Shown here: positions 1-64,000 of the stretch, one piece after another
How the letters are laid out: each line of letters starts with the position of its first letter
Numbering within the stretch: the stretch's first letter is position 1
Source of the DNA: Obrimoposthia wandeli
Lineage: Eukaryota
DNA: 64,000 nt
NCBI GenBank assembly: GCA_977020255.1
Contig: CDROCS010003321.1
Coordinates: forward strand, 1 to 64,000
Direction of reading: 5' to 3'
Notes under the pieces: generated by a model
The model's database searches: none
What the model was told of the DNA's origin: nothing
The model's input: only the letters and a program-made list of their open reading frames with translations
Made by a program: the position numbers and the translations under genes

Positions 1-156
1 GTTCGTTTATTAGCGTTTGTTATCTTAGGTGAGGAAGTTGATTTAATAACCGTTTTTGCAATGGCAATGATTATAGCGGGTGTCGTTTGCGCAAACTTTC
101 GATCTCGCGTAAAAAAAGCTAGCGGTGTAAATCATCAAAGTCATCAGGGAAAATAG
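1..156 (+). CDS. 3' end of DMT/EamA-family transporter (partial)
   Basis: Frame 1 is open to TAG at 154-156: ...LAFVILGEEVDLITVFAMAMIIAGVVCAN..., the 'ILGE' motif plus final TM helix typical of DMT C-termini. Confidence 0.6.
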   Translation, partial: VRLLAFVILGEEVDLITVFAMAMIIAGVVCANFRSRVKKASGVNHQSHQGK

Positions 157-220
157 GACAGATAAATTAGCCGAAGTCTACACCACCAATCTCATTAAAA
201 TAACAACCAAAGATCGAAAT

Positions 221-251
221 AAGCCCCTTTTATAATATTAAGAGGGGCCTT
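221..251. terminator. Putative intrinsic terminator between convergent genes
   Basis: GCCCCTT...GAGGGGC stem between the partial DMT gene and ORF 263-793. Confidence 0.45.
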
Positions 252-262
252 GGATATACGAA

Positions 263-793
263 TTACCTCATTGCCTTACAGTTTTCATTTTCATAAACTT
301 CAAAGTAAAAATCTCTAACTTGAGTATAGCTATACACTGACTTATATGCTTTTAAATAGCCTTGAATCAAGCCCTTCTCTAAACCGATTGCCTGACCAAA
401 ATCAACCGGGGAAATTTTTCTTTGCTGCCCAATTTCAGTAAGCTTATCATTGAACAGTTTAGTTTTCTTATTCAGCTCACCCGCCGCGATAAGACACTTA
501 ACCAGCGGTCTTACTTTTCGGCTAATCTCATTAAAATCGTCCCTGTTTTCGGTGGCAGATGTAATGGCTGTCCAGGTATCACGCGAGCCTTCTTTATAGC
601 CTTCTGACTTGCCTTCAGTTAAGCCCTCTTCGCGGCCTCTTTTAAAGCCTTCTTTGTCACCAGATTTAAATCCTTCTTTCTCTCCGGCTTTCTCTCCCTC
701 GTTATAGCTCATTGTTTTGCCAAAGGTGAACGCTGCAAAACTAGCCCCTGCAAGCAATAAAATAAACACTATAACAATAATCGCTATTTTCAT
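263..793 (-). CDS. Membrane-anchored hypothetical protein with Gxxx tetrad repeats
   Basis: N-terminal hydrophobic helix followed by EGEKAGEKEGFKSGDKEGFKRGREEGLTEGKSEGYKEG (Gly every 4th residue). Confidence 0.75.
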   Translation of the reverse strand: MKIAIIVIVFILLLAGASFAAFTFGKTMSYNEGEKAGEKEGFKSGDKEGFKRGREEGLTEGKSEGYKEGSRDTWTAITSATENRDDFNEISRKVRPLVKCLIAAGELNKKTKLFNDKLTEIGQQRKISPVDFGQAIGLEKGLIQGYLKAYKSVYSYTQVRDFYFEVYENENCKAMR

Positions 794-1273
794 TTCTTTT
801 CCCTGATACTGTATCGTAGATAAGGTTAGTCGTAATTTTTCTTGATTATAAGCTAATGCTAGTGTTAAAAAATTCGGGATTCAAGTTTATAGCATCTTAA
901 GTGAGTAATTAGTCATATAAATATAGCGTTCAATAGAATTGTTCACTGCTCGATTTTCAATTCAAGACCCTGTATAACTTTAAGTAACGGTTTAAAAGTA
1001 AGATATAAAAACAATAATATTGGCTGTATTTACATTATTACTTTTTACTATCAAGAGGTCTCATTAAAAAGCACACATAAGCATTTCATCAGAGAATGCA
1101 TTTAAGAATCTAATGCTAATAACTTAGTTAATTAGAGATACATTTAGATCACTAAGGATTGTATGCCTTTAGAGCGAATGTTTTGTCTTTTGGCAAAACA
1201 CCCCTTATCACTAAATGAGTGATAAGTTTCAGCGAAGGTAGCTGCACAGGGGAGCCTTATTCTCGAGTATTAA

Positions 1274-1936
1274 TTGAAAAACAATTTTATCAATAACCTT
1301 ATCTCTGGAAGAATTATGATGAGAACTCTCAGCATCGTTACAGGCTTAGTATTATTCTTATTTATCAGCACACATCTACTCAACCTTAGTTTGGGTATTA
1401 TCTCTATAGAATTAATGGAAACAAGCCGCCCATATTTTTTTGCTCTTTGGAAAACAATTCCTTTTGGAATATTATTAATGGGGTCTTTCATTGTGCATTC
1501 GATGCTAGCGATGCGTTCTATATATTTAAGAAACACCCTAAAAATGTCTACCCTTGATAAAGTACAGTTAGTCACTTCGCTATTAATTATCCCACTGCTA
1601 ATTCCTCACCTATTTGCCATTAAAGCCGGTCAAATATTATTTTCAATCGAACCAACGTTTACGGGCTTTTTAACCATCATGTGGATTGATTATCCCCTAG
1701 AAGGTTTACGCCAAGTTCTATTGCTAATTGTTGTTTGGATTCATGGCTGTATCGGGCTATTAACTTGGTTAAAATTAAAAGCTTGGTGGCCTTCTATTGC
1801 ATTGTTTTCTTACCCTTTAGCGGTAGCAATACCTACACTGGCATTACTTGGTTTTCAGAAGCAGGTAGAGATGAGTAGAAATATACGAAAAAAAGCAGAT
1901 AAACAATTACTCATACCCTGTAACGACTCAAGATGA
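1274..1936 (+). CDS. Cytochrome-b/SDH-like multi-TM domain (N-terminal half of a split TM-2Fe-2S protein)
   Basis: Several TM helices with His in THLLN, VHS, PHL and WIHG; resembles the N-terminus of membrane 2Fe-2S adenylate cyclases. Confidence 0.7.
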   Translation: MKNNFINNLISGRIMMRTLSIVTGLVLFLFISTHLLNLSLGIISIELMETSRPYFFALWKTIPFGILLMGSFIVHSMLAMRSIYLRNTLKMSTLDKVQLVTSLLIIPLLIPHLFAIKAGQILFSIEPTFTGFLTIMWIDYPLEGLRQVLLLIVVWIHGCIGLLTWLKLKAWWPSIALFSYPLAVAIPTLALLGFQKQVEMSRNIRKKADKQLLIPCNDSR

Positions 1937-2021
1937 GCGGTCTACCTATAAAGCATCCCTACCTCTTAACAGCAAATCAAATACGAACCCTGTTTCGTCT
2001 GACCCAAGCTTTAAAGAAAAA

Positions 2022-2492
2022 ATGAAAGCTGTAGATGATAATAAAAACATAACCATTTACATTTACCTCTTTATCATTTTTATTTTGTTGGCAGCCCGAT
2101 ACCTCAGAATAAAAAGGCGTAAGGAGTGGGTCAAAATTGAATATGCAGATGGAGAGAGCGTTACAACGGAAATCGGCGCAACATTATTAGAAATTTCGAT
2201 CTCTAATGATATTCCCCATGCGAATCTCTGCCACGGTAAGGGAAGGTGTGGTACTTGTAGGGTAAAAATAATTAATACAACAAGCCAATTGACTAAGGCC
2301 TCTAAACTAGAACAATTAATGCTAGACAAACTCAACTGTTGTGCGCAAACAAGACTTGCTTGCCAAGTCATTCCCAGTGCTGGTGTGGTTAAATTAGAAC
2401 GTTTATTTAGTGCAGATATTCAACCTGCAACTCTTCATCAAAGTGCTGAAAAAGAAGCAGAAAAATCAAGCCATGATGAGGTGTCAATATAA
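2022..2492 (+). CDS. TM helix plus 2Fe-2S ferredoxin domain (C-terminal half; frame open from ~1875)
   Basis: CHGKGRCGTC...C (TRLACQ) 2Fe-2S motif; this frame is open upstream to 1875 and overlaps the previous ORF. Confidence 0.8.
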   Translation: MKAVDDNKNITIYIYLFIIFILLAARYLRIKRRKEWVKIEYADGESVTTEIGATLLEISISNDIPHANLCHGKGRCGTCRVKIINTTSQLTKASKLEQLMLDKLNCCAQTRLACQVIPSAGVVKLERLFSADIQPATLHQSAEKEAEKSSHDEVSI

Positions 2493-4792
2493 TGATTACC
2501 AACATGGCTTTGAGAGTTTCGATACGCATTGTTTTAATAGTAATATTTATATTCAGCTTTAACATTCAAGCGCAAACAAATCACAATAGTGATGTAAACA
2601 ATATAAAAACAGAAGGAGAGGGAGAGAGGCAAAAAATAAAGCATTTTAAACAATTGTTAGCAGATCCTGAAATACAAGGCTGGCTGCAAACATCACTGCT
2701 TGATATAGATTCAAATAACTCTGATGAGACGAAGCCATCCGATGGCCTAAAGTCTAATTTCAAAATCCTGTTTGATAAAATAAGGGAGCGAAAGCGGTTT
2801 TTATTGACTGCTCTATCACAGATAAAATACGCCCCTAGTATGTTAATGAGTAGCTGGCAACAACAAATGACTAAGACTCAGTCACTTCGGGCTATGACTT
2901 ACATCATTATATTTCTATTTGTAGGGGCAGGCTTTGAGTGGTTGTACACTCAATACACAGGGCCTAGATTATTAGGTCTCGAGTTACAAAAGCCTGAAAA
3001 TTTAAGAAAAAAAGTAACTACAGCCGCTTTACGAGCATTAATTACTTTTGGTGGCCTCTGCTTCTTTGCACTGGGCAGTATTGGCGTGTTTTTATCATTT
3101 AGCTGGCCCACTTTAATTGCTTATTTAGTACTAGAGATTTTAATTGTTATTTTGACCTTTAGAGTAGGCACTACCATCATTCGCTTTTTCTTAGCCCCTC
3201 GTTTAAAAGAACTAAGGTTAGTCCCTTTAACAAATATTCAAGCCAAATCAATGTATTATTGGGCAGCAGTACTCATATTACTCAGTACCTTGAGTTCAGC
3301 AATTACAAATGTATTTGACAATATACTCGAAGGTAATTCCGTTGAACAAATCAGTCACTCAGCATTATCATTTAATTTAATTAATAACTTTATTGTGTTG
3401 GCCTTCTCTCTGTTTGCGCTGTATCGGGTATCAAGTCTCTTTCGCGTTGTAACGGAGCAGGGCTTAGGAACACTAACCAGATCAAACATTAACAGATTTT
3501 GGACTACGTATTTTTCGATATTATTTATTCTAACCTATGTTCTATGGATGATAGATACTAAAATACTAATGTTTTCGCTCATTATTTTAGGCTTACTTAT
3601 CCCTTTAACGCATCTATTTAGAGCCTGGATAAATTATCTATTTGACCAAGCTGAACTTCGACATCAAACAAACCATATTGATGAGGGCAACAACCGAGAG
3701 ACAGTAGACGAAGAAAGGGCGCCTAATGATGACAATAACGTTCAATATCCTTACGATAATTACCGCCCCATAGCAAGACGATTGGTTCGCTTTCTATTAA
3801 TTATCATAGCCATCTCATTATTGATGCTGACTTGGGGTATGAATATTTTTTCCATATCCAACACTCCTTCTATAACAGGCACCGTATTCAAAATATCAAT
3901 TGATGTAATAGCTGCCGTTCTTATAGCTGATCTTATATGGGTATGGGCCAAAACATTTATAGACCAGCGTCTTGTTGATTATCGCCCCCCCGAAGATGGA
4001 CATGCACCAGGGCCTGAAGCGCGCATGGCGACTTTGCTCCCGCTGTTTCGTACGATGTTGGTTGTAACACTTGTTTCAATGGTAATTTTTAGTGTGTTAG
4101 CTTCATTGGGTTTTAATATCGGTCCACTCTTAGCCGGAGCCGGAGTCATAGGGCTTGCGATTGGTTTTGGTGCTCAAACATTGGTTAAAGATGTGGTGTC
4201 AGGCATATTTTACCTAATTGACGATGCTTTTAGAGTGGGTGAATATATTGAAATAGGTGATTTACGCGGTACGGTCGAGTCTATGTCAATACGATCACTT
4301 AGAATTCGGCATCACCGTGGCGCTGTACATACCGTCCCATTTGGTGAGCTTAAATCAATTACCAATCATTCTAGGGATTGGGTGATTATGAAATTAGAGT
4401 TTAGAATTCCATTTGATACCAATATGCAGCAGGTTAAAAAATTAGTGAAAAAAATAGGCAAGAAGCTATTGGAAAACCCTGACTATGGTCACAGTTTTAT
4501 AGAGCCTTTAAAGTCTCAAGGAGTGAGACGGATGGAAGAGTTTAACATGGTCTTAGGTGTAAAATTTATGACGAGGCCCGGTGAACAATGGGTAATCCGC
4601 CGAGAAGCGTATCATAAAATTCGCGATACCTTTGAAGAAAATGGTATCAACCTTGCCGAGCGAAATGTAAAAGTAGAAGTATTAAACAGTTCTGGGCCAT
4701 TAGATGAAAAAACCAATCAAGCAGTGATGGGAGCAGCGCAAAACGCTGTCGATCCACAAGGGCCTAAAAAACCTATTCCAGATGAGCCTTAA
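2492..4792 (+). CDS. Large MscS-family mechanosensitive channel
   Basis: C-terminal LLAGAGVIGLAIGFGAQTLVKDVVSGIF...FRVGEYIE MscS signature and a long multi-TM N-terminus; ATG overlaps the upstream TAA. Confidence 0.9.
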   Translation: MITNMALRVSIRIVLIVIFIFSFNIQAQTNHNSDVNNIKTEGEGERQKIKHFKQLLADPEIQGWLQTSLLDIDSNNSDETKPSDGLKSNFKILFDKIRERKRFLLTALSQIKYAPSMLMSSWQQQMTKTQSLRAMTYIIIFLFVGAGFEWLYTQYTGPRLLGLELQKPENLRKKVTTAALRALITFGGLCFFALGSIGVFLSFSWPTLIAYLVLEILIVILTFRVGTTIIRFFLAPRLKELRLVPLTNIQAKSMYYWAAVLILLSTLSSAITNVFDNILEGNSVEQISHSALSFNLINNFIVLAFSLFALYRVSSLFRVVTEQGLGTLTRSNINRFWTTYFSILFILTYVLWMIDTKILMFSLIILGLLIPLTHLFRAWINYLFDQAELRHQTNHIDEGNNRETVDEERAPNDDNNVQYPYDNYRPIARRLVRFLLIIIAISLLMLTWGMNIFSISNTPSITGTVFKISIDVIAAVLIADLIWVWAKTFIDQRLVDYRPPEDGHAPGPEARMATLLPLFRTMLVVTLVSMVIFSVLASLGFNIGPLLAGAGVIGLAIGFGAQTLVKDVVSGIFYLIDDAFRVGEYIEIGDLRGTVESMSIRSLRIRHHRGAVHTVPFGELKSITNHSRDWVIMKLEFRIPFDTNMQQVKKLVKKIGKKLLENPDYGHSFIEPLKSQGVRRMEEFNMVLGVKFMTRPGEQWVIRREAYHKIRDTFEENGINLAERNVKVEVLNSSGPLDEKTNQAVMGAAQNAVDPQGPKKPIPDEP

Positions 4793-5108
4793 ACACTATT
4801 AATATAAGAATCACCATATAAGCTTCACGTAATAAGATGTCATTACCGTTACGTGAAGCAGAATACTTTACTACTGTGTTAAAAAAACCGCCGTTCTCAG
4901 CAATTCTTATTGCTTATTTTTGATAGAAAATCAGCTCTGTCAGAATTCACCTATACCCCCTATAGAAAAACTAGTCGTCAAATAGTTACCGGCTAGATTG
5001 ATTTAAAGACAAAAATTTAATAATTTATACTGCATCAGATTAGGCACTTATGAGTCCTTTTCGCTGTAAGTATTCATAAGTAATAGCCACATAATCAGGA
5101 ATTTAATT

Positions 5109-6389
5109 TTGTTGAATAATTTATGGAAACAATTCGGATCACCCATTGCGACTAACCGCCTAATACAAAATTTAGAAGCGGATGTAGTGGTGGTTGGCGC
5201 AGGCTTTAGCGGCTTGTCTACTGCTTACCATTTAGCAGCTCAAGGTAAGAGCGTTATTGTGCTTGAAGCAAATGGTATTGGCTATGGCGCATCAGGCAGG
5301 AACGTAGGGCTAACAAATGCCGGGCTGTGGATTATGCCCAAAGATACTGAAAAACTGTTAGGACACAAACAAGGGCAGGCATTAAACCAATTGCTCATAG
5401 ATGCTCCGTTGTATGTTAAAGAAATGATCACTAAGCATTCGTTAGATTGTGATTTTTTAGATAATGGCACGTTACATTTGGCGCATACTAAATCGGCAAT
5501 CAACTATCTAAATGAGCGAAAAAAACAGTTATGCGCCTATGGTGCGAAAATTGAATTCTTAGATAAATCCAGCACTTTTAAAAAGAGCTGCGCACATGGC
5601 TATCACGGCTCATTATTAGATACCCGTGCAGGGACTGTGCACCCTTTGAAGTACTGTTTTTCGCTGGCAAAATTAGCCATACAAGCAGGTGTGCAAATAT
5701 ACACTGACAGCTGCGTTCAGGGCATCGAAAAGCAATCAAACAGTTTTGTGTTGAAAACAGAAAAAGGGCAAGTAACTGCTGGGCAAGTAGTACTTGCGAC
5801 CAACGCTTATGAAGAAAAGTTAACAAATAATACTGCACTGTATACACCGCTTTATTTTTGCCAGCTTGCGAGTGAGCCATTATCAAAGCAACAGCAACAA
5901 CATTGTTTGCCTGAAAACAATGGCTGCTGGGACTCTGGTGCGGTTATGCGCTCTTTTAGAACAGACCATGACAATCGATTAATTATAGGCACTGTAGGAG
6001 ATATCCATACGCGTAATGCTGATGGGTTTAAGCGCTGGTCTAAACATGTCGTCAAAAATACATTTCACTCATTAGGTGAATTAAATTATCAATTTGCCTG
6101 GTCTGGGCGTATCGCAAAAAGTCACAACAATATCCCTCAAGTACTAGAAGTTGAAAAAGGGATTATCCAAATAATGGGCTATAGCGGTAGAGGTATTGCA
6201 GGGGCAACGGTGGTTGGGAGGGAGTTGGCAAACTATTTAATCACTTCGAACCTACGATCTAGCACCCATCCACCAGAAATTGCCCTACCGGTGAATAAAG
6301 CCAAGAATATAAGTTTTAATCGCGTGCGCGCGAGCGTTTACGAAATAGGTAGTCAACTGTCACATTTAAGTGATCATATAATAAGGTAA
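5109..6389 (+). CDS. FAD-dependent oxidoreductase (DAO family), AmaA/L-pipecolate oxidase-like
   Basis: VVVVGAGFSGLS, GASGRN and GYSGRGI motifs; 5 bp upstream of an ALDH7-type gene. Confidence 0.8.
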   Translation: MLNNLWKQFGSPIATNRLIQNLEADVVVVGAGFSGLSTAYHLAAQGKSVIVLEANGIGYGASGRNVGLTNAGLWIMPKDTEKLLGHKQGQALNQLLIDAPLYVKEMITKHSLDCDFLDNGTLHLAHTKSAINYLNERKKQLCAYGAKIEFLDKSSTFKKSCAHGYHGSLLDTRAGTVHPLKYCFSLAKLAIQAGVQIYTDSCVQGIEKQSNSFVLKTEKGQVTAGQVVLATNAYEEKLTNNTALYTPLYFCQLASEPLSKQQQQHCLPENNGCWDSGAVMRSFRTDHDNRLIIGTVGDIHTRNADGFKRWSKHVVKNTFHSLGELNYQFAWSGRIAKSHNNIPQVLEVEKGIIQIMGYSGRGIAGATVVGRELANYLITSNLRSSTHPPEIALPVNKAKNISFNRVRASVYEIGSQLSHLSDHIIR

Positions 6390-6394
6390 ATAGA

Positions 6395-7906
6395 ATGAAT
6401 ATCAATGAGATATACACACAATTAGGTTTAGTCGATGCACAGGTAAAAAACGGTGACCTGCACGTTTTTAGCCCGACAGATGGCGCACAAATTGGTAGTG
6501 TAAAAACTGATAGTACCCAAGATATTGACGATATTATCAATCAATCTCAAGCGGCTTTTAAGCAATGGAGAAATGTTCCTGCGCCAAGAAGAGGCGAATT
6601 GATTCGTATCTTGGGTAATATTTTAAGAGAAAAAAAAGAAGCACTTGGGTCACTTGTTAGTTTGGAGTGCGGTAAAATTTATCAAGAAGGGCTCGGTGAA
6701 GTTCAAGAGATGATAGACATATGTGATCTTGCTGTAGGTCAAGCAAGACAATTATATGGTTTAACTATCGCATCTGAGCGCCCAAGTCATAAAATGCGTG
6801 AGTACTGGCAGCCAATGGGGCCGGTTGGGGTTATTTCAGCCTTTAACTTCCCAGTAGCGGTATGGTCATGGAACACGGCATTAGCGGTTGTTTGTGGTGA
6901 CAGTATTATTTGGAAACCGTCTGAAAAAACACCGTTAACTGCACTCGCTTGCAAAAATATTTTTGAGCAAGCAATGGCTGAATTTGGCGATGATGCACCG
7001 GCAAACCTCATGCAAGTTATTATTGGTGATCGCGCAGCAGGCGAGCAAATGGTCAACAGTAAGAAAGTACCCGTTATAAGTGCCACAGGAAGCAGCGCAA
7101 TGGGTCGCATTGTAGGTACACAAGTAGCGCAACGTTTTGGTCGCTCTTTATTAGAGCTAGGCGGTAACAATGCAATTATTGTTTCACCTACGGCTGATTT
7201 GTCGATTGCATTCCAAGGCATTTTCTTTGGAGCAGTGGGTACCTGTGGCCAACGTTGTACTTCTACTCGACGCATCTTTGTTCACGAATCAGTGTATGAC
7301 GATTTGGTGCCTAAGTTAAAGCATGCATATGGACAAGTTAGCATTGGCGATCCACTAGATCAAAATGTTTTGGTTGGCCCGTTAATTGATAAAGATTCAT
7401 ATGAAAATATGCAAACAGCACTTAAGCTTGCAAAAACCAATGGTGGTAACATTATAGGTGGTGAGCGAATCTTAGAAGATAAATACCCTGAAGGCTATTA
7501 TGTAAAACCTGCATTAGTTGAAATGCAAGGTACTGTAAATAACGTTCAAGAAGAGACTTTCGCTCCAATTTTGTATGTATTTAAATACACAGATTTGGGC
7601 GATGCGATTGAACGCCAAAACGATGTCCCTCAAGGTTTATCATCAGCAATATTTACCCGCGATGTGCTTGAAGCTGAAATTTTCACCTCTGAATGTGGCA
7701 GTGATTGCGGAATTGCAAACGTCAACATTGGCACATCAGGTGCAGAAATTGGCGGTGCATTTGGTGGCGAAAAAGAAACAGGCGGTGGGCGCGAGAGTGG
7801 ATCCGATGCATGGAAGGTATATATGCGCCGTATGACATCTACGCTTAACTATTCTAAAGAACTGCCTTTAGCTCAAGGCATTAAGTTTGACTTTTCCAGC
7901 TTGTAA
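6395..7906 (+). CDS. amaB: Aldehyde dehydrogenase family 7 (piperideine-6-carboxylate / alpha-aminoadipate semialdehyde dehydrogenase)
   Basis: ISAFNFPVAVWSWN, LELGGNN, GQRCT, GAEIGGAFGGEKETGGGRESGSDAWK and LPLAQGI are ALDH7 hallmarks. Confidence 0.8.
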   Translation: MNINEIYTQLGLVDAQVKNGDLHVFSPTDGAQIGSVKTDSTQDIDDIINQSQAAFKQWRNVPAPRRGELIRILGNILREKKEALGSLVSLECGKIYQEGLGEVQEMIDICDLAVGQARQLYGLTIASERPSHKMREYWQPMGPVGVISAFNFPVAVWSWNTALAVVCGDSIIWKPSEKTPLTALACKNIFEQAMAEFGDDAPANLMQVIIGDRAAGEQMVNSKKVPVISATGSSAMGRIVGTQVAQRFGRSLLELGGNNAIIVSPTADLSIAFQGIFFGAVGTCGQRCTSTRRIFVHESVYDDLVPKLKHAYGQVSIGDPLDQNVLVGPLIDKDSYENMQTALKLAKTNGGNIIGGERILEDKYPEGYYVKPALVEMQGTVNNVQEETFAPILYVFKYTDLGDAIERQNDVPQGLSSAIFTRDVLEAEIFTSECGSDCGIANVNIGTSGAEIGGAFGGEKETGGGRESGSDAWKVYMRRMTSTLNYSKELPLAQGIKFDFSSL

Positions 7907-7929
7907 TTTTTAATAGCATAAACTTATGG

Positions 7930-7954
7930 TTTGGGTTGATCGCATCAACCCAAA
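7930..7954. terminator. Hairpin between convergent genes
   Basis: TTTGGGTTGAT-CGC-ATCAACCCAAA, perfect 11-bp stem. Confidence 0.7.
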
Positions 7955-7998
7955 TCTTTGTGATGCAATCTAAGCGTCGTTGTATTAAAAATATATGA

Positions 7999-9024
7999 TT
8001 AGTTATACCCATCAAAAAGAATGTCACTTGTAACTTTATTTCCAATAAATGGAGCAAGCATCACACCTGGATGCCCAACCGCTACATATAATCCTGGAAC
8101 ACCAGATAAAAAACCAGCGTTAGGCCAGCCTCCCTCAGGGTTGGGTCTGTTGGCCATTTCTACTGACTCAAGTTTTATGGTTTTTGTCACTCGAAAGTTT
8201 TGTCTAATTAACTCTTCTACATTTTTAGCTAGCGCGTGTAATCCATCCTGACCATTAAGAGGTAAATTTTCAGCGACTACTAACATCCCTTTTTTAGCTT
8301 GTCGTATTTCTAAATAGGGACAAGATAATATATGTCTTATCAAATGCTCATGCACTCTAAAGCGCAACAATACGGCAGGAGAATAACTCAAAGGTACATT
8401 CATGCCTACTTGATCGCTCAATAGGTTAACGGATGTTCCATTTGCAAGTACTACGAAATCTGCAGACTCAAAACCTTGTTCTGTTTGAATGCCAGATACT
8501 CTCCCAGCCTTTGTTTCTAGACGAATAACATTGGTATTGAAATGCAACGAAGCGCCATTTTGCTTTGCACACTGCAACAAAGTTCCGGTCAGGGCAGTCG
8601 GATTAAAAGCGAAGTCACTTTCTGCAAGCGCTGCAACTTCTGGCAAGCATTTCATAGCAGGTTCAAGTAGCTTTAGCCTTGAATTTGAAATTGATTTTAG
8701 GTTAGAGCCACTATTTCTATGCTCTTCAACAAAAGCTATTGTTTTCTCAACAGTTTGTTTCCACACTATGGCTGTGTTAGTTGTAATAGGGAACATCTCG
8801 CCAAGTTCTTCACGTAAAGAATGGTAATCTTCAATCGCTTTTAGCCTATATTTAAAAAGGCTTGGATTTTTAATCGCACAAAGCGCTCCAGCGCCTACCC
8901 AACCAAATGAGCTTTGAGTAGCGCCAAGGCCTGAACTATGTAGTTTATCAACAAGTGTTACCCGAGCACCATTTTTAGACAAGCTCCAGGTTATAGTGGC
9001 ACCAATTATACCAGCGCCAATCAC
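7999..9024 (-). CDS. FAD-dependent oxidoreductase (DAO family); start uncertain
   Basis: VIGAGIIG, GATQSSFGW and HPGVMLAP motifs; the frame continues a few codons upstream of GTG with no ATG. Confidence 0.8.
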   Translation of the reverse strand: MIGAGIIGATITWSLSKNGARVTLVDKLHSSGLGATQSSFGWVGAGALCAIKNPSLFKYRLKAIEDYHSLREELGEMFPITTNTAIVWKQTVEKTIAFVEEHRNSGSNLKSISNSRLKLLEPAMKCLPEVAALAESDFAFNPTALTGTLLQCAKQNGASLHFNTNVIRLETKAGRVSGIQTEQGFESADFVVLANGTSVNLLSDQVGMNVPLSYSPAVLLRFRVHEHLIRHILSCPYLEIRQAKKGMLVVAENLPLNGQDGLHALAKNVEELIRQNFRVTKTIKLESVEMANRPNPEGGWPNAGFLSGVPGLYVAVGHPGVMLAPFIGNKVTSDILFDGYN

Positions 9025-9365
9025 AATTATATGAGGGGAGTATTTGATTTTTCTAATCCTCTATAAATATTGGTATTGATAGAATATCTCGGAATAATCT
9101 TAAGTCAGCAGCAATAAACCAAACTCATCAACCTGACATTGGTATAATAGCTAGCGTATTATTACCTCATCACTTAATTAGATAATACAATGTTAAATAT
9201 TATATACAGCACATCAGTGAGGTAATTAGGCTTAAACTTGTACAGAAAATATTAACATTATATTTAAATACCCTTTGTGCAAAGGCTTAGGCTTTCATAT
9301 TTCAATTTTTTAAAAACAATTGTACTATCTCCTTTATCAAAAAGGCCCATAGCTAGGATGAGTAA

Positions 9366-10313
9366 ATGAATCAATTTTACCCAATGATAGAACCTTATAA
9401 TCACTTTCTACTTACTGTTGACGATATTCATCAAGTATATGTCGAGGAGTGCGGTAACCCTCAAGGCCAACCTGTTATTTTTTTTCATGGCGGGCCAGGA
9501 GGCGGCTGTTCAAGTAGTGATCGCCGCTTTTTTGATCCTGAAAAGTATCGGATTATATTATTTGATCAACGCGGCTGTGGACGCTCATTACCCTTTGGTA
9601 GTTTGATCAATAACTCCACAGATAAGTTAATAGCAGATATAGAGTTGATCAGAGAGAAGCTAGCTATTAAAGCATGGCATGTTTTTGGTGGCTCATGGGG
9701 ATCTACGCTCGCTTTAGTGTATGCACAAGCCCATCCTGATTGTGTGAGAACAATGGTACTAAGAGGTATTTTTTTAGCTAGAGAGCAAGATACTGCCTGG
9801 GCGTTTGAAGGGGGTGGTGCAACCAGAATGTATCCAGATTATTGGAATGAATACTTAAAAGCCTTACCACCAGGTGTCACACAGTCCTCGGTTAAAACTG
9901 CTTATAAGATATTAACATCTGATAATCATGATCAGGCCTTAACCCTAGCAAGAGCATGGGCTAAATGGGAAATAAGCTGCTGTACTTTAATCCCTGACAA
10001 GTCGTTTGTTGAAGCGAGCACTGATGATGATAAGTGCTGGACATTGGCGCGCCATGAAGCACATTACATGGTGAACGATTGTTTTTTGAGTACTAATCAA
10101 ATATTGAGTAACTGTCATAAAATTGAGCATATCAAGACGATTATTGTACATGGTCGCTACGATATAGTTTGTCCATTTGATAACGCATGGCTGCTTGCCC
10201 AACACTTAAAAAATGCGAGCTTAGTGGTGAGTGAGTCAGCAGGGCATACATCAGCTGAGCCTGGCACTAAGCATCATTTGATTGAGGCAACCAATGAAAT
10301 GCTAACGCATTAA
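9366..10313 (+). CDS. pip: Proline iminopeptidase
   Basis: HGGPG, DQRGCGRS, GGSWG nucleophile motif and HGRYD. Confidence 0.93.
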   Translation: MNQFYPMIEPYNHFLLTVDDIHQVYVEECGNPQGQPVIFFHGGPGGGCSSSDRRFFDPEKYRIILFDQRGCGRSLPFGSLINNSTDKLIADIELIREKLAIKAWHVFGGSWGSTLALVYAQAHPDCVRTMVLRGIFLAREQDTAWAFEGGGATRMYPDYWNEYLKALPPGVTQSSVKTAYKILTSDNHDQALTLARAWAKWEISCCTLIPDKSFVEASTDDDKCWTLARHEAHYMVNDCFLSTNQILSNCHKIEHIKTIIVHGRYDIVCPFDNAWLLAQHLKNASLVVSESAGHTSAEPGTKHHLIEATNEMLTH

Positions 10314-11797
10314 ACTGGTTCTTTAGGCAAAGCGAGTAAACATACAACTGGACTAGATGTAGGGTTGATCAACTTACTTGCTTTTTTTATGCCTGCACTT
10401 GAGGCTGTGATTAAACATGACTGTTCTGCTTGCAAAATTATATCATCGATCTGTATTTGGTTAGTCACACAGCTCAACAAAGCGTAGCGTTTAAATGGGT
10501 AGATTAGCTCACTAGCACCCGCTTGTAGGTGATACCTTAGTACTTCAAATTCAGGGTAATCTACAATTTTATCTATTTTTACTAACCCATTCTCAGTAAT
10601 TACCTCGAAATCAGGATTATCTTGATAATCAAAGTTTACGAGACCCAAAGCCTCTTCGGTATCCCAATGGTTTTGCGTTAATACTTTTTGCCAAAAGCAG
10701 ATGATCTTTCTTTCATATACTGGGGTTTGAAACTCGATAGTGCGAATGCCGTGCATCAATGAGTGAGGGGTATTAAAGGGTATTTTTATTACATCACCTA
10801 CCGCAACATTTTTGCAGCCTATATATGTCTCAATTTCTGCTCTTTGCAGCTTCTCGGTCGCGATTAACTCACTCGGTAATAATGCTAGCCACTGCTTCAT
10901 TAGCGCTAAACTCACGGCTTGGTTTACCGGTATTTGTTGTAATTGCTTTAGCTTATCTATTTGCTGGTCAATTTTATCTCTGGTTTCTTGGTAATGTCTT
11001 ACTATTGCTTCAAATGCTTGCTTGAAAAGATCCACCGTATCAAAGGTTGCTATTTTGTTTTTATCAAATCCAAAACGCATTCTCCCTATACCATCAGGCC
11101 AAGCTGTTTTATCTATAGCCGTTACTATATAAACCTCTTGTTTTTGTTGATGCATTTCAAAATAAAGATCGCCAAATACTTCATCTGCTATGGGATCCAA
11201 TACCTTTAACAGTATAGGACTGTGATTAAAAGCTAGCTTAAAGTGATTGGGTAATAAGTCTAACAGCCAGGGCAGGGCAACGGCTAAATCTGTGTTGTTA
11301 GGGTCTGCAAATAAAGATTGTCCACGTGCCTCAATCCCTGTAAACCATATTTCCTGGCCCCAAGGTTTCTCTATATAGGTAGGTTGTAAGAAAAGTGCCT
11401 TATTAATATTTAGAAGAGGGCTTTTGTTAACGGCCAACCAATCAATAAGCTCAACTCTTGGCTGTGTATCATAACAAGTACTCACTCGCTTGGTTTTTTG
11501 AAAACCCAATACTGAGCTAAGTTGTTTTAGCTCAGCTAAATACTGTTGGGAGCTTTCAAACACTGAGCAAAACGTATCGATATATTCACTGTTCACATCA
11601 CCACGTTTGTGGCAGCTAAAGACAGCACACAGCTGTAGCAAGTGAGATTCTTTTTGGCAGGGCAGATAATATGTTTTGTACTCAAACAAAACCGCAAACG
11701 TTATAAAAGAATGAGTGGATTGGCTCAATTGCGTAAGTTGTTGCTGATAAATATCTTCACTGCTTTGTTTAATGCAGGCTTTATAAATGGGTAACAT
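10310..11797 (-). CDS. Hypothetical protein with a type I phosphomannose-isomerase-like cupin domain
   Basis: EKPWGQEIW, LLKVLD...LYFEMH..KQE and PHSLMHG..EFQ parallel PMI type I motifs. Confidence 0.6.
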   Translation of the reverse strand: MLPIYKACIKQSSEDIYQQQLTQLSQSTHSFITFAVLFEYKTYYLPCQKESHLLQLCAVFSCHKRGDVNSEYIDTFCSVFESSQQYLAELKQLSSVLGFQKTKRVSTCYDTQPRVELIDWLAVNKSPLLNINKALFLQPTYIEKPWGQEIWFTGIEARGQSLFADPNNTDLAVALPWLLDLLPNHFKLAFNHSPILLKVLDPIADEVFGDLYFEMHQQKQEVYIVTAIDKTAWPDGIGRMRFGFDKNKIATFDTVDLFKQAFEAIVRHYQETRDKIDQQIDKLKQLQQIPVNQAVSLALMKQWLALLPSELIATEKLQRAEIETYIGCKNVAVGDVIKIPFNTPHSLMHGIRTIEFQTPVYERKIICFWQKVLTQNHWDTEEALGLVNFDYQDNPDFEVITENGLVKIDKIVDYPEFEVLRYHLQAGASELIYPFKRYALLSCVTNQIQIDDIILQAEQSCLITASSAGIKKASKLINPTSSPVVCLLALPKEPV

Positions 11798-12100
11798 TAA
11801 TGATACGTACCTTCAGTTCTCAATCATTACTGTGCGGTTAAGCAATGTAAGCCCTTTAACTGATTTGGTTTCTAGTTCTCTGTTATAGCTAAAAGGTGAC
11901 TTTGCAACAAAATGGCCTTTGCCTACAACGTAAAATCAATCAGTTATATTAACAATAAAACTAAAGCAACAGCAAATATTCTAAATAGGGAATAGAGGAC
12001 TTTTTAAAAGTAAAGTCTAATTAAAGCATCAAAAGTATTGTTCTCTGTCTTCATCCATCTAATTATAAATCAGAACAAAGTAGTAAGCCCCTGCTAGCCT

Positions 12101-12207
12101 GACTTCACTTTTAGCGGGGCATTTTTAATGACTTTTTGTGCTAATAAATTCACGCCTCAAGGAGGCTAGAATTGTCCCTTGATTAAATTGGCCTGAATTT
12201 ATCTTCT
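12101..12207 (+). repeat. Dispersed intergenic repeat, copy 1 (degenerate)
   Basis: GACTTCAC...GACTTTTTGTGCTAATAA...CACGCCT...CCCTTGAT shared with the copy at 22222. Confidence 0.7.
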
Positions 12208-12352
12208 TATTAAATGCTAGTGATACTGTATCTCCATGTCTATTGGGCAAAATTTAATTGGCAACAATAAAACGAGAAATGTTTGTATCTGCTATTGCTT
12301 CTAACGATAGTAACCATCTGGCGTTAACATCAATTTATTAGACGACTTGCCA

Positions 12353-12394
12353 TTGATCTGTATCAAGTCGTCCCTGTAGCAGTACTCATATAAT
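12353..12394 (+). promoter_or_regulatory. FNR/DNR box and -10 element (class II anaerobic promoter) for nosR
   Basis: TTGAT-CTGT-ATCAA at 12353-12366 is the perfect consensus; TATAAT at 12389-12394 places the box near -41.5. Confidence 0.85.
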
Positions 12395-12597
12395 AGTTTA
12401 TCAAATAGTTGGTAGGCTATTAAGGCGTAAGAGATGATGACTGTAAGTGGGAACTGAAGAACTTATTTACTTTAGCTTTTTTCACTGGTTTTGTTTTGTC
12501 CAAGCTTCCAGTTATGTTTACTGCATCCAATTAGCAGCAGCTAGACACCATACAACAATCAATAGCTAACATCAGCAAAATATCTAAAAAAGAGCCT

Positions 12598-14589
12598 TTG
12601 CTTGAAGACAAGGTATTTGTTCGCTCTGTTTATGTTGAAGATAAAATTGTTGCATACGCATTTAATACCAATGATGTCATTAATATCCCTGCCTACTCAG
12701 GCAAGCCAATTAATACGTTAATTGTGATGGACTTGAGCGGCAAAATTATTACCACACGTGTTTTAGAACATCATGAGCCGATTTTATTAGTGGGTATCCC
12801 TGAACAAAAACTCTTTGATTTTACAGATAAGTATAAAGGGTTGATGGTGACAGACACTGTGGGAGTGGGTGCTGGTAACAAAAAGGATGTTATCAATATT
12901 GATATCATATCAGGGGCTACTGTTACTGTTATGGTTGTTAATGAAGCAATCATGCGCTCTGCTAAAAAAGTGGCATCAATACTAGAAATAGCGGGATTAA
13001 GGGTCGGACAAAAAATAGCGGCTGCAGATATTAAACAACAAGCTATTGTTAAAAAAGACTGGAACACACTTACGGGTGATGGTTCTGTAAGAAGACTGTT
13101 ACTTGATAATCAAGCAATAGACGATGCCTTTGTTGGCACGTTAGCACAGACAAAAAAAGCTGCAGCTGCAGCGGATAATGCCAAAGAAAGTTTTATTGAC
13201 CTATACTTTGCACCACTGAGCATTCCCAACATAGGCTCCAACATATTAGGCGAAAAACAGTTCAACTGGCTAATGTCTGAAGTGGGTAGTAATGATTTAG
13301 CAATCGCTGTAATGGCTAACGGCGAATATTCGTTTAAAGGTAATGGTTACGTCAGAGGCGGAATTTTTGACCGTACTCAAGTGCAACAATTTGGCAAAAC
13401 CATAAGCTTTAGAGACAGTGATTATTATCGTCTTGATGATGTTTACATCGAAGGCTTTCCTGGATTTCAAGAAATGGCGGTCTTTATTATTCGTGACGTA
13501 TACGAATTTGATATAGGCAGCCCATGGCAGCTCGAGCTATTAGTTAGACGCCAAGTAGGCGCTTTAGACAGTGTCTTTACTAGCTTCAACGCACAATACA
13601 ACACACCAGAGCAGTATCTAGTTAGACCTGAACCCGTCATTGAGCCTGAACCACAACCGCTTTGGGTGAGTGTTTGGCAGCAGCGTCAATTTCAAATAAT
13701 TGTATTAAGTGTTGCCCTGACCTTACTGTTTATCATCATTTTCATACAAGATATGTTAGTCAAAAAGCCAAAATTAATGCATGGGCTTCGCCAAGCATAT
13801 TTAGTCTTTACTGTGGTCTTTATTGGCTGGTATTCACTCGGTCAGCTATCTGTTGTCAATGTATTTACTTTTATGCATGCGTTTCAAAGCGACTTCAATT
13901 GGAGCTTGTTCTTACTAGATCCTATCTTATTTATCCTCTGGGGATTTGTCGCTATGACAATGCTACTTTGGGGCAGAGGTATCTTCTGTGGATGGTTATG
14001 TCCTTTTGGCGCACTACAAGAGTTAATTAATGAAGCAGCACGTCGCCTAAAAATAAAGCAATATGAAATACCTTTTGCGATTCACGAAAGGTTGTGGGCT
14101 TTAAAATATGTCATTTTGCTGGCGCTATTTGCAGTGTCTCTAGAGTCACTTTCACAAGCGGAGCGCCTTGCAGAAATAGAGCCTTTTAAAACCACTTTCT
14201 TATTAAAGTTCCAGCGTGAATGGGGTTATATCTTTTATGTGGTGGTACTGCTTGTCATCAATATATTCACACGCAAGGTTTACTGCCGTTACGTTTGCCC
14301 ATTAGGAGCCGCACTGGCTATTCCTGCAAGATTACGATTATTTGATTGGTTAAAGAGACGTAAAGAATGTGGCCAACCGTGTCGTATTTGTGCCAAAGAA
14401 TGTGAAATTCAAGCTATTCATCCTGACGGACATATAAATGCTAACGAATGTCATCAATGCTTAGATTGCCAAGTAACGTACTACCAAGATACTAAGTGTC
14501 CACCGCTAGTAAAAAAACGTCGCAAAAAAGAAAAACTGGATGCAGCTGTAGTAAAGATGCAAGCAATACAAGCAACTGAAATCAAATAA
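12598..14589 (+). CDS. nosR: NosR flavoprotein/regulator; 5' end apparently interrupted (true start ~12434)
   Basis: FMN-binding IISGATVT, RGIFCGWLCPFG, YCRYVCP and C-terminal 4Fe-4S Cys clusters; lies upstream of nosZ. Confidence 0.92.
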   Translation: MLEDKVFVRSVYVEDKIVAYAFNTNDVINIPAYSGKPINTLIVMDLSGKIITTRVLEHHEPILLVGIPEQKLFDFTDKYKGLMVTDTVGVGAGNKKDVINIDIISGATVTVMVVNEAIMRSAKKVASILEIAGLRVGQKIAAADIKQQAIVKKDWNTLTGDGSVRRLLLDNQAIDDAFVGTLAQTKKAAAAADNAKESFIDLYFAPLSIPNIGSNILGEKQFNWLMSEVGSNDLAIAVMANGEYSFKGNGYVRGGIFDRTQVQQFGKTISFRDSDYYRLDDVYIEGFPGFQEMAVFIIRDVYEFDIGSPWQLELLVRRQVGALDSVFTSFNAQYNTPEQYLVRPEPVIEPEPQPLWVSVWQQRQFQIIVLSVALTLLFIIIFIQDMLVKKPKLMHGLRQAYLVFTVVFIGWYSLGQLSVVNVFTFMHAFQSDFNWSLFLLDPILFILWGFVAMTMLLWGRGIFCGWLCPFGALQELINEAARRLKIKQYEIPFAIHERLWALKYVILLALFAVSLESLSQAERLAEIEPFKTTFLLKFQREWGYIFYVVVLLVINIFTRKVYCRYVCPLGAALAIPARLRLFDWLKRRKECGQPCRICAKECEIQAIHPDGHINANECHQCLDCQVTYYQDTKCPPLVKKRRKKEKLDAAVVKMQAIQATEIK

Positions 14590-14620
14590 TAATCCTCTGG
14601 GCAGCTCTCTCGCGTAGAGA

Positions 14621-14734
14621 GACTTCACTGCGTGAAACGGTGTATTTAAGGAGTTTAAACTTAAATACTTTTCGCTCCAAAGGATAAAGGGAGTTAAACA
14701 CTTGATGAATGAGACTACGCCTGATTCATCTCTA
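14621..14734 (+). repeat. Dispersed intergenic repeat, copy 2
   Basis: GACTTCACTGCGTGAAACGG...CTTGATGAATGAGACTACGCCTGATTCATCTCTA. Confidence 0.8.
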
Positions 14735-14918
14735 TATAAAGGGTATGTCTATTTTAGAGATACCTACAAAGTAGTTCCCTGCAAATTTGTAGGGTTGTGA
14801 TTTTATAAAATCGCTAAGTGTAGCGATGCTAAAGAAAGCGCTTATAAGTAATAAAACTTGGCTTTAAATTAAAACTAAGCTTTATGCAAAATTAAGTGTG
14901 TGATCACTGGAGATCAAA

Positions 14919-16832
14919 ATGATTAATCCTAAAGACAAGAACTTACCAAATATTAATGTTGAAGATCCACAGGCAAGCGAGCATGTAAAAGTTAGCCGCC
15001 GCTTATTTTTAGGCGGCTCTGCTGCACTTATGGGTGCTGCGGGCGCTATCGGCGCAGGCATGGGCACCAGCATGGTACCAAGCACTGCACATGCTTCTGG
15101 TAAAAGTAAGCACACTGTAGGACCTGGTGAACTAGATGAGTATTATGGATTCTGGAGTGGCGGACACTCAGGTGAAGTACGTATATTAGGTATTCCTTCT
15201 ATGCGTGAATTAATGCGTATTCCTGTATTTAACGTTGACAGTGCAACAGGCTGGGGTATTTCTAACGAAAGTAAAGAAGTCTTAGGCGAAAACGCACCAT
15301 TAAACGGTGACTGCCATCACCCACACATGTCGATGACTGATGGTAAGTATGACGGTAAATATCTATTTATAAATGATAAAGCCAATTCGAGAGTTGCTCG
15401 TATTCGCTGTGACATCATGAAAACCGATAAAATCACCACGGTACCAAACGTACAAGCAATTCATGGTTTAAGAGTACAAAAAGTACCTTATACTAAATAT
15501 GTTTTCGCTAATGCTGAGTTTCGTATCCCGCATCCAAATAACGGCTTAAACATGGATGCAGCTAAAGACTATTACACTATGTTCAATGCAATAGATGCTG
15601 AAAGCATGGATGTGTCTTGGCAGGTAATTGTAGATGGTAACCTGGATAATACTGATGCTGATTACAGCGGTAAGTATGCATTCTCAACCTGTTACAACTC
15701 AGAAGGTGCGTTTGATTTAGAAGGCACAATGCGTAACGAGCGTGATCATCTAGTTATCTTTAATATAGAAAGAATCGAAGCCGCTGTTAAAGCCGGTAAA
15801 TTTATTACATTACCTGGTTCTGATGTGCCTGTTATTGATGGGCGTAAAGGATCTGATTTTACTCGCTACGTACCAGTACCTAAAAACCCGCATGGTATTA
15901 ATACAGCACCAGGTGGTAAGTACGCAATTGCCAACGGTAAGCTATCACCAACGGTTACCGTATTTGAGTTAAATAAATTCGATGCACTTTTCGAAGATAA
16001 AATTAAGCCACGTGACACAGTAGTCGCAGAGGTTGAGCTTGGATTAGGTCCTTTACATACTGCCTTTGATAATCGCGGCAACGGCTATACTACTTTGTTC
16101 ATCGATAGCCAGATTTGTAAATGGAATATCGAAAAAGCGATTCAAGCGTATGCAGGTAAAGATGTAAATTACATAGAACAAAAGTTAGATGTACACTATC
16201 AGCCAGGCCATAACCATACAACGATGGGTGAGACCCGTGATGCAGACGGTAAGTATTTAATATCTTTACAGAAATTTTCTAAAGATAGATTCTTACAGTG
16301 TGGTCCATTACACCCAGAAAACGATCAGCTAATTGATATTTCTGGCGACAAAATGGAGCTAATCCACGATGGCCCAACCTATGCAGAGCCACATGACTGT
16401 ATTATGGTTCACCGCTCGCTAGTCAAAACACGTAAAATTTATGATCGTAAAGATCCGACCTTTGCTACCACTATTGCCATGGCTAAAAAAGACGGCGTAG
16501 ATGTTTACAGCCAAAGCAAAGTTATCCGCGAAGGTAATAAAGTTCGCGTTTATATGATGTCTATTGCACCTGTTTATGGAATCACTGAGTTTAAAGTTAA
16601 ACAAGGTGATGAAGTCACAGTGATAGTGACAAACTTGGATCAAATCGAAGATGTTACCCATGGTTTTTGTATGGTAAACCACGGTGTACAAATGGAAATA
16701 AGCCCACAGCAAACTGCTTCAGTTACTTTCACTGCCGATAAACTTGGCGTGCAATGGTATTACTGTAACTGGTTCTGCCACGCACTTCATATGGAAATGC
16801 GCGGTCGTATGCTAGTTGAACCTAAAGCGTAA
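14919..16832 (+). CDS. nosZ: Nitrous oxide reductase, clade I (Tat signal)
   Basis: SRRLFL twin-Arg leader; CuZ His motifs DCHHPH, AIHG, NPHG, GPLHT, QPGH, EPHD; CuA motif [12 protein letters not shown]. Confidence 0.98.
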
Positions 16833-16908
16833 TTGCTTAAAAAATTATTGTCACTGGCTCTCTACTACATAGAGTCGGTGACGATGATTTTACACTTTTG
16901 AAGCGTAA

Positions 16909-18315
16909 TTGCAGAAGGTTCAAATGACCTTTAAATTGTTCCAATCAAATTTTTATACATTTGCAGTGCTGTGCTCGTTAACGAGTTTCAGTTTAGCAAG
17001 TGTTGCCAGCACTCACATAGCCAATCCTACAGACGATTTACAACGCATTTTAGATAATACAAAGTCAGGTGACAAAGTTGTATTACAAAGCGGTGTTTAT
17101 CAAGGTAATTATATCCTGAACAGCGCTATAGAGCTCTCAAGTACACAAGGCGCTATTATCGATGCAGCAGGTAAGGGCCATGCGTTAATCGTCAACAAAC
17201 CTAACAGTAATATTAATAATTTAGTGGTACGTAACTGGGGTGAAGATTTAACCACCATGGACGCTGCTATTTTTGTCGCTAAAGCTGCCAGCAATACTGT
17301 GATTAATAACAATACGCTAAAGGGCGGCGGGTTTGGTATTTGGCTAGATGCAACACCCAACGCACAAGTGACCAATAACAAGATTATTGGAAATAAAGAA
17401 CTCAGATCCACAGACAGAGGTAATGGCATTCATTTGTATTTTGTACGTAATGCCGTGATAAAAAACAATGTTATATCATCAACTCGAGATGGCATATACA
17501 TTGAATCCAGCAACGAAAGCCAGTTAGTAAACAACAAGATAAGTAATCTTCGTTATGGAATACATTACATGTACTCTTATAACAATACACTGGCTGGAAA
17601 TATTACAACTAATACGCGTACCGGCTATGCACTGATGCAATCTAAGTATTTAACGGTTGAAAACAACCAGTCTATCAATGATGCCAACTACGGTATGTTA
17701 TTAAATTATATTACGCATTCAACTTTAAAAAATAACACGATTACAGCGGTTCAAAATAACCGAAACCCACATATGCGCAAAGGGTCAAGCAAGGGGCTAG
17801 AGGGTAAAGCGCTGTTTATTTATAACTCTCTTTACAATGAATTCAGTAATAATCGTTTTTCAGATAGTGATATCGGTATTCACCTAACCGCAGGCTCTGA
17901 ACAAAACAAGCTCTTTAACAATGCGTTTATACGTAACAAAACCCAAATAAAGTACGTGTCTACAAGAACCCAAGACTGGGCGGGCAACTACTGGAGTGAT
18001 TACTTAGGCTGGGATTTAAATAGCGACGGCTTAGGTGATACCGTTTATGAGCCCAATGATAACGTTGATAAACTTTTATGGAAGTTCCCCAGTGCCAAGC
18101 TGCTCTTTAATAGCCCTGCAATACAGACGCTGCGCTGGGTACAGCGCCAATTCCCAGTGTTAAAATCTAAGGGAGTCACTGATAGCAAGCCGTTAATGAA
18201 GCAACCTGTTTTAGACACTAATATTGATTTGGGCGCTACAATTAAATCTAACCAAACCACAGATACAGCTAACCAAGCAGTGCAGTTAAGTTCAACGATG
18301 GAGAATAATGAATGA
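16909..18315 (+). CDS. nosD: NosD copper-binding periplasmic protein
   Basis: Beta-helix repeats, RYGIHYMYS and GNYWSDYLGWD. Confidence 0.95.
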   Translation: MQKVQMTFKLFQSNFYTFAVLCSLTSFSLASVASTHIANPTDDLQRILDNTKSGDKVVLQSGVYQGNYILNSAIELSSTQGAIIDAAGKGHALIVNKPNSNINNLVVRNWGEDLTTMDAAIFVAKAASNTVINNNTLKGGGFGIWLDATPNAQVTNNKIIGNKELRSTDRGNGIHLYFVRNAVIKNNVISSTRDGIYIESSNESQLVNNKISNLRYGIHYMYSYNNTLAGNITTNTRTGYALMQSKYLTVENNQSINDANYGMLLNYITHSTLKNNTITAVQNNRNPHMRKGSSKGLEGKALFIYNSLYNEFSNNRFSDSDIGIHLTAGSEQNKLFNNAFIRNKTQIKYVSTRTQDWAGNYWSDYLGWDLNSDGLGDTVYEPNDNVDKLLWKFPSAKLLFNSPAIQTLRWVQRQFPVLKSKGVTDSKPLMKQPVLDTNIDLGATIKSNQTTDTANQAVQLSSTMENNE

Positions 18316-19226
18316 ATATTGTTGAATTACATCAAGTAACCAAGCAATACCAGCAAGTAAATGCTTTACAAAGCCTAGACTTAAATATTAAACAAGGGGA
18401 GATACTGGGCCTTTTTGGACACAACGGCGCTGGTAAGACCACCATAATTAAACTAATCCTCGGCCTGATAGAAGCAACGAGTGGGGACGTTAAAGTTTTT
18501 GGCGAAAACCCTTGTCATGACAAAGCCCAGATGATCAAAAGGAAGATTGGTTTCTTACAAGAAAATGTTAGTTTTTATGATCAACTCACCGGTTTAGAAG
18601 TTATCAATTACTTTGCTAAATTAAAGGGCGCCGAGAAATCTCGTTCTCTAGAGCTATTAGCACAAGTTGGCTTACAAGATGCCTGCAAACGCAGGGTAAA
18701 AACATATTCAAAAGGTATGCGACAACGTTTAGGTTTAGCACAAGCGTTGCTGGGTCATCCAAAGCTATTATTACTCGATGAGCCCACCGTTGGATTAGAT
18801 CCAATTGCCACCCACGATTTCTATTTAAGTATCGATGCGCTTAAACAACAAGGCTGTACGGTTATCCTTTGCTCTCATGTATTACCCGGCGTCGAAAAAT
18901 ATATCGATAGAGCTTTAATTATGGGTAATGGTAATTTACTTGCCAGTGGAAGTTTAGCAGAGCTCAGAATGCAGGCTAATTTGTCTGCCGTTTTTAAGCT
19001 TCAAGGTGATGCGTTGGACATACCTAATTATATAGATACCGATCAAGTTCAAGTAAATAATAGCGCTGGGCTTTATCAGCTCAATGTAAGCATGGATAAA
19101 AAAATGGATCTAATTAAGCATCTGGCTGCACAAGATAATTTAGTCAATATGGATATCAGCCTGCCTACATTAGAAGATGTGTATACGCATATTATTAAAA
19201 AACAAATGCTTAGCGAGGCTTTTTAA
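18312..19226 (+). CDS. nosF: NosF ABC ATPase
   Basis: GHNGAGKTT, YSKGMRQRLG and LLLDEPT; within the nos operon. Confidence 0.93.
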   Translation: MNIVELHQVTKQYQQVNALQSLDLNIKQGEILGLFGHNGAGKTTIIKLILGLIEATSGDVKVFGENPCHDKAQMIKRKIGFLQENVSFYDQLTGLEVINYFAKLKGAEKSRSLELLAQVGLQDACKRRVKTYSKGMRQRLGLAQALLGHPKLLLLDEPTVGLDPIATHDFYLSIDALKQQGCTVILCSHVLPGVEKYIDRALIMGNGNLLASGSLAELRMQANLSAVFKLQGDALDIPNYIDTDQVQVNNSAGLYQLNVSMDKKMDLIKHLAAQDNLVNMDISLPTLEDVYTHIIKKQMLSEAF

Positions 19227-20053
19227 TGAAAATCATAACAGCGATAGCTGTAAAAGAGTTTCGCGATGGCATTCGCAATCGCTGGATATTATCGATTTGT
19301 ATTATCTTATCAATTTTGGCTATTGGTTTAACTTACTTTGGTGCAGCGGCTGCTGGCAAAGTAGGATTTACCTCTTTGTCTACCACGATTGTAAGTTTAG
19401 CCAGTTTAGCGGTGTTTATTATCCCACTGATAGCACTGATGTTAGCTTATGATGGCATTGTCGGTGAAGATGAAAGTGGTACTTTACTACTGCTCATGAC
19501 TTACCCACTGTCTAGATGGCAGTTAATATTGGGTAAAATGCTAGGTCAAGGGGCTATTTTAGCCGTATCAATTACGATAGGTTTTGGATCTTCTGCTTTG
19601 ATGATTATCTTTTTTTCAGAATCTACCAGTTGGCAAAGCGTTATTTTCCCCTACAGTATCTTTATATTATCAGCTGTCATTTTAGGCTGGATATTTATTG
19701 CAATTGCCTATGTCGTCAGCTGCAGCGTCAGTGAAAAGTCAAAAGCAGCAGGCGTTGCTTTAATCTTGTGGTTCTTATTTGTACTCGTATTTGATTTAGG
19801 TCTGCTTGGCGCACTGGTCACTACTCAAGGGGATGTAAACGAGCATGTCTTTCCCTATTTGTTATTACTTAATCCAACGGATGTATTTAGGTTAATAAAT
19901 ATTAGCTCTTTTGCTGATCAAAACCTCAGTGGATTAATGGCTGTCTCGCAACAAGCTAACTTTAGCTTAGCCAGTTTATTTAGTGCACTAATAGCTTGGT
20001 TGATTATGCCAGTGCTAACGTCAATTTATATATTCAATAAAAGAGGTTTGTAA
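19226..20053 (+). CDS. nosY: NosY ABC permease
   Basis: KEFRDGIRNRW, GEDESGTLLLL and LLNPTDVFR. Confidence 0.93.
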   Translation: MKIITAIAVKEFRDGIRNRWILSICIILSILAIGLTYFGAAAAGKVGFTSLSTTIVSLASLAVFIIPLIALMLAYDGIVGEDESGTLLLLMTYPLSRWQLILGKMLGQGAILAVSITIGFGSSALMIIFFSESTSWQSVIFPYSIFILSAVILGWIFIAIAYVVSCSVSEKSKAAGVALILWFLFVLVFDLGLLGALVTTQGDVNEHVFPYLLLLNPTDVFRLINISSFADQNLSGLMAVSQQANFSLASLFSALIAWLIMPVLTSIYIFNKRGL

Positions 20054-20569
20054 ATGGAAAGGGCAATGAAAGTTTTCGTTATATGCATTTTGCTAGCAGG
20101 TTTAAGTATTTTACAGGGATGCTCTAACGAAAATGAGGTCAGTGTTTCGCAAAAAGTAATCGCGATAGAGAAAAGTGATCAATGCCATTTATGTGGCATG
20201 ACTATCAGTAAGTTCCCAGGCCCTAAAGGCCAGCTTTATTCGAAGGGAATTAGCGATAACATGAAGTTCTGTTCAACCAGGGATATGTTTGCCTTTATTT
20301 TAGATCCTGAAAACCAGCACAATATTCAACAGGCCTACGTACATGATATGACCGTTACGCCCTGGGACAAACCAGAGGAAGATACTTACATTGATGCAAA
20401 GCTTGCTTATTATGTGATAGGCCATTCCAAAAAAGGGGCAATGGGTCCTACTTTAGCAAGTTTCTCAAAAGCTGAAGATGCAAATGAGTTTGCCGCTAGC
20501 GAAGGTGGAAAAGTCTACGATTTTAAACAGATAACATTAGATGTGCTCTTATCAATGACCAATAATTAA
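20054..20569 (+). CDS. nosL: NosL copper chaperone lipoprotein
   Basis: Lipobox LQGC, CHLCGM, GPKGQ and GAMG motifs. Confidence 0.92.
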   Translation: MERAMKVFVICILLAGLSILQGCSNENEVSVSQKVIAIEKSDQCHLCGMTISKFPGPKGQLYSKGISDNMKFCSTRDMFAFILDPENQHNIQQAYVHDMTVTPWDKPEEDTYIDAKLAYYVIGHSKKGAMGPTLASFSKAEDANEFAASEGGKVYDFKQITLDVLLSMTNN

Positions 20570-20630
20570 TCAGCCATTTTGAAATAACATAGCTTTGCAC
20601 GATGTTTGGTTTATCGCTCGTGCGAAGCAT

Positions 20631-21509
20631 TTATAAAAACAAGTCAGGGATTAAAGGCTTGCCAGGTTGTACTGCATATTGCTCAAAATCAGTGATACCT
20701 GCATCTTTAAGCACATCTTCATCAATAAAGAAATTACCCGTACATTGTTTGGCATCTCTCATTAATATTTGTAAGGCACTATCGGCTACTATTTCAACTG
20801 TTCTGCAATTATCTGCTTGTACTAAATCGCCTAACGCTGCTAATGCCGCTGTATAAATGACTGTTTTTGGCCACAGCGCATTGACTGCAATACCTTGCTT
20901 TTTAAACTCCTCAGCCATCCCTAATACACACAAGCTCATTCCATATTTTGCTATGGTATAAGCCGTATGATTTTTAAACCATTTAGGATCCATATTTAGT
21001 GGCGGCGATAAATTTAATACATGAGGATTTTCAGCTTTTAATAAATGGGGCAAGCACGCTTGGGTTACTGCATAGGTGCCTCTAGTATTTACTTGGTGCA
21101 TCAAATCAAAACGCTTCATTGGTGTTTTAAGTGTACCTGTTAAACTAATAGCTGAGGCATTATTAATACAAATATCAATACCGCCAAATGTTTCTACTGC
21201 TTTTGCTACAGCGGCATTTATTTGAAAGTCATCGCGGATATCAACTTGAATCGGTAGTGCTTTCGCACCTAAGTCTTCAATCTCTTGCGCGGCGCTGTAA
21301 ATAGTGCCCGGTAAGCTCGAATGTGCCTTGGCAGATTTAGCAGCAATCACGATATTAGCGCCTTGCATCGCCGCTTTTTTTGCAATGGCTAAACCGATTC
21401 CTCTACTGGCGCCGCTAATAAATAGTGTTTTTTTACTCAGTGTATTCGCTGTCATAAACTCTACCTCGATAAAGATAATATTTTCAAATATAGCGGCATC
21501 GTTTACCAA
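20631..21509 (-). CDS. SDR oxidoreductase (HSDL2-like)
   Basis: SGASRGIG, NNASAI, YTIAK and NALWP. Confidence 0.88.
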   Translation of the reverse strand: MVNDAAIFENIIFIEVEFMTANTLSKKTLFISGASRGIGLAIAKKAAMQGANIVIAAKSAKAHSSLPGTIYSAAQEIEDLGAKALPIQVDIRDDFQINAAVAKAVETFGGIDICINNASAISLTGTLKTPMKRFDLMHQVNTRGTYAVTQACLPHLLKAENPHVLNLSPPLNMDPKWFKNHTAYTIAKYGMSLCVLGMAEEFKKQGIAVNALWPKTVIYTAALAALGDLVQADNCRTVEIVADSALQILMRDAKQCTGNFFIDEDVLKDAGITDFEQYAVQPGKPLIPDLFL

Positions 21510-21589
21510 ATCGTTTTTAAAACTCTTCGCTCAAACCATTCGTTTAAACAATAGGCCGGGTTAGTTTGCATCCATAATCTGGTAACGAC

Positions 21590-22150
21590 CTAGGCTGCTA
21601 CAGATTCATCTGTTTTAAATTTTATTCGTGCACCTAATGCTTGATCAGCTAAATGCCAGGCCTGAATCCACTTTGGCAGCACTGGGCTTTGCTCAGATAA
21701 GTTGGCATGCTCCATCAATACAGCAGTAGGAACATTACCTTGTTTTGCTCGAAACAATACTTTGGTTGCAGCAAGGGCATATGTTTCACCACCGACACTA
21801 AACTCTTGCTGCATGAATACCCATTTATCATCCCATCCTGCGATTGTGGTGATTAATTCAAAACGTTGGAATAAAGCGAGCGATTTTCGATAACGTATTG
21901 TTGAGCTGCCTAACAATGGCATCCATTTATGTTTAAAAATGGGCTTGTGCAATCCCAACGCAAAGGCCAAGTCAAAACGGCCTAAATCCATACAAGATAG
22001 GTATCTGCCATTGTTTTGATGTAGGTTTAAATCTAAATCCATCGGCCACACGCGCATGCTTAATGTAGAGGGCGTTAATGCATTGGTGTTATAGGTTTTA
22101 TTTGCAAAGCCTTTAACTAAAACCTTGGCCAATCTTAGGTGCATGTTCAT
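21590..22150 (-). CDS. Hotdog-fold acyl-CoA thioesterase
   Basis: VWPMDLDLNLHQNNGRY motif. Confidence 0.85.
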   Translation of the reverse strand: MNMHLRLAKVLVKGFANKTYNTNALTPSTLSMRVWPMDLDLNLHQNNGRYLSCMDLGRFDLAFALGLHKPIFKHKWMPLLGSSTIRYRKSLALFQRFELITTIAGWDDKWVFMQQEFSVGGETYALAATKVLFRAKQGNVPTAVLMEHANLSEQSPVLPKWIQAWHLADQALGARIKFKTDESVAA

Positions 22151-22221
22151 TTGGTTTTCTCATAAACTAAAAGTATAAATGTGAAATAAAGCTCCCCAGG
22201 GCAAGCCCTCACGCTGTGCAG

Positions 22222-22334
22222 GACTTGGCTTCGTGAAGCGGGGTATTCTAGTGACTTTTTGTGCTAATAAGCTCACGCCTTCAGATGCGGGAAATTTACC
22301 CTTGATGAATGAGACTATGCCTAATTCATCTCTA
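22222..22334 (+). repeat. Dispersed intergenic repeat, copy 3
   Basis: TTCGTGAAGCGGGGTATT...CTTGATGAATGAGACTATGCCTAATTCATCTCTA, abutting the stop of the - strand acyl-CoA dehydrogenase gene. Confidence 0.8.
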
Positions 22335-24128
22335 TTAAAACTGCTCTTCATCTAAGGCCATTACTGATTCAGATCCAGCCATTATTGTGGCAAATAGTCC
22401 GCTAGATTGCGGTAGAATCTTTTTCATATAAAACTTGGCTGTCATTATTTTCGCAGAATAAAATGCTGTATCTGCTGTATCGTTGTCAGCTAATTTTTGT
22501 TGCGCTACTTGAGCCATACGACACCACATAAAAGCGAGGGCGACTAAGCCAAATAACTTTAAATAATCATTAGCGACAGCCGCAGCATCTTCAGGGTCTT
22601 TCATTCCAGCCATTGCGATATGCCCAGTTGCTTGCTGTAGTCGAATAAAGGATTTTGAAAGCGGATGGATAAATTCAGCCAGCTCTGGGTTGATTAAATT
22701 TTCTTCTAAGTAGTTTTGAATAGGGTGGAAGAAATGGCGTAAATTACGTCCAGCCTTTGCAGGTAACTTACGACCAATGAGGTCAAGCGCTTGGATACCA
22801 TTAGTCCCTTCATAAATTTGGGTTATTCTGCAATCCCTTACCAATTGCTCCATGCCTGATTCGCGGATAAAACCATGTCCACCTAAAACTTGTACGCCTA
22901 AATTAGTACACTCAAACGCTACATCAGTGAATAATGATTTGACGATGGGCGTTGTTAATTGGACAAACTCGTTTGCATCAGCGCGACGTTGTTTATCAGG
23001 ATGAACAATCGAGTAATCATACTCTTGAGACACCCAAGCACCAAAGGCGCGGCAACCTTGAGTATAAGCGCGCATTGTCATTAACATACGACGCACATCA
23101 CTGTGTACAATTATTGGATCAGCTGCTTTATCAGGATGCTTAACACCCGACAATGACCGGCCTTGTAATCTGTCTTTTGCATAGGCAACCGCCCCTTGGT
23201 ATGAAGCTTCACATAACCCAAGACCTTGCATGCCCACAGCTAGGCGCGCTCGGTTCATCATCGAAAACATCGCTTTCATGCCTTTATTTAAATCACCGAC
23301 TAGCCATCCTTGAGAGCAATCAAAATTAAGCGTACAGGTTGCTGATGCCTTAATTCCCATTTTGTCTTCTATAGAGCTGCAAATCACATCATTGTGTTGT
23401 GTTATATGTCTTTGCTGATCAAATTGGTATTTTGGCACTACAAATAAGCTAATACCTTTTATGCCTGCAACGGCATCAGGTGTGCGCGCTAATACCAAGT
23501 GCACTATATTTTCGGTTAAATCGTGATCGCCCGCAGAGATAAAGATTTTAGTGCCAGTGATTGCATACGACCCATCATCTTGTCGTTCCGCTTTGGTTCT
23601 ACATAACCCTAAATCGGTACCGCAGTGGGGTTCTGTTAGGCACATAGTACCTGACCAACTTCCATCAACTAGTTTTGGTAAAAATTGTTGTTTTATATCG
23701 CTATTAGCAAACATATGTAGTGCATGATAAGCACCAAAAGATAAACCTGGATACATCCCAAATGATAAATTTGAAGAGCAGAGCATTTCCTCTAGCATAG
23801 AATGCACACTTTTAGGCATATTCATCCCGCCGTATTGCGTATCGCAACTGAAACTGGTCCAACCACCTTGGCAAAGCATACTATATGCTTCTTTAAAGCC
23901 CGCTGGTGTTGTAACTTTACCCTCAGCTAAATGACAGCCCTGTTCATCGCCGCTGCGATTAAGTGGTGTTAATACGTCTTGCGCAAAGGTGGCAGCCGCA
24001 TCTAATACGGGCTCTACTAGGTCACGGCTAATTTCTTCGAATCCTTCAAATTCTTGTAGTTTATCTGTGTTGAAAAGCTCGTATAAAACAAATTGCATAT
24101 CACGTGTAGGCGCTTGATAATTAGGCAT
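22335..24128 (-). CDS. Long acyl-CoA dehydrogenase (~600 aa family)
   Basis: MCLTEPHCGTDL, GTKIFISAG, KMGIKASAT, GGHGFI and IYEGTNGIQ. Confidence 0.92.
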   Translation of the reverse strand: MPNYQAPTRDMQFVLYELFNTDKLQEFEGFEEISRDLVEPVLDAAATFAQDVLTPLNRSGDEQGCHLAEGKVTTPAGFKEAYSMLCQGGWTSFSCDTQYGGMNMPKSVHSMLEEMLCSSNLSFGMYPGLSFGAYHALHMFANSDIKQQFLPKLVDGSWSGTMCLTEPHCGTDLGLCRTKAERQDDGSYAITGTKIFISAGDHDLTENIVHLVLARTPDAVAGIKGISLFVVPKYQFDQQRHITQHNDVICSSIEDKMGIKASATCTLNFDCSQGWLVGDLNKGMKAMFSMMNRARLAVGMQGLGLCEASYQGAVAYAKDRLQGRSLSGVKHPDKAADPIIVHSDVRRMLMTMRAYTQGCRAFGAWVSQEYDYSIVHPDKQRRADANEFVQLTTPIVKSLFTDVAFECTNLGVQVLGGHGFIRESGMEQLVRDCRITQIYEGTNGIQALDLIGRKLPAKAGRNLRHFFHPIQNYLEENLINPELAEFIHPLSKSFIRLQQATGHIAMAGMKDPEDAAAVANDYLKLFGLVALAFMWCRMAQVAQQKLADNDTADTAFYSAKIMTAKFYMKKILPQSSGLFATIMAGSESVMALDEEQF

Positions 24129-24143
24129 AATAATTCCTTTGTT

Positions 24144-26489
24144 TTAGTTTCTTAAAGGTTTTCCAGTTAACAGTATGTGCTCAACTCTATCTAAACTATC
24201 GCGGTGGCGAATTATTTTCATAAAGCTTTTGCGCTCAAGTGCAAGTACATCATCTTCAGATAGCTCACGTTTAGGGTCAGCATTTTCGCCACCGGTGAGT
24301 ATATCGGCTACCGCTAAAGACACGACTCGATCATGCTTGGTGGCTTTGCCATTGCGTACAAAACCTTCTACTACCATCGTAAAAGCCGCTTTAGCACTTG
24401 GCCCTGGTAAATTAAACACTAGCGGCTCTGGTGGCTGATATTGGTGCGATAGCTGTATCGCTTTTTGCTTAGCATCAGCGAGTAAGCGATAGCGATTCAT
24501 GGTGATGCCATCGCTGTGGCGCATAACTAAATTCGCTTTAGCCTCTTCTGCTGATTTAGACACTTGTGCAGTGGAAATCAACTCAAACGCTTTAGCAGGG
24601 CCTGGCATTGGGCCTTTGGCGTTCTTTGGATTGTGTGTCCAACGGTCTAACATTTCTTTACAGCCTCCCCAAGCAGGCACCAAACCAACACCGACTTCTA
24701 CTAAACCGGTATACGTTTCAATGTGTGCTTGCACGGCATCACTGTGTAATAAAATCTCACAGCCACCACCGAGTGCCATACCACACGGTGCCGATACCAC
24801 AGGGAAGGGCGCATATTTAAGTGCTTTATAAGCTTGTTGACCATCTAAGACAATTTTGGCAATTTCTGACCAAGCGGCAATATTGGCAGCAAACATAGCT
24901 AAGCCTAAATTAGCACCGGCTGAAAAATTGTTTGAATCATTATAAATAACCAGCGCTTTGAAGTTATTTTTCACCTCTACTATGGACTGCTGTAATAGCT
25001 TCATGGTGTTAGAGTCTAAAGAGTTCATTTTAGAGGTAAACTCAAAACAGGCGACCCCATCGCCTATGTCCCATAGGGCTGCAGAACTATTTTTTATAAT
25101 TGCCTTGCTGCCACGCTTAATATCAGCCAGCATGACAACGCCTTCGGCTCGTTCAACCACTGCATATTTTGCACTTTGTTTGCTCTCTAATTGTGTTAAG
25201 AAATGCAGCTGCTGATCGTTTTCTTGATAGAAGCTTTTACCTAATGCGTTCAGCAAAACAGGGGGAATATACTTACTTTCCTTCTCTAGTTTATCAACTA
25301 GCCAATCAACACCTAATTTATCAATAAGCTCAAAAGGACCAAATTTCCAGTTATACCCTAAACGCATCGCCTCATCTATTGCGGTAATATCATTGGCAGC
25401 TTGCGGTATTAACATCGCAGCGTAGGCTAATGTTTTGGACATAACGCGCCATGCGTAGTTTCCGCCTTTATCTTTAGTATCAAATAGTTGCTTAATGTTA
25501 TTAACGTTGATTTTAGCACTGTCTAAATCCACTTTAGCAACAGCGCTGTAATCACCAGAGTCTAAGCTAATAGATTCTTTAATTTTTACACCGTCTTCTT
25601 TACGGATTCGATAAAAACCACCTTTACCTTTACGACCGGTATAACCTTTATTTATCATCTCAAGTAATAGCGGAAGTTCACGTTTTATTTTTACAAATGG
25701 ATCATTTGCTGGTAATAAATCAATCATTGAATCGACAACATTAGGCATTAAATCCAGCCCAACTAAGTCCATTAATGCAAACACGCCCGTTTTTGGCACA
25801 CCGCAAGGTTTAGATAAAACAGCATCAGCCTCTTCAATACTCATGCCGCAATCCATCGCTTCAATCAACGCACAGTATATCCAATAAATGCCTAACCGAT
25901 TGGCAATAAATCCTGGACTGTCTTTACAATTTATAACCGATTTTCCTAACTTGTAATCACAAAAAGCATGAATGGATGAAGCGGTTGTATCTAAGGTTTT
26001 TTCACCTACCACTAACTCTAATAGACGCATATAACGAGGTGGATTAAAGAAATGGGTGATACAAAAATGCTCACAAAAACTATCACTTAAGCCATTGAGT
26101 AAAGAAGTAAGGGGAATGGTAGAGGTATTAGAGGAGACGATAGCATCCGCTTTTTTGTGTTTCTCTATGTCTTTATACAGCGCTTGTTTAACGTCTAATC
26201 GCTCAACAACTGCTTCTATAACCCAATCACAGTGCGCTATTTGTGATAAATCATCTTCGGTATTAAGAGGAGTGATCAAGCTGGCGTTACGTTTATGAGT
26301 TAATGGTGCAGGATTGGCCTTTAGCAACTTTTGGATTGCCCGTTTTGCAACGCAATTTCGATCACCATCAACCGCATCTTTAGGTGGCAAATCTAGCAAT
26401 AAAACTTCACAACCAGCATTCGCTATATGGGCGGCAATGTTTGCCCCCATCACTCCTGCACCAATTACACATACTTTTTTAATATCCAT
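24144..26489 (-). CDS. 3-hydroxyacyl-CoA dehydrogenase / enoyl-CoA hydratase (FadN-type)
   Basis: GAGVMG, HFFNPPRY, DSPGFIANR and a C-terminal crotonase domain (GGGCE, GLVEVGVG). Confidence 0.92.
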   Translation of the reverse strand: MDIKKVCVIGAGVMGANIAAHIANAGCEVLLLDLPPKDAVDGDRNCVAKRAIQKLLKANPAPLTHKRNASLITPLNTEDDLSQIAHCDWVIEAVVERLDVKQALYKDIEKHKKADAIVSSNTSTIPLTSLLNGLSDSFCEHFCITHFFNPPRYMRLLELVVGEKTLDTTASSIHAFCDYKLGKSVINCKDSPGFIANRLGIYWIYCALIEAMDCGMSIEEADAVLSKPCGVPKTGVFALMDLVGLDLMPNVVDSMIDLLPANDPFVKIKRELPLLLEMINKGYTGRKGKGGFYRIRKEDGVKIKESISLDSGDYSAVAKVDLDSAKINVNNIKQLFDTKDKGGNYAWRVMSKTLAYAAMLIPQAANDITAIDEAMRLGYNWKFGPFELIDKLGVDWLVDKLEKESKYIPPVLLNALGKSFYQENDQQLHFLTQLESKQSAKYAVVERAEGVVMLADIKRGSKAIIKNSSAALWDIGDGVACFEFTSKMNSLDSNTMKLLQQSIVEVKNNFKALVIYNDSNNFSAGANLGLAMFAANIAAWSEIAKIVLDGQQAYKALKYAPFPVVSAPCGMALGGGCEILLHSDAVQAHIETYTGLVEVGVGLVPAWGGCKEMLDRWTHNPKNAKGPMPGPAKAFELISTAQVSKSAEEAKANLVMRHSDGITMNRYRLLADAKQKAIQLSHQYQPPEPLVFNLPGPSAKAAFTMVVEGFVRNGKATKHDRVVSLAVADILTGGENADPKRELSEDDVLALERKSFMKIIRHRDSLDRVEHILLTGKPLRN

Positions 26490-27620
26490 TTATATAGCCT
26501 CCACAATTGTTGCTATTCCCTGGCCACCTCCAACACACTGAGTCGCTAAGCCGTAACGTTTGCCTTCTCGCTGCAAAAGGGAAGCAACTTTTCCTACAAT
26601 ACGCGCACCCGTTGCACCTAAAGGGTGGCCTAATGCGATTGCACCACCATCAATATTTACTTTTTCAGGGTCTAATTTTAACTCGTTAATACAGGCAATT
26701 GATTGGGAAGCAAACGCTTCATTTAGCTCTACTATGTCTATATCATCAATAGTTAAACCCGCTCTTTTTAAGGCTTTTCTGGTAGCATATACTGGGCCCA
26801 TACCCATAATATCAGGATCGCAACCGGACACAGCTATAGAGGTAATTTTAGCTAGCGCTTTAATATTATTATTAGCGGCATACTGTGCAGAGCAAACGAA
26901 TACCGCACTAGCACCATCTGTTAAAGGCGAGCTAGTGCCAGCCGTTACGCTACCATTTACATCAAAGGCTGGCTTTAAACCCGCAAGACCTTCTAGTGTT
27001 GTATCTGCTCTAATACAACCATCTTCTTTAATGCCGTTGATTTCAACAATCTCATCGTTAAAGTGACCCTGTTTTTGTGCTATTGCCGCTTTTAATTGAG
27101 AGGCTACAGCAAACGCTTCTTGCGCTTCACGACTTATTTTATATCGACTGGCAACCACTTCTGCTGTATCACCCATACCCATTAACGTGTTTGGGTTTTG
27201 TGAGAAAAGGGTAGGGTTAGGCATAGGATTAAATCCCATCATAGGCACCCGTGACATACTTTCAATGCCGGCACAAATAAACGCATCACCAGCACCTAGC
27301 GCTATATTACCTGCTGCCATATGTATTGCTTGCATTGAGGACCCACACCAGCGATTGATAGTTGATCCTGCGACGCTATTGGGCAAACCACTCATAAACA
27401 CAATTAAACGCGCAATATTAAACCCTTGTTCGCCTTCAGGAAAAGCACAACCACAAATTAAATCTTCAATATCAGCTTTGTTAATAGAGGTGCGCTCTAA
27501 CAGATCAGTAACCACCGCTGCTAATAAGTCATCGGGACGAAGTTTACTAAAATTTCCTTTATGCGCTAATTGAAAAGGGGACCTAGCGTATGCTGCTATC
27601 ACTGCATTATTCATAAACAC
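26490..27620 (-). CDS. Acetyl-CoA C-acyltransferase (thiolase)
   Basis: NRWCGSS, NEAFA, GHPLGATG and CVGGGQG. Confidence 0.94.
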   Translation of the reverse strand: MFMNNAVIAAYARSPFQLAHKGNFSKLRPDDLLAAVVTDLLERTSINKADIEDLICGCAFPEGEQGFNIARLIVFMSGLPNSVAGSTINRWCGSSMQAIHMAAGNIALGAGDAFICAGIESMSRVPMMGFNPMPNPTLFSQNPNTLMGMGDTAEVVASRYKISREAQEAFAVASQLKAAIAQKQGHFNDEIVEINGIKEDGCIRADTTLEGLAGLKPAFDVNGSVTAGTSSPLTDGASAVFVCSAQYAANNNIKALAKITSIAVSGCDPDIMGMGPVYATRKALKRAGLTIDDIDIVELNEAFASQSIACINELKLDPEKVNIDGGAIALGHPLGATGARIVGKVASLLQREGKRYGLATQCVGGGQGIATIVEAI

Positions 27621-27648
27621 CTCTATTAAATTATTGGAACATACCTTT

Positions 27649-28026
27649 TTACTGACTTAAGGCATCTTCACATATGTCTTGGATTTCATTTAACTCAGTT
27701 AACACTAGATCTATTTCATTACGTTGCTCAAGCAACTCATTGATTTTTATCTTTACTTTGTCGTTAAGCAGTTTGGTTTGTAGTACATTATTGGTATCAA
27801 TATTATATAAATCTAAAAACTCTCTGATCTCCGCTAAGCTAAACCCTAGCCTTTTACCACGTAAGATAAGAATTAACCTGGCCTTATCTTTATGTGAGTA
27901 CACCCTTGTGGTGCCAGCGCGCTGAGGGAGCAACAACTCTTTGCTTTCATAAAAGCGAATTGCCCGTTGCGTTATATTCAGCTCTTTTGCAAGTTCAGGT
28001 ACAGTATAAAAATCAGTATGAGACAT
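27649..28026 (-). CDS. MerR-family regulator (LiuR-like)
   Basis: HTH ITQRAIRFYE...RGKRLGFSLAEI; heads the beta-oxidation operon. Confidence 0.88.
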   Translation of the reverse strand: MSHTDFYTVPELAKELNITQRAIRFYESKELLLPQRAGTTRVYSHKDKARLILILRGKRLGFSLAEIREFLDLYNIDTNNVLQTKLLNDKVKIKINELLEQRNEIDLVLTELNEIQDICEDALSQ

Positions 28027-28083
28027 TTTTCCCCTTAGAATCTAACGTTAAATCTTATACAATTACACTTTAAGTAATTCATA

Positions 28084-28097
28084 TGACCTATAGGTAA
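28084..28097. promoter_or_regulatory. Candidate operator for the LiuR-like regulator
   Basis: Near-palindrome TGACCTATAGGTAA ~60 bp upstream of the MerR gene. Confidence 0.35.
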
Positions 28098-28149
28098 CAT
28101 GAAGTATAGTATAAATCAAAGAAAATGTTATTTTGGCTATAAAATAGGC

Positions 28150-28178
28150 AAAAAAAAGCCTTCACAGATGAAGGCTTT
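28150..28178 (-). terminator. Intrinsic terminator of fadL
   Basis: AAAGCCTTCA-CAGA-TGAAGGCTTT stem with an A tract (U tail on - strand). Confidence 0.75.
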
Positions 28179-28236
28179 CTAAATAGGGATGAGTTAAGCG
28201 GAGGTTAAATTTTACATAGTTTGCTGAGCAATTTAA

Positions 28237-29541
28237 TTAGAAGCTATATTCATAGCCAACGCTTAATATGTTCACCTTAGGATCGAATTCTCCACTGTAA
28301 GCAGAATTTTTTGAGCTTTCAGTGATTTTTGCTTTTTTTGCTCTAATATGAGAAAAACCAACATTTACAGTCGACTGTCTATTTATTTTATAGTTAGCAC
28401 CTACTGAGGCCCAGTATCTAGTCGCATCTGGTATGCCTGCCGTTCTGTATTCGTCATTTGCTGCGCCTTCATCATAGGCAATACCAAATTTAAGTTGTAA
28501 TTTTGGGTCGTACTGGTAGTTAGCACCTACGGCAATAAACAACGTATCATCCCAATGATATTCTGTGGTTACAGCGGGCGTGCTGCTTCCGTTTTTGGTT
28601 ACTTGTAATGTGTCAAATTGTGACCAGTCAGTCCAGGCAATATCTGCCAATAACGCCCATTTATCAGAGACTTCGTGATAAATACCTACCGAGGCGACCG
28701 CTGGTAACGTTAGATCTGCATGCGCATCAAAATTCACAGCAGAAACACTCGGGTTAGTTGAGTTTGATATATCTCCTTTAAGTGTGTGCTTTATTTTAGA
28801 GCGATAATTAAAACCTACTCGACCTTTATCACTGTATTCATATAAAAAGCCTAGAGAATAACCAAACCCAGTGTCATCAGCTTTAAGAGTGGTGATGGAG
28901 GAGGGGGCACCTGCAGCTAAAATTGTTTGGTTTGATAAAGTCCCTTCAACTTTTTGAAATTGAATACTGCCGCCAACTGAGAACTGATCATTAAGCTTTA
29001 TTGCAAATGAGGGCGCTACATTAATAGTTTTAACTTCACTAAACACATTGTACTCAGCACCCACCCAGTTTTTGTTATATTTTGTAGACAAGCCAAAAGG
29101 AGCGTTAACACCTATACCAAATTTAACTGTTTGGCTGTAATCCCATACTGCGTAAGCCGCTGGGACAAATGCTGATTTACCACCGTTTACATTACTGCTA
29201 TTAGGAAAATAAAATGCACCTGCACCGTTATTTGTTCCGTGATCATATTTAGCACTTGGATCAATGTAGGATAGGTTCGATTGTACTTTATTGCCTTTTA
29301 ATCTGGTCATACCGGCAGGGTTAAAAAAGATAGTACTCGCATCGACTGCTTTGGCTGTTTGGCCGGCAAAAGAGTTTCCTTGTCCCTCTGCGCTTTGCTC
29401 TTTTAATTGGAAGCCTGCTCCATTTACATTGGGTATGACCCCAATAAACGATATTGCACCTGCTATTGCAATAAATTTTGTTCCCTGTTTTTTGTTAAGC
29501 ATATAGCCTCTCTTATTATTAATTGTCTTCAATTGATACAC
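28237..29541 (-). CDS. fadL: FadL/OmpP1 long-chain fatty acid outer-membrane transporter
   Basis: AGFQLKEQS plug, FNPAGM, PFGLST and a C-terminal YSF. Confidence 0.88.
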   Translation of the reverse strand: MYQLKTINNKRGYMLNKKQGTKFIAIAGAISFIGVIPNVNGAGFQLKEQSAEGQGNSFAGQTAKAVDASTIFFNPAGMTRLKGNKVQSNLSYIDPSAKYDHGTNNGAGAFYFPNSSNVNGGKSAFVPAAYAVWDYSQTVKFGIGVNAPFGLSTKYNKNWVGAEYNVFSEVKTINVAPSFAIKLNDQFSVGGSIQFQKVEGTLSNQTILAAGAPSSITTLKADDTGFGYSLGFLYEYSDKGRVGFNYRSKIKHTLKGDISNSTNPSVSAVNFDAHADLTLPAVASVGIYHEVSDKWALLADIAWTDWSQFDTLQVTKNGSSTPAVTTEYHWDDTLFIAVGANYQYDPKLQLKFGIAYDEGAANDEYRTAGIPDATRYWASVGANYKINRQSTVNVGFSHIRAKKAKITESSKNSAYSGEFDPKVNILSVGYEYSF

Positions 29542-30762
29542 TTAATGTAATCTTTAAAATATGAGCCGTAATAAATGATAAAAATACTGTGCCTAAAATA
29601 CACTCATGATTACGATCCTAGGGGTTCATTCCCTTGTTTGGGCATGCCCTTATCATCTCTGTTCAAATAACCACTTAAAGGTATAGAGCTGGTTTATATC
29701 GTGTTGAATTACCCAAATTAAATGATTTTTTACACTCTAATCCATTACTGGGCTACACAATAGTATAAGCACAGTAATATTAATGTAAATTCATTTTATA
29801 TTAATATACAGAAATATAGTTAAACAGTTGTTAGATTTCATGCATTTAAAACGCCATTGAAACTTAATCCACTACAAATTACTACTTTATTCAAAGTATT
29901 TATCTAATTTGATTAACAAGTATTCGTCCAGATACTGGGCCGTTGTGAGGCTGATCCACTGCCTCGAGATGGACATTGCTAGATATTAGCGGTGAGTTAA
30001 TCAATTTAACTACACCTAGTTATGATCAGATCAATCCAAAGGATCAGCCGCAGTAGGCAACTGTTTCTGGATAGGGACTAACTAGCAGCAAGCTTTCATA
30101 AAACAGCTACTTTGTGCGAAAACGGTACACAGTGAATGGAATCTTATGAGGCAAATCCACTTCTAAATATCACCAAACCTGCTGAAACTCAAGTAGCTTA
30201 CAACCAAAACTGATATAAGAGAAAGTAAATACTAACATTGGATGTTTGTCACATATTTTAAATTTTGTATAGAAATTACTTATTCATGTAATTTTTATTA
30301 TGTTAAATAGGATATGTATTTTTATTCGTTACTGTTGTGACCATATAATGACTCGCATAGCTTTAAACAATGCGTGATGTTTGTAGGTACTTGAAGATAA
30401 AAACTAAAAACAATATTGAACATTCACAGTAATTATTGATAGTAATGCTTTTTAATTACAAAAACGTAATTCAAAAAAGCTGAGGTGTTACTTACCAAAA
30501 CTCCTCAAAAAAAAGCAACTTTGTATCAATACTAATGAGATGAGTGTTGGCATGAAAACATGCTTAATCATTTCTTAAACTTAACAGCGACCCGTTTATT
30601 CTAAGTTATTCAGAATGCCAGCAACGTAAACTAGCAGGTACAAGAATAATTACAGAGGCAAATATTGATGAGTGAAGTTAGATACGAGCTAACGATGAAT
30701 TGCAAAATGAGCGGTTGATGATTGGATTTACAACCATAATCTAGATAAGAGGTTACAAATAC

Positions 30763-30808
30763 ACTATCCTTATGTCCAATACTCTTAAGTATTGGACATA
30801 AGGATAGT
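30763..30808. repeat. Perfect inverted repeat, 21-bp arms and 4-bp spacer
   Basis: ACTATCCTTATGTCCAATACT-CTTA-AGTATTGGACATAAGGATAGT, 48 bp upstream of the integrase ATG. Confidence 0.92.
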
Positions 30809-30856
30809 TTCGATTATAATGCCTCTCACACTACATTTACCACTATTTGGACGTTT

Positions 30857-32125
30857 ATGCTTAAAGTCACGCCACTAATCAATACATTTGCTGAAATAAG
30901 AAACCAACGCTCTCTATTGGTTAATCACCAACTAGAAACTCAATATCCTGATTTATCTGCTTTTCTAAGCTCGCTTGATCATTTACAGCCTGTAGCAGAA
31001 AAAGAGCTAATATTTGTATTGGAGTTTTTGCACATAATGGGCCGCAAATCTGATGGCACATATATACGCTTTAGAAATGAAATTGAACGCTGGTGTTTGT
31101 TTTGTTGGCAATCGCGCAGTAAAGGTATTTTTCAAGTGAATCGTAATGATATAGAAGCCTATATTGAGTTTGTATGGAAACCTGATAAAAACTGCATTGG
31201 AACCTCTGTACAGCAAAGGTTTAAACCACATGCCGGTCAATTTAGCTCTAATGATAAGTGGCGTCCGTTTGTCAGTAAAGTTGCAAAATCTATGACAAAA
31301 AAAATGTTAGATGTATCTCCCAATGTCGATGATTACCGCCCATCTCAAGAATCTTTAATTTCAACTTTTACAGCGATTAGTGTGCTATATCAACACGCAC
31401 AAATGGAAGAAATTTGCGATAAAAACTTCGTGCCTGTAGTAAAGAAAAGTTGTCCTTATTTAGTTAAAGAAGTTCAACGCAAGACACCTGATACATTGAG
31501 CGAATTGCAATGGGAATACGTTTTAGAAACAACCATAGACATGGCCGATAAAGACCATCAGTTTGAGCGTAATTTATTTATTATAGTCACCTTAAAATCC
31601 CTTTATTTACGGGTGTCTGAATTATCAGAACATGCGAAATGGCGCCCAAGAATGTCTGACTTTAACAAAGATGATGATGGGTTTTGGTATTTAACCGTCT
31701 TTGGCAAAGGTAATAAAATACGTTCAGTAACGGTGCCCCAAGCTTATTTACTGTTTTTAAAGCGCTACCGAGCTTATAGAGGCCTTTCTTCCCTGCCCTC
31801 GCCTGATGAGGATATAGCGATGCTTAATAAGCTTCGAGGCTCAGGTAATATGAGCGCTAGACAGGTAAGAAGAATAGTAGAACAAAGCTTTGATTATGCG
31901 ATTAAAGCATTACAAAAAGATGGCTTCAATGAGGATGCAAACTATTTAATGGCAGCTACAACACACTGGTTAAGGCATACAGGTGCAACAGCTGATGCAG
32001 GTAGCAGACCATTAAAACATCTGGCTGATGAGCTAGGCCATGCATCATCCGAAACAACCGATAAAAACTATATTCAAAGTAACATAAAGGATAGAGCGAG
32101 AAGTGGCATTAATAGAAAAATCTGA
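30857..32125 (+). CDS. Tyrosine recombinase / site-specific integrase
   Basis: Catalytic set YLRVSE (R), GKGNK (K), HWLRH (HxxR), LGH and KNY (Y). Confidence 0.92.
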   Translation: MLKVTPLINTFAEIRNQRSLLVNHQLETQYPDLSAFLSSLDHLQPVAEKELIFVLEFLHIMGRKSDGTYIRFRNEIERWCLFCWQSRSKGIFQVNRNDIEAYIEFVWKPDKNCIGTSVQQRFKPHAGQFSSNDKWRPFVSKVAKSMTKKMLDVSPNVDDYRPSQESLISTFTAISVLYQHAQMEEICDKNFVPVVKKSCPYLVKEVQRKTPDTLSELQWEYVLETTIDMADKDHQFERNLFIIVTLKSLYLRVSELSEHAKWRPRMSDFNKDDDGFWYLTVFGKGNKIRSVTVPQAYLLFLKRYRAYRGLSSLPSPDEDIAMLNKLRGSGNMSARQVRRIVEQSFDYAIKALQKDGFNEDANYLMAATTHWLRHTGATADAGSRPLKHLADELGHASSETTDKNYIQSNIKDRARSGINRKI

Positions 32126-32236
32126 ACCCTGGGACTAAGTGAGCTACTTGTTTTAAATGCCATCACAGCGACACACAATCAAAAATAACATAAGGCATCT
32201 TTGATTGTGATGACATAACTAGCTATCGTTAACCTT

Positions 32237-34210
32237 TTATGAGGCAATTGTTTTTGAAGTAATTGGCATTGAAGCAGCTGTTATTGAACCGGCAGTGTCG
32301 TACTCAATATTATCTTCAGAGATGATTTTGGCTCTGCCTGTATTTTTAGCTTGGTATAAGCGCTTATCTGCTAATTCGAATATGCTTTGCCACTGTGGAT
32401 CTTTTAACTCTGTCGAATGCGCTATACCAAAACTCAGTGATAAGTGATTTAGTTTGGAGTCGGCATAACCTATTGCAATGCTAGACATTGCAGCTTGCAC
32501 TCTACTTGCTACTTGTTCTGCTTGTTCGATTGAGTTATTAACCAAAATAATTAAAAACTCTTCACCGCCATAGCGAACAGCCAGATCTTCCTCTTCTCGC
32601 AAGTTATCTTTAATGGCTTGCGCTACCTCTGCAATACATAGATCACCTGCAGAGTGTCCATAGTGATCGTTGTATAACTTGAATTTATCTATATCGGTAA
32701 TGATCAACGCAAAATTACTATTTAGACCATCAGCGATGAATAAGTCCAATTTGCGGCGATTATAGAGGCCTGTTAATTTATCCGTTAGAGATTCGTCCGT
32801 AGCAATTTCTAGTGTTTTGATTAGCTTCTTTTCTTTTGATACTTCGTTGGTAATATCAATTAAAAGTGCCAGTTTACTCGGTTTTCCATCCCAGTCTATT
32901 GGTGTTGCGAAAAACCTAAAAAAGTGAGATCCAACTTCCAATCTCTCTTTATAAGATATGGTATTAATTGCCTCAAGCAGGTTTTGGGACACTATATTTG
33001 TATTTGATAGGCTATTCACATCCAACAATTGCTGGCAGTATTGATTACAGTACACAATGTGGCCTTCACTATAAATTATGACGGCTTGATTCGAGTTCTC
33101 TATGATTAGCATCAACTGTTTAACGTTCGATTCTATTTCTGTTCTTTGCTGTTCATTTCTCGCTATATATTTAAGCATCGATTTTGCAATCACACTGAAC
33201 TCTGAAACGCCTTGTGCCTCTTGATCTAATATTTGAGTGTTTTCTTTTGCTCCGATGCTTTTTGCTATGAGTATTAATCTTTTAGATACATTTTTATGGA
33301 AGAAAAACATCAGTAATATGGTAAAAAAAGTAGTAAAAAGCACTATTAAGAATTGTACTTGGGTAAAGCCAGTAGACATGTTGTGTAAGGATTGAGTCGC
33401 AATTTTTACCTGGCTTTTTAACAAGTTCATCCTATCAAATGAAATAGAAATTAACTGTTCAACGATGACATTGGTTTGAGTATTTAGTACCGATAAATTA
33501 ACAGATATATCATTTTGTTTCTCAATAATAGCAATAATACCTTCGACAGGGTCTGTAATAACCCCAATCAAAGAGTAAGTATCTGTATTGGTATTTGATA
33601 ATTTTAATGTTCGAGCCATTGCAACAAAACGCGTTTTAGCACGCTTAAATAAGAAAGTGGTCGGTAAATCAGGAAGCGAGCGTGCTAATAAGTAAAGCTG
33701 ATTCAATTCACTATTATTAAGCGTTGGATGATCCTCAATATTTTGCAGTTCTTCTACATAAGCTTTGTCTAATAGCTTTATTTTTTTCCTAAGCTTGGTT
33801 TGAGTTTCTATGAAACTATCGACTTCCAAACTGTACGAATTTACAATAGGTAACAGTTCTTGAGCCATTTTAACCATCAAAGCACTGTATTTATCACTGA
33901 TAATAGTATCGACTTCTATGGTAATTAAATTTAGATCACTTACCAGTTCTTGAACAATTACCCGGTTCCCAGCTTTGCTGGTTACATAAGGCAGTGCATC
34001 CATTTTGCGATGCACGTTTTTAATAGCTAAGTGTAAATCAGATGATTTGGATAATTCGGGTAGTAGCTTTTCGGACACAGACACGGTTGAAGAGTTAAAC
34101 TTACTCATCATCCAATAAGACAGACCTGTCATTACAAATAAAGCGATAAGCAGTACCAGCATCCCCCCGTTAATACGTGCGGATATACTGTCTTTCCACT
34201 TAATTTTCAT
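32237..34210 (-). CDS. Membrane sensor diguanylate cyclase (periplasmic domain, PAS-like, GGDEF)
   Basis: Two TM segments, PAS-like NSNQAVIIYSEGHIVYCN, DKLTGLYNRR and RYGGEEF; likely ATG at 34210. Confidence 0.9.
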   Translation of the reverse strand: MKIKWKDSISARINGGMLVLLIALFVMTGLSYWMMSKFNSSTVSVSEKLLPELSKSSDLHLAIKNVHRKMDALPYVTSKAGNRVIVQELVSDLNLITIEVDTIISDKYSALMVKMAQELLPIVNSYSLEVDSFIETQTKLRKKIKLLDKAYVEELQNIEDHPTLNNSELNQLYLLARSLPDLPTTFLFKRAKTRFVAMARTLKLSNTNTDTYSLIGVITDPVEGIIAIIEKQNDISVNLSVLNTQTNVIVEQLISISFDRMNLLKSQVKIATQSLHNMSTGFTQVQFLIVLFTTFFTILLMFFFHKNVSKRLILIAKSIGAKENTQILDQEAQGVSEFSVIAKSMLKYIARNEQQRTEIESNVKQLMLIIENSNQAVIIYSEGHIVYCNQYCQQLLDVNSLSNTNIVSQNLLEAINTISYKERLEVGSHFFRFFATPIDWDGKPSKLALLIDITNEVSKEKKLIKTLEIATDESLTDKLTGLYNRRKLDLFIADGLNSNFALIITDIDKFKLYNDHYGHSAGDLCIAEVAQAIKDNLREEEDLAVRYGGEEFLIILVNNSIEQAEQVASRVQAAMSSIAIGYADSKLNHLSLSFGIAHSTELKDPQWQSIFELADKRLYQAKNTGRAKIISEDNIEYDTAGSITAASMPITSKTIAS

Positions 34211-35720
34211 TATTAGACAAATCCACAAGTCTGTTCATGCTAGGACGAGAAATGTTTTGTTTCTTTGCTAAATACTTAGCGACAATATTCCAAATACGAT
34301 CTTTACTATATAAGTTATTAATCGGGGTTTTGTTTTTCAGCATATAATAGTCATCTGCCCCTTTTAAGTAGAAATCCTGCATGGCCATTTGATATGCCTC
34401 GTTTTTATTAAGGAGCTGCTTACCTATTTTAATTGATTTTACTCTAGAGCCTTGAGTTCCCTTTGAGTCATACACTACCTCCATGCCCGCCACATGAAAG
34501 AATCGTCCATCAATATACTCAATTCTACTAACAGAATTTTCCATCATATCCCATATTTCTGCTCCAGACATTTCAACCACTACAAAGTATCCGCCAAATG
34601 GAAATTCACTTTGTATGTCTCCTCTGGTAAATCTATACCCTACAGGATATTGGGCAGAGTTTCTTATAGAGCCCCCATTAATAACTGCTATTTGAGCTTT
34701 TGAAAACTCTTTAAGTGCATCAACAAAAACGTTAGCTAGTGCATTTTCTCTGGTACGTACCAGTTCCCTATTGGTATTAAAATTACTTTTCGCTGTAGCA
34801 ATATGTTCATTATACAAATACCCCAGTCGTAATTTGTATTTGTCAATAAATGCGGTGATTTTAGAGTCTGGCCTATGATCAGATAAACTTTTTACTTTAG
34901 CAGATACCTTAACACTCTTATCGTCATCTAGTTCCAATTCAATTAATACTGCATCCCCGTCTTGGCCTCCACCTACCACTATTACTGTTTGCCCTACCAG
35001 GAAAGTCTCATCTATTCCATCATTGGCAATTAAAATCAGATCAAAGTTGTAAGACTCTGCAATTTTTATACTCTCAGCACGGCTTAAATCAGTCATCAAA
35101 ACTTTTACATCTGAACTTTCCTGTTGTTTTTCGATACGTTTTAACACGTCATCCGTGTTAATTATCTTAACAAACTCAGGCGCGTAAGTAACAATAGTGC
35201 GCGGATTCATAACCGAAGCTATCGCAATTTCCATACCGTCAATATTAAACTTATATTCTTCGAATAACCCTTCAACAAATTCATTAGTACGCTTATCTAG
35301 AATATTACTAGAAACAATTGGGAACTGAGCGCCTTGTGCACGTAAAGACAATACGTCCACATCGTAGCTTAATTCTCGTTTACCAATGGAGTACAGTGAT
35401 ACATCCATGATATTTGCAAGCGAAATAATATTGTTTGCTTGATCGAACAGTGAAATAGCGCTGGGAGAAAAACTATCACCACCGTGCAAAAACAACGTAT
35501 TATTTGGCGCTTTTAAGCGAAGTTTATTCAATAATGTCCCAAGTTGGGGGAAATGCGCAACATTCTTTTTTAGCAGAATATTCGGCTGATTTGACGTATA
35601 AACAATATTAACTTTCGCATGCACCACGCTTACGCATGTAATTAGGGCAATTGAGGTACCAAAGTTAAAACTATATCTAAGTATGTTCTTGTAATTGCGC
35701 TTTAGTTTTTTAATATTCAA
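34200..35720 (-). CDS. UshA-like 5'-nucleotidase-fold periplasmic protein with degenerate metal site
   Basis: Signal peptide, GGDSFSPS, NGGSIR and FPFG C-domain; GKRE replaces GNHE. Confidence 0.82.
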   Translation of the reverse strand: MNIKKLKRNYKNILRYSFNFGTSIALITCVSVVHAKVNIVYTSNQPNILLKKNVAHFPQLGTLLNKLRLKAPNNTLFLHGGDSFSPSAISLFDQANNIISLANIMDVSLYSIGKRELSYDVDVLSLRAQGAQFPIVSSNILDKRTNEFVEGLFEEYKFNIDGMEIAIASVMNPRTIVTYAPEFVKIINTDDVLKRIEKQQESSDVKVLMTDLSRAESIKIAESYNFDLILIANDGIDETFLVGQTVIVVGGGQDGDAVLIELELDDDKSVKVSAKVKSLSDHRPDSKITAFIDKYKLRLGYLYNEHIATAKSNFNTNRELVRTRENALANVFVDALKEFSKAQIAVINGGSIRNSAQYPVGYRFTRGDIQSEFPFGGYFVVVEMSGAEIWDMMENSVSRIEYIDGRFFHVAGMEVVYDSKGTQGSRVKSIKIGKQLLNKNEAYQMAMQDFYLKGADDYYMLKNKTPINNLYSKDRIWNIVAKYLAKKQNISRPSMNRLVDLSNNEN

Positions 35721-36171
35721 GTCATCATCCTTTAAACAACTCTATACCTACGTTGTGTATAGTGAATCTATTTATATTTATTCTAGTCTAAAATACATTT
35801 TTTGGGAGCGATAATAAAAAAATATTCCGATTATTATCTTTTACGAAGAACCACTTAAGATAAAACCAAGCTTTAAGTAGGTATCTGTAAACAAATATAC
35901 GATTACCATACTTAAATGCGGCTTAACACATCACCACAAACAAACATTTATTGCGATGTATTAAAATGAAGAATAAAAATCATCAGGAAAAACTATACTG
36001 GTTAGCGAGACATCACTTTGTAATGCGGCTATTTATAGTTTATATTTTTACGCCCCAGCAAACTGTCGAAAAAGATATCAAACGATGATAACACAAGCCA
36101 AAAAGTGGCCAAATCAGTGGTCCTCTATTCAGCGGCCCTCTATATAGGTGCCTATTTATATATCTTAATCA

Positions 36172-36960
36172 TTAATCGCCATCTAACACTCTACCCAATC
36201 CACCGAGTACAGACCCCTCTCCTTTGCTTTCTCCCCCATTACTTGCAGCACTTTGAAATATACGATCAGCTAATCGAGAGAAAGGCATACTTTGTAACCA
36301 AACAGTCCCATGGCCACTTAACGTAGCTAAAAACATGCCCTCACCACCAAACAGCATGGATTTTAAACCACCCGAGCGTTCAATGTCATAGTCAATACCT
36401 GCTGTAAAGCCTACTAAGCACCCAGTATCTACTCTTAAAACCTCACCATTGAGCTCTTTTTTGATTAACGTTCCACCTGCATGAATAAAAGCCATACCAT
36501 CGCCTTCAAGCGTCTGCAAGATAAAGCCTTCGCCACCAAAAAAGCCCGCACCCAGTTTACGGTTAAATGTAATTGAAATTTTAGTACCCAAAGCCGCTGC
36601 TAAGAAAGAATCTTTTTGACAGATAACTCTGCCGCCTAATTCAGCCATGTTCAAAGGAACGATACAACCTGGGTAAGGAGCTGAAAAAGCGACTCTTTTT
36701 TTGCCTTGGCCTTCATTGGTAAAATGCGTAGTGAAAACCGATTCGCCCGTCATTTTACGTTTTGCAGCAGAAAACAACTTAGACATCACGCCTTCATCTG
36801 GGGTGGATCCATCACCCATTTTTGTCTCGAACTCAATATCTTGCTCCATATAATTCATAGCGCCCGCTTCGGCTATTACGGTTTCTGTTGGATCTAGCTC
36901 AACTTCTACTAGCTGTATATCGTGACCAATGATTTCGTAATCTACTTCATGACATTTCAT
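36172..36960 (-). CDS. TIGR00266/AIM24-family protein
   Basis: [25 protein letters not shown] and WLQSMPFSR; start at MKCHEVDY. Confidence 0.88.
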
Positions 36961-37254
36961 GTTTAGGTTCTTCCTTTTATCCAAAAAATTTATCTACTTA
37001 TACGACACTGTTAATAACGCATAGTTTATCTCAGTTCTATCAATGTACTATTAAAAGCCAAGAATACTAAAATATAAATGACAGCGTTACTCGATAGCTA
37101 TTTATAACAAAAATCCTGCGCTTAATGTACTTTATAAGATAAATGCTGTCCCATTCAAACAATCTTAATATATTTTTATTATTTATCATCAATTAAGATG
37201 TATATCAAAAGGCTCATAACAGCTAAAAACTTATTCAGATATTTGGAGTTGACG

Positions 37255-37674
37255 ATGAAAGAAAGCGAGAACTATTTAGGTGGGTGTTTATGCGAGGCTA
37301 TTCGCTATAAAGTAACGGGGCCATTAAGACCAGTAGTCGCTTGCCATTGTAGGCAATGTCAAAAATCTTCAGGTTTTCATGTCGCTGCAACCAATGCAGC
37401 ACAAACCGATTTAGTGTTACTAAAGCAGCAAAGCCTGAAGTGGTTCGCATCATCTGCCATAGCAAAACGAGCATTTTGCCAAGAGTGTGGCTCTAATTTA
37501 TTTTGGCAACAAAACGGCAGCACAACCATTAGCATCTTTGCCGGCACACTTGATCAGCCAACAAACCTTGAACTAGTTGAACATATTTATGTTAAAGATA
37601 AAGGTGATTATTATAAAATTGACGACAATTTGCCAAAGCATGATGGATTTGAATCGGATTTAGTGGGTCTTTAA
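37255..37674 (+). CDS. GFA-family protein
   Basis: GGCLC, CHCRQCQK and FCQECGS. Confidence 0.88.
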   Translation: MKESENYLGGCLCEAIRYKVTGPLRPVVACHCRQCQKSSGFHVAATNAAQTDLVLLKQQSLKWFASSAIAKRAFCQECGSNLFWQQNGSTTISIFAGTLDQPTNLELVEHIYVKDKGDYYKIDDNLPKHDGFESDLVGL

Positions 37675-37743
37675 GGTAGAAAGGTTAGTAAATAGGAAAA
37701 TAGATAGATTAAATAGCAGCGAGTAATTACTAAGCTTTTAAAC

Positions 37744-37773
37744 AAAAAAACCAGCGATAACGCTGGTTTTTTT
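37744..37773. terminator. Bidirectional intrinsic terminator
   Basis: A7-CCAGCG-ATAA-CGCTGG-T7 between convergent GFA and htpG genes. Confidence 0.88.
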
Positions 37774-37790
37774 ATAAAGCTAAAAGCTAA

Positions 37791-39719
37791 TTACTTGCTG
37801 AGTTCAAGTAGTAGCTTGTTCAAGCGAGTAACATAGCTTGATGGGTCATCTAATTGACCGCCAGCGGCTAAATCCGCTTGGTCAAAGATGATGTTTGCTA
37901 AATCGCTAAAGCGTTCTTCATCAGTTTCAACGTCCATTTTTTGAATTAATGGATGTTCAACGTTAATTTCAAAAATAGGCTTAGCATCAGGCGCTGCTTG
38001 ACCCGCTGCTTCCATGATTGCCTTCATCTGAGCACCCATATCATATGCATTTAACACAAGACACGCAGGTGATTCAGTTAAGCGATTAGTCACACGAACT
38101 TCAGACACTTTATCTGTTAAGCACTCTTTCAAACGATCCGTTAAACCTTCTGCTTCTTTAGCTGCATCTTCTTGGGCTTTTTTCTCTTCTTCGTTGTCTT
38201 TGTCGCCTAAATCTAGCTCGCCTTTAGCTACATCTTGGAATGACTTAGATTCAAAGTCGAAAATGTGGCTCATCATCCACTCATCGATGCGCTCTGTTAG
38301 CAATAACACTTCGATGCCTTTTTTACGGAAGATCTCTAAGTGCGGGCTGTTTTTAGCAGTATTGTAGTTCTCAGCAGTCACGTAGTAGATCTTTTCCTGA
38401 CCTTCGTTCATGCGTTCAATATAACCGGCAAGCGATACAGTTTGCGCATCATCACTGTTGTGGGTTGATGCAAAACGCATTAGCTTCATGATTTTTTCGC
38501 GGTTAGCAAAGTCTTCAGCAGGCCCTTCTTTAATAACATTACCAAATGCTTTCCAGAAAGTTTGGTACTTATCTTCGTTCTTGCTTAGTTTAGTAAGCAT
38601 ATCCAAAACGCGCTTTGTTAACGCTGCACCTAGTTTTTCTGCCGCTGGATCTTTTTGTAATATTTCGCGAGAAACATTCAAAGATAAGCTTGCTGAATCA
38701 ATTACACCTTTAATGAATCTTAGGTATAAAGGTAGAAACTCATCTACTTGATCCATAATGAAAACACGTTGGATGTACAGTTTTAGTCCACGTGGTGCTT
38801 CACGGTTCCATAAATCATGTGGTGCATTAGTTGGCACGTATAACAAGCTTGTGTATTCTTGCTTGCCTTCTACTCGGTTGTGGCTCCAAGTAAGTGCGTC
38901 AGTGTGGTCGTTTGATAAATGCTTATAAAACTCGTTATAGTCGTTATCTTCAACATCTGACTTATTACGTGTCCAAAGTGCTGATGCAGCGTTAACTGTT
39001 TCATCTTCAAGTACAACGGCTTCTTTTTCAGCTGCCTCATCGCCCTCTGCACTCGGTGCTTCCATCGGCGCTTCTTGCTGCATGATAACCGGTAAAGCAA
39101 TATGATCTGAGTACTTGCGAATTAAATGACGTAAACGGCTGCCATCGGCAAACTCTTCTTCTTCGTCTTTTAAATGCATTACAATTTGTGTGCCGCGCTG
39201 CGCTTTTTCAACAGTGGCTAACGTGAACTCACCTTTACCTTCTGAGCTCCAATGAACACCTTCAGACGCTGGAGTACCGGCTTTACGTGTATAAACATCG
39301 ACAGATTTAGCAACGATAAACGCTGAGTAAAAACCAACACCAAACTGACCAATCAACTGGCTATCTTTAGATTCGTCACCTGTTAACTGCCCTAAGAAGC
39401 TAGCTGTACCAGATTTCGCAATAGTACCTAAATGATCGACCGCTTCAGCGCGTGTCATACCAATGCCATTATCTGCAATCGTGACAGTTTTCGCATCTTT
39501 ATCGTAGCTAATACGAATGTTTAACTCACCATCGCCTTCGTATAAATCACCGTTTTCAAGCGCTTCATATCTTAGCTTCTCAGCTGCATCAGATGCGTTT
39601 GATACTAATTCACGTAGAAATATTTCTTTGTTTGAATACAAAGAGTTAATCATCAAATTAAGTAATTGATTGACTTCTGTTTGAAAGCCTAAAGTTTCTT
39701 GTTGGGTTTCAGTTGTCAT
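37791..39719 (-). CDS. htpG: Hsp90 chaperone HtpG
   Basis: [28 protein letters not shown] and [13 protein letters not shown]. Confidence 0.98.
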
Positions 39720-39787
39720 TTGTCATTGATCCTGTTGACTTGTAGAGCAGTTAAAAAAGTACGCTCATTGTTATATACCTGATAGCT

Positions 39788-39816
39788 AAAATGGGGGCTC
39801 CCCAAGAAGTTTCAAG
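39788..39816 (-). promoter_or_regulatory. Sigma-32 promoter of htpG
   Basis: On the - strand: CTTGAAA-N14-CCCCATTT. Confidence 0.85.
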
Positions 39817-39916
39817 GGTTGTTTAAATGAATTTCTTTAAAATCACTCGAAAACACCGTTGATAATCGATTTATGTCGCAGGTAGTGTGCTGGCTTTTTT
39901 AAGAATGAATTACTTA

Positions 39917-40675
39917 TCATATTTTATAGCGGTTAGATTTTTTCTTATCTAAGTTTATTTTTCCAATTTCACCAAGGTTCATCATTAAATTGGTGAGTGT
40001 CTCAGAGCGAAATTCCCGTCGATAGAGAATAACGGCAACAAATGCCGAGCTAAACATAAAAAGAGCGGGACTAATAAACCAAGCTAATGCAGACACCGAG
40101 AAGTAATATGTGCGCAAACCTATATTAAAATTGCCCGCAGCTTTAGAACACATAAGCGCTATACGCTCAGCGTGAAACTGTTTTGCTTCATCACTGATAT
40201 TATCCGCAGGTGTCGGTGCGCTACTGACCATCACCGATAAAAAGCCGTATTGGCGCAGGCTCCAAGTAAATTTAAAGAACGCATACAAGAAAACCACAAT
40301 CAGCAGCATTATTTTAAATGTCCAACCATTAACAGCAGTGGTTATAACAGGGATGTTAGATAACACCTTAGTCACTACATCATTTGACCCTAATAACGTA
40401 ATCAAGCCGGCTATAATCAAGATTGTTGTTGATGCAAAAAAAGAGACACTGCGCTCTAAGTTAGCAATGGTGGTTTCATCTGCAATTCTCACCTCTCTCT
40501 CTAGCATATGTAACATCCACTCAAATCGGTATTTATGTAACACATTGGCTAAGCACGGCGTGTCATAACTTTTAATTTGGGCGTAATACAAATAACCTTT
40601 AAAACAGCATAAAAACCACACTAAAGCGATTAGATCCCAAGCACTATTGGTAATAAAACTAATCAAGAATTGCAT
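39917..40675 (-). CDS. DUF599-family membrane protein
   Basis: SFFASTTIL, FFKFTWSLRQY and FNIGLRTYYF. Confidence 0.8.
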   Translation of the reverse strand: MQFLISFITNSAWDLIALVWFLCCFKGYLYYAQIKSYDTPCLANVLHKYRFEWMLHMLEREVRIADETTIANLERSVSFFASTTILIIAGLITLLGSNDVVTKVLSNIPVITTAVNGWTFKIMLLIVVFLYAFFKFTWSLRQYGFLSVMVSSAPTPADNISDEAKQFHAERIALMCSKAAGNFNIGLRTYYFSVSALAWFISPALFMFSSAFVAVILYRREFRSETLTNLMMNLGEIGKINLDKKKSNRYKI

Positions 40676-40903
40676 TTAACTGACATCTCCAATAAAAAAA
40701 TTGAGTATATTAAAGAATTATGACGCATTTGTGACAATATCCTCACATTAATTACACACTGATAACTAGGTAATAATAAGTAAATGATAATCTTAACTGG
40801 TGATGGATGGTAGGTATTTGTAATAAAAGGAATATAGGATATATAGATTTTATTACCTCGCTCTATTATGATGTGTATGTAGTCGTTATTTTTTGGAAAC
40901 GCC

Positions 40904-41224
40904 ATGTATTTTGAGTTATTTGATATTTTTATTTTGTCACTGATTTGTTTAGGGATTTACGCTTGGATCAGTGCACAAAAATCCCGTGAATATGCCCTAA
41001 GAACAGCAACTGCTGAATGCAAACGTTTAAACTTACAGCTGCTAGATGGTAATGCCAGTTTAAAAGGATTCAAAGTGCAACGAAACCCCCAGGGTAACTT
41101 AAGCCTCAAACGCACCTACAGTTTTGAATTTTCTGCAACAGGTGAAGAGCGCTATCAGGGAAAAGTCGTATTGTTGGGAATTACCGTTCAACAAATTCAT
41201 TTAGAACCACACAAAATTGTTTAA
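40904..41224 (+). CDS. DUF3301-family small membrane protein
   Basis: C...LQLLD...YSFEFSATGEERYQG. Confidence 0.75.
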   Translation: MYFELFDIFILSLICLGIYAWISAQKSREYALRTATAECKRLNLQLLDGNASLKGFKVQRNPQGNLSLKRTYSFEFSATGEERYQGKVVLLGITVQQIHLEPHKIV

Positions 41225-41378
41225 CAAATACCAATAGAGTTTAACTATTAGCTTAAATGTATTGATTTAAAAGGCTTTTTTGGCAACCAATTATTTACAG
41301 AATTTGTTAACTAAAACAAACACCAGATTTCTGATGATTTAGCTGTACCCTACTTCATCCATATAGAGGATAAAGAGC

Positions 41379-41849
41379 ATGGAAAGATTAACAATATCCT
41401 TAGATGATGAACTCGCATCCCAGTTTGATGAATACCTTAAAGAGCACGGATACAAAAACAGGTCTGAGGGCATGCGCGATTTAATTCGCGACAAGCTCGA
41501 GCGACAAAGTTTAGAGCAACAAGTCGTAGACCAGCAAACCAGTGGCGATTGTATTGGTTCCATGACATATATTTATAATCATCAAGAACGCGAACTAGCA
41601 GCGAAGCTTGCCCAAGCACTACATGACAACCACAATATAGCGGTGTCTACTTTAAGAGTCCCACTGGATCATAACCATTGCATGGAAACTGTCATGCTCA
41701 ATGGAGATACTCAAAAGGTAAACGATTTTTGTAATGACATAATAGCCAGACCCGGTATACGCCACGGTAAAGCGTATTTAATTCCTGTTAAAACCGAGCA
41801 TTATCATCATGAAGGCAAGTCACATATGCACAGTACGCCAAAAACTTAG
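41379..41849 (+). CDS. nikR: Nickel-responsive regulator NikR
   Basis: RHH domain RLTISLD...NRSEGMRDLIR; Ni-site His/Cys in YNHQE, HDNH and DHNHCME. Confidence 0.93.
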   Translation: MERLTISLDDELASQFDEYLKEHGYKNRSEGMRDLIRDKLERQSLEQQVVDQQTSGDCIGSMTYIYNHQERELAAKLAQALHDNHNIAVSTLRVPLDHNHCMETVMLNGDTQKVNDFCNDIIARPGIRHGKAYLIPVKTEHYHHEGKSHMHSTPKT

Positions 41850-41947
41850 CCTTCCTAAGGCTTTGGCTACTATTTATAATTAGTTCAATACCTGCCTTCT
41901 ATTAGCAAATAATCGCTAAAAACATCACCGAGACAAGCTATCTTCCA

Positions 41948-41972
41948 CGCTCGGCTTCACTTCGTGATGCGG
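41948..41972 (+). repeat. Dispersed repeat, partial copy 4
   Basis: CGCTCGGCTTCACTTCGTGATGCGG matches the 5' part of the copy at 44217. Confidence 0.6.
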
Positions 41973-42065
41973 ACTTTTGAAGCGCATAAGTACACGCCAC
42001 TAATTACCCTTGATAACTTAGGTTGTACCTCATTCACCTCTATTAAAATAAATGTAATAATTTGA

Positions 42066-42110
42066 GTATGATAAATTGAAAATTCATATGATTTAAAATA
42101 CACTTCATAC
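42066..42110. promoter_or_regulatory. Candidate NikR operator half-sites
   Basis: GTATGA-N12-TCATAT overlapping ATATGA-N13-TCATAC upstream of the nickel uptake genes; spacing is shorter than in E. coli (N16). Confidence 0.4.
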
Positions 42111-42137
42111 AAATTAATTTTTCGTCTTAAGGCTTGT

Positions 42138-42977
42138 ATGATTTCACATATCCGCTCATCTTTATTACATAACGCATTAAACACGACACGCTCACTATTT
42201 AAAAAAAACAGTCTGCTTAATAAAACCTGTACGCTGCTGGCGACTACCCTGCTCATGACCAATTATAGCTATGCACACTTTCAAGAGCTCATCCCGGATC
42301 GTGATTTTTTAAGCGCTACCCATTCACAACCACTATCCTTTGCTCTGCGCTTTACACACCCTATGTCGCAGGGACCAATAATGAATATGCCACTGCCAAA
42401 AAAATTATTAGTGATGAGCAATCAAGTAAAAACCGACCTTTTAGCTACGCTTAAAGCCATGCCCACTGACAGCAGGCAATGGACGTTTGATTATACCGTC
42501 ACACAGCCTGGTGACTTAAACTTTTACCTTGAGCCCAGCCCTTACTGGGAACCTGATGAAGGCAAAATGATTATTCATTACACTAAAGTTATCGTGGATG
42601 GCTTTGGTGATTTTAATGGTTGGGATCAGTTGGTAGATGCCCCTATAGAAATAGAGCCCTTAGCTAGACCTTATAGTCTGTGGGTTGGCAATAATTTCAG
42701 CGCTATTGTAAAGCAAAATGGCAAGCCTGTTCCTTTTGCAAAAATTGAAGTCGAATGGAGAAACGATGGATCAGTGATCGCACCAACTGATAGCTATGTT
42801 ACCCAAGTCATTAAAGCGGATGCTAATGGCACGTTTAATTATACGTTACCAAAAGCAGGTTGGTGGGGTTTTGCGGCACTTATAGATGCTGATTATCAAC
42901 TACAATCCCCTAGTGGTAAAAAAGTGCCGGTTGAGCTCGGTGGCTTAATTTGGATCAACGCAAAGCAAATGCAATAG
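42138..42977 (+). CDS. DUF4198 (NikK/CbiK-like) periplasmic protein
   Basis: Signal then [32 protein letters not shown] and GWWGFAAL. Confidence 0.8.
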
Positions 42978-42986
42978 GACAAAATT

Positions 42987-43622
42987 ATGGCCCACATACC
43001 AGACGGTGTCGTTAGCACGCCAATATTAACTATTGGCGCATTAGGCACCATTGCAGCACTTAGCTATGGCTTAAAAAAATTAGATAGCGATAAAATCCCA
43101 CAAACTGCGATGCTCTCAGCCGTGTTTTTTATCTCATCATTAATCACTTTTCCGGTGGGTCCAAGTTCAATCCATTTACTGTTTAATGGCTTGATGGGGC
43201 TATTACTTGGCTGGGCAGCGACGCCTGCAATCTTTATCGCATTACTATTGCAACTTATGTTTTTCGGCTTTGGTGGGTTGCTAGTGCTAGGTGTTAATAC
43301 ATTCAACATGGCACTACCTGCTATCTTAGTTGCGGTCACACTAAGGCCGATACTGCTCGCTCATTTGGCTAAAAACGATGAAATTTCAAATAAATTCGCT
43401 ATTACAATAGGCGTGTTAGCAGGCGGTATTGCTATTGCAATGACCACCGTTTTATTAGGTACAAGCTTAGTACTCAGCGGGCAAGAGTTTGCACCAATGT
43501 TCAAGGTTATACTGGCAACTAACATCCCATTAATGATTATTGAAGCATGTGTCACGGGTGTCATTGTCAGTTTCTTAGCTCGCACCGCGCCTAAAACCTT
43601 CAATGCCCCGGTAAATAGTTAA
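42987..43622 (+). CDS. cbiM: ECF Ni/Co transporter S component
   Basis: N-terminal MAHIPDG; SIHLLFNG and LGVNTFNM. Confidence 0.9.
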   Translation: MAHIPDGVVSTPILTIGALGTIAALSYGLKKLDSDKIPQTAMLSAVFFISSLITFPVGPSSIHLLFNGLMGLLLGWAATPAIFIALLLQLMFFGFGGLLVLGVNTFNMALPAILVAVTLRPILLAHLAKNDEISNKFAITIGVLAGGIAIAMTTVLLGTSLVLSGQEFAPMFKVILATNIPLMIIEACVTGVIVSFLARTAPKTFNAPVNS

Positions 43623-44188
43623 TGATTAAAAAACTCGCCCTTTGTTGTAGTTTAATTGCTTTTTCAAGTGTCACTAATGCCCACTTACTCAAAGTGTTTG
43701 CACATTCAAAGAGCATCAGTAATGGCGATCAAATCAGTGTGAATGGCAAAGTTTATTTTGCAGGCGGCGCCGCATTACCAAACTTAAAGATAAAGGTAGT
43801 AGATGCCTCAGGGAAAACAGTTTTTTCCCCTACGACAAAGAGCGACGGTAGCTTTATATTTAATACGATTGCCGGTAACTATCAAATTATTGCAAACTCC
43901 CACGATGGTCACATAGCCAAATGGAAAATAACTGCCAAAAAAAATTCCACTATAAATAAACCAGCTATCTCAATAACAACTGACAGCTTAAGCATAAGCA
44001 ATGCACAAACCCAAAAGTTAATAGAAAATCTGATAGCCAATCAAGTGAGTGAACAAATCGCCCCTTTGAGTGAACAAATAAATTCGCTCCAAGAAAAAGT
44101 GATGTTTCAAGATGTTATAGGCGCCCTCGGCTACATATTTGGTTTATATGGATTTGCAATGTGGTACAGACAACGTAAAGCTAAATAG
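43622..44188 (+). CDS. NikL/CbiL-like accessory component
   Basis: Signal, AHLLKVFA, DGHIA and C-terminal TM QDVIGALGYIFGLYG. Confidence 0.75.
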   Translation: MIKKLALCCSLIAFSSVTNAHLLKVFAHSKSISNGDQISVNGKVYFAGGAALPNLKIKVVDASGKTVFSPTTKSDGSFIFNTIAGNYQIIANSHDGHIAKWKITAKKNSTINKPAISITTDSLSISNAQTQKLIENLIANQVSEQIAPLSEQINSLQEKVMFQDVIGALGYIFGLYGFAMWYRQRKAK

Positions 44189-44216
44189 TATTTAATACAG
44201 CCCCCTCGCTACGCTC

Positions 44217-44280
44217 GACTTCACTTCGTGAAACGGAGTATTTACTCTTGATGAATTAAGCTACGCCTAATTCATCTCTA
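44217..44280 (+). repeat. Dispersed intergenic repeat, copy 5 (short form)
   Basis: GACTTCACTTCGTGAAACGGAGTATTTACTCTTGATGAATTAAGCTACGCCTAATTCATCTCTA. Confidence 0.8.
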
Positions 44281-44401
44281 ATGAACTCAACTGCTCATCT
44301 GTGGTATATGGCTAAGTACGATTGAATCTACTATCCTTTTGTTCTGCTTTTTTGTACCTTGTCTTAACCATCACTTCATCCCAAATAAAAAAGGACTTTA
44401 A

Positions 44402-44860
44402 ATGAACTCAATTTATATTGCGCTCCTACTCATCCTAACAACAAGTACTGTGCATGCAGAGGTTGTCAGCAAAAGCTATTGGGGCGACAAGGCTATTGGT
44501 AGTCACGACACTGTTCAATACCATAATGCTACTGTGCGCAAGCAACATAAAGAAGTGAAAGGTGTTAAGACCTTCGCTGTACTATACAGCGGTGCTAATT
44601 GGTACTTTGCCAGCAAAGCGTCTGCGGATAAATTTGCCGCTGAGCCTGATAAATACAAACCACGCTATAACGGATTTTGTGCTAACGCTCTAAGTATTGG
44701 TGAAGGCTTAGTAAATACCAATGGTAAAGTATGGGAGTTCTTTGACGATGAATTACACTTATTCTACGCAGAGGCAGGTCGCAAGCGCTGGTTAGAAGGC
44801 GATTGGAAACGCTATCAAAAAGATGCGAACAGCGCTTGGCAGAAATTAAAAAATGGCTAG
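44402..44860 (+). CDS. Exported YHS-domain protein
   Basis: Signal peptide; HDTVQY, YSGANWYFAS, KYKPRYNGFCA. Confidence 0.8.
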   Translation: MNSIYIALLLILTTSTVHAEVVSKSYWGDKAIGSHDTVQYHNATVRKQHKEVKGVKTFAVLYSGANWYFASKASADKFAAEPDKYKPRYNGFCANALSIGEGLVNTNGKVWEFFDDELHLFYAEAGRKRWLEGDWKRYQKDANSAWQKLKNG

Positions 44861-45800
44861 ATATTGCCGTCAAATAACAATCTAAGTAATCGGCAAACCA
44901 ATCTTTGCCGATTACAGGCCATCTAAACAGCGGCTCGCAACAACAAATTGTATCACTGGGTATTTAGCCTTTTCCTCACCAAGCAATTGTTGAATCGTTT
45001 TAAATAAGATTAGTCATTTTTTAAAACCTAAATCGTCTTAACGCTTCTCACGCATCAGCGACACTGATAAAAGCCTAACCATGGGCTCTGTCTTATTATC
45101 TTATTTTATAATTACTCTAAAATCCTGCGCCTTTAATAACTAGCACTCTTATCACTTGGTTTATCTATAAACTTATTTACAACGCTTTAAAAGTAAGTAT
45201 TTACGATAATATAATTTAAAAATTATTATATGTTAATAATGGCATATATTTTGCTTTTTATATTATTGCATTATCATTTTAAATTAAGGAGAAGTACTAC
45301 GATAATTTTTAATAGCAAAACCTTAAGCAACTGAAATTAATGTTATCTCAAATTTCGCATATCGATAGCCGACAAGCCTGTTTTGTTGTCATATTTATTG
45401 CGCGCTATTTGTTATTGATTAATGAATTTAACGGCCAGGTTAAAGTCTGCGTTAATAAAAAATGTTTTATTTGATTTTTGTTTTATAAATCAAATAGTTA
45501 CAATTATATATTAATACTAATAATCTGACCGACAGCAGTGTGTTTAAGTAAAAATAATCTATTGTTTTAGCGCCATGTTAATGCGCGTAATAATGTTTAA
45601 GTTTATTCACTCAGTATTCTTTTGTCTTTTATTTATATTTAAAAGAGCAATAGCATGTAGTCCTGCGTGCATATTTTAATAGCAATTAGTAAATAAGCGA
45701 TTGTTTTTATATTCTGTATTTTATTATTTATTAACGCACATAGTTTTTAAATATAATTACTAATGGTTTGCTGTTACTTTTAATTAAATTGGAGAAACAC

Positions 45801-46949
45801 ATGATTATACAATCTAGTGAAGTTAATATGACTTCAATGCATGAAAAAAGCGAAAGCAGAACATCAAGCACGAGTTCTGTGCTAGATATTGGATCTTTTG
45901 GAGAGTTAAAAAACTATTCAGGTGACGCCCCTGTAAGCCTTGCAAATCAATTTCAGTCTTTAATCGATCAATTTAGCGCGCTTTCAAAAGCCGAAAACCA
46001 AGAAACGGCTGAAGACACAGGCAACTCAATCTTGGTGATGACCAAAGAAGGCTTTAAGTTTAGAACACAGCAAAAAGATACCGATGCAAGTGAGCAAAGC
46101 TTACTTACCAGTATGAAAATGTTTAAGCAGTTATTAGAAGCTATCTCGTTACAACACAGCAATAACCTTACAGGTAACAGCGCCAGCATTACCGATACTA
46201 CAGAGACAACCGGCCTCCCCTCAAGCACTGCAACCACCGGTGCTGATACCAACACTTCTGAGCTAGGTTTTGGCGAAAATAATGGCATAAGAATACAAAT
46301 GAGCTTTAAACAAACTGAAACGGTTGAAGAGCACGAAAAAACTCAATTCAACTCAACCGGTAGTGTCACGACAGCGGATGGTAAAAAAATTGATTTTGAT
46401 TTAGCGATGTCAATGGAGCGTGATTATTCATATACCGCAACTTCTGAGTTTACCCAAAGCGTGCTTTTTAAAGACCCCATTGTTATTAACTATCCCGGTT
46501 CATCTATTGACTTAAGTGACGAAAAATATGCGTTTGACATAGATGCAGATGGCAATGAAGAGATGATTAGTTATTTTAATAACGGTGCGATGCTCGCGTT
46601 AGATAAAAATAACGACAATAAAATAAACGATGGATCTGAATTGTTTGGCGCTCTATCTGGAAATGGCTTTGCCGATCTAGCCGCTTATGATGAAGACGGT
46701 AATAATTACATCGATGAGGCTGACAGCATTTTTAAAGACCTTAAGCTCTGGACTAAAACCGCTGATGATGACTCGCTCACGTCACTGAAAAGTATGGATA
46801 TTGGCGCCATATATCTCGGCGCACAAGACACGCCTTTTGATATAAAAGGTGATAATAATCAATTCAATGGCCAAGTTAAGGCATCTAGCTTCTATTTAAC
46901 TGATGCCGGTGAAGTAGGATCAGTGCAACAAGTTGACATGGTCGTCTGA
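45801..46949 (+). CDS. Conserved hypothetical protein with DxDxDG Ca-binding-like loops
   Basis: DIDADG, DKNNDNKIND and DEDGNNYIDEAD; GGAG RBS before ATG 45801. Confidence 0.75.
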   Translation: MIIQSSEVNMTSMHEKSESRTSSTSSVLDIGSFGELKNYSGDAPVSLANQFQSLIDQFSALSKAENQETAEDTGNSILVMTKEGFKFRTQQKDTDASEQSLLTSMKMFKQLLEAISLQHSNNLTGNSASITDTTETTGLPSSTATTGADTNTSELGFGENNGIRIQMSFKQTETVEEHEKTQFNSTGSVTTADGKKIDFDLAMSMERDYSYTATSEFTQSVLFKDPIVINYPGSSIDLSDEKYAFDIDADGNEEMISYFNNGAMLALDKNNDNKINDGSELFGALSGNGFADLAAYDEDGNNYIDEADSIFKDLKLWTKTADDDSLTSLKSMDIGAIYLGAQDTPFDIKGDNNQFNGQVKASSFYLTDAGEVGSVQQVDMVV

Positions 46950-46979
46950 TTTAGGACTTTAAGCAAAGCCTAAACAATA

Positions 46980-47015
46980 AAGAGGGTTCCTGAATCCTAT
47001 AAGGGTACCCTCTTT
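46980..47015. terminator. Hairpin between convergent genes
   Basis: AAGAGGGT...ACCCTCTT stem. Confidence 0.55.
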
Positions 47016-47038
47016 CTTCCTGTTTATCTCTCTTTCTG

Positions 47039-47896
47039 TCATTTTAGCGCTTGTATACACTGTATTAATGATTGCTTAGCGTATTTTAGTAAATCAGGAT
47101 TTTGTGGCTCACTTGAATAGGTCGCAAATATAGGGCGGCTGAACACAGGCGCATCCTCAACGCTAAATAACTGCTTTGTCTGTAAATACTCTCTCACAAC
47201 ACGCTGTGGCAAATACGCAGCTCCTCCATTGCGTAGTAACCATGCAAGCCCTATTTCACCTAACCCACTGCTTTGTTGGCAATTTTGTAAATGCGGCAAT
47301 CGCTCAGAATGTGCAGCGTTATACCCCCAACCCCAATCTATATATAAATAATCTTGTGCTCGAACGTTTTTAACATCAATATTTTCAGTTGAAACCATAA
47401 TCAATTCATCACAGTGAACTTGATCTACAATTAAGCCAGAGGTAGTGTCGGCAACAAATATAAGCCCTATATCTAATTTACCTGCCGCTACTTGGCTCAC
47501 TATTTCCCCAGAGTAATCAGCGCTCATATGCAAAGTTAAATGCTGGTTTTTACTTTTTATTAAACTGGCCCATGGATACAAAAAATCCATAGTTAACGTC
47601 ATATGTGTGGCAATACGTAAAACTGCGGCGCTATCTTCGCTCAACTTAATATCCGCTTTAGCATGTTCCCATCGCTGTTGCATAATTTGTGCGTGCTGAT
47701 AAAAGCGTCGCCCTGCTGTAGTCAGCGCCATACCTTGACTACTGCGCTTAAATAGCTGTTGATCTAAATGCAATTCCAGCTGTTTAATTCGCGAACTGAC
47801 TGCCGATTTTGTAATGCATAATAATTGAGCACACGCAGTTAAGTTTTTTACTTCTGCCAGTGTTAAAAAAGTTTTTACGGACCAGCTATCCATCAC
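47039..47896 (-). CDS. LysR-family regulator divergent from the CoA transferase
   Basis: HTH NLTACAQLLCITKSAVSSRIKQLE...LTTAG. Confidence 0.9.
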   Translation of the reverse strand: MMDSWSVKTFLTLAEVKNLTACAQLLCITKSAVSSRIKQLELHLDQQLFKRSSQGMALTTAGRRFYQHAQIMQQRWEHAKADIKLSEDSAAVLRIATHMTLTMDFLYPWASLIKSKNQHLTLHMSADYSGEIVSQVAAGKLDIGLIFVADTTSGLIVDQVHCDELIMVSTENIDVKNVRAQDYLYIDWGWGYNAAHSERLPHLQNCQQSSGLGEIGLAWLLRNGGAAYLPQRVVREYLQTKQLFSVEDAPVFSRPIFATYSSEPQNPDLLKYAKQSLIQCIQALK

Positions 47897-48094
47897 ACAA
47901 CCTATTGCCTAATATTCGATATCTATTGGTAAATATCGCCATTAAAACACCATATTCACTAAATTTCTAATAAATCGGTGTTTAAAAAAACTGCACGCTT
48001 AGTGCAAAAAGTTCCGCTATGAGCTGCCTTTAAGATTCTTTAAGATGATTTAGTATTAACTGAGTTATCTTTAACTCGCCTTAAGGAGAAACAA

Positions 48095-50623
48095 ATGGCA
48101 AATTCACAATCAAGGCCTTTAAGTGGTTATCGTGTGGTTGATTTTGGGCAATATATTGCGGGCCCTGCTGTTGCTATGATGCTTGCAGATCAAGGAGCAG
48201 AAGTTATTCATATCGACCCACCCAGCGGGCCGCGTTGGGATAATCCAGCTGATAGTGTACTTAATCGTGGTAAGCAGCGGGTAACGTTGGATTTAAAATC
48301 AGTTGCTGATCTTGAACAGGCAAAAGCGTTAATTAATAGCGCCGATGTTGTGATTGAAAACTTTCGCCCAGGTGTCATGAAAAAATTAGGCTTAGGCTCT
48401 GACGTTTTATGTAGCACTAACCCAGCTCTTATCTACTGCTCATTGCCGGGTTTTGCAGAACAAGATATTGAAATGCGAGACGTACCTGCGTGGGAAGGTA
48501 TTATTGGGGCCGCTATTGGCCAATACACTGACATGGGGCTTAACCGCATTTTAATGGGCATCAACCCTTCTTTTTCTCCACTGCCGCTTGCTTCTGCCTA
48601 CGCATCTGTATTAGCTGCCACCTCTGTGCTGCTGGCTTTGTTTTCAAGAGCAACCACAGGTAAAGGAGAGTTTATTGAAGTACCTATAAGCGCCGCCCTA
48701 ATGGAGGGATTAGCTTACAACTCTATGCGCATTCATGACTTACCTGATAGATATAAGTCACCACGGGAAATAGAAATTCAACGACGTCAGCGCAACCAAG
48801 AGCCTTTAAATCTGCAATACAAAGATCTACAAGAATTTTTAGACCCCTTTTATCGTACCTATCAATGTGCAGATGACCGCCCTTTTTACACTGTATGCTC
48901 ATCCCATACGCGTCATCCACAAGCGTGCCTACAAGCATTAGGGATTTGGGATGAAATACAAGCATTAGGCATACCAACCCATAGTGCTTACTTAGATCAA
49001 TCTGAATGGCCTGCAAATGCCCAGTGCACCTTGGTTTCCTACCCACTGTCAAAATACTGGGCCGAGCTAGTATCCACCAAGATGAAAGCAATATTTATCA
49101 CCAAAACAGCCTATCAATGGCAACAAATCTTCGGTGATGCGGGCGTGCCAGGCTGTGCCCACCAATCGACCAAAGAATGGTTAAACAGCGAACACGCACT
49201 TAAATCTGCCAGTATTATAACCGTCGACGATCCAAAATATGGTCTTATGCAACAATTTGGTAATATTTGCTGGCTTGATAAAGACTTCGCTATTACTGAA
49301 AAACAAGCGGCGAGAGCAACCGGACAAGATAACCCTCATCTTGCAGAGATTATTTCTAGGTGGCAAACAGTGCCTCAAACGGGATTACCACTAAGTACGT
49401 TAGCTACTGAGGTTAAAGATCAGCTATGGCTAAAAGATCTTAAGATACTTGATTTAACCAATGTAATCGCTGGCCCAACCATCTCAGGCACACTCGCACG
49501 CTTTGGCGCTCAAATAATCAGTGTTGACCCGCCTACTCCTGCACTTGATCCATGGAATAGTACCGTTTTTGGTATTCAAGCCAATCAAGGCAAACAAAGC
49601 GTACTGCTTGATTTAAAAACAAGTGCAGGCAAACAAGCATTACAACGGCTAATACCTCAAGTTGACATCATCACTGTAAATGCCAGCGATGCGCAATTAG
49701 AGCGTTTGGGCTTATCAATAGAGCAACTGCAACAAATTAATCCTCAGCTAATCCTCTGCCAGTTTGATGCATATGGTGGCCCAAAAACGGGATCGCGAAG
49801 TAACCAACTAGGCTACGATGATTTAGTACAAGCAACCACTGGTATCATGTCCCGCTTTGGCGGTTCTATGGATACACCTGAAGAGCATGCACACTTTGGT
49901 ACAATTGACGTATTAGGAGGCTATTGTGCCGCTCAAGCAATCGCGGTTGCTCTCGTTAAGCGGGCCAAAGGTTTGGGAGGCAGTTTGGCACGCTCATCAC
50001 TTATTGCTGCGGGCCAGTTAATACAAGCACCTTTTATGTATGACTACTCAGGCAGAGCAGTATTTAACGAGCCAAGCGGTCGAGAAATAAAAGGCCAAGA
50101 TGCGTATTACCGCTGTTATCAAGCCTGTGATGGCTGGTTTTTCCTGGCATTGGACAAACACCGCCAGCTTGCAGATTTTTTAAAGCTTACCTCAATGCCT
50201 GCTAGTCAATGCGAGAGTAATAAGCTTGCAAAGCAATTAGAAAAATTATTTATAACCGAATCATTAGCGCATTGGCAAGCTCTATTCGCAACCAAAGATA
50301 TTGGCTGTCAACCGCTTGCTACTATGGATCAATTGCGCACTAACAACTTAATGGATGCACAATCTCCTAACTTATCAGGACCGAGCAGCATTGCTTTTGT
50401 TCGCCATAAAAATCACCCCTGTGGTTATACTGTCGACTTAATTGCACCTAACTCTATTCGCTTGAAAAACGCCAAAGTACAACTGCCTACAGCGATGGTG
50501 AAATACGGCTCAGATACTGTAAGTGTTCTAGCAGATTTAGATTTTAGTGATCAACAAATAGAGGAAATGCTAGCAAGTGGTGCTGCTGCAAAAAGCTGGA
50601 GTAAGCATTATCTACCTAAGTAA
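48095..50623 (+). CDS. Double-domain family III CoA transferase, DddD-like (DMSP CoA-transferase/lyase candidate)
   Basis: 842 aa with two CaiB repeats (DFGQYIAGP...NRGK; DLTNVIAGP...NQGK) and GYDDLVQA; size, architecture and divergent LysR match DddD as I recall it. Confidence 0.75.
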   Translation: MANSQSRPLSGYRVVDFGQYIAGPAVAMMLADQGAEVIHIDPPSGPRWDNPADSVLNRGKQRVTLDLKSVADLEQAKALINSADVVIENFRPGVMKKLGLGSDVLCSTNPALIYCSLPGFAEQDIEMRDVPAWEGIIGAAIGQYTDMGLNRILMGINPSFSPLPLASAYASVLAATSVLLALFSRATTGKGEFIEVPISAALMEGLAYNSMRIHDLPDRYKSPREIEIQRRQRNQEPLNLQYKDLQEFLDPFYRTYQCADDRPFYTVCSSHTRHPQACLQALGIWDEIQALGIPTHSAYLDQSEWPANAQCTLVSYPLSKYWAELVSTKMKAIFITKTAYQWQQIFGDAGVPGCAHQSTKEWLNSEHALKSASIITVDDPKYGLMQQFGNICWLDKDFAITEKQAARATGQDNPHLAEIISRWQTVPQTGLPLSTLATEVKDQLWLKDLKILDLTNVIAGPTISGTLARFGAQIISVDPPTPALDPWNSTVFGIQANQGKQSVLLDLKTSAGKQALQRLIPQVDIITVNASDAQLERLGLSIEQLQQINPQLILCQFDAYGGPKTGSRSNQLGYDDLVQATTGIMSRFGGSMDTPEEHAHFGTIDVLGGYCAAQAIAVALVKRAKGLGGSLARSSLIAAGQLIQAPFMYDYSGRAVFNEPSGREIKGQDAYYRCYQACDGWFFLALDKHRQLADFLKLTSMPASQCESNKLAKQLEKLFITESLAHWQALFATKDIGCQPLATMDQLRTNNLMDAQSPNLSGPSSIAFVRHKNHPCGYTVDLIAPNSIRLKNAKVQLPTAMVKYGSDTVSVLADLDFSDQQIEEMLASGAAAKSWSKHYLPK

Positions 50624-50676
50624 CTTAGTTAAACACTCGCGGTAGCGATTTAGGGGAAAGCGCTGTCGCGTGGTGA

Positions 50677-50749
50677 GACTTCACTGCGCGAACAAGTGCT
50701 TTTAATACTTTAAGCCTAGATGATTCAAGCTACACCTAATTCAGCCCTA
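50677..50749 (+). repeat. Dispersed intergenic repeat, copy 6 (degenerate)
   Basis: GACTTCACTGCGCGAA...GATGATTCAAGCTACACCTAATTCAGCCCTA. Confidence 0.7.
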
Positions 50750-51197
50750 TAAAATAGCTCGTTGATGCCTAAAAAAATCGAAAAACCTGTCTCTAATATT
50801 ATGTTCTCCGCTACGAGCCCTCACGTCCGACAAACATCCTAGACGCATATGTAAACTGTTGTTTTATCATGTTAAAGGAGAGTGTGGCAGGGAGATCTAG
50901 CTAACTTCTGTTTTACTCGTCTCTTAAACCCAAAAAATGATAGCTAAATAGCAAAAAAGTATCTGTTTTGGTTAATCAGTCGATTATACTGCGCCCTTGA
51001 AGTGAGGGTTGCTATTAGCTCGTCAGCTTAAGGCTTTCCTATTTGCTCAACAAATAGCCTTATTGAGCGTAAAAAGTACCAAGATCAATGCTGTAAGCGC
51101 TTTTAATGTTTTCAGTATTTGATTAATAGTGCGCTTTGAAGTTGTGAAAAACATCAACATCTCATGGTAATAATAAACGTTTGGAGTTATTCAATTA

Positions 51198-51962
51198 ATG
51201 GTACAACCCAATGCCTTAGCTAGTGCCCCAACTAAAGACGTTGAAATTAAAGGCAGTCTTTTCCCACTATCAATATTACAGTTAGAGGCGACGGATCTAT
51301 CGGTATTAGCCATACAGCTTGAATATAAGCAGCAACAAGCAAAAGGTTTTTTTAATCGTGCTCCGCTGGTGATTAACATTGAAAAAACCCAAGGTGCGCT
51401 GTTAGATTTTAAGCAACTAAAGCAAGTAATAGAAAACCATCATTTTGTCTGTGTTGGTGTCTGTAATGCAACTTCAGAGCAACAAATAGCGGCGATGGAC
51501 GCAGGCTTAGCGATACTTAAACAACCTAGAGCAAATACCAAATCTATTGATAAAGAAATGGCTAGCCAAGCGCTAGCAAATGAACCCGCTCAAGTAACAG
51601 AGCAAGTAGTGCCCCAGCAAAGAGCCACTAAGGTCATCAAGCAGAATGTACGCTCTGGGCAGCAAATTTACGCCCAAGATACAGACCTTATTGTTATCGG
51701 CTCTGTTGGTAATGGTGCCGAAGTAATTGCCGATGGTAATATCCATATTTATGGCCATCTTAGAGGTCGGGCATTAGCGGGGGCATCAGGTGCTAAGCAA
51801 TCAATTATTTACTGCCAGTCGATGGAAGCGGAACTCGTTTCTATTGCTGGAAATTACTGGCTAAGTGATCAAATACCTGAGAATGCTTGGCGCAAGCAGG
51901 CACTTTTTGATTTTGATACGGACAAACTATCAGTACAGCCAATTGGCTCCAATGGAAAATAA
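51198..51962 (+). CDS. minC: Septum site-determining protein MinC
   Basis: VRSGQQIYA and GAEVIADGNIHIYGHLRGRALAG. Confidence 0.95.
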   Translation: MVQPNALASAPTKDVEIKGSLFPLSILQLEATDLSVLAIQLEYKQQQAKGFFNRAPLVINIEKTQGALLDFKQLKQVIENHHFVCVGVCNATSEQQIAAMDAGLAILKQPRANTKSIDKEMASQALANEPAQVTEQVVPQQRATKVIKQNVRSGQQIYAQDTDLIVIGSVGNGAEVIADGNIHIYGHLRGRALAGASGAKQSIIYCQSMEAELVSIAGNYWLSDQIPENAWRKQALFDFDTDKLSVQPIGSNGK

Positions 51963-51976
51963 AATTAGGAAAATGA

Positions 51977-52786
51977 ATGTCTAAAGTAATCGTTGTTACA
52001 TCCGGTAAAGGCGGTGTAGGAAAAACCACTTCCAGCGCGGCCATTGCCACAGGTCTTGCATTAAAAGGTCATAAAACAGTTGTTATAGATTTTGATATTG
52101 GTCTTAGAAATCTAGATTTAATTATGGGTTGTGAGCGTCGTGTTGTTTACGATTTTGTTAACTTGATAAACGGTGAGTCTAATCTCACACAGACGCTGAT
52201 CAAGGATAAAAAAGTTGAAAACTTGTATATACTTCCCGCATCGCAAACACGTGATAAAGACGCGCTAACTAAAGAAGGTGTTGGGCAAGTTATCGAACAG
52301 CTTCGCGAACAATTTGAATACATTATTTGCGACTCTCCCGCAGGTATTGAAGCGGGTGCAATGATGGCACTCTATTACGCTGATGAAGCAATTGTGACGA
52401 CTAACCCAGAGGTGTCGTCAGTACGCGATTCAGATCGTATTCTAGGCATTTTGCAAAGCAAATCACTGCGTGCAGAACAAGGGCTTGACCCCATTAAAGA
52501 GCATTTATTAATCACTCGATACAACCCAAAAAGAGTGGATGAAGGTGAAATGCTAAGTGTTGAAGATATTCATGACATTCTTGCACTTAAGTTGCTGGGT
52601 GTTATTCCAGAATCACCTGCGGTTTTAAAAGCATCGAACTTAGGCACACCTGTGGTACATGATACACAAAGTGATGCAGGTCAAGCTTACTCAGACGCTA
52701 TCGATAGGCTTTTAGGAAAAGACGTTGAACTTAGGTTCATGAATGTGAAGCGAAAAGGTTTGTTCAACCGTTTATTTGGAACCTAA
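51977..52786 (+). CDS. minD: MinD ATPase
   Basis: SGKGGVGKTT, DIGLRNLD and C-terminal amphipathic GLFNRLF. Confidence 0.97.
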   Translation: MSKVIVVTSGKGGVGKTTSSAAIATGLALKGHKTVVIDFDIGLRNLDLIMGCERRVVYDFVNLINGESNLTQTLIKDKKVENLYILPASQTRDKDALTKEGVGQVIEQLREQFEYIICDSPAGIEAGAMMALYYADEAIVTTNPEVSSVRDSDRILGILQSKSLRAEQGLDPIKEHLLITRYNPKRVDEGEMLSVEDIHDILALKLLGVIPESPAVLKASNLGTPVVHDTQSDAGQAYSDAIDRLLGKDVELRFMNVKRKGLFNRLFGT

Positions 52787-52788
52787 CG

Positions 52789-53040
52789 ATGGCTATATTT
52801 GATTATTTTAAAAGCAATAAAAAGAAGACAGCCTCACTGGCAAAGGAGCGGTTACAAATTATTGTCGCTCATGAGCGCAAAGGTAGAAATGCCCCTGATT
52901 ATTTACCGCAACTAAAGCGGGATATATTGGAAGTCGTCTCTAAATATGTAAAAATTTCAGAGGAAGATATCAAATTAGAAATAGATAATGAAGGTGGATT
53001 AGATATCCTAGAATTGAATGTTACGTTAACGGACAAGTAA
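52789..53040 (+). CDS. minE: MinE
   Basis: TASLAKERLQIIVAHER. Confidence 0.96.
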   Translation: MAIFDYFKSNKKKTASLAKERLQIIVAHERKGRNAPDYLPQLKRDILEVVSKYVKISEEDIKLEIDNEGGLDILELNVTLTDK

Positions 53041-53086
53041 TATTGCAATCAATTTGCAAGCGTAACTAAAGACGTATCAATCAATA

Positions 53087-53121
53087 AGGCAGCGAAAAGA
53101 GATCGCCTTGCTTCGCTGCCA
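53087..53121 (+). terminator. Hairpin downstream of minE
   Basis: GGCAGCGAA...TTCGCTGCC stem. Confidence 0.6.
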
Positions 53122-53184
53122 TTAATATCCAAACCCTCAGTGTTTCCCCGTATATTTATCCATTGTTACTAAGCTAGGGGCTGT

Positions 53185-53385
53185 GATATAAACACCATTA
53201 GTCCAATGTATGATAAGCAAGGTATCGCTGCTTTGCTGGGCCAACGGTCATAGTTTTAACTACCGCTTACAACCGTATTGTAAAGCGCTTTCTCTAGCGT
53301 ATAAGGTTATCTCTTAAGCAAGCATTGCTGATGTTTGTAGCTAGCCTAGAAATTATTTATTAACTAGCGCACTCAATGTTGTTCT
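53185..53385 (+). repeat. Degenerate copy of the agmatinase 3' end / prpE 3' end region (54301-54588)
   Basis: 53185-53240 resembles 54301-54356; a 29-bp identical block lies at 53342-53370 and 54544-54572. Confidence 0.85.
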
Positions 53386-53475
53386 AAAAATGCACTTGCC
53401 CTATTGACGATAATTTGTCATTGTTCTGCTATCTAGTTAATAGCGTTTATTGCCCGTATTTAATATTGAGAGTTT

Positions 53476-54405
53476 ATGAGTAACGACCAGCAAACCACTG
53501 CACAATATATAACACAAGACATTAAAAACAGCTTTATGAACGCTCCTCTGCAAGCCCTTAGCCCAAGTGCTAAAGTGGTGATTCTTGGTCTACCTTACGA
53601 CTGCGGGTCAGACCCTCAACGCATTGGTGCACGCTTTGGTCCTGCCAGTATTCGACAACAATCTACTCTTATCAGTCTTTATGATGGAGCAAGCAATTTA
53701 AATCCCGTTGATTTATTGAAGCTGGTTGATTTAGGCGATGTGATCGTTGATCTTAAAGATATTCAACAAACCTATCATTCGATTGAAAACGCTATGACGC
53801 ATGCCATTAGCCAAGGTGCTGTGCCTATCACATTAGGGGGCGATGGCTCAGTTGCACTACCGCAAATGCGGGCGCTATCAAAACAGCATGACGATTTAGT
53901 TGTTCTACATATCGATGCACATACTGATGCATACCCACTAAGTGAATACTCCAACGCAACCCCTTTTACACATGCCGTGCATGAAGGGCTGATAGACCCG
54001 ACTAAGAGCTTTCATATAGGCAGACGAGGCAGTCATTTTATACCTAATGTTGTTAGCTACTGCAAAGAGCTAAAATATAACCTAATTGATATGCAAACAT
54101 TACTTGCCCGAGGAGTAAATGATGTCCTTAATGAAGTACATCAATGTATCGGTCAGCGGCCAGTGTATCTGTGTTTTGATATGGATTTTTTCGACCCAAG
54201 TGTCGCACCCGGTGTTTGTTCGCCTACCTTTGGCGGAGCAACCAGCAGAGAAGGTCTTGAGCTAATAAAAGGCTGTAAAGGTTTGAATATAGTGGCTGCA
54301 GATATAAACACCATTAGCCCACCGCATGATAAGCAAGGTATGGCAGCTTTGTTGGCTGCAACACTCGCCTATGAAATACTGCTGTTGCTGGCACAACGAG
54401 AATAA
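53476..54405 (+). CDS. Agmatinase/arginase-family ureohydrolase
   Basis: GARFGP, HIDAHTD and FDMDFFDP; GGDG in place of GGDH. Confidence 0.88.
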   Translation: MSNDQQTTAQYITQDIKNSFMNAPLQALSPSAKVVILGLPYDCGSDPQRIGARFGPASIRQQSTLISLYDGASNLNPVDLLKLVDLGDVIVDLKDIQQTYHSIENAMTHAISQGAVPITLGGDGSVALPQMRALSKQHDDLVVLHIDAHTDAYPLSEYSNATPFTHAVHEGLIDPTKSFHIGRRGSHFIPNVVSYCKELKYNLIDMQTLLARGVNDVLNEVHQCIGQRPVYLCFDMDFFDPSVAPGVCSPTFGGATSREGLELIKGCKGLNIVAADINTISPPHDKQGMAALLAATLAYEILLLLAQRE

Positions 54406-54554
54406 CTTTAACTATCTTAGCTAGTTTTAATCTTTATATATTGTTTTTACTACTTTTAAAAACAGACAGCTACATAATATTCTTAATGTGCTTTCTCAAG
54501 CTGTAAGATCATAGTTTGAGAAAGCACTGCTGATGCTTGCATATAGCCTAGAAA

Positions 54555-56444
54555 TTATTTATTAACTAGCGCGCTCAAATGCTGCTCTATCTCACCCAAG
54601 ATAGCTGGATCATCAATGGTCGAAGGTGTTTGATAGCTTTCATGCGCCGCTATTTTTCTAAGCACTGCTCGCAATATTTTACCAGAGCGGGTTTTAGGTA
54701 GACGCTGCACCACAAAAACATCTTTAAAACAAGCCAGCGCACCTATTTGCGCTCTTACTTTAGCCACCAGCTCTATTTGTAATTGCTCATTTGAAATATC
54801 TATCCCCGCTTTTAATACGACTAAACCAACCGGTATTTGACCTTTGAGGCTATCAACAGCACCTATAACAGCACACTCTGCTATAGCATCATGGCTAGAG
54901 ACCACCTCTTCCATTTCACCCGTAGATAAACGGTGTCCGGACACGTTAATAACATCATCTGTTCTACCGGTGATATAAATATAATCATCTTCATCTTTAT
55001 AACCACCGTCGCCTGTATGGTAGTAACCTTCAAACGTAGCAAGATACGCTTCATAATAGCGCTCAGGTTGATTCCAAATACTAGTAGATACACCAGGAGG
55101 TAATGGTAGCTTTAAACAAATATTGCCTACTTCCCCATCTGGCATTTCTTCCCCATCATCAGCAAGCACCGTAATATTATAGCCAGGGGTACATTTATTG
55201 GTAGAGCCTAATCTAGCGGCAGATGGATTGCTCCAACCCATCATAGGTGACGTCATTGGCCAGCCTGTCTCTGTTTGCCACCAATGATCTAAAATAGGCA
55301 CTTGCAGTAATTCACTTAACCATTGATAGGTAGAAGAATCTAATTTTTCCCCAGCTACAAACACCCAACGCAAACTGCTAAGATCATACTTTTTAACCAG
55401 ATCGCCCTGTGAATCCTCTTTGCGAATCGCTCTAAAAGCGGTGGGCGCACAGATCATCGAGTTAACTTTATATTCGTTAATTACTCGCCAAAATGCCCCC
55501 GCATCAGGTGTTCTTATTGGTTTGCCTTCATAAAAAACACTACTAGCGCCGCACATAAGTGGGCCATAAATAATAAAAGAGTGTCCAACAACCCAGCCTA
55601 TATCAGATGCCGCCCACCAAACATCCCCTTGGGACATCCCATAAACATCTGAAAATGCCATCTTTAATGCTACGGCATGACCGCCGTTATCACGCACAAT
55701 ACCTTTAGGTTTTCCGGTGGTGCCTGATGTATATAAAATATATAAAGGATCATTACTCTTTACAGTTACGCAATCAACAGGTGCTGCATTAGCCACAAAA
55801 TCACTCCAGCTTATATCACTTACTGGGTTTAACTCGGCCAACAATGATTCTCTTTGTAGTACGACCGTTTTCAAAGGCTTGATGGTGGCTAGCTGAATCG
55901 CTTTTTCAACTAATGGCTTATACGCAATCACTTTATCAAACTCGATACCGCAAGATGCCGTGATGATCAACTTCGCTTGCGCATCATCAATACGTACTGC
56001 TAGCTCGTTTGCTGCAAACCCCCCAAATACAACCGAGTGCACCGCACCAATGCGCGCGCAAGCGAGCATAGCAACCGCAGCTTCTGGCACCATTGGCATA
56101 TAGATAATAACTCTATCGCCCTTTTCAATGCCCATGTCACGCATAGCGCCGGCAAACACACTGACTTTTTGTTGCAACTGTAAATAGGTTATTTTTTGCT
56201 TCACATTGGTCGCGGGAGAATCGTAATAAAAAGCAACTTGTTCTCCAAGGCCATTGTCAACGTGTTGATCAACGGCTAAATAACAACTGTTTAGCTCACC
56301 ATCATCAAACCAGCTATAGGCATTGTTTGCTTGCTCGGTTAGCCCTAATGACGGTGCTTTAAACCAGTTTATTTGTGCTGATTTTTCTAGCCAATAATCA
56401 TTTGAGTGCTCAAGAGATTGCTTATATTGCTGTTTATAGTCCAT
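54555..56444 (-). CDS. prpE: Propionyl-CoA synthetase / acyl-CoA synthetase
   Basis: YTSGTTGKPKG, DHWWQTETG and KTRSGKILR; likely ATG at 56444. Confidence 0.8.
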   Translation of the reverse strand: MDYKQQYKQSLEHSNDYWLEKSAQINWFKAPSLGLTEQANNAYSWFDDGELNSCYLAVDQHVDNGLGEQVAFYYDSPATNVKQKITYLQLQQKVSVFAGAMRDMGIEKGDRVIIYMPMVPEAAVAMLACARIGAVHSVVFGGFAANELAVRIDDAQAKLIITASCGIEFDKVIAYKPLVEKAIQLATIKPLKTVVLQRESLLAELNPVSDISWSDFVANAAPVDCVTVKSNDPLYILYTSGTTGKPKGIVRDNGGHAVALKMAFSDVYGMSQGDVWWAASDIGWVVGHSFIIYGPLMCGASSVFYEGKPIRTPDAGAFWRVINEYKVNSMICAPTAFRAIRKEDSQGDLVKKYDLSSLRWVFVAGEKLDSSTYQWLSELLQVPILDHWWQTETGWPMTSPMMGWSNPSAARLGSTNKCTPGYNITVLADDGEEMPDGEVGNICLKLPLPPGVSTSIWNQPERYYEAYLATFEGYYHTGDGGYKDEDDYIYITGRTDDVINVSGHRLSTGEMEEVVSSHDAIAECAVIGAVDSLKGQIPVGLVVLKAGIDISNEQLQIELVAKVRAQIGALACFKDVFVVQRLPKTRSGKILRAVLRKIAAHESYQTPSTIDDPAILGEIEQHLSALVNK

Positions 56445-56869
56445 GATAATTCCACTATTGTAATGAGAGCTAAACACTGCCTCATAGTATTATTATTTAA
56501 AGTTGCGCCAGTAATAAGACAACCCCAATTTTACAACATTGTTAACAGAGTGATGTAAAACTGTAATTTATTATGTATTTTAAGTAGTGTAATTTAGATA
56601 TTGTCGACAATACATAGTGCTTTAGTCGTAAGCAGACAATCAAGCTACTATCTAATAATAAAATATAGCTTACTGGCTTAAAAGTGCAGTCTATTTATTT
56701 GAAATAGAGTAAAAAATGCGGGGGCGGTAGTCGAGGGATATCGGTTCATACTGGTTGAGTGCCGCTAGTGCTAAGAAACCTCTACAAATGACATAAAGCG
56801 GATATTTAACAGTTCGCATTGGGAAGAGCAAACTCAACTCAGCCGCTCATCCTGTCAACACTACTTATA

Positions 56870-57313
56870 TTAGAGAGATTTTTGATAATAGAGCAGCCTT
56901 CTATCATTACAACTTCCTTCTTTAAAGTATCTATATCCAAGCTTTTCATAAATATGTTTTCCTTTTACATTATCTTCATAAACATCCAGCCATATTCTTT
57001 TGAATCTGAGCTTCTCTCTGCAATAGTTTTCCATTCTTCCAATGGCTATTTGACCAATACCTCTTTGGCTTTGATCAATCAAAATTCTGCGAAATTCTAT
57101 CTCTTTTTTATCTTGATCAGAAGCCAAAATAAAATAGCCAGCTAACTCACCATTGCTGTTATCAATACTAAGATAAATTATATTGCAGTTTGAAAAATTT
57201 CTTTGATGCGTCATTAGATCAGTACTATTAATAAATTTCTTTGCATGGGGCTGTTGCTCCATTGCTACAAATTTCTCTAGCTCGGTTTCCTTTGACTCTC
57301 TGATGCTAACCAT
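56870..57313 (-). CDS. GNAT acetyltransferase (cassette-like)
   Basis: QRGIG...IWLDVYEDN...YEKLGY. Confidence 0.85.
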   Translation of the reverse strand: MVSIRESKETELEKFVAMEQQPHAKKFINSTDLMTHQRNFSNCNIIYLSIDNSNGELAGYFILASDQDKKEIEFRRILIDQSQRGIGQIAIGRMENYCREKLRFKRIWLDVYEDNVKGKHIYEKLGYRYFKEGSCNDRRLLYYQKSL

Positions 57314-57426
57314 GTCGTTTCTCTAATGCCGTCTCTGGCAATCTGTAGTGAGTGGTCATACTTCCTTGATAATATATTTTCGCTTTTGCTCTATTTCCAT
57401 CATAATATAAAAGTCTGGACTTGACA

Positions 57427-57577
57427 CAGGCTGTGTGAAAACTCCTAAAAGTATGTAAATTACGACTTCAATATGCTTCCATAATATTACTGAATGAATA
57501 GAATCAATGACTTAGATCACGTCTGTTTTCTTAAAAACAGGAAATTAGCGGTCTAATTTGAGTTTTCACACAGTCTG
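57427..57577. mobile_element. 151-bp MITE, copy A
   Basis: 18-bp TIRs CAGGCTGTGTGAAAACTC / GAGTTTTCACACAGTCTG flanked by a GACA duplication (57423-26, 57578-81). Confidence 0.85.
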
Positions 57578-57594
57578 GACACAAAGCGGCCATT

Positions 57595-57689
57595 TTTTAA
57601 CGCTTTGCAAAGCGGATAAAATGGTTGGCTATGATAGCAAGTAACAAGCACAACCAGCTTTTTGTGTCCGTTTGAGCAACTTGTATGTA
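57595..57689 (-). other. attC-like site (R'' degenerate)
   Basis: On the - strand: ACATAC-AAGTTGCTCAAACGGAC...CCGCTTTGCAAAGC-GTTAAAA, directly after the ORF stop. Confidence 0.65.
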
Positions 57690-57700
57690 AATATCGTACG

Positions 57701-58177
57701 CTAGCTACCGACAAAACCCGTCATTTCGCAGTATCGGGTATGATAAGGAATTTTATCTACTCCAAATGTTTTGAGCGTGTGAATTTCGCGATCACGCGAG
57801 GCACTTTTCAACAGCTGATTGAATAAGAAAGGCCCTTTGAGGGCACCATTATCGATGCAGTAATAGGAGTCACCGTCACTATATATGCAGACAATGTGGC
57901 CAGAATTAGCATCAATTCCCCAGCGGCCCCAGGCTACAAAGAGTAGTTCTGCATTCTCAATACCTACGCCTATAAGGCTGACAAGAGCAAAAGCAGCGAG
58001 GTCATAGCAGAAGCCGAAACCGTCGATGTTCGTTTCTTCTGGAGTTTTCCACCAACATCCATGTTGACGAGAAGCTTTGCGCTGTTCTTCAGTGGCATAT
58101 TGCAGGTGGGATTGCATATAACTGCTCACCTTTTCTGCAGAATTAAATCTTTCTAGTTTTGATTTGAAGCTGTCCAT
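57701..58177 (-). CDS. Hypothetical cassette protein, transglutaminase/papain-like triad candidate
   Basis: GFCYDLA (C), SGHIVC (H) and YCIDNG (D). Confidence 0.6.
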   Translation of the reverse strand: MDSFKSKLERFNSAEKVSSYMQSHLQYATEEQRKASRQHGCWWKTPEETNIDGFGFCYDLAAFALVSLIGVGIENAELLFVAWGRWGIDANSGHIVCIYSDGDSYYCIDNGALKGPFLFNQLLKSASRDREIHTLKTFGVDKIPYHTRYCEMTGFVGS

Positions 58178-58194
58178 GCTCTCTTTCCTGATTC

Positions 58195-58366
58195 ACATAA
58201 CATTATAATCGTGCGAATGCGCGTTTGTAAAAATAACAGGCACTTGTTATTTATTGTTACCAATTTTCGATCTATTGATAATGTGGCAGCTTATGCTTCT
58301 TTACCAGCAGAAACGCTCATAGGGATCAAAATTAAATGTGCAAACGCGCACGAATAATGAGTAAAT
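58195..58366 (-). other. Long attC-like hairpin
   Basis: Arms ATTCGTGCGCGTTTG / CAAACGCGCATTCGCACGA; ends in GTTATGT just before the RBS of ORF 58177. Confidence 0.45.
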
Positions 58367-58419
58367 CACAAATATGACTGTTTTTAAGACCAGCAATTGA
58401 GAGTAGAAATTTAGATTCA

Positions 58420-58497
58420 AAATGACCGCTTGAGGCCGTTTCCCGCCTCTAGTGCTTCATAGAGATAAAGGCAGGACCTGACACAAAGCGGCCGTTT
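58420..58497. repeat. Intact palindromic host repeat (empty IS and MITE target)
   Basis: AAATGACCGCTTGAGGCCG...GACACAAAGCGGCCGTTT; outer arms are imperfectly complementary. Confidence 0.75.
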
Positions 58498-58604
58498 TCC
58501 TATCTCAGAAAACGGTAATAAATTGCATAGATTCATAGAAAAACTTTCAAGTATTAACTGTTAGATTTTTTCGGTTAGAACAATAGTCACTTGTTATATG
58601 TATA

Positions 58605-58901
58605 TTAAGTTGGCCACTTTAAGCCGAACATATTTATGTTATCGATGTCTTTGTCTAGATTACCTACAGATAGAGATAATTGATAATCACAATTTTTTAG
58701 TATTTCTTTTTGATCACTTTGAACTAACTTAATACGAGGTAACCACTCATCTCTGATTTGAGGAAAAGAACCATCTTTACGCTTTAAGTAAAATTTAGCA
58801 TCTCGTTGGATAAGCTTTCCCGCAAATACAGCAACATCATCTTCGCCATTTTCATCTGTTGCCCAAAGGATTAATGCGAATGATTTATCAATAAACTCCA
58901 T
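58605..58901 (-). CDS. Hypothetical cassette protein (98 aa from ATG 58901)
   Basis: AAGGAAG RBS directly after an attC; the longer ORF-track start runs through the attC. Confidence 0.65.
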   Translation of the reverse strand: MEFIDKSFALILWATDENGEDDVAVFAGKLIQRDAKFYLKRKDGSFPQIRDEWLPRIKLVQSDQKEILKNCDYQLSLSVGNLDKDIDNINMFGLKWPT

Positions 58902-58914
58902 AACTTCCTTGTAT

Positions 58915-58995
58915 ATATAACGCTCGCGGCAGCGGAAACTGGACTTGAGCTGCGAAGCAACGTCCCAGATTACCGACTGACCGTGCTTGTTATAA
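58915..58995 (-). other. attC site
   Basis: On the - strand: TTATAAC-AAGCACGGTCAGTCGG...CCGCTGCCGCGAGC-GTTATAT. Confidence 0.8.
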
Positions 58996-59001
58996 GCTTT
59001 G

Positions 59002-59415
59002 CTACTTGTGGCCATAAATACGTAAGCCCCGATCGGTCCTCTCAATTTCGAACTCACCGATTGATGCCAAAATTGATTCAGCCTTCTCTACGTTCTGCTT
59101 GAAATTCATATATGGGATTTTTTCATATTGAGGGTTTTTACCAATTGTAGGAATCTCTACCCATTCAATTCGTCTATATGCAAATGGCCCGCCGCCCACA
59201 CCACAACCACCGACAAATTTTTCCATTAAATCTTCTTCGTCAAGAAAGGTGTCTCGGAACTCGTCATCATGATCTACAAACTTCCAATAAGCTTGCCTTA
59301 ATAGGAGAGGCTCCAAGGCAATAAATAGCTTTCTCCACTTAGCATTAGACATAAACGAAACTTTGAATTTTTTCTTTATCAATTTCTTTAAGTGTTCTTC
59401 CATTCGGGCTGGCAT
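59002..59415 (-). CDS. Hypothetical cassette protein (DUF6678-like)
   Basis: MSNAKWRKLF...YRRIEW...LRIYGHK; flanked by attC sites. Confidence 0.65.
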   Translation of the reverse strand: MPARMEEHLKKLIKKKFKVSFMSNAKWRKLFIALEPLLLRQAYWKFVDHDDEFRDTFLDEEDLMEKFVGGCGVGGGPFAYRRIEWVEIPTIGKNPQYEKIPYMNFKQNVEKAESILASIGEFEIERTDRGLRIYGHK

Positions 59416-59430
59416 AATTTTACCTAGAGC

Positions 59431-59506
59431 TTATAACGCTTTGCACACGGGCGCGTGAAACGCGTCCGAGCCCCAAAGGGGCTGAAGTGATGCAACTTTG
59501 TTATAT
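59431..59506 (-). other. attC site
   Basis: On the - strand: ATATAAC-AAAGTTGCATCACTTCAGCCCCTTTGGGGCTCGGACGCG...GTGCAAAGC-GTTATAA. Confidence 0.85.
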
Positions 59507-59513
59507 TTCCTTT

Positions 59514-59800
59514 ACTCATGAAACAAGTCCCAACTAATATCTATTTCTCTTTCAGCAAGTTTGATCATTTGTTATCTTTGATAATGTAGGGCCACCCTGA
59601 GAATAAACATAATAAACGCTAATTTCCATTTCGCAGTTTTTCTTTTTTAATCTTAAAATCGAATCTACGTTTGCCATAGCATTATCAATAACAAAATCTA
59701 TATGTCGTCTAACGCCTTTAGCACACGATTGTTGGAGCACGAAGTGCGGAGACAATTCGCTGTGCCTGAACTTGTTAAAACGGCGCCACAATTAACTTTG
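59514..59800 (-). pseudogene. Frameshifted cassette gene (DUF4279-like)
   Basis: ...CEMEISVYYVYSQGGPTLS continues in another frame as QMIKLAEREIDISWDLFHE*. Confidence 0.5.
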
Positions 59801-60051
59801 ATAATAACTGTAACGCAGTATTTTTTATTTGAGCAACGGCTGAATAAAAAAGCTGGCAGCCACCGCAATATTTATTAAAGCAACCCATAACGAACATTGT
59901 GAGTTTGCCGACTTCTACTATTTTTTTAGAGAGCAACTGGAACGGAACTATTGATATATGAATTAGCACTTTCCTTGATGCCGAATACTTTGTTAATGGC
60001 ACAGATTTTCTTATTTACTACTTACTTTGACTAAGCCTTAAGGCTAGCGCC

Positions 60052-60156
60052 TATTAACGCCGCCAGCAACCGCCAGAACATGTTGGCTGCTTTTTTGCGG
60101 TTTCTTGCAAAAAAGAAGACAACGTGTGGAGGTCGGCTTGACTGGCCTTGTTAAAT
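60052..60156 (-). other. attC site (long, VCR-like)
   Basis: On the - strand: ATTTAAC-AAGGCCAGTCAAGCCGACC...TTTTTTGCAAGAAACCGCAAAAAA...TTGCTGGCGGC-GTTAATA; the upstream stop overlaps R''. Confidence 0.85.
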
Positions 60157-60486
60157 GCAGGACTTAACAATATTTTCTTGCCCTGCATATATTTTATTTA
60201 GTCCAGCTAGTAATTCTTTGAATTTATCAAAGTTTTCTGGGAATTTAATGTGTTCCAGTTTGCCAGTAATGAGTGTTACACGTACGCCATCATTCGAAAT
60301 TGTACATTCCATTACTTGATTATGACTACCATTTATCTGGTCATCATATTCGAAATAAACACCATCTTCGGAACCAACATCCTCGGTTAGTCCTATTTGC
60401 CACATGAAGTATTTATCGCCCGCCCCAAGTAAAGAAACAACAAGTACATCATTTTCGATTAATTCAATTGGTAGCTCGTAACTCAT
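60151..60486 (-). CDS. Small acidic cassette protein, Imm10-like immunity candidate
   Basis: Acidic; VYFEYDDQINGSH...CTIS pattern recalls Imm10. Confidence 0.5.
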   Translation of the reverse strand: MSYELPIELIENDVLVVSLLGAGDKYFMWQIGLTEDVGSEDGVYFEYDDQINGSHNQVMECTISNDGVRVTLITGKLEHIKFPENFDKFKELLAGLNKIYAGQENIVKSCI

Positions 60487-60498
60487 ACATTATTGGCC

Positions 60499-60715
60499 AT
60501 TTAACAGCTTCATAGGCCGAAACATTCCGTGTTTAAACACGGAACCTTTCCGCCTATCATGTTTGATTAATTTAAAATAAATCAACAATAGCATTATATT
60601 TCAATTAGTCACGTTATTTTCAAGCTTATAGCTAGTGTAGAAATGCCGCACAGTTCCGCCTAACAAGCAAAACTTGTCCGCCTCAGCATTGACTGTATAA
60701 AAAACATATAGTAGT
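60499..60715. promoter_or_regulatory. Possible attI / PintI remnant
   Basis: GTTAAAT core (- strand) at 60499-505, a 20-bp palindrome at 60525-544, and TTGACTGTATAAAAAACAT (degenerate LexA-like) on the + strand. Confidence 0.4.
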
Positions 60716-60776
60716 TTTTTGGTTTTCACGCTTAAATGACCGCTTCAGGCCCTGAGTCATTCAGTCAAGAGTTTTG

Positions 60777-62015
60777 TTAGGATAATAGTGGAGAATTCCT
60801 CTTTCTCAAAGCTTGTAAATATTTTGTCTCATCGTAAGGTTTTCGATCTTTCCAGCATTTATAAATGATACGGATCCATTTGTACGCAAGCGCTCTTATA
60901 GCAACTTGATGAGAGTTACCTTTTGCTCGTTGTTTATCGTAGTACAGTGACGCCCAATAAGATGACTGAACTGTTTTAGCTGCCCATTCAACAATGGTTT
61001 GCCTTACAAATTTTGAGCACTGCCATCGCCAATGAATCCAAGTTTTTTGGCCACTACTAACGGTGACAGGAGCAACTCCCGTATAAGCTTGTAATTGTGC
61101 TGCATTATCAAAACGATCTCTGTCTTCACCAAAGGCAACAAGTAACCTAGGACCGAGACAAAGCCCTGCTCCAGGGAGTGATTGAAAAAGTTCTGAATCA
61201 TCCATCTTGTGGAAAAGGCTGGCAATTTTTTTATCAAATTCTCGGATAGAAATAGTGGCGGTTTTGACGAGGGATGCAAGCGACTTGGCAAGCAGTTGGT
61301 AAGGCTCAATAATTGCCACATCCTCTGTTAAATCCATTACCTTTTTGCGCTGCTCTAACCGATGTTCAAGGTTAACACTTGATTGACCACCATATGATTG
61401 AAAGAACTTACGTATCGTTTTTTCATGAGCGCGTTTAAAGCAATCTAGTGTAGGCCAGCGAATAATGAAATCACAAAAAAGCTCTGTATTTCGATGAGAA
61501 AACCAGTCCAAAGGTTGAGGATAGTAGTGTTTCAACGCGCTTATAAGCTGATTTACAAAGCGACGCTTGTCGTCCACTAAGCCTCTTCTTTTCTCAACTA
61601 GCACTTCAAGTGTTCTGATTGAAGCCCCTTGTCGCTCAAGGGGTTTAAATTTATCTGGATACTTGAGCAACAAGTCTAAGGCAATTTCAGCATCTCTAGG
61701 ATCGCTTTTAGCGCCACTGGCTGTAAATGTTTCTCTGTATTTTGCGAGTGTGGCAGCATGAATTGGAAATATGGTAACAAAAGGGTATTTTTGTAATGTA
61801 AAAACGATGGGGCCCTTGTTCAACTCAACTGCTATGGCAATTTTTCCTTTGCTTTGTTTATATAGAGAGTTTATCCATTGGTCGATGGACTCTGGAGAAT
61901 GAGCTATTACTTGGAGGTGACGTTGATTTTTACCCTTATTGTAAATACAAACGTCATGTTTTTTATCAGCCCAATCTAACCCTACATAAACAGCAAAATC
62001 GTTGATAGATTTCAT
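60777..62015 (-). CDS. IS110-family DEDD transposase/recombinase
   Basis: GLDWAD, AVE, KSDPRDA, LPGAG and GVAPVTVSSG. Confidence 0.95.
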   Translation of the reverse strand: MKSINDFAVYVGLDWADKKHDVCIYNKGKNQRHLQVIAHSPESIDQWINSLYKQSKGKIAIAVELNKGPIVFTLQKYPFVTIFPIHAATLAKYRETFTASGAKSDPRDAEIALDLLLKYPDKFKPLERQGASIRTLEVLVEKRRGLVDDKRRFVNQLISALKHYYPQPLDWFSHRNTELFCDFIIRWPTLDCFKRAHEKTIRKFFQSYGGQSSVNLEHRLEQRKKVMDLTEDVAIIEPYQLLAKSLASLVKTATISIREFDKKIASLFHKMDDSELFQSLPGAGLCLGPRLLVAFGEDRDRFDNAAQLQAYTGVAPVTVSSGQKTWIHWRWQCSKFVRQTIVEWAAKTVQSSYWASLYYDKQRAKGNSHQVAIRALAYKWIRIIYKCWKDRKPYDETKYLQALRKRNSPLLS

Positions 62016-62049
62016 ATTGATATCTCCTGTTAAAAAGGTGTTATCAAGT

Positions 62050-62230
62050 GTGCCTTAGCTCTGCGAAGCAAATATAGTCAGTAATTTGAAAGTGCGTGCC
62101 CTGAGTGTTCGTTATCGAGCAAAGGCGTAACTACAATATCGAAACAAAAGCGGTAAACATCGAATGTTCTTGGCCGTATATTCGTATATTGCAGCTACCA
62201 ACTTGGCAATCATATTATGAATGATTTTAA
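62050..62230 (-). ncRNA. Predicted bridge/seek RNA of the IS110 element (boundaries approximate)
   Basis: Contains donor-matching 9-mer and 12-mer segments and target-matching segments inside stem-flanked loops. Confidence 0.7.
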
Positions 62231-62298
62231 GTCTGAATGACTATATTTGGCCGATTTCAGCCACAGATTCAAACATTCGAATGAGTTGGGATTTGACA

Positions 62299-62449
62299 CA
62301 GACTGTGTAAAAACTCCTAAAACCATGTTGAAAACGCCTTTCATACACATCTTATAAAATATCGGGCTCATAAGATCAATAGCTTAGACTATAGCTATTT
62401 TTTCAAATGCCGCTAATTGACAGTTTAATCTGAGTTTTCACACAATCTG
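62299..62449. mobile_element. 151-bp MITE, copy B
   Basis: TIRs CAGACTGTGTAAAAACTC / GAGTTTTCACACAATCTG with a GACA duplication (62295-98, 62450-53). Confidence 0.85.
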
Positions 62450-62462
62450 GACAAAAGCGGAC

Positions 62463-62566
62463 ATATCCGCGCCAACCACAGCAGCGTAGTAAGCTTGCCA
62501 TTTTTGTACGTTTTTTGCACAAAAAGTGACACGCTTACGGAGTCTTATAGCTGGTTTTTGTTATAT
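62463..62566 (-). other. Degenerate attC (R' GTT lost)
   Basis: On the - strand: ATATAAC-AAAAACCAGCTATAAGACTCCG...TTTTTGTGCAAAAAACGTACAAAA...GGTTGGCGC-GGATATG. Confidence 0.6.
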
Positions 62567-62601
62567 TCTTTTACTCTTAGGCTTCCTGTTTTGTTAAACT
62601 T

Positions 62602-63018
62602 CTAACTTCCCATTCCTGGCGGTAGAATGTCAAATTTTGGCACATCGTTAGGGAAGGTTGCCCATGATGGTGCTGAAGATGTGTAGATTGACATTCTAGG
62701 AGTGAACTTATTATTTTTTAATGAAGCTGCTGACACAGAGTAAAAATTACCCGCTGTTACCTCTGCGCACAAAGCAGTGCTACAAATGCCACAGAACTGA
62801 TAATTTACCGCTTTGCCTGAATCGCCAGTACGTGTATATGATGAAGGGATGCCTTTGGTAAATTTAAAATTATCTTTTGACACCCAAAGTCCAAACCATT
62901 TGTCTGAACTAGTGAGCGTTTGACACTCCTTGCAATAGCAAAAAATAGAATTTATCGGGTCGCTATCAAAGTAAAATTCAATGTCGTTGCAACTACAACT
63001 TCCAATATGTCTTTCCAT
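62602..63018 (-). CDS. GFA-family protein
   Basis: GSCSC, CYCKECQ and FCGICST; GGAG RBS before ATG 63018. Confidence 0.88.
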   Translation of the reverse strand: MERHIGSCSCNDIEFYFDSDPINSIFCYCKECQTLTSSDKWFGLWVSKDNFKFTKGIPSSYTRTGDSGKAVNYQFCGICSTALCAEVTAGNFYSVSAASLKNNKFTPRMSIYTSSAPSWATFPNDVPKFDILPPGMGS

Positions 63019-63160
63019 GTTATCTCCGATCTGGTTGATGTCCAATGACGATATCGTAAAAACATTCAAATTTAATTTCCTTTCCAAAGATGGGACTTCA
63101 TCTTAGAGTAGATATTATATATGATAAATAACATATTCAATAATAAGAAGGCTCAATCCT

Positions 63161-63742
63161 ATGCCCTATACAAAGGCGCACAAGAACAAAACCCGGGAGA
63201 GAATTCTTGATAGCTCCTTCAGACTATTTGCAATAAAAGGTTTTGAAGGCGTTACAATCGATGATTTGATGAATAACTGTGGGCTTACTCGCGGCGGGTT
63301 TTATGCGCATTTCACGAGTAAAGCAGAACTTTACCGTGAGGCATTAAAATTCAAAGCCAGCGGCACTAAACTTGCCAGCCTTAAGCCAGAGGGCACATCT
63401 AATAAACAGTGGTTGTCTTTGTTGTTAAATAAATACCTAAGCTTGGAACATGTGAAAGGAGAGCGCTCTTTGTCTTGTCCGTTAGCGTTCTTGGCCACTG
63501 ACATCAATATGCAAGATAAGGCAATAAAAACAGCTTATGCCGATGTTTACTATGGCATGAATACAGCAATTATGGAGTATGCGAATAGCTATACAGACTG
63601 TGACGAACAAGACATTTTATCAGTAACCGCAATGATGATTGGCGCTGTCGCTATAGCTAGAACGCTTCAAAATCAAGATTCGATTGAGAGTCTACTCGCA
63701 GCGTGCAGACGAGAAGCAGGTGTGAAGTTGGGTGGAATATAG
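63161..63742 (+). CDS. TetR-family regulator
   Basis: TRERILDSS...GFEGVTIDDLM...LTRGGFYAHF.SKAELY. Confidence 0.92.
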   Translation: MPYTKAHKNKTRERILDSSFRLFAIKGFEGVTIDDLMNNCGLTRGGFYAHFTSKAELYREALKFKASGTKLASLKPEGTSNKQWLSLLLNKYLSLEHVKGERSLSCPLAFLATDINMQDKAIKTAYADVYYGMNTAIMEYANSYTDCDEQDILSVTAMMIGAVAIARTLQNQDSIESLLAACRREAGVKLGGI

Positions 63743-64000
63743 CAGCTTGATTGTGCGACGTCTCATTTACGTAAAAGTGAAAGTGATAGTCAGACAACGC
63801 GTTAATTTTTAAGCTGTTTTTAAATTTCAAACTGCAGTTTTCGAAACGTCTTACTTTCCCCGAACTGTATATGAATTAATAAGTACGTTTACTGGAAATA
63901 GGTGATCAGCAAGGTTTGTGTTGATATGCAAATAGATCATAATTTTTATGATCTACAAGAAAGCCCTTTCAACAAGGAAGATGCCACAAAATCGAGTAAG

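What the first reader, a model, noticed from the sequence alone, without database searches (positions are those of the whole stretch)
56790..62470. A palindromic repeat family placed after cassette GTT cores is the shared landing pad for two different mobile elements
Seen: the motif GACA(C/T)AAAGCGG occurs at 56790, 57578, 58480 and 62450; at 56790 and 57578 it directly abuts a GTT core. An intact palindrome lies at 58420-58497. Removing the IS (60752-62252) and MITE B rebuilds one ~75-bp copy, AAATGACCGCTTCAGGCCGATTTC...GACAAAAGCGGACAT, with the IS in its left arm at GGCC and the MITE in its right arm at GACA. Inference: an undescribed repeat that acts as a hotspot or module boundary within cassette arrays.
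Basis: partly seen in the sequence, partly recalled or inferred. Interest (0 to 1): 0.72.

Follow-up and report, generated by a model that had tools for sequence, protein, structure and literature searches.

The report
Hairpin repeat targeted by two transposons
A short hairpin-forming DNA repeat in the leaders of swappable gene cassettes of a marine bacterium is the fixed landing site of two unrelated jumping genes; each kind of targeting is known, but this repeat seems undescribed and its own role is open.

Summary
GACAYAAAGCGG lies at 56790, 57578 and 58480 (3 hits against 0.29 expected). The 62450 copy is one base shorter. Removing the IS and MITE B rebuilds an 85-bp copy.

The motif is the loop plus right stem of a hairpin repeat. 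Its minimal form, seen in other genera of the same family, is ATGTCCGCTTT-CGACAC-AAAGCGGACAT. In this genus most copies carry 35-70 extra bases between the left stem and the loop.

- An IS110-family element sits at GGCC just inside the left stem, here and independently in a related species.
- An IS1182-family element and its 151-bp MITE sit in the loop and duplicate GACA (16 of 63 distinct copies).

Both families are already known to target palindromes.

The repeat lies in cassette 5' leaders, often 0-25 bases after the preceding attC GTT core. An attC-like start follows within 38 bases in 22 of 63 copies, against 7 of 63 in a control. It is not confined to cassettes. The same 24-mer occurs in metagenome contigs of 44-60% GC, and its stem is a dispersed repeat in two alphaproteobacterial MAGs.

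The "landing pad" reading is supported. "Module boundary" is not shown. The repeat's own function is unknown. Earlier scan notes report a different attC-targeting IS1182 MITE on other DNA.

The parts
56727..56805 (+). Repeat copy U1. It is the subfamily with a conserved left part (GTAGTCGAGGGATA ... CATACTGG.TGAG ... CAAAT) and no recognisable left stem. The loop plus right stem TGACATAAAGCGGATAT lies at 56789-56805. It sits directly after the last attC, at the distal end of the array next to the acyl-CoA ligase gene.
   Evidence: same left part in contig C6097 and other copies; for the neighbouring gene.
56805..56866 (-). Last attC of the array. On the cassette strand it reads TTGACAG...CTGTTAAA. 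It follows the GNAT acetyltransferase cassette gene (56870-57313, minus strand).
   Evidence: Read by eye; Pfam GNAT. It was not scored with an attC model.
57376..57426 (+). Repeat copy U2, left part. It has a degenerate left stem ATTTTCGCTTTT (57376-57387), a filler, and TTGACA, whose last four bases GACA (57423-57426) are one copy of the target duplication.
57427..57577 (+). MITE A, 151 bp, with terminal inverted repeats CAGGCTGTGTGAAAACTC and GAGTTTTCACACAGTCTG. It is a gene-less derivative of an IS1182-family element.
   Evidence: 16 copies in the assembly. The same ends bound a 1.75-kb element in G731 whose four ORF pieces tile the IS1182 transposase profile NF033551.
57578..57593 (+). 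Repeat copy U2, second GACA plus right stem (GACACAAAGCGGCCAT). A T run follows, then TAAC at 57598-57601, the start of the next attC.
57598..57700 (-). attC of the cassette that carries ORF 57701-58177. The assignment is approximate.
   Evidence: Read by eye. It was not scored with an attC model.
58200..58400 (-). Internal integron-platform remnant. It has an attI-like site near 58200 plus a spacer homologous to the attI-intI spacer of G735 and to G732:C63. Homology stops where repeat U3 begins.
   Evidence: Alignment A3.
58420..58497 (+). Repeat copy U3, uninterrupted and of the expanded kind. Left stem AAATGACCGCTT, then GAGGCCG, a 40-base filler, the loop TGACAC, and right stem AAAGCGGCCGTTT.
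   Evidence: Copies 87-92% identical occur in contigs C4052 and C4649.
60734..60751 (+). Repeat copy U4, left stem AAATGACCGCTT plus CAGGCC. The IS110 joins at the GGCC.
60752..62252 (-). IS110-family insertion sequence, 1501 bp. The transposase gene is at 60777-62015 (412 aa). The non-coding left end (62016-62252 on the minus strand) is the place expected for the guide (bridge) RNA. GGCC lies at both junctions.
   Evidence: NF033542 at 164.8 bits against a cut-off of 140, plus PF01548 and PF02371. The left end holds ACCGCTT (the left stem) and 9-11-base matches to the element's own ends. A copy with 86% amino-acid identity sits at the same position of another repeat in G728.
62253..62298 (+). 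Repeat copy U4, middle part (GATTTCAGCC...GGGATTTGACA). Its last four bases GACA (62295-62298) are one copy of the target duplication.
62299..62449 (+). MITE B, 151 bp, about 70% identical to MITE A, in the same orientation relative to the hairpin.
62450..62464 (+). Repeat copy U4, second GACA plus right stem (GACAAAAGCGGACAT, one base shorter than the consensus). It ends about 10 bases before the GTT core of the next attC (CCAAC at 62473-62477 on the + strand).
63743..63770 (-). attI-like site at the head of the array (CAGCTTGATTGTGCGACGTCTCATTTAC). It is homologous to the intI-proximal site of G731. No intI gene follows, so the array is an integrase-less integron remnant.
   Evidence: Alignment A2; no TIGR02249 match in contig C3321.

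Best explanation
What the repeat is. The four motif copies are the loop and right stem of a hairpin-forming repeat family. The minimal form is a 28-base hairpin with an 11-bp stem and a 6-base loop: ATGTCCGCTTT-CGACAC-AAAGCGGACAT. In this bacterium's genus most copies are expanded to about 60-95 bases by unrelated filler between the left stem and the loop. Some copies have lost the left stem.

Where it lies. Copies sit in the 5' leaders of integron gene cassettes, in one orientation, often 0-25 bases after the GTT core of the preceding attC. They probably spread passively with cassettes.

The two transposable elements. Each uses a fixed position.
- (1) An IS110-family, RNA-guided element recombines at GGCC just inside the left stem of expanded copies. 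Its non-coding left end carries ACCGCTT, the left-stem sequence, where the guide RNA is expected.
- (2) An IS1182-family element inserts into the loop and duplicates GACA. So do its 151-bp MITE and a mercury-resistance-carrying derivative.

What is shown: the anatomy, the recurrence of both placements, and the family assignments. What is inferred: that the repeat itself is a passive, REP-like safe harbour, and that the IS110 is steered by base pairing to the left stem.
For: Motif enrichment:
- 3 against 0.29 expected in the window.
- 24 against 1 in the reversed-pattern control in 12 genomes of the genus.
- 58 against 17 in 190 genomes of the family.

Minimal hairpins. They occur in other genera, and the best one folds at -11.2 kcal/mol as DNA.

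Shared architecture. Ten expanded copies, three of them rebuilt by cutting out the inserted elements, align end to end.

IS1182-type insertions:
- All 16 MITE copies of the assembly, and further copies in G727, G728, G731, G732 and G733, are flanked by ..TGACA on one side and GACACAAAGC.. on the other.
- The copy in contig C2422 has TGCA on both sides, which shows a 4-bp duplication.
- Sites without an insertion carry a single GACA.
- MITEs 99% identical sit in different repeat variants with different flanks, so the insertions are recent and independent.
- The partner element encodes a broken IS1182 transposase (NF033551).
- IS1182-family members IS1272 and TnSha1 are reported to target hairpins (PMC4923244).

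IS110 insertions:
- The window copy and a G728 copy with 86% amino-acid identity lie at ..CTTCAGGCC|IS|GAT..CAGCC.. in different repeat variants.
- The left end holds ACCGCTT and matches to the element's own ends.
- Two further repeats (G732:C63, C4052) have the left stem replaced by the last 17 bases of the IS. This looks like a deletion scar.

Cassette context:
- An attI-like site heads the array.
- attC hairpins are present.
- Repeats lie ahead of ORF starts in the window and in G732:C63.
- An attC-like start lies within 38 bases in 22 of 63 copies against 7 of 63 in a control.
Against: - The repeat's own function is untested, and 'passive safe harbour' is a default reading.
- Only two IS110 insertions are confirmed. 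The C4052 case has no detectable transposase.
- The G728 IS has the same ACCGCTT although its target stem differs at 2 of 7 bases, so there is no covariation to prove RNA guidance.
- Expanded copies do not fold better than shuffles.
- 23 of 63 copies lack a recognisable left stem.
- attC sites were judged by eye and by a simple fold filter, not by a calibrated model. The control window is inflated by a TAAC inside the MITE.
- Exact conservation of a 24-mer between AT-rich marine Gammaproteobacteria and GC-rich metagenome contigs is more than a passive repeat would predict.
Confidence: 0.62

Rival explanations
1. The hairpin is itself a small mobile, non-autonomous element (REP-like or MITE-like). 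It is copied by an unidentified enzyme and tends to land beside attC sites. The two transposons then use it as they use REPs elsewhere.
For: Flanks differ on both sides of many copies. Homologous left flanks in three species end at the hairpin and diverge after it (L133, L138, L145; also L136 against L139). Two alphaproteobacterial MAGs hold 13 and 24 dispersed copies of the stem against 0 in the control. A 13-kb metagenome contig holds about 7 hairpins with the same stem and different loops.
Against: No target duplication is visible at the repeat ends. Copy numbers in the gammaproteobacterial genomes are low, 0-3 in most and 15 in G732. No Y1/RAYT transposase was found in the two MAGs, and none lies next to a hairpin in G571 or G732. 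In several copies homology runs past the left stem, which points to common descent of whole leaders and not to separate insertions.
Confidence: 0.15
2. The hairpin is a working part of cassette traffic. It could be an accessory or secondary recombination site, since 11-bp inverted arms around a 6-bp centre is the layout of tyrosine-recombinase core sites. Or it could be a single-strand hairpin next to attC that affects IntI recombination or marks where arrays meet the chromosome.
For: The minimal form has an 11-6-11 layout. Its orientation relative to the adjacent attC is fixed in every abutting copy. It sits at the distal end of the window's array, and at the point where the internal platform remnant stops.
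Against: Spacing to the GTT core varies from 0 to 55 bases, and most copies have no attC beside them. Copies tolerate 35-70-base fillers and transposon insertions in the centre. There is no link between intI and the repeat across the genus. No motif lies within 1.5 kb of four intI genes of the assembly, nor in the regions of 0.4-0.9 kb upstream of six intI genes in the genus. No dedicated recombinase was found.
Confidence: 0.1
3. There is no repeat family in its own right. The copies are simply paralogous cassette leaders, from cassette duplication, that happen to share a segment.
For: Some copies share long flanks. One example is the 220-base platform remnant next to U3 and next to a G732 copy. 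Another is the left flanks of C5945, C4649 and G732 copies.
Against: Most copies share only the 17-20-base core, with unrelated sequence on both sides and unrelated downstream genes. The core is found in other genera and in metagenome contigs of very different base composition.
Confidence: 0.06
4. The conserved right stem is part of the MITE or IS1182 element and is carried along with it, so the 'target' is an illusion.
For: 16 of 63 copies are occupied. In the assembly, occupied right stems outnumber the six exact uninterrupted ones.
Against: 47 of 63 distinct copies have no IS1182-type end beside them, and uninterrupted copies carry a single GACA. The 4-bp duplication varies together on both sides in C2422. 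One MITE is inverted relative to the hairpin. The stem does not resemble the element's terminal repeats.
Confidence: 0.03

Closest known systems
IS110-family elements that insert into repetitive extragenic palindromes under bridge/seekRNA guidance (IS621; ISPpu10 in the preprint 10.64898/2026.03.19.712850; IS1111/IS110 seekRNA in PMC11187229)
   Same: It has a DEDD transposase and a long non-coding end beside the transposase gene. The same short core (GGCC) lies at both junctions, and it is inserted at one fixed position of a palindromic repeat.
   Different: The target is a different, low-copy hairpin repeat that lies in integron cassette leaders. The guide RNA was not modelled here. Only a 7-base match to the target and 9-11-base matches to the element's own ends were found. 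That IS621 targets REPs is from my own knowledge.
IS1272 / TnSha1 (IS1182 family) of staphylococci, which insert into hairpins (PMC4923244)
   Same: It is an IS1182-family transposase whose target is a hairpin. A passenger-carrying derivative exists here too (mer genes in G733, as TnSha1 carries fabI).
   Different: Here the insertion is sequence-specific, in the loop, with a clean 4-bp duplication (GACA). IS1272 is reported to cut in the stem, delete part of the target and show no primary sequence preference.
Elements that target integron attC sites (IS1111-attC group; group IIC-attC introns, PMC3001079; the scan's own note s1-211128 on an attC-targeting IS1182 MITE)
   Same: These are mobile elements that colonise cassette arrays at a repeated, structured site.
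   Different: The site used here is not attC. It lacks the AAC...GTT boxes, lies beside attC at variable distance, and also occurs outside arrays.
REP / BIME palindromic units and their IS guests (IS1397 in the loop of E. coli palindromic units; from my own knowledge)
   Same: It is a short imperfect palindrome, intergenic, with a conserved stem, used as a landing site by site-specific IS elements. One of them inserts in the loop.
   Different: Copy number is 0-15 per genome, not hundreds. No GTAG/CTAC tetranucleotide is visible in the copies read, and no RAYT gene was found. It has a strong association with cassette leaders and a fixed orientation relative to attC.

Membership tests
IS110 family (RNA-guided DEDD transposase elements) | DEDD N-terminal domain plus the IS116/IS110/IS902 C-terminal domain | tested here: met
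   NF033542 at 164.8 bits (cut-off 140); PF01548 at 3e-24; PF02371 at 2e-16.
IS110 family (RNA-guided DEDD transposase elements) | Long non-coding end next to the transposase gene that carries guides matching both the target and the element's own ends | tested here: inconclusive
   The non-coding end is 237 bases. It holds ACCGCTT (the target's left stem), and TGACTATATTT and ACTCAGGGC (its own ends). No structure model was built. The G728 copy keeps the same 7-mer although its target differs at 2 of 7 bases.
IS110 family (RNA-guided DEDD transposase elements) | Same short core at both junctions, and a fixed target | tested here: met
   GGCC lies at both junctions in the window and in G728, at the same position of two different repeat variants.
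IS1182 family (for the MITE and its partner) | The MITE shares terminal inverted repeats with an element that encodes an IS1182 transposase | tested here: met
   A 1.75-kb element in G731 has the same ends and the same target. Its four ORF pieces cover profile positions 2-487 of 488 of NF033551. The gene is broken there, and no intact partner was seen.
IS1182 family (for the MITE and its partner) | Insertion into palindromes or hairpins (reported for family members) | tested here: met
   Insertion is in the loop of the hairpin in all copies read. The literature basis is PMC4923244.
Integron cassette array without integrase (CALIN) | Row of small same-strand genes, each followed by an attC hairpin with AAC...GTT ends | tested here: met
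   Three attC sites pass a fold filter (58915-58995, 59431-59506, 60052-60156). Others were read by eye. No calibrated attC model was used.
Integron cassette array without integrase (CALIN) | No integron integrase nearby | tested here: met
   No TIGR02249 match anywhere in the 166-kb contig C3321. An attI-like site is kept at 63743-63770.
attC recombination site (for the repeat itself) | Inverted R''/R' boxes RYYYAAC...GTTRRRY at the ends | tested here: not met
   The repeat ends are ATGNCCGCTT...AAGCGGNCAT, with no AAC/GTT boxes.
REP with RAYT (for the repeat itself) | High copy number, a conserved GTAG/CTAC tetranucleotide, and a Y1 transposase gene flanked by repeats | tested here: not met
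   There are 0-15 copies per gammaproteobacterial genome. No GTAG/CTAC is visible in the copies read (by eye, not searched). PF01797 is not found in the two MAGs, and no match lies next to a hairpin in G571 or G732. The MAGs are incomplete.
Tyrosine-recombinase core site (dif/lox type) | Two inverted arms of about 11 bp around a 6-8 bp centre | tested here: met
   The minimal form is 11-6-11. Expanded copies break this layout.
Tyrosine-recombinase core site (dif/lox type) | A cognate recombinase, and recombinant junctions at the site | not tested
   No recombinase co-occurring with the hairpin was sought systematically. The tyrosine recombinase at 30857-32125 was not examined for a link.

The most novel reading that the evidence does not exclude
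The hairpin is not a passive repeat. It would be an unrecognised functional site that spreads horizontally: either a single-strand hairpin or an 11-6-11 recombination site read by IntI or by an unidentified enzyme. It would mark where cassettes or whole arrays are joined to other DNA. That would explain its fixed orientation beside attC, its position at array ends, and the exact 24-mer shared between marine Gammaproteobacteria and metagenome contigs of 44-60% GC.
Probability: 0.12. Interest if true: 0.8.

Novelty: new variant of a known kind. Interest (0 to 1): 0.5.

Why it matters
This locus shows two unrelated kinds of site-specific transposon converging on a single 28-base hairpin. One is RNA-guided and the other recognises a hairpin. 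Empty, filled and scarred sites are available in several species, which makes it a compact natural system for comparing the two modes of target choice.

For integron biology it adds a repeated structured element that rides in cassette leaders right after attC. It brings IS elements, and in one species a mercury-resistance operon (mer genes), into cassette arrays. It may also take part in the loss of the integrase from such arrays.

The exact conservation of the hairpin across distant bacteria is unexplained and worth a test.

Tried and rejected
- Whole-assembly 12-mer searches were useless. G000 is a 1.35-Gb assembly of 6912 contigs that behaves like a metagenome, so counts were at or below the control.
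- The single genome-contig scan, with a two-arm pattern, gave 3 hits, about the number expected by chance. One lay inside a gene. Two led to alphaproteobacterial MAGs with a similar stem repeat.
- Rfam gave nothing for the window region, the MAG and metagenome hairpins, or the minimal hairpins.
- Folding of the expanded copies showed no excess stability.
- attI-remnant idea. I asked whether the motif is what lay beside attI before cassettes arrived. No motif lies within 1.5 kb of four intI genes of the assembly, or in the regions of 0.4-0.9 kb upstream of six intI genes in the genus. Rejected as a general explanation.
- REP/RAYT idea. No Y1 transposase was found beside hairpins.
- Promoter idea. 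I saw no convincing -35/-10 pair in the sense strand of the repeats, by eye only. The promoter scanner was not run.
- Terminator idea. T runs follow the stems in this genus but not in the minimal hairpins of other genera.
- The fillers of expanded copies as decayed MITE ends. There are only short resemblances (CAGGC.., ..CTGG), so this is not supported.
- A third IS110 insertion in C4052. No transposase was found at E<=1e-60. I reclassified it as a possible scar.
- A literature search for the motif letters found only primers.
- An attC covariance model was not built. My fold filter found too few clean sites.

Full report
**Setting.** The window is the first 64 kb of a 166-kb bacterial contig (C3321) in a 1.35-Gb assembly of 6912 contigs that holds many bacterial genomes. 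By HtpG identity the organism belongs to a gammaproteobacterial genus represented by genomes G724-G735 (85-91% identity).

From about 56.8 to 63.8 kb the window holds a row of small minus-strand genes. They are separated by attC-type hairpins with AAC...GTT ends. An attI-like site at 63743-63770 heads the row. It is homologous to the intI-proximal site of the integron in G731 (alignment A2). No integron integrase gene is present anywhere in the contig. The array is therefore an integrase-less integron remnant.

A second, internal platform remnant at 58200-58400 is homologous to the attI-intI spacer of G735 and to a stretch of G732:C63 (alignment A3).

**The observation.**
- GACAYAAAGCGG occurs exactly at 56790, 57578 and 58480. 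That is 3 hits against 0.29 expected, and no shuffle of 100 reached 3. The fourth copy at 62450 is one base shorter.
- The copies at 56790 and 57578 run straight into TTTAAC/TAAC, which reads GTTAAA on the cassette strand. The 62450 copy ends about 10 bases before such a core. The 58480 copy ends 55 bases before one.
- The stretch 58420-58497 has complementary ends of 10-12 bases. As a whole it folds no better than shuffled sequence.
- Removing 60752-62252 and 62299-62453 rebuilds an 85-base copy that aligns end to end with the intact one.

**What the repeat is.**
- In other genera of the same family the element is a 28-base hairpin, ATGTCCGCTTT-CGACAC-AAAGCGGACAT. The best copy folds at -11.2 kcal/mol as DNA.
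- In the window's genus most copies are expanded. The left stem (AAATGNCCGCTT) is followed by NNGGCCG and 35-70 bases of filler. The filler falls into a few unrelated subfamilies. Then come TGACAC and the right stem.
- A further subfamily has a conserved left part of its own and no left stem. The window's 56790 copy belongs to it.
- The only constant part is TGACACAAAGCRGNCRTTT.
- Among 63 distinct copies from this bacterial family, 16 carry an IS1182-type end in the loop, 12 are minimal, 12 are expanded, and 23 have no recognisable left stem.

**Enrichment and distribution.** The right-stem pattern occurs 24 times in the 12 genomes of the genus, against once for the reversed control. It occurs 58 times against 17 in the 190 genomes of the family. 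G732 has 15 copies, five of them on one strand within 8 kb of a cassette array. There each copy lies between an attC and the start of the next gene.

An attC-like start ([AT]TAAC[GT]) follows the right stem within 38 bases in 22 of 63 copies, against 7 of 63 in a control window on the other side. That control is inflated by a TAAC inside the MITE. In every abutting case the loop has the same orientation relative to the attC.

The repeat is not tied to the integrase. G730, G734 and G735 have intI and no exact copy. G728, G729 and G733 have copies and no intI.

**The MITE.** The window's two MITEs are 151 bp long, with ends CAGRCTGTGTGAAAACTC. Sixteen copies occur in the assembly.
- All but a few degenerate ones are flanked by ..TGACA on the left and GACACAAAGC.. 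on the right. In contig C2422 the flanking tetranucleotide is TGCA on both sides, which proves a 4-bp duplication.
- Uninterrupted repeats carry one GACA. The repeat therefore predates the insertion.
- MITEs 99% identical lie in different repeat variants with different flanks. The insertions are recent and independent.
- Orientation relative to the hairpin is the same in most copies and inverted in one.
- In G731 the same ends bound a 1.75-kb element in the same target. Its four ORF pieces cover the IS1182 transposase profile NF033551 from position 2 to 487.
- In G733 the same end starts a stretch that carries merT, merP and merA, inserted in a hairpin loop.
- IS1182-family members IS1272 and TnSha1 are reported to insert into hairpins, and a review cited there notes palindromic targets for the family (PMC4923244). 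The behaviour is therefore a known family trait. The sequence-specific loop insertion with a clean 4-bp duplication differs from that report.

**The IS.** 60752-62252 is an IS110-family element (NF033542, PF01548, PF02371). It is single-copy in the assembly.
- GGCC lies at both junctions.
- A copy with 86% amino-acid identity in G728 sits at ..GCTTCAGGCC|IS|GATACCAGCC... This is the same position in a different repeat variant with an intact right stem.
- The 237-base non-coding end upstream of the transposase gene contains ACCGCTT, the most conserved part of the left stem. It also contains TGACTATATTT and ACTCAGGGC, which match the element's own two ends. This fits a bridge-RNA design. I did not model the RNA, and the G728 copy keeps the same 7-mer although its target differs at two of those seven bases.
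- Both ends of the IS carry AATGAC in inverted orientation a few bases from GGCC, mimicking the displaced left stem.
- In G732:C63 and in C4052 a repeat has its left stem replaced by the last 17 bases of the IS with no IS present. A deletion between the two AATGAC words would give exactly this, so I read these as scars. This is an inference.
- The IS can only use expanded copies, because the minimal hairpin has no GGCC.

**Beyond the family.** The exact 24-mer CCGCTTTCGACACAAAGCGGACAT occurs in five JGI metagenome contigs, and a one-base variant (CTGC...) in a sixth. These contigs have 44-60% GC. A seventh, WNFL01062883.1 (57% GC), carries the exact 24-mer but is not a JGI record. One 13-kb contig holds about seven hairpins with the same stem and other loops, between ordinary genes. 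Two alphaproteobacterial MAGs hold 13 and 24 dispersed copies of AAAGCGGACATT, against 0 in the control. Whether these are homologous to the marine copies or only convergent is open, because my searches selected for the motif. No Rfam family, no RAYT gene and no paper matched.

**Reading.** The landing-pad idea is supported for both elements, and each has a known precedent. What is new is the repeat itself, its place in cassette leaders beside attC, and the convergence of two targeting modes on one small hairpin.

I take the repeat to be a REP-like passenger of cassettes that offers a safe harbour. The rivals are not excluded: that it is itself mobile, or that it is a working recombination or boundary site. 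The module-boundary claim has no direct support.

**Limits.**
- attC calls are not from a calibrated model.

**Earlier scan notes.** They agree that the window holds an integrase-less array (s1-200918) and a readable bridge RNA (s1-200845). They also report, on other DNA of this assembly, a different IS1182 MITE that targets the attC GTT itself (s1-211128) and an orphan array that keeps attI (s1-204578).

Noticed in passing
window 63743-63770 (and 63770-63870): An attI-like site and part of the intI promoter region survive at the head of the array. They are homologous to G731's intI-proximal region and to contig C4052. The integrase gene itself is gone. A TetR-family gene (63161-63742, +) and a GFA-family gene (62602-63087, -) lie between this site and the first clear attC.
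   Followed up: partly
window 58200-58400; L105 380-650 (minus view); L129 405-700: A second, internal integron-platform remnant (attI-like site plus spacer) lies inside the array. The same remnant precedes a different, long ORF in G732:C63. Homology to G735 stops where G735 has its LexA box and intI, and where the window has repeat U3. The repeat or its guest elements may have taken part in losing the integrase.
   Followed up: partly
L093 (G733:C5:176400-179400): merT, merP and merA lie directly inside an IS1182-type terminal repeat that is inserted in a hairpin loop. This is a cargo-carrying derivative of the MITE's parent element. Its far end lies outside the fetched piece.
   Followed up: no
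L105 about 330-400 (minus view, G732:C63); L062 about 2860 (minus view, C4052): These repeats have the left stem replaced by the last 17 bases of the IS110 (AATGACTATATTTGGCC, AAATGATTATATTGGCC) with no IS present. They are possible deletion scars between AATGAC words.
   Followed up: partly
L090, L091 (alphaproteobacterial MAGs); L146-L152 (metagenome contigs): Dispersed intergenic hairpins share the same 11-bp stem (ATGTCCGCTTT/AAAGCGGACAT) with various loops. There are 13 and 24 copies in the two MAGs and about 7 in one 13-kb contig. The exact 24-mer with loop CGACAC is shared with the marine genomes.
   Followed up: partly
L064 1670-3050 (C3914:254349-257398): Beside a MITE-occupied repeat lies a broken tyrosine recombinase gene, followed by a gene whose N-terminus looks like the zinc-finger domain of IS91-family transposases. 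This was read by eye only.
   Followed up: no
L131, L132 (G556:C1, 1.68 Mb and 2.13 Mb): Two hairpin copies have different left flanks but right flanks identical for at least 78 bases. The hairpin's right stem begins a duplicated segment of unknown nature.
   Followed up: no
window 60655-60690: CCTAACAAGCAAAACTTGTCC looks like a decayed short attC in the 160-base non-coding stretch between the attC at 60497-60570 and repeat U4.
   Followed up: no

What the first reader, a model, noticed from the sequence alone, without database searches (positions are those of the whole stretch)
62050..62230. Bridge-RNA guides readable directly: donor loop and target loop both decoded
Seen, donor loop: 62098-62106 (GCCCTGAGT) is identical to the IS end at 60749-60757, and 62069-62080 (CAAATATAGTCA) is the exact reverse complement of the other end at 62238-62249. 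Seen, target loop: 62134-62191 is closed by a CAATAT-CGAA/TTCG-T-ATATTG stem with an inner AACAT/ATGTT hairpin, flanked by AAGCGGT (62148-54; RNA ACCGCUU equals target 60739-45 and 58425-31) and GGCCGT (62172-77; equals the empty site 58434-39). On the - strand the order is target loop then donor loop, as established for IS621 bridge RNA. Inference: a programmable recombinase with a GGCC-containing core, naturally aimed at the cassette-associated palindromic repeat.
Basis: partly seen in the sequence, partly recalled or inferred. Interest (0 to 1): 0.88.

Follow-up and report, generated by a model that had tools for sequence, protein, structure and literature searches.

The report
Bridge RNA of an IS110 element

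Summary
Confirmed, and of a known kind. All four string matches are exact at the stated coordinates. The element is a single-copy IS110-family insertion sequence of about 1.5 kb. Its 412-aa transposase (60777-62015, minus strand) passes Pfam and NCBIfam 'IS110 family RNA-guided transposase'. The non-coding RNA lies upstream of it (about 62052-62233, minus strand): a 5' stem-loop, then the target loop, then the donor loop, as in IS621.

Comparison with about 140 homologous elements supports this. There are 15 classes of left target guide, and each matches its own left flank (96 of 103 independent insertions match 6/6). The stems covary, and right-guide and handshake positions covary as well.

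One correction. Empty sites in E. coli and Klebsiella, and variable junction bases, place the 2-nt core after the seventh left-target base (donor GA, left junction AA here), not inside GGCC. The IS body is therefore 60747-62245.

The target is a roughly 28-bp imperfect palindromic repeat. It occurs in this cassette-like region and also on other bacterial contigs of the assembly; it is not an attC site. The site at 58425-39 is only near-cognate.

No RNA data exist. The clade (ISEsa2, ISCps4/5) is already in the published bridge-RNA catalogue.

The parts
60747..62245 (-). Body of the IS110-family insertion sequence (1499 bp; 1501 bp with one core copy)
   Evidence: Boundaries inferred by homology with sister elements whose occupied and empty sites were compared, and from the junction alignments. 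Only one copy in the 1.35-Gb assembly.
60777..62015 (-). Transposase/recombinase gene, 412 aa
   Evidence: Pfam DEDD_Tnp_IS110 (1-155 of 155) and Transposase_20. NCBIfam NF033542 'IS110 family RNA-guided transposase', 164.8 bits against a cut-off of 140. The Tnp domain aligns to IS621 (8wt6) with the catalytic Ser conserved in an SSG motif.
62052..62233 (-). Predicted bridge RNA (5' stem-loop, target-binding loop, donor-binding loop); both ends are approximate
   Evidence: Fold. Consensus structure with 13 compensatory pairs across 33 diverse homologues. No Rfam family matches.
62198..62233 (-). 5' stem-loop of the RNA
   Evidence: Fold. A stem at this position varies in sequence across homologues.
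62128..62197 (-). Target-binding loop with its closing stem (CGAA/UUCG at the base of the loop)
   Evidence: The outer 12-bp stem shows up to 21 both-side changes per pair.
62169..62177 (-). Left target guide: ACGGCCA plus core guide AG (same sense as the left target)
   Evidence: Matches left-flank positions 2-7 (CGGCCA). 15 guide classes each match their own flanks; the class-level shuffle reached the observed score 0 of 20000 times.
62145..62154 (-). Right target guide ACCGCU, then core-facing UU, then handshake UG
   Evidence: Complementary to the right target AGCGGT (60739-44) plus the core. Compensatory changes in L130 (CCGGU with ACCGG) and the L127 clade (CCGCA with TGCGG).
62094..62106 (-). 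Left donor guide ACUCAGGGC(AC)G
   Evidence: Nine nt identical to the right end of the IS (60749-57). The segment is conserved family-wide. Donor positions 6-7 are not matched in this element.
62069..62080 (-). Right donor guide UGACUAUA, then core-facing UU, then handshake UG
   Evidence: Complementary to 62238-62249: left IS end TATAGTCA, core AA and target positions 6-7 (CA). The first handshake base is Watson-Crick with target position 7 in all 10 class combinations.
62246..62247 (-). Left copy of the core dinucleotide (AA in element orientation)
   Evidence: This position varies among copies of the same IS and equals the dinucleotide found in empty sites.
60745..60746 (-). Right copy of the core dinucleotide (GA in element orientation)
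   Evidence: GA in 100 of 101 independent insertions of the clade.
62248..62254 (-). Left target, 7 nt (TCGGCCA)
60734..60744 (-). Right target (AGCGGTCATTT)
   Evidence: The same right half is found in empty copies of the repeat.
62240..62245 (-). -10 box TATAGT at the left IS end
   Evidence: Read from the sequence. It lies 18 nt after the -35 box once the ends are joined in a circle. This is an inference; no expression data.
60763..60768 (-). -35 box TTGACT in the right IS end
   Evidence: Read from the sequence. The same arrangement occurs in the E. coli relative.
58425..58439 (-). Unoccupied near-cognate copy of the target repeat (ACGGCCT-CA-AGCGGT)
   Evidence: It mismatches the left target guide at position 7 and in the core.

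Best explanation
This is the bridge RNA gene of an intact, single-copy IS110-group insertion sequence of the ISEsa2/ISCps clade.

Proposed mechanism. After excision the ends join into a circle. This places a -35 box (TTGACT, right end) 18 nt upstream of a -10 box (TATAGT, left end) and drives an RNA of about 180 nt.

Target-binding loop. [quoted passage not shown] Donor-binding loop. It reads the joined IS ends in the same way: ACUCAGGGC for the right end and UGACUAUA+UU for the left end.

Handshake. Two bases 3' of each right guide (UG) pair with positions 6-7 of the other DNA after top-strand exchange.

Outcome. The DEDD/Ser recombinase exchanges strands at a 2-nt purine-rich core (donor GA). 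The IS is inserted into a roughly 28-bp palindromic repeat of consensus GGCWG-N3-TCGGCC-WRA-AGCNGYC-ATTT.

Shown here: the sequence matches, the protein family, the RNA structure covariation, the guide-to-flank covariation and the position of the core in sister elements. Inferred: transcription, RNA binding and activity of this copy.
For: Protein. Pfam and NCBIfam hits are full length and above cut-off, and the Tnp domain is homologous to IS621.

Layout. The left non-coding end is 230 nt and the right is 30 nt, as in the IS110 group.

Exact matches to both ends.

Structure. The target-loop stem has 13 pairs with compensatory changes, and invariant CGAA/UUCG closes both loops.

Guide covariation. 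96 of 103 unique insertions match 6/6 between the left target guide and the flank. There are 15 guide classes; 82 of 90 class-level matches against a shuffled mean of 35.7 and maximum of 60. The right donor guide changes with the left end. The right target guide shows compensatory changes, and the handshake base is Watson-Crick with target position 7 in 10 of 10 classes.

Core position. E. coli occupied versus empty site, two empty Klebsiella sites, and an exact predicted empty site TCGGCCA-AA-AGCGGTCATTT on contig C2422.

Prior literature. The conventions follow PMC11208160 and PMC11208158. ISEsa2 is listed there with its bridge RNA in the left end.
Against: There is no RNA evidence: no run on record as RNA holds the stretch, and the one possible RNA run gives only low-depth contigs of a related copy.

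There is only one copy in the assembly, and no circle or excision joint was seen, so activity of this copy is unproven.

The left donor guide does not match donor positions 6-7 next to the core in this element. The left target guide mismatches target position 1 and one core base.

For this clade (window, L073) the core position rests on homology.
Confidence: 0.86

Rival explanations
1. The same bridge RNA, but with the crossover. The core lies within the GGCC shared by both junctions, and the IS runs from about 60751 to 62249.
For: GGCC is present at both junctions. The homologous region on contig C5945 reads TCGGCC-TGA-AGC, which equals the window's right junction from GGCC onwards.
Against: In sister elements the bases corresponding to CTGA are constant among copies at different sites and are absent from three empty sites. 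The two bases before TATAGTC vary among copies of one IS in one genome (L047-L051). Under this model the left target guide would have to read donor bases, which is not the IS621 logic. An empty repeat with GGCC-AAA-AGC, as the revised model predicts, exists on C2422 and C1004.
Confidence: 0.1
2. The repeats are protein-binding subterminal repeats or an mRNA leader of the transposase gene. Target choice is made by the protein, and no guide RNA is involved.
For: No RNA has been observed here. The donor-side segments are conserved rather than variable in most of the family.
Against: The left target guide changes in step with flanking host DNA across 15 classes, while the protein stays 55-60% identical. 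The stems show compensatory changes typical of a structured RNA. The family is experimentally RNA-guided (PMC11208160, PMC11208158, PMC11187229).
Confidence: 0.02
3. The architecture is genuine, but this copy is a stranded, no longer mobile relic.
For: There is a single copy in the assembly. No circle or empty-site joints were seen in the source run. The left donor guide is mismatched at donor positions 6-7.
Against: The reading frame is intact and full length, 86% identical to L073, which has identical guides in a different genome and site. Near-identical copies in other flanks occur in marine metagenome runs. The same donor-guide mismatches are shared by L125 and L126, so they are a clade trait and not decay.
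Confidence: 0.25

Closest known systems
IS621 bridge RNA and recombinase (Durrant et al. 2024, PMC11208160; Hiraizumi et al. 2024, PMC11208158)
   Same: DEDD plus Ser recombinase. RNA encoded in the left end, with a 5' stem-loop, then the target loop, then the donor loop. [quoted passage not shown] A 2-nt core, handshake guides 3' of the right guides, and a promoter rebuilt across the joined ends.
   Different: The protein is only distantly related (E = 4.5e-6 over the Tnp domain; 412 aa against 326 aa). The core is purine-rich (donor GA) and is read by UU (U-A and U.G) instead of CT read by AG. The right target guide is longer (6 nt plus core). The left donor guide is offset, with mismatches at donor positions 6-7. 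The target is a different palindromic repeat.
ISEsa2 / ISCps4 / ISCps5 / ISCfr13 cluster of ISfinder (listed in the supplements of PMC11208160; PGAP name 'IS110-like element ISEsa2 family transposase')
   Same: The same clade: 55-60% protein identity, the same RNA architecture, the same conserved donor guide CUCAGGGC and right target guide CCGCU-UU, and the same right half-site AGCGG.
   Different: A different left target guide (ACGGCCA instead of UGAGCGA or UGUGCCA), and therefore a different left half-site. The host is a marine bacterium whose contig sits in a large mixed assembly.
seekRNA of ISEc21, IS110 type (Siddiquee et al. 2024, PMC11187229)
   Same: A non-coding region upstream of the transposase gene yields a short RNA with segments matching both strands of the target.
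   Different: A different element and target. The seekRNA work defines a shorter, target-only RNA. No sequence comparison was made here.
IS1111-attC group (ISKpn4, ISPst6; Tetu and Holmes 2008; Post and Hall 2009, cited in PMC11187229)
   Same: Relatives in the wider family that sit in integron cassette arrays.
   Different: Those elements carry the RNA downstream of the gene, have subterminal inverted repeats, and insert into attC itself. Here the RNA is upstream and the target is a separate palindromic repeat.
REP-targeting IS110-family elements (IS621 in E. coli; ISPpu9 and ISPpu10 in P. putida, PMC12288879 and bioRxiv 2026.03.19.712850)
   Same: The natural targets are short intergenic palindromic repeats present in several copies.
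   Different: The repeat sequence differs. Whether hairpin structure matters for this element was not tested.

Membership tests
IS110-family (IS110 group) bridge-RNA-guided recombinase | N-terminal DEDD RuvC-like domain and C-terminal Tnp domain with a catalytic serine | tested here: met
   PF01548 over 1-155 of 155 and PF02371. NF033542 at 164.8 bits against a cut-off of 140. The serine aligned with IS621's catalytic serine is conserved.
IS110-family (IS110 group) bridge-RNA-guided recombinase | Long non-coding left end upstream of the gene and a short right end (the IS1111 group has the reverse) | tested here: met
   230 nt upstream and 30 nt downstream of the CDS within the IS. The criterion is from PMC11208160.
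IS110-family (IS110 group) bridge-RNA-guided recombinase | Structured RNA with two internal loops, target loop before donor loop, supported by covariation | tested here: met
   RNAalifold on 33 homologues gave 28 pairs, 13 of them with both-side changes. Single-sequence fold z = -3.15.
IS110-family (IS110 group) bridge-RNA-guided recombinase | [quoted passage not shown] | tested here: met
   for this element; for the family.
IS110-family (IS110 group) bridge-RNA-guided recombinase | Guides covary with target and donor across orthologues | tested here: met
   Left target guide: 15 classes, 0 of 20000 shuffles reached the observed score. Changes in the right donor guide, right target guide and handshake bases.
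IS110-family (IS110 group) bridge-RNA-guided recombinase | A 2-nt core present in donor and target and flanking the inserted element | tested here: inconclusive
   This copy has AA on the left and GA on the right. In the family the right copy is GA in 100 of 101 insertions and the left copy follows the target. The position is fixed by empty sites of sister elements only.
IS110-family (IS110 group) bridge-RNA-guided recombinase | A promoter rebuilt across the joined ends of the circular form | tested here: inconclusive
   TTGACT, 18 nt, TATAGT is formed when 60747 is joined to 62245 through one core. No circle junction was seen in the runs, and there are no expression data.
IS110-family (IS110 group) bridge-RNA-guided recombinase | The RNA is made, binds the recombinase and directs recombination | not testable with these tools
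   No run on record as RNA holds the stretch.
IS1111-attC group | RNA region downstream of the gene, and insertion into an attC site | tested here: not met
   The RNA region is upstream. The target repeat lacks the attC end boxes and also occurs on other contigs.
Integron cassette array without integrase (setting of the target) | Small same-strand ORFs separated by attC sites, with no intI nearby | tested here: inconclusive
   GNAT, GFA, DUF6678 and DUF553 ORFs all lie on the minus strand. attC-like hairpins are seen by eye at 59707-59780, 60052-60156 and 60499-60567, but my crude scan did not beat its controls. ORFs were listed only between 52 and 84 kb of the contig and Pfam was run on ten of them (53.5-63.7 kb), none an integrase. 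The rest of the contig was not screened, and another first-stage note reports a tyrosine recombinase at 30763-32125.

The most novel reading that the evidence does not exclude
The whole ISEsa2/ISCps clade may be a natural 'half-programmable' bridge system. The right half-site (AGCGG) and a wobble-tolerant UU core reader are kept fixed from Enterobacterales to marine Gammaproteobacteria and to Thiobacillus and Sideroxydans (other Proteobacteria), and only the left guide is re-written. In this way the clade would chase variants of one widespread palindromic repeat, possibly the tips of an inverted-repeat element. In addition, the left junction always keeps the target's core and the right junction the donor's core. 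This implies that only top-strand information survives, for example through resolution by replication rather than by a second strand exchange.
Probability: 0.3. Interest if true: 0.55.

Novelty: new member of a known kind. Interest (0 to 1): 0.33.

Why it matters
It adds one more naturally decoded bridge recombinase, distant from IS621, with all guide segments, the handshake bases, the core and the natural target assigned from sequence alone. It could serve as another orthologue for genome-engineering screens.

It also shows that the first-stage reading of raw sequence recovers bridge-RNA guides correctly. The same case shows where such a reading slips: chance similarity between the donor and target arms shifts the inferred crossover by a few bases.

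The family-level by-products may interest people who work on the mechanism. These are a fixed right half-site, a UU core reader that tolerates purine cores, and the one-sided inheritance of the core. None of this changes the picture of what these elements are.

Tried and rejected
- Rfam (E up to 1) has no family for this RNA. The only hit was a chance isrJ match inside the CDS.
- A search for an orthologous empty site in 26 Pectobacterium genomes found nothing, because the flank is accessory DNA.
I dropped it after the Klebsiella and E. coli empty sites and the variable junction dinucleotide.
- A model with the core at donor positions 6-7 (CT/GT) was rejected. It predicts a constant left and a variable right dinucleotide, which is the opposite of what is seen.
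- A regex-plus-folding scan for attC sites did not discriminate the cassette region from ordinary DNA, so attC calls remain by eye.
- RNA evidence: two run searches and one read-laying gave no run on record as RNA, no circle joint and no excision joint.
- Some early regexes for guide extraction were too narrow and were replaced by column extraction from the alignment.
- The host organism was not identified.
- No covariance model was built, and orphan RNA copies were not searched for.

Full report
**What is there**

The window is the first 64 kb of a 166-kb bacterial contig (C3321) inside a 1.35-Gb, 6912-contig assembly. Between 60747 and 62245 lies a single-copy insertion sequence. Its only long ORF (60777-62015, minus strand, 412 aa) has a full-length DEDD_Tnp_IS110 domain and a Transposase_20 domain. 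It passes NCBIfam NF033542, 'IS110 family RNA-guided transposase', at 164.8 bits against a cut-off of 140. Its Tnp domain aligns to the solved IS621 recombinase with the catalytic serine conserved, but only at E = 4.5e-6. It is therefore a distant relative of the model enzyme. The non-coding part is 230 nt upstream of the gene and 30 nt downstream. That is the layout of the IS110 group rather than the IS1111 group (criterion from PMC11208160).

**The observation**

- The 12-mer at 62069-80 and its reverse complement at 62238-49 are the only two copies in the window, with 0.02 expected.
- The 9-mer at 62098-106 and 60749-57 are likewise the only two copies, with 0.18 expected.
- The RNA read from the minus strand folds into a 5' stem-loop, then a long stem closed by CGAA/UUCG around an internal loop with a small inner hairpin, then a second module also closed by CGAA/UUCG.
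- No Rfam family matches.

**Evidence from relatives**

I fetched 80 loci from genomes and 80 from metagenomes that encode relatives of the protein. Most are 52-63% identical; the closest are L073 at 86%, L125 at 79% and L126 at 76%. The upstream regions align throughout.

- On 33 non-redundant sequences RNAalifold predicts the target-loop stem, the inner hairpin and both CGAA/UUCG closures. 13 of the 28 pairs keep pairing through changes on both sides, with up to 21 such sequences per pair.
- The segment on the 5' side of the first loop falls into 15 sequence classes, and each class equals the host DNA just left of its own element. Among 103 independent insertions, 96 match at all six of positions 2-7. 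With one consensus flank per class, 82 of 90 positions match, against a shuffled mean of 35.7 and a maximum of 60; none of 20000 shuffles reached the observed value.
- The right donor guide changes together with the left IS end.
- The right target guide shows compensatory changes: CCGGU with ACCGG in L130, and CCGCA with TGCGG in the L127 clade.

**Where the crossover is**

Sister elements show otherwise.

- In E. coli an occupied site reads ...TGTGCCA-GG-TATAGTC ... GGGCGT-GA-AGCGGAC. A homologous empty site reads ...TGTGCCA-AA-GGCGGAC.
- Two empty sites in a Klebsiella genome read TGTGCC-AGG-AGCGGAC and TGTGCC-AGA-AGCAGAC.
- So the IS-derived part begins at TATAGTC and ends at ...CTCAGGGCGT.
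- The dinucleotide before TATAGTC varies among copies of one IS within one genome (L047-L051). It takes many values across the clade (GG, GA, AA, AG, AC, TA and others). The dinucleotide after the right end is GA in 100 of 101 cases.
- This places a 2-nt core directly after the seventh left-target base, as in IS621 (positions 8-9; PMC11208158).

Transferred to the window by alignment, the assignments in element orientation are:

- left target TCGGCCA (62248-54)
- left core copy AA (62246-47)
- left IS end TATAGTCA...
- right IS end ...CTCAGGGCCT
- right core copy GA (60745-46)
- right target AGCGGTCATTT (60734-44)

**The guides re-read**

- Left target guide: ACGGCCA plus AG (62169-77).
- Right target guide: ACCGCU, then UU facing the core (U-A and U.G), then UG (62145-54).
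- Left donor guide: ACUCAGGGC(AC)G (62094-106).
- Right donor guide: UGACUAUA, then UU, then UG (62069-80).

The two bases after each right guide behave as the handshake guides of IS621. The first base of the donor-loop pair is Watson-Crick with target position 7 in all 10 class combinations. The second base of the target-loop pair is complementary to donor position 6 in most. It consists of eight bases of IS end, two of core and two of target (CA), which is the sequence the donor loop holds after strand exchange. Both right guides carry UU at the core in 99 of 101 elements, which fits a purine-purine core.

**Caveat on the core for this clade**

For the window and L073 the two junction sequences are identical, so the core position here rests on homology. 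Contig C5945 of the same assembly is 96.8% identical to the window right of the site (60502-60751). It carries an unoccupied repeat reading TCGGCC-TGA-AGC, which would also fit a crossover within GGCC. However, its left side is unrelated, so it is not an orthologous empty allele. Empty repeats reading TCGGCCA-AA-AGC, exactly as the revised model predicts, exist on C2422 and C1004.

**The target**

A pattern search of the assembly finds nine copies, against one for the reversed control, of an imperfect palindrome of about 28 bp with consensus GGCWG-N3-TCGGCC-WRA-AGCNGYC-ATTT. The copies lie on eight contigs.

- Two copies lie in this window: the occupied one and 58420-47.

The surrounding 56.8-63.0 kb does look like a cassette array. 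It holds small minus-strand ORFs (GNAT, DUF553, DUF6678, GFA) separated by attC-like hairpins, and sits between an acyl-CoA synthetase gene and a TetR gene. None of the ten ORFs scanned between 53.5 and 63.7 kb is an integrase; the rest of the contig was not screened, and another first-stage note reports a tyrosine recombinase at 30763-32125. My attC scan did not beat its controls. The target repeat is not attC, and it also occurs on contigs with other contexts. 'Cassette-associated' is therefore only partly right. It is better described as a REP-like repeat, the usual kind of target for this family.

**Expression and activity**

Joining 60747 to 62245 through one core gives TTGACT, 18 nt, TATAGT, the arrangement reported for IS621 and other family members. 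This is read from sequence only. No run on record as RNA holds the stretch. One marine run that may be RNA, and two other runs of unrecorded kind, hold related copies in other flanks. The source run shows neither a circle joint nor an empty-site joint. Transcription, RNA binding and mobility of this copy remain inferred.

**Novelty**

Bridge RNAs of IS110 elements were described in 2024 (PMC11208160, PMC11208158), as were seekRNAs (PMC11187229). The enteric relatives found here are annotated as the ISEsa2 family. ISEsa2, clustered with ISCps4/5 and ISCfr13, is listed in the supplement of the first paper with its RNA in the left end. This is a new member of a known kind. The by-products worth a specialist's glance are listed under 'noticed in passing' and in the notebook. 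They are the family-wide fixed right half-site, the UU core reader, the one-sided inheritance of the core, the donor-guide offset, and the link between the half-site and a MITE-like inverted repeat.

Noticed in passing
window 57412-57584 and 62284-62456; L119 (C5945) 2556-2733: A MITE-like repeat of about 172 nt with terminal inverted repeats GAGTTTTCACACAG... The two window copies are 72-77% alike, and a copy 98% identical to the first lies on contig C5945. Its end abuts AAAGCGG(C/A)C, which is the family's right half-site. Three unrelated IS loci (L036, L178, L183) have TTTTCACACAGCC directly left of their left target. The IS clade may be targeting the tips of this kind of element.
   Followed up: partly
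loci L002-L204 (junction tables): The left-junction core is highly variable and follows the target, while the right-junction core is GA in 100 of 101 insertions. Only top-strand information seems to survive recombination.
   Followed up: partly
L106 2990-3015 and 4495-4515; L107 685-715: In E. coli an ISEsa2-like element sits in a 24-bp palindrome (GTCCGCTTTGTGCCAAAGGCGGAC) upstream of a yeeP-like GTPase gene, next to Ag43, at the edge of an island. The 406-nt left flank occurs at 9238 places in 4164 of 5426 complete genomes.
   Followed up: partly
L045, L026, L153, L156: These elements carry a left target guide of one class (UGAGCGA or UGUGCCA) but sit in a site of the other class. The cause could be off-target insertion or recombination between sister IS.
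   Followed up: no
window 60747-60755 compared with C5945:17491-17499: The donor left arm plus core (AGGGCCT-GA) resembles natural target variants (TCGGCCT-GA). The enteric sisters show a similar resemblance (AGGGCGT-GA against TGAGCGA-GA). The cause is unknown.
   Followed up: no
G000 contigs C2814:201715-204113, C2422, C1004, C5465, C5945, C4649: The assembly holds contigs of several related bacteria. For example, C2814 is 80.8% identical to window 37744-39164. It is therefore a host genome mixed with a bacterial community, not one bacterium.
   Followed up: no
window 60502-60751 compared with L119 1511-1761: Synteny with contig C5945 (96.8% identity) stops exactly at the target repeat, and the DNA left of it differs. 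The repeat marks a rearrangement breakpoint.
   Followed up: no
L116, L122, L123 (C2422 and C2814): Three copies of the target repeat lie about 55 nt downstream of a conserved AATAAAGTTGCATACTAGAAT motif, outside any cassette-like setting.
   Followed up: no
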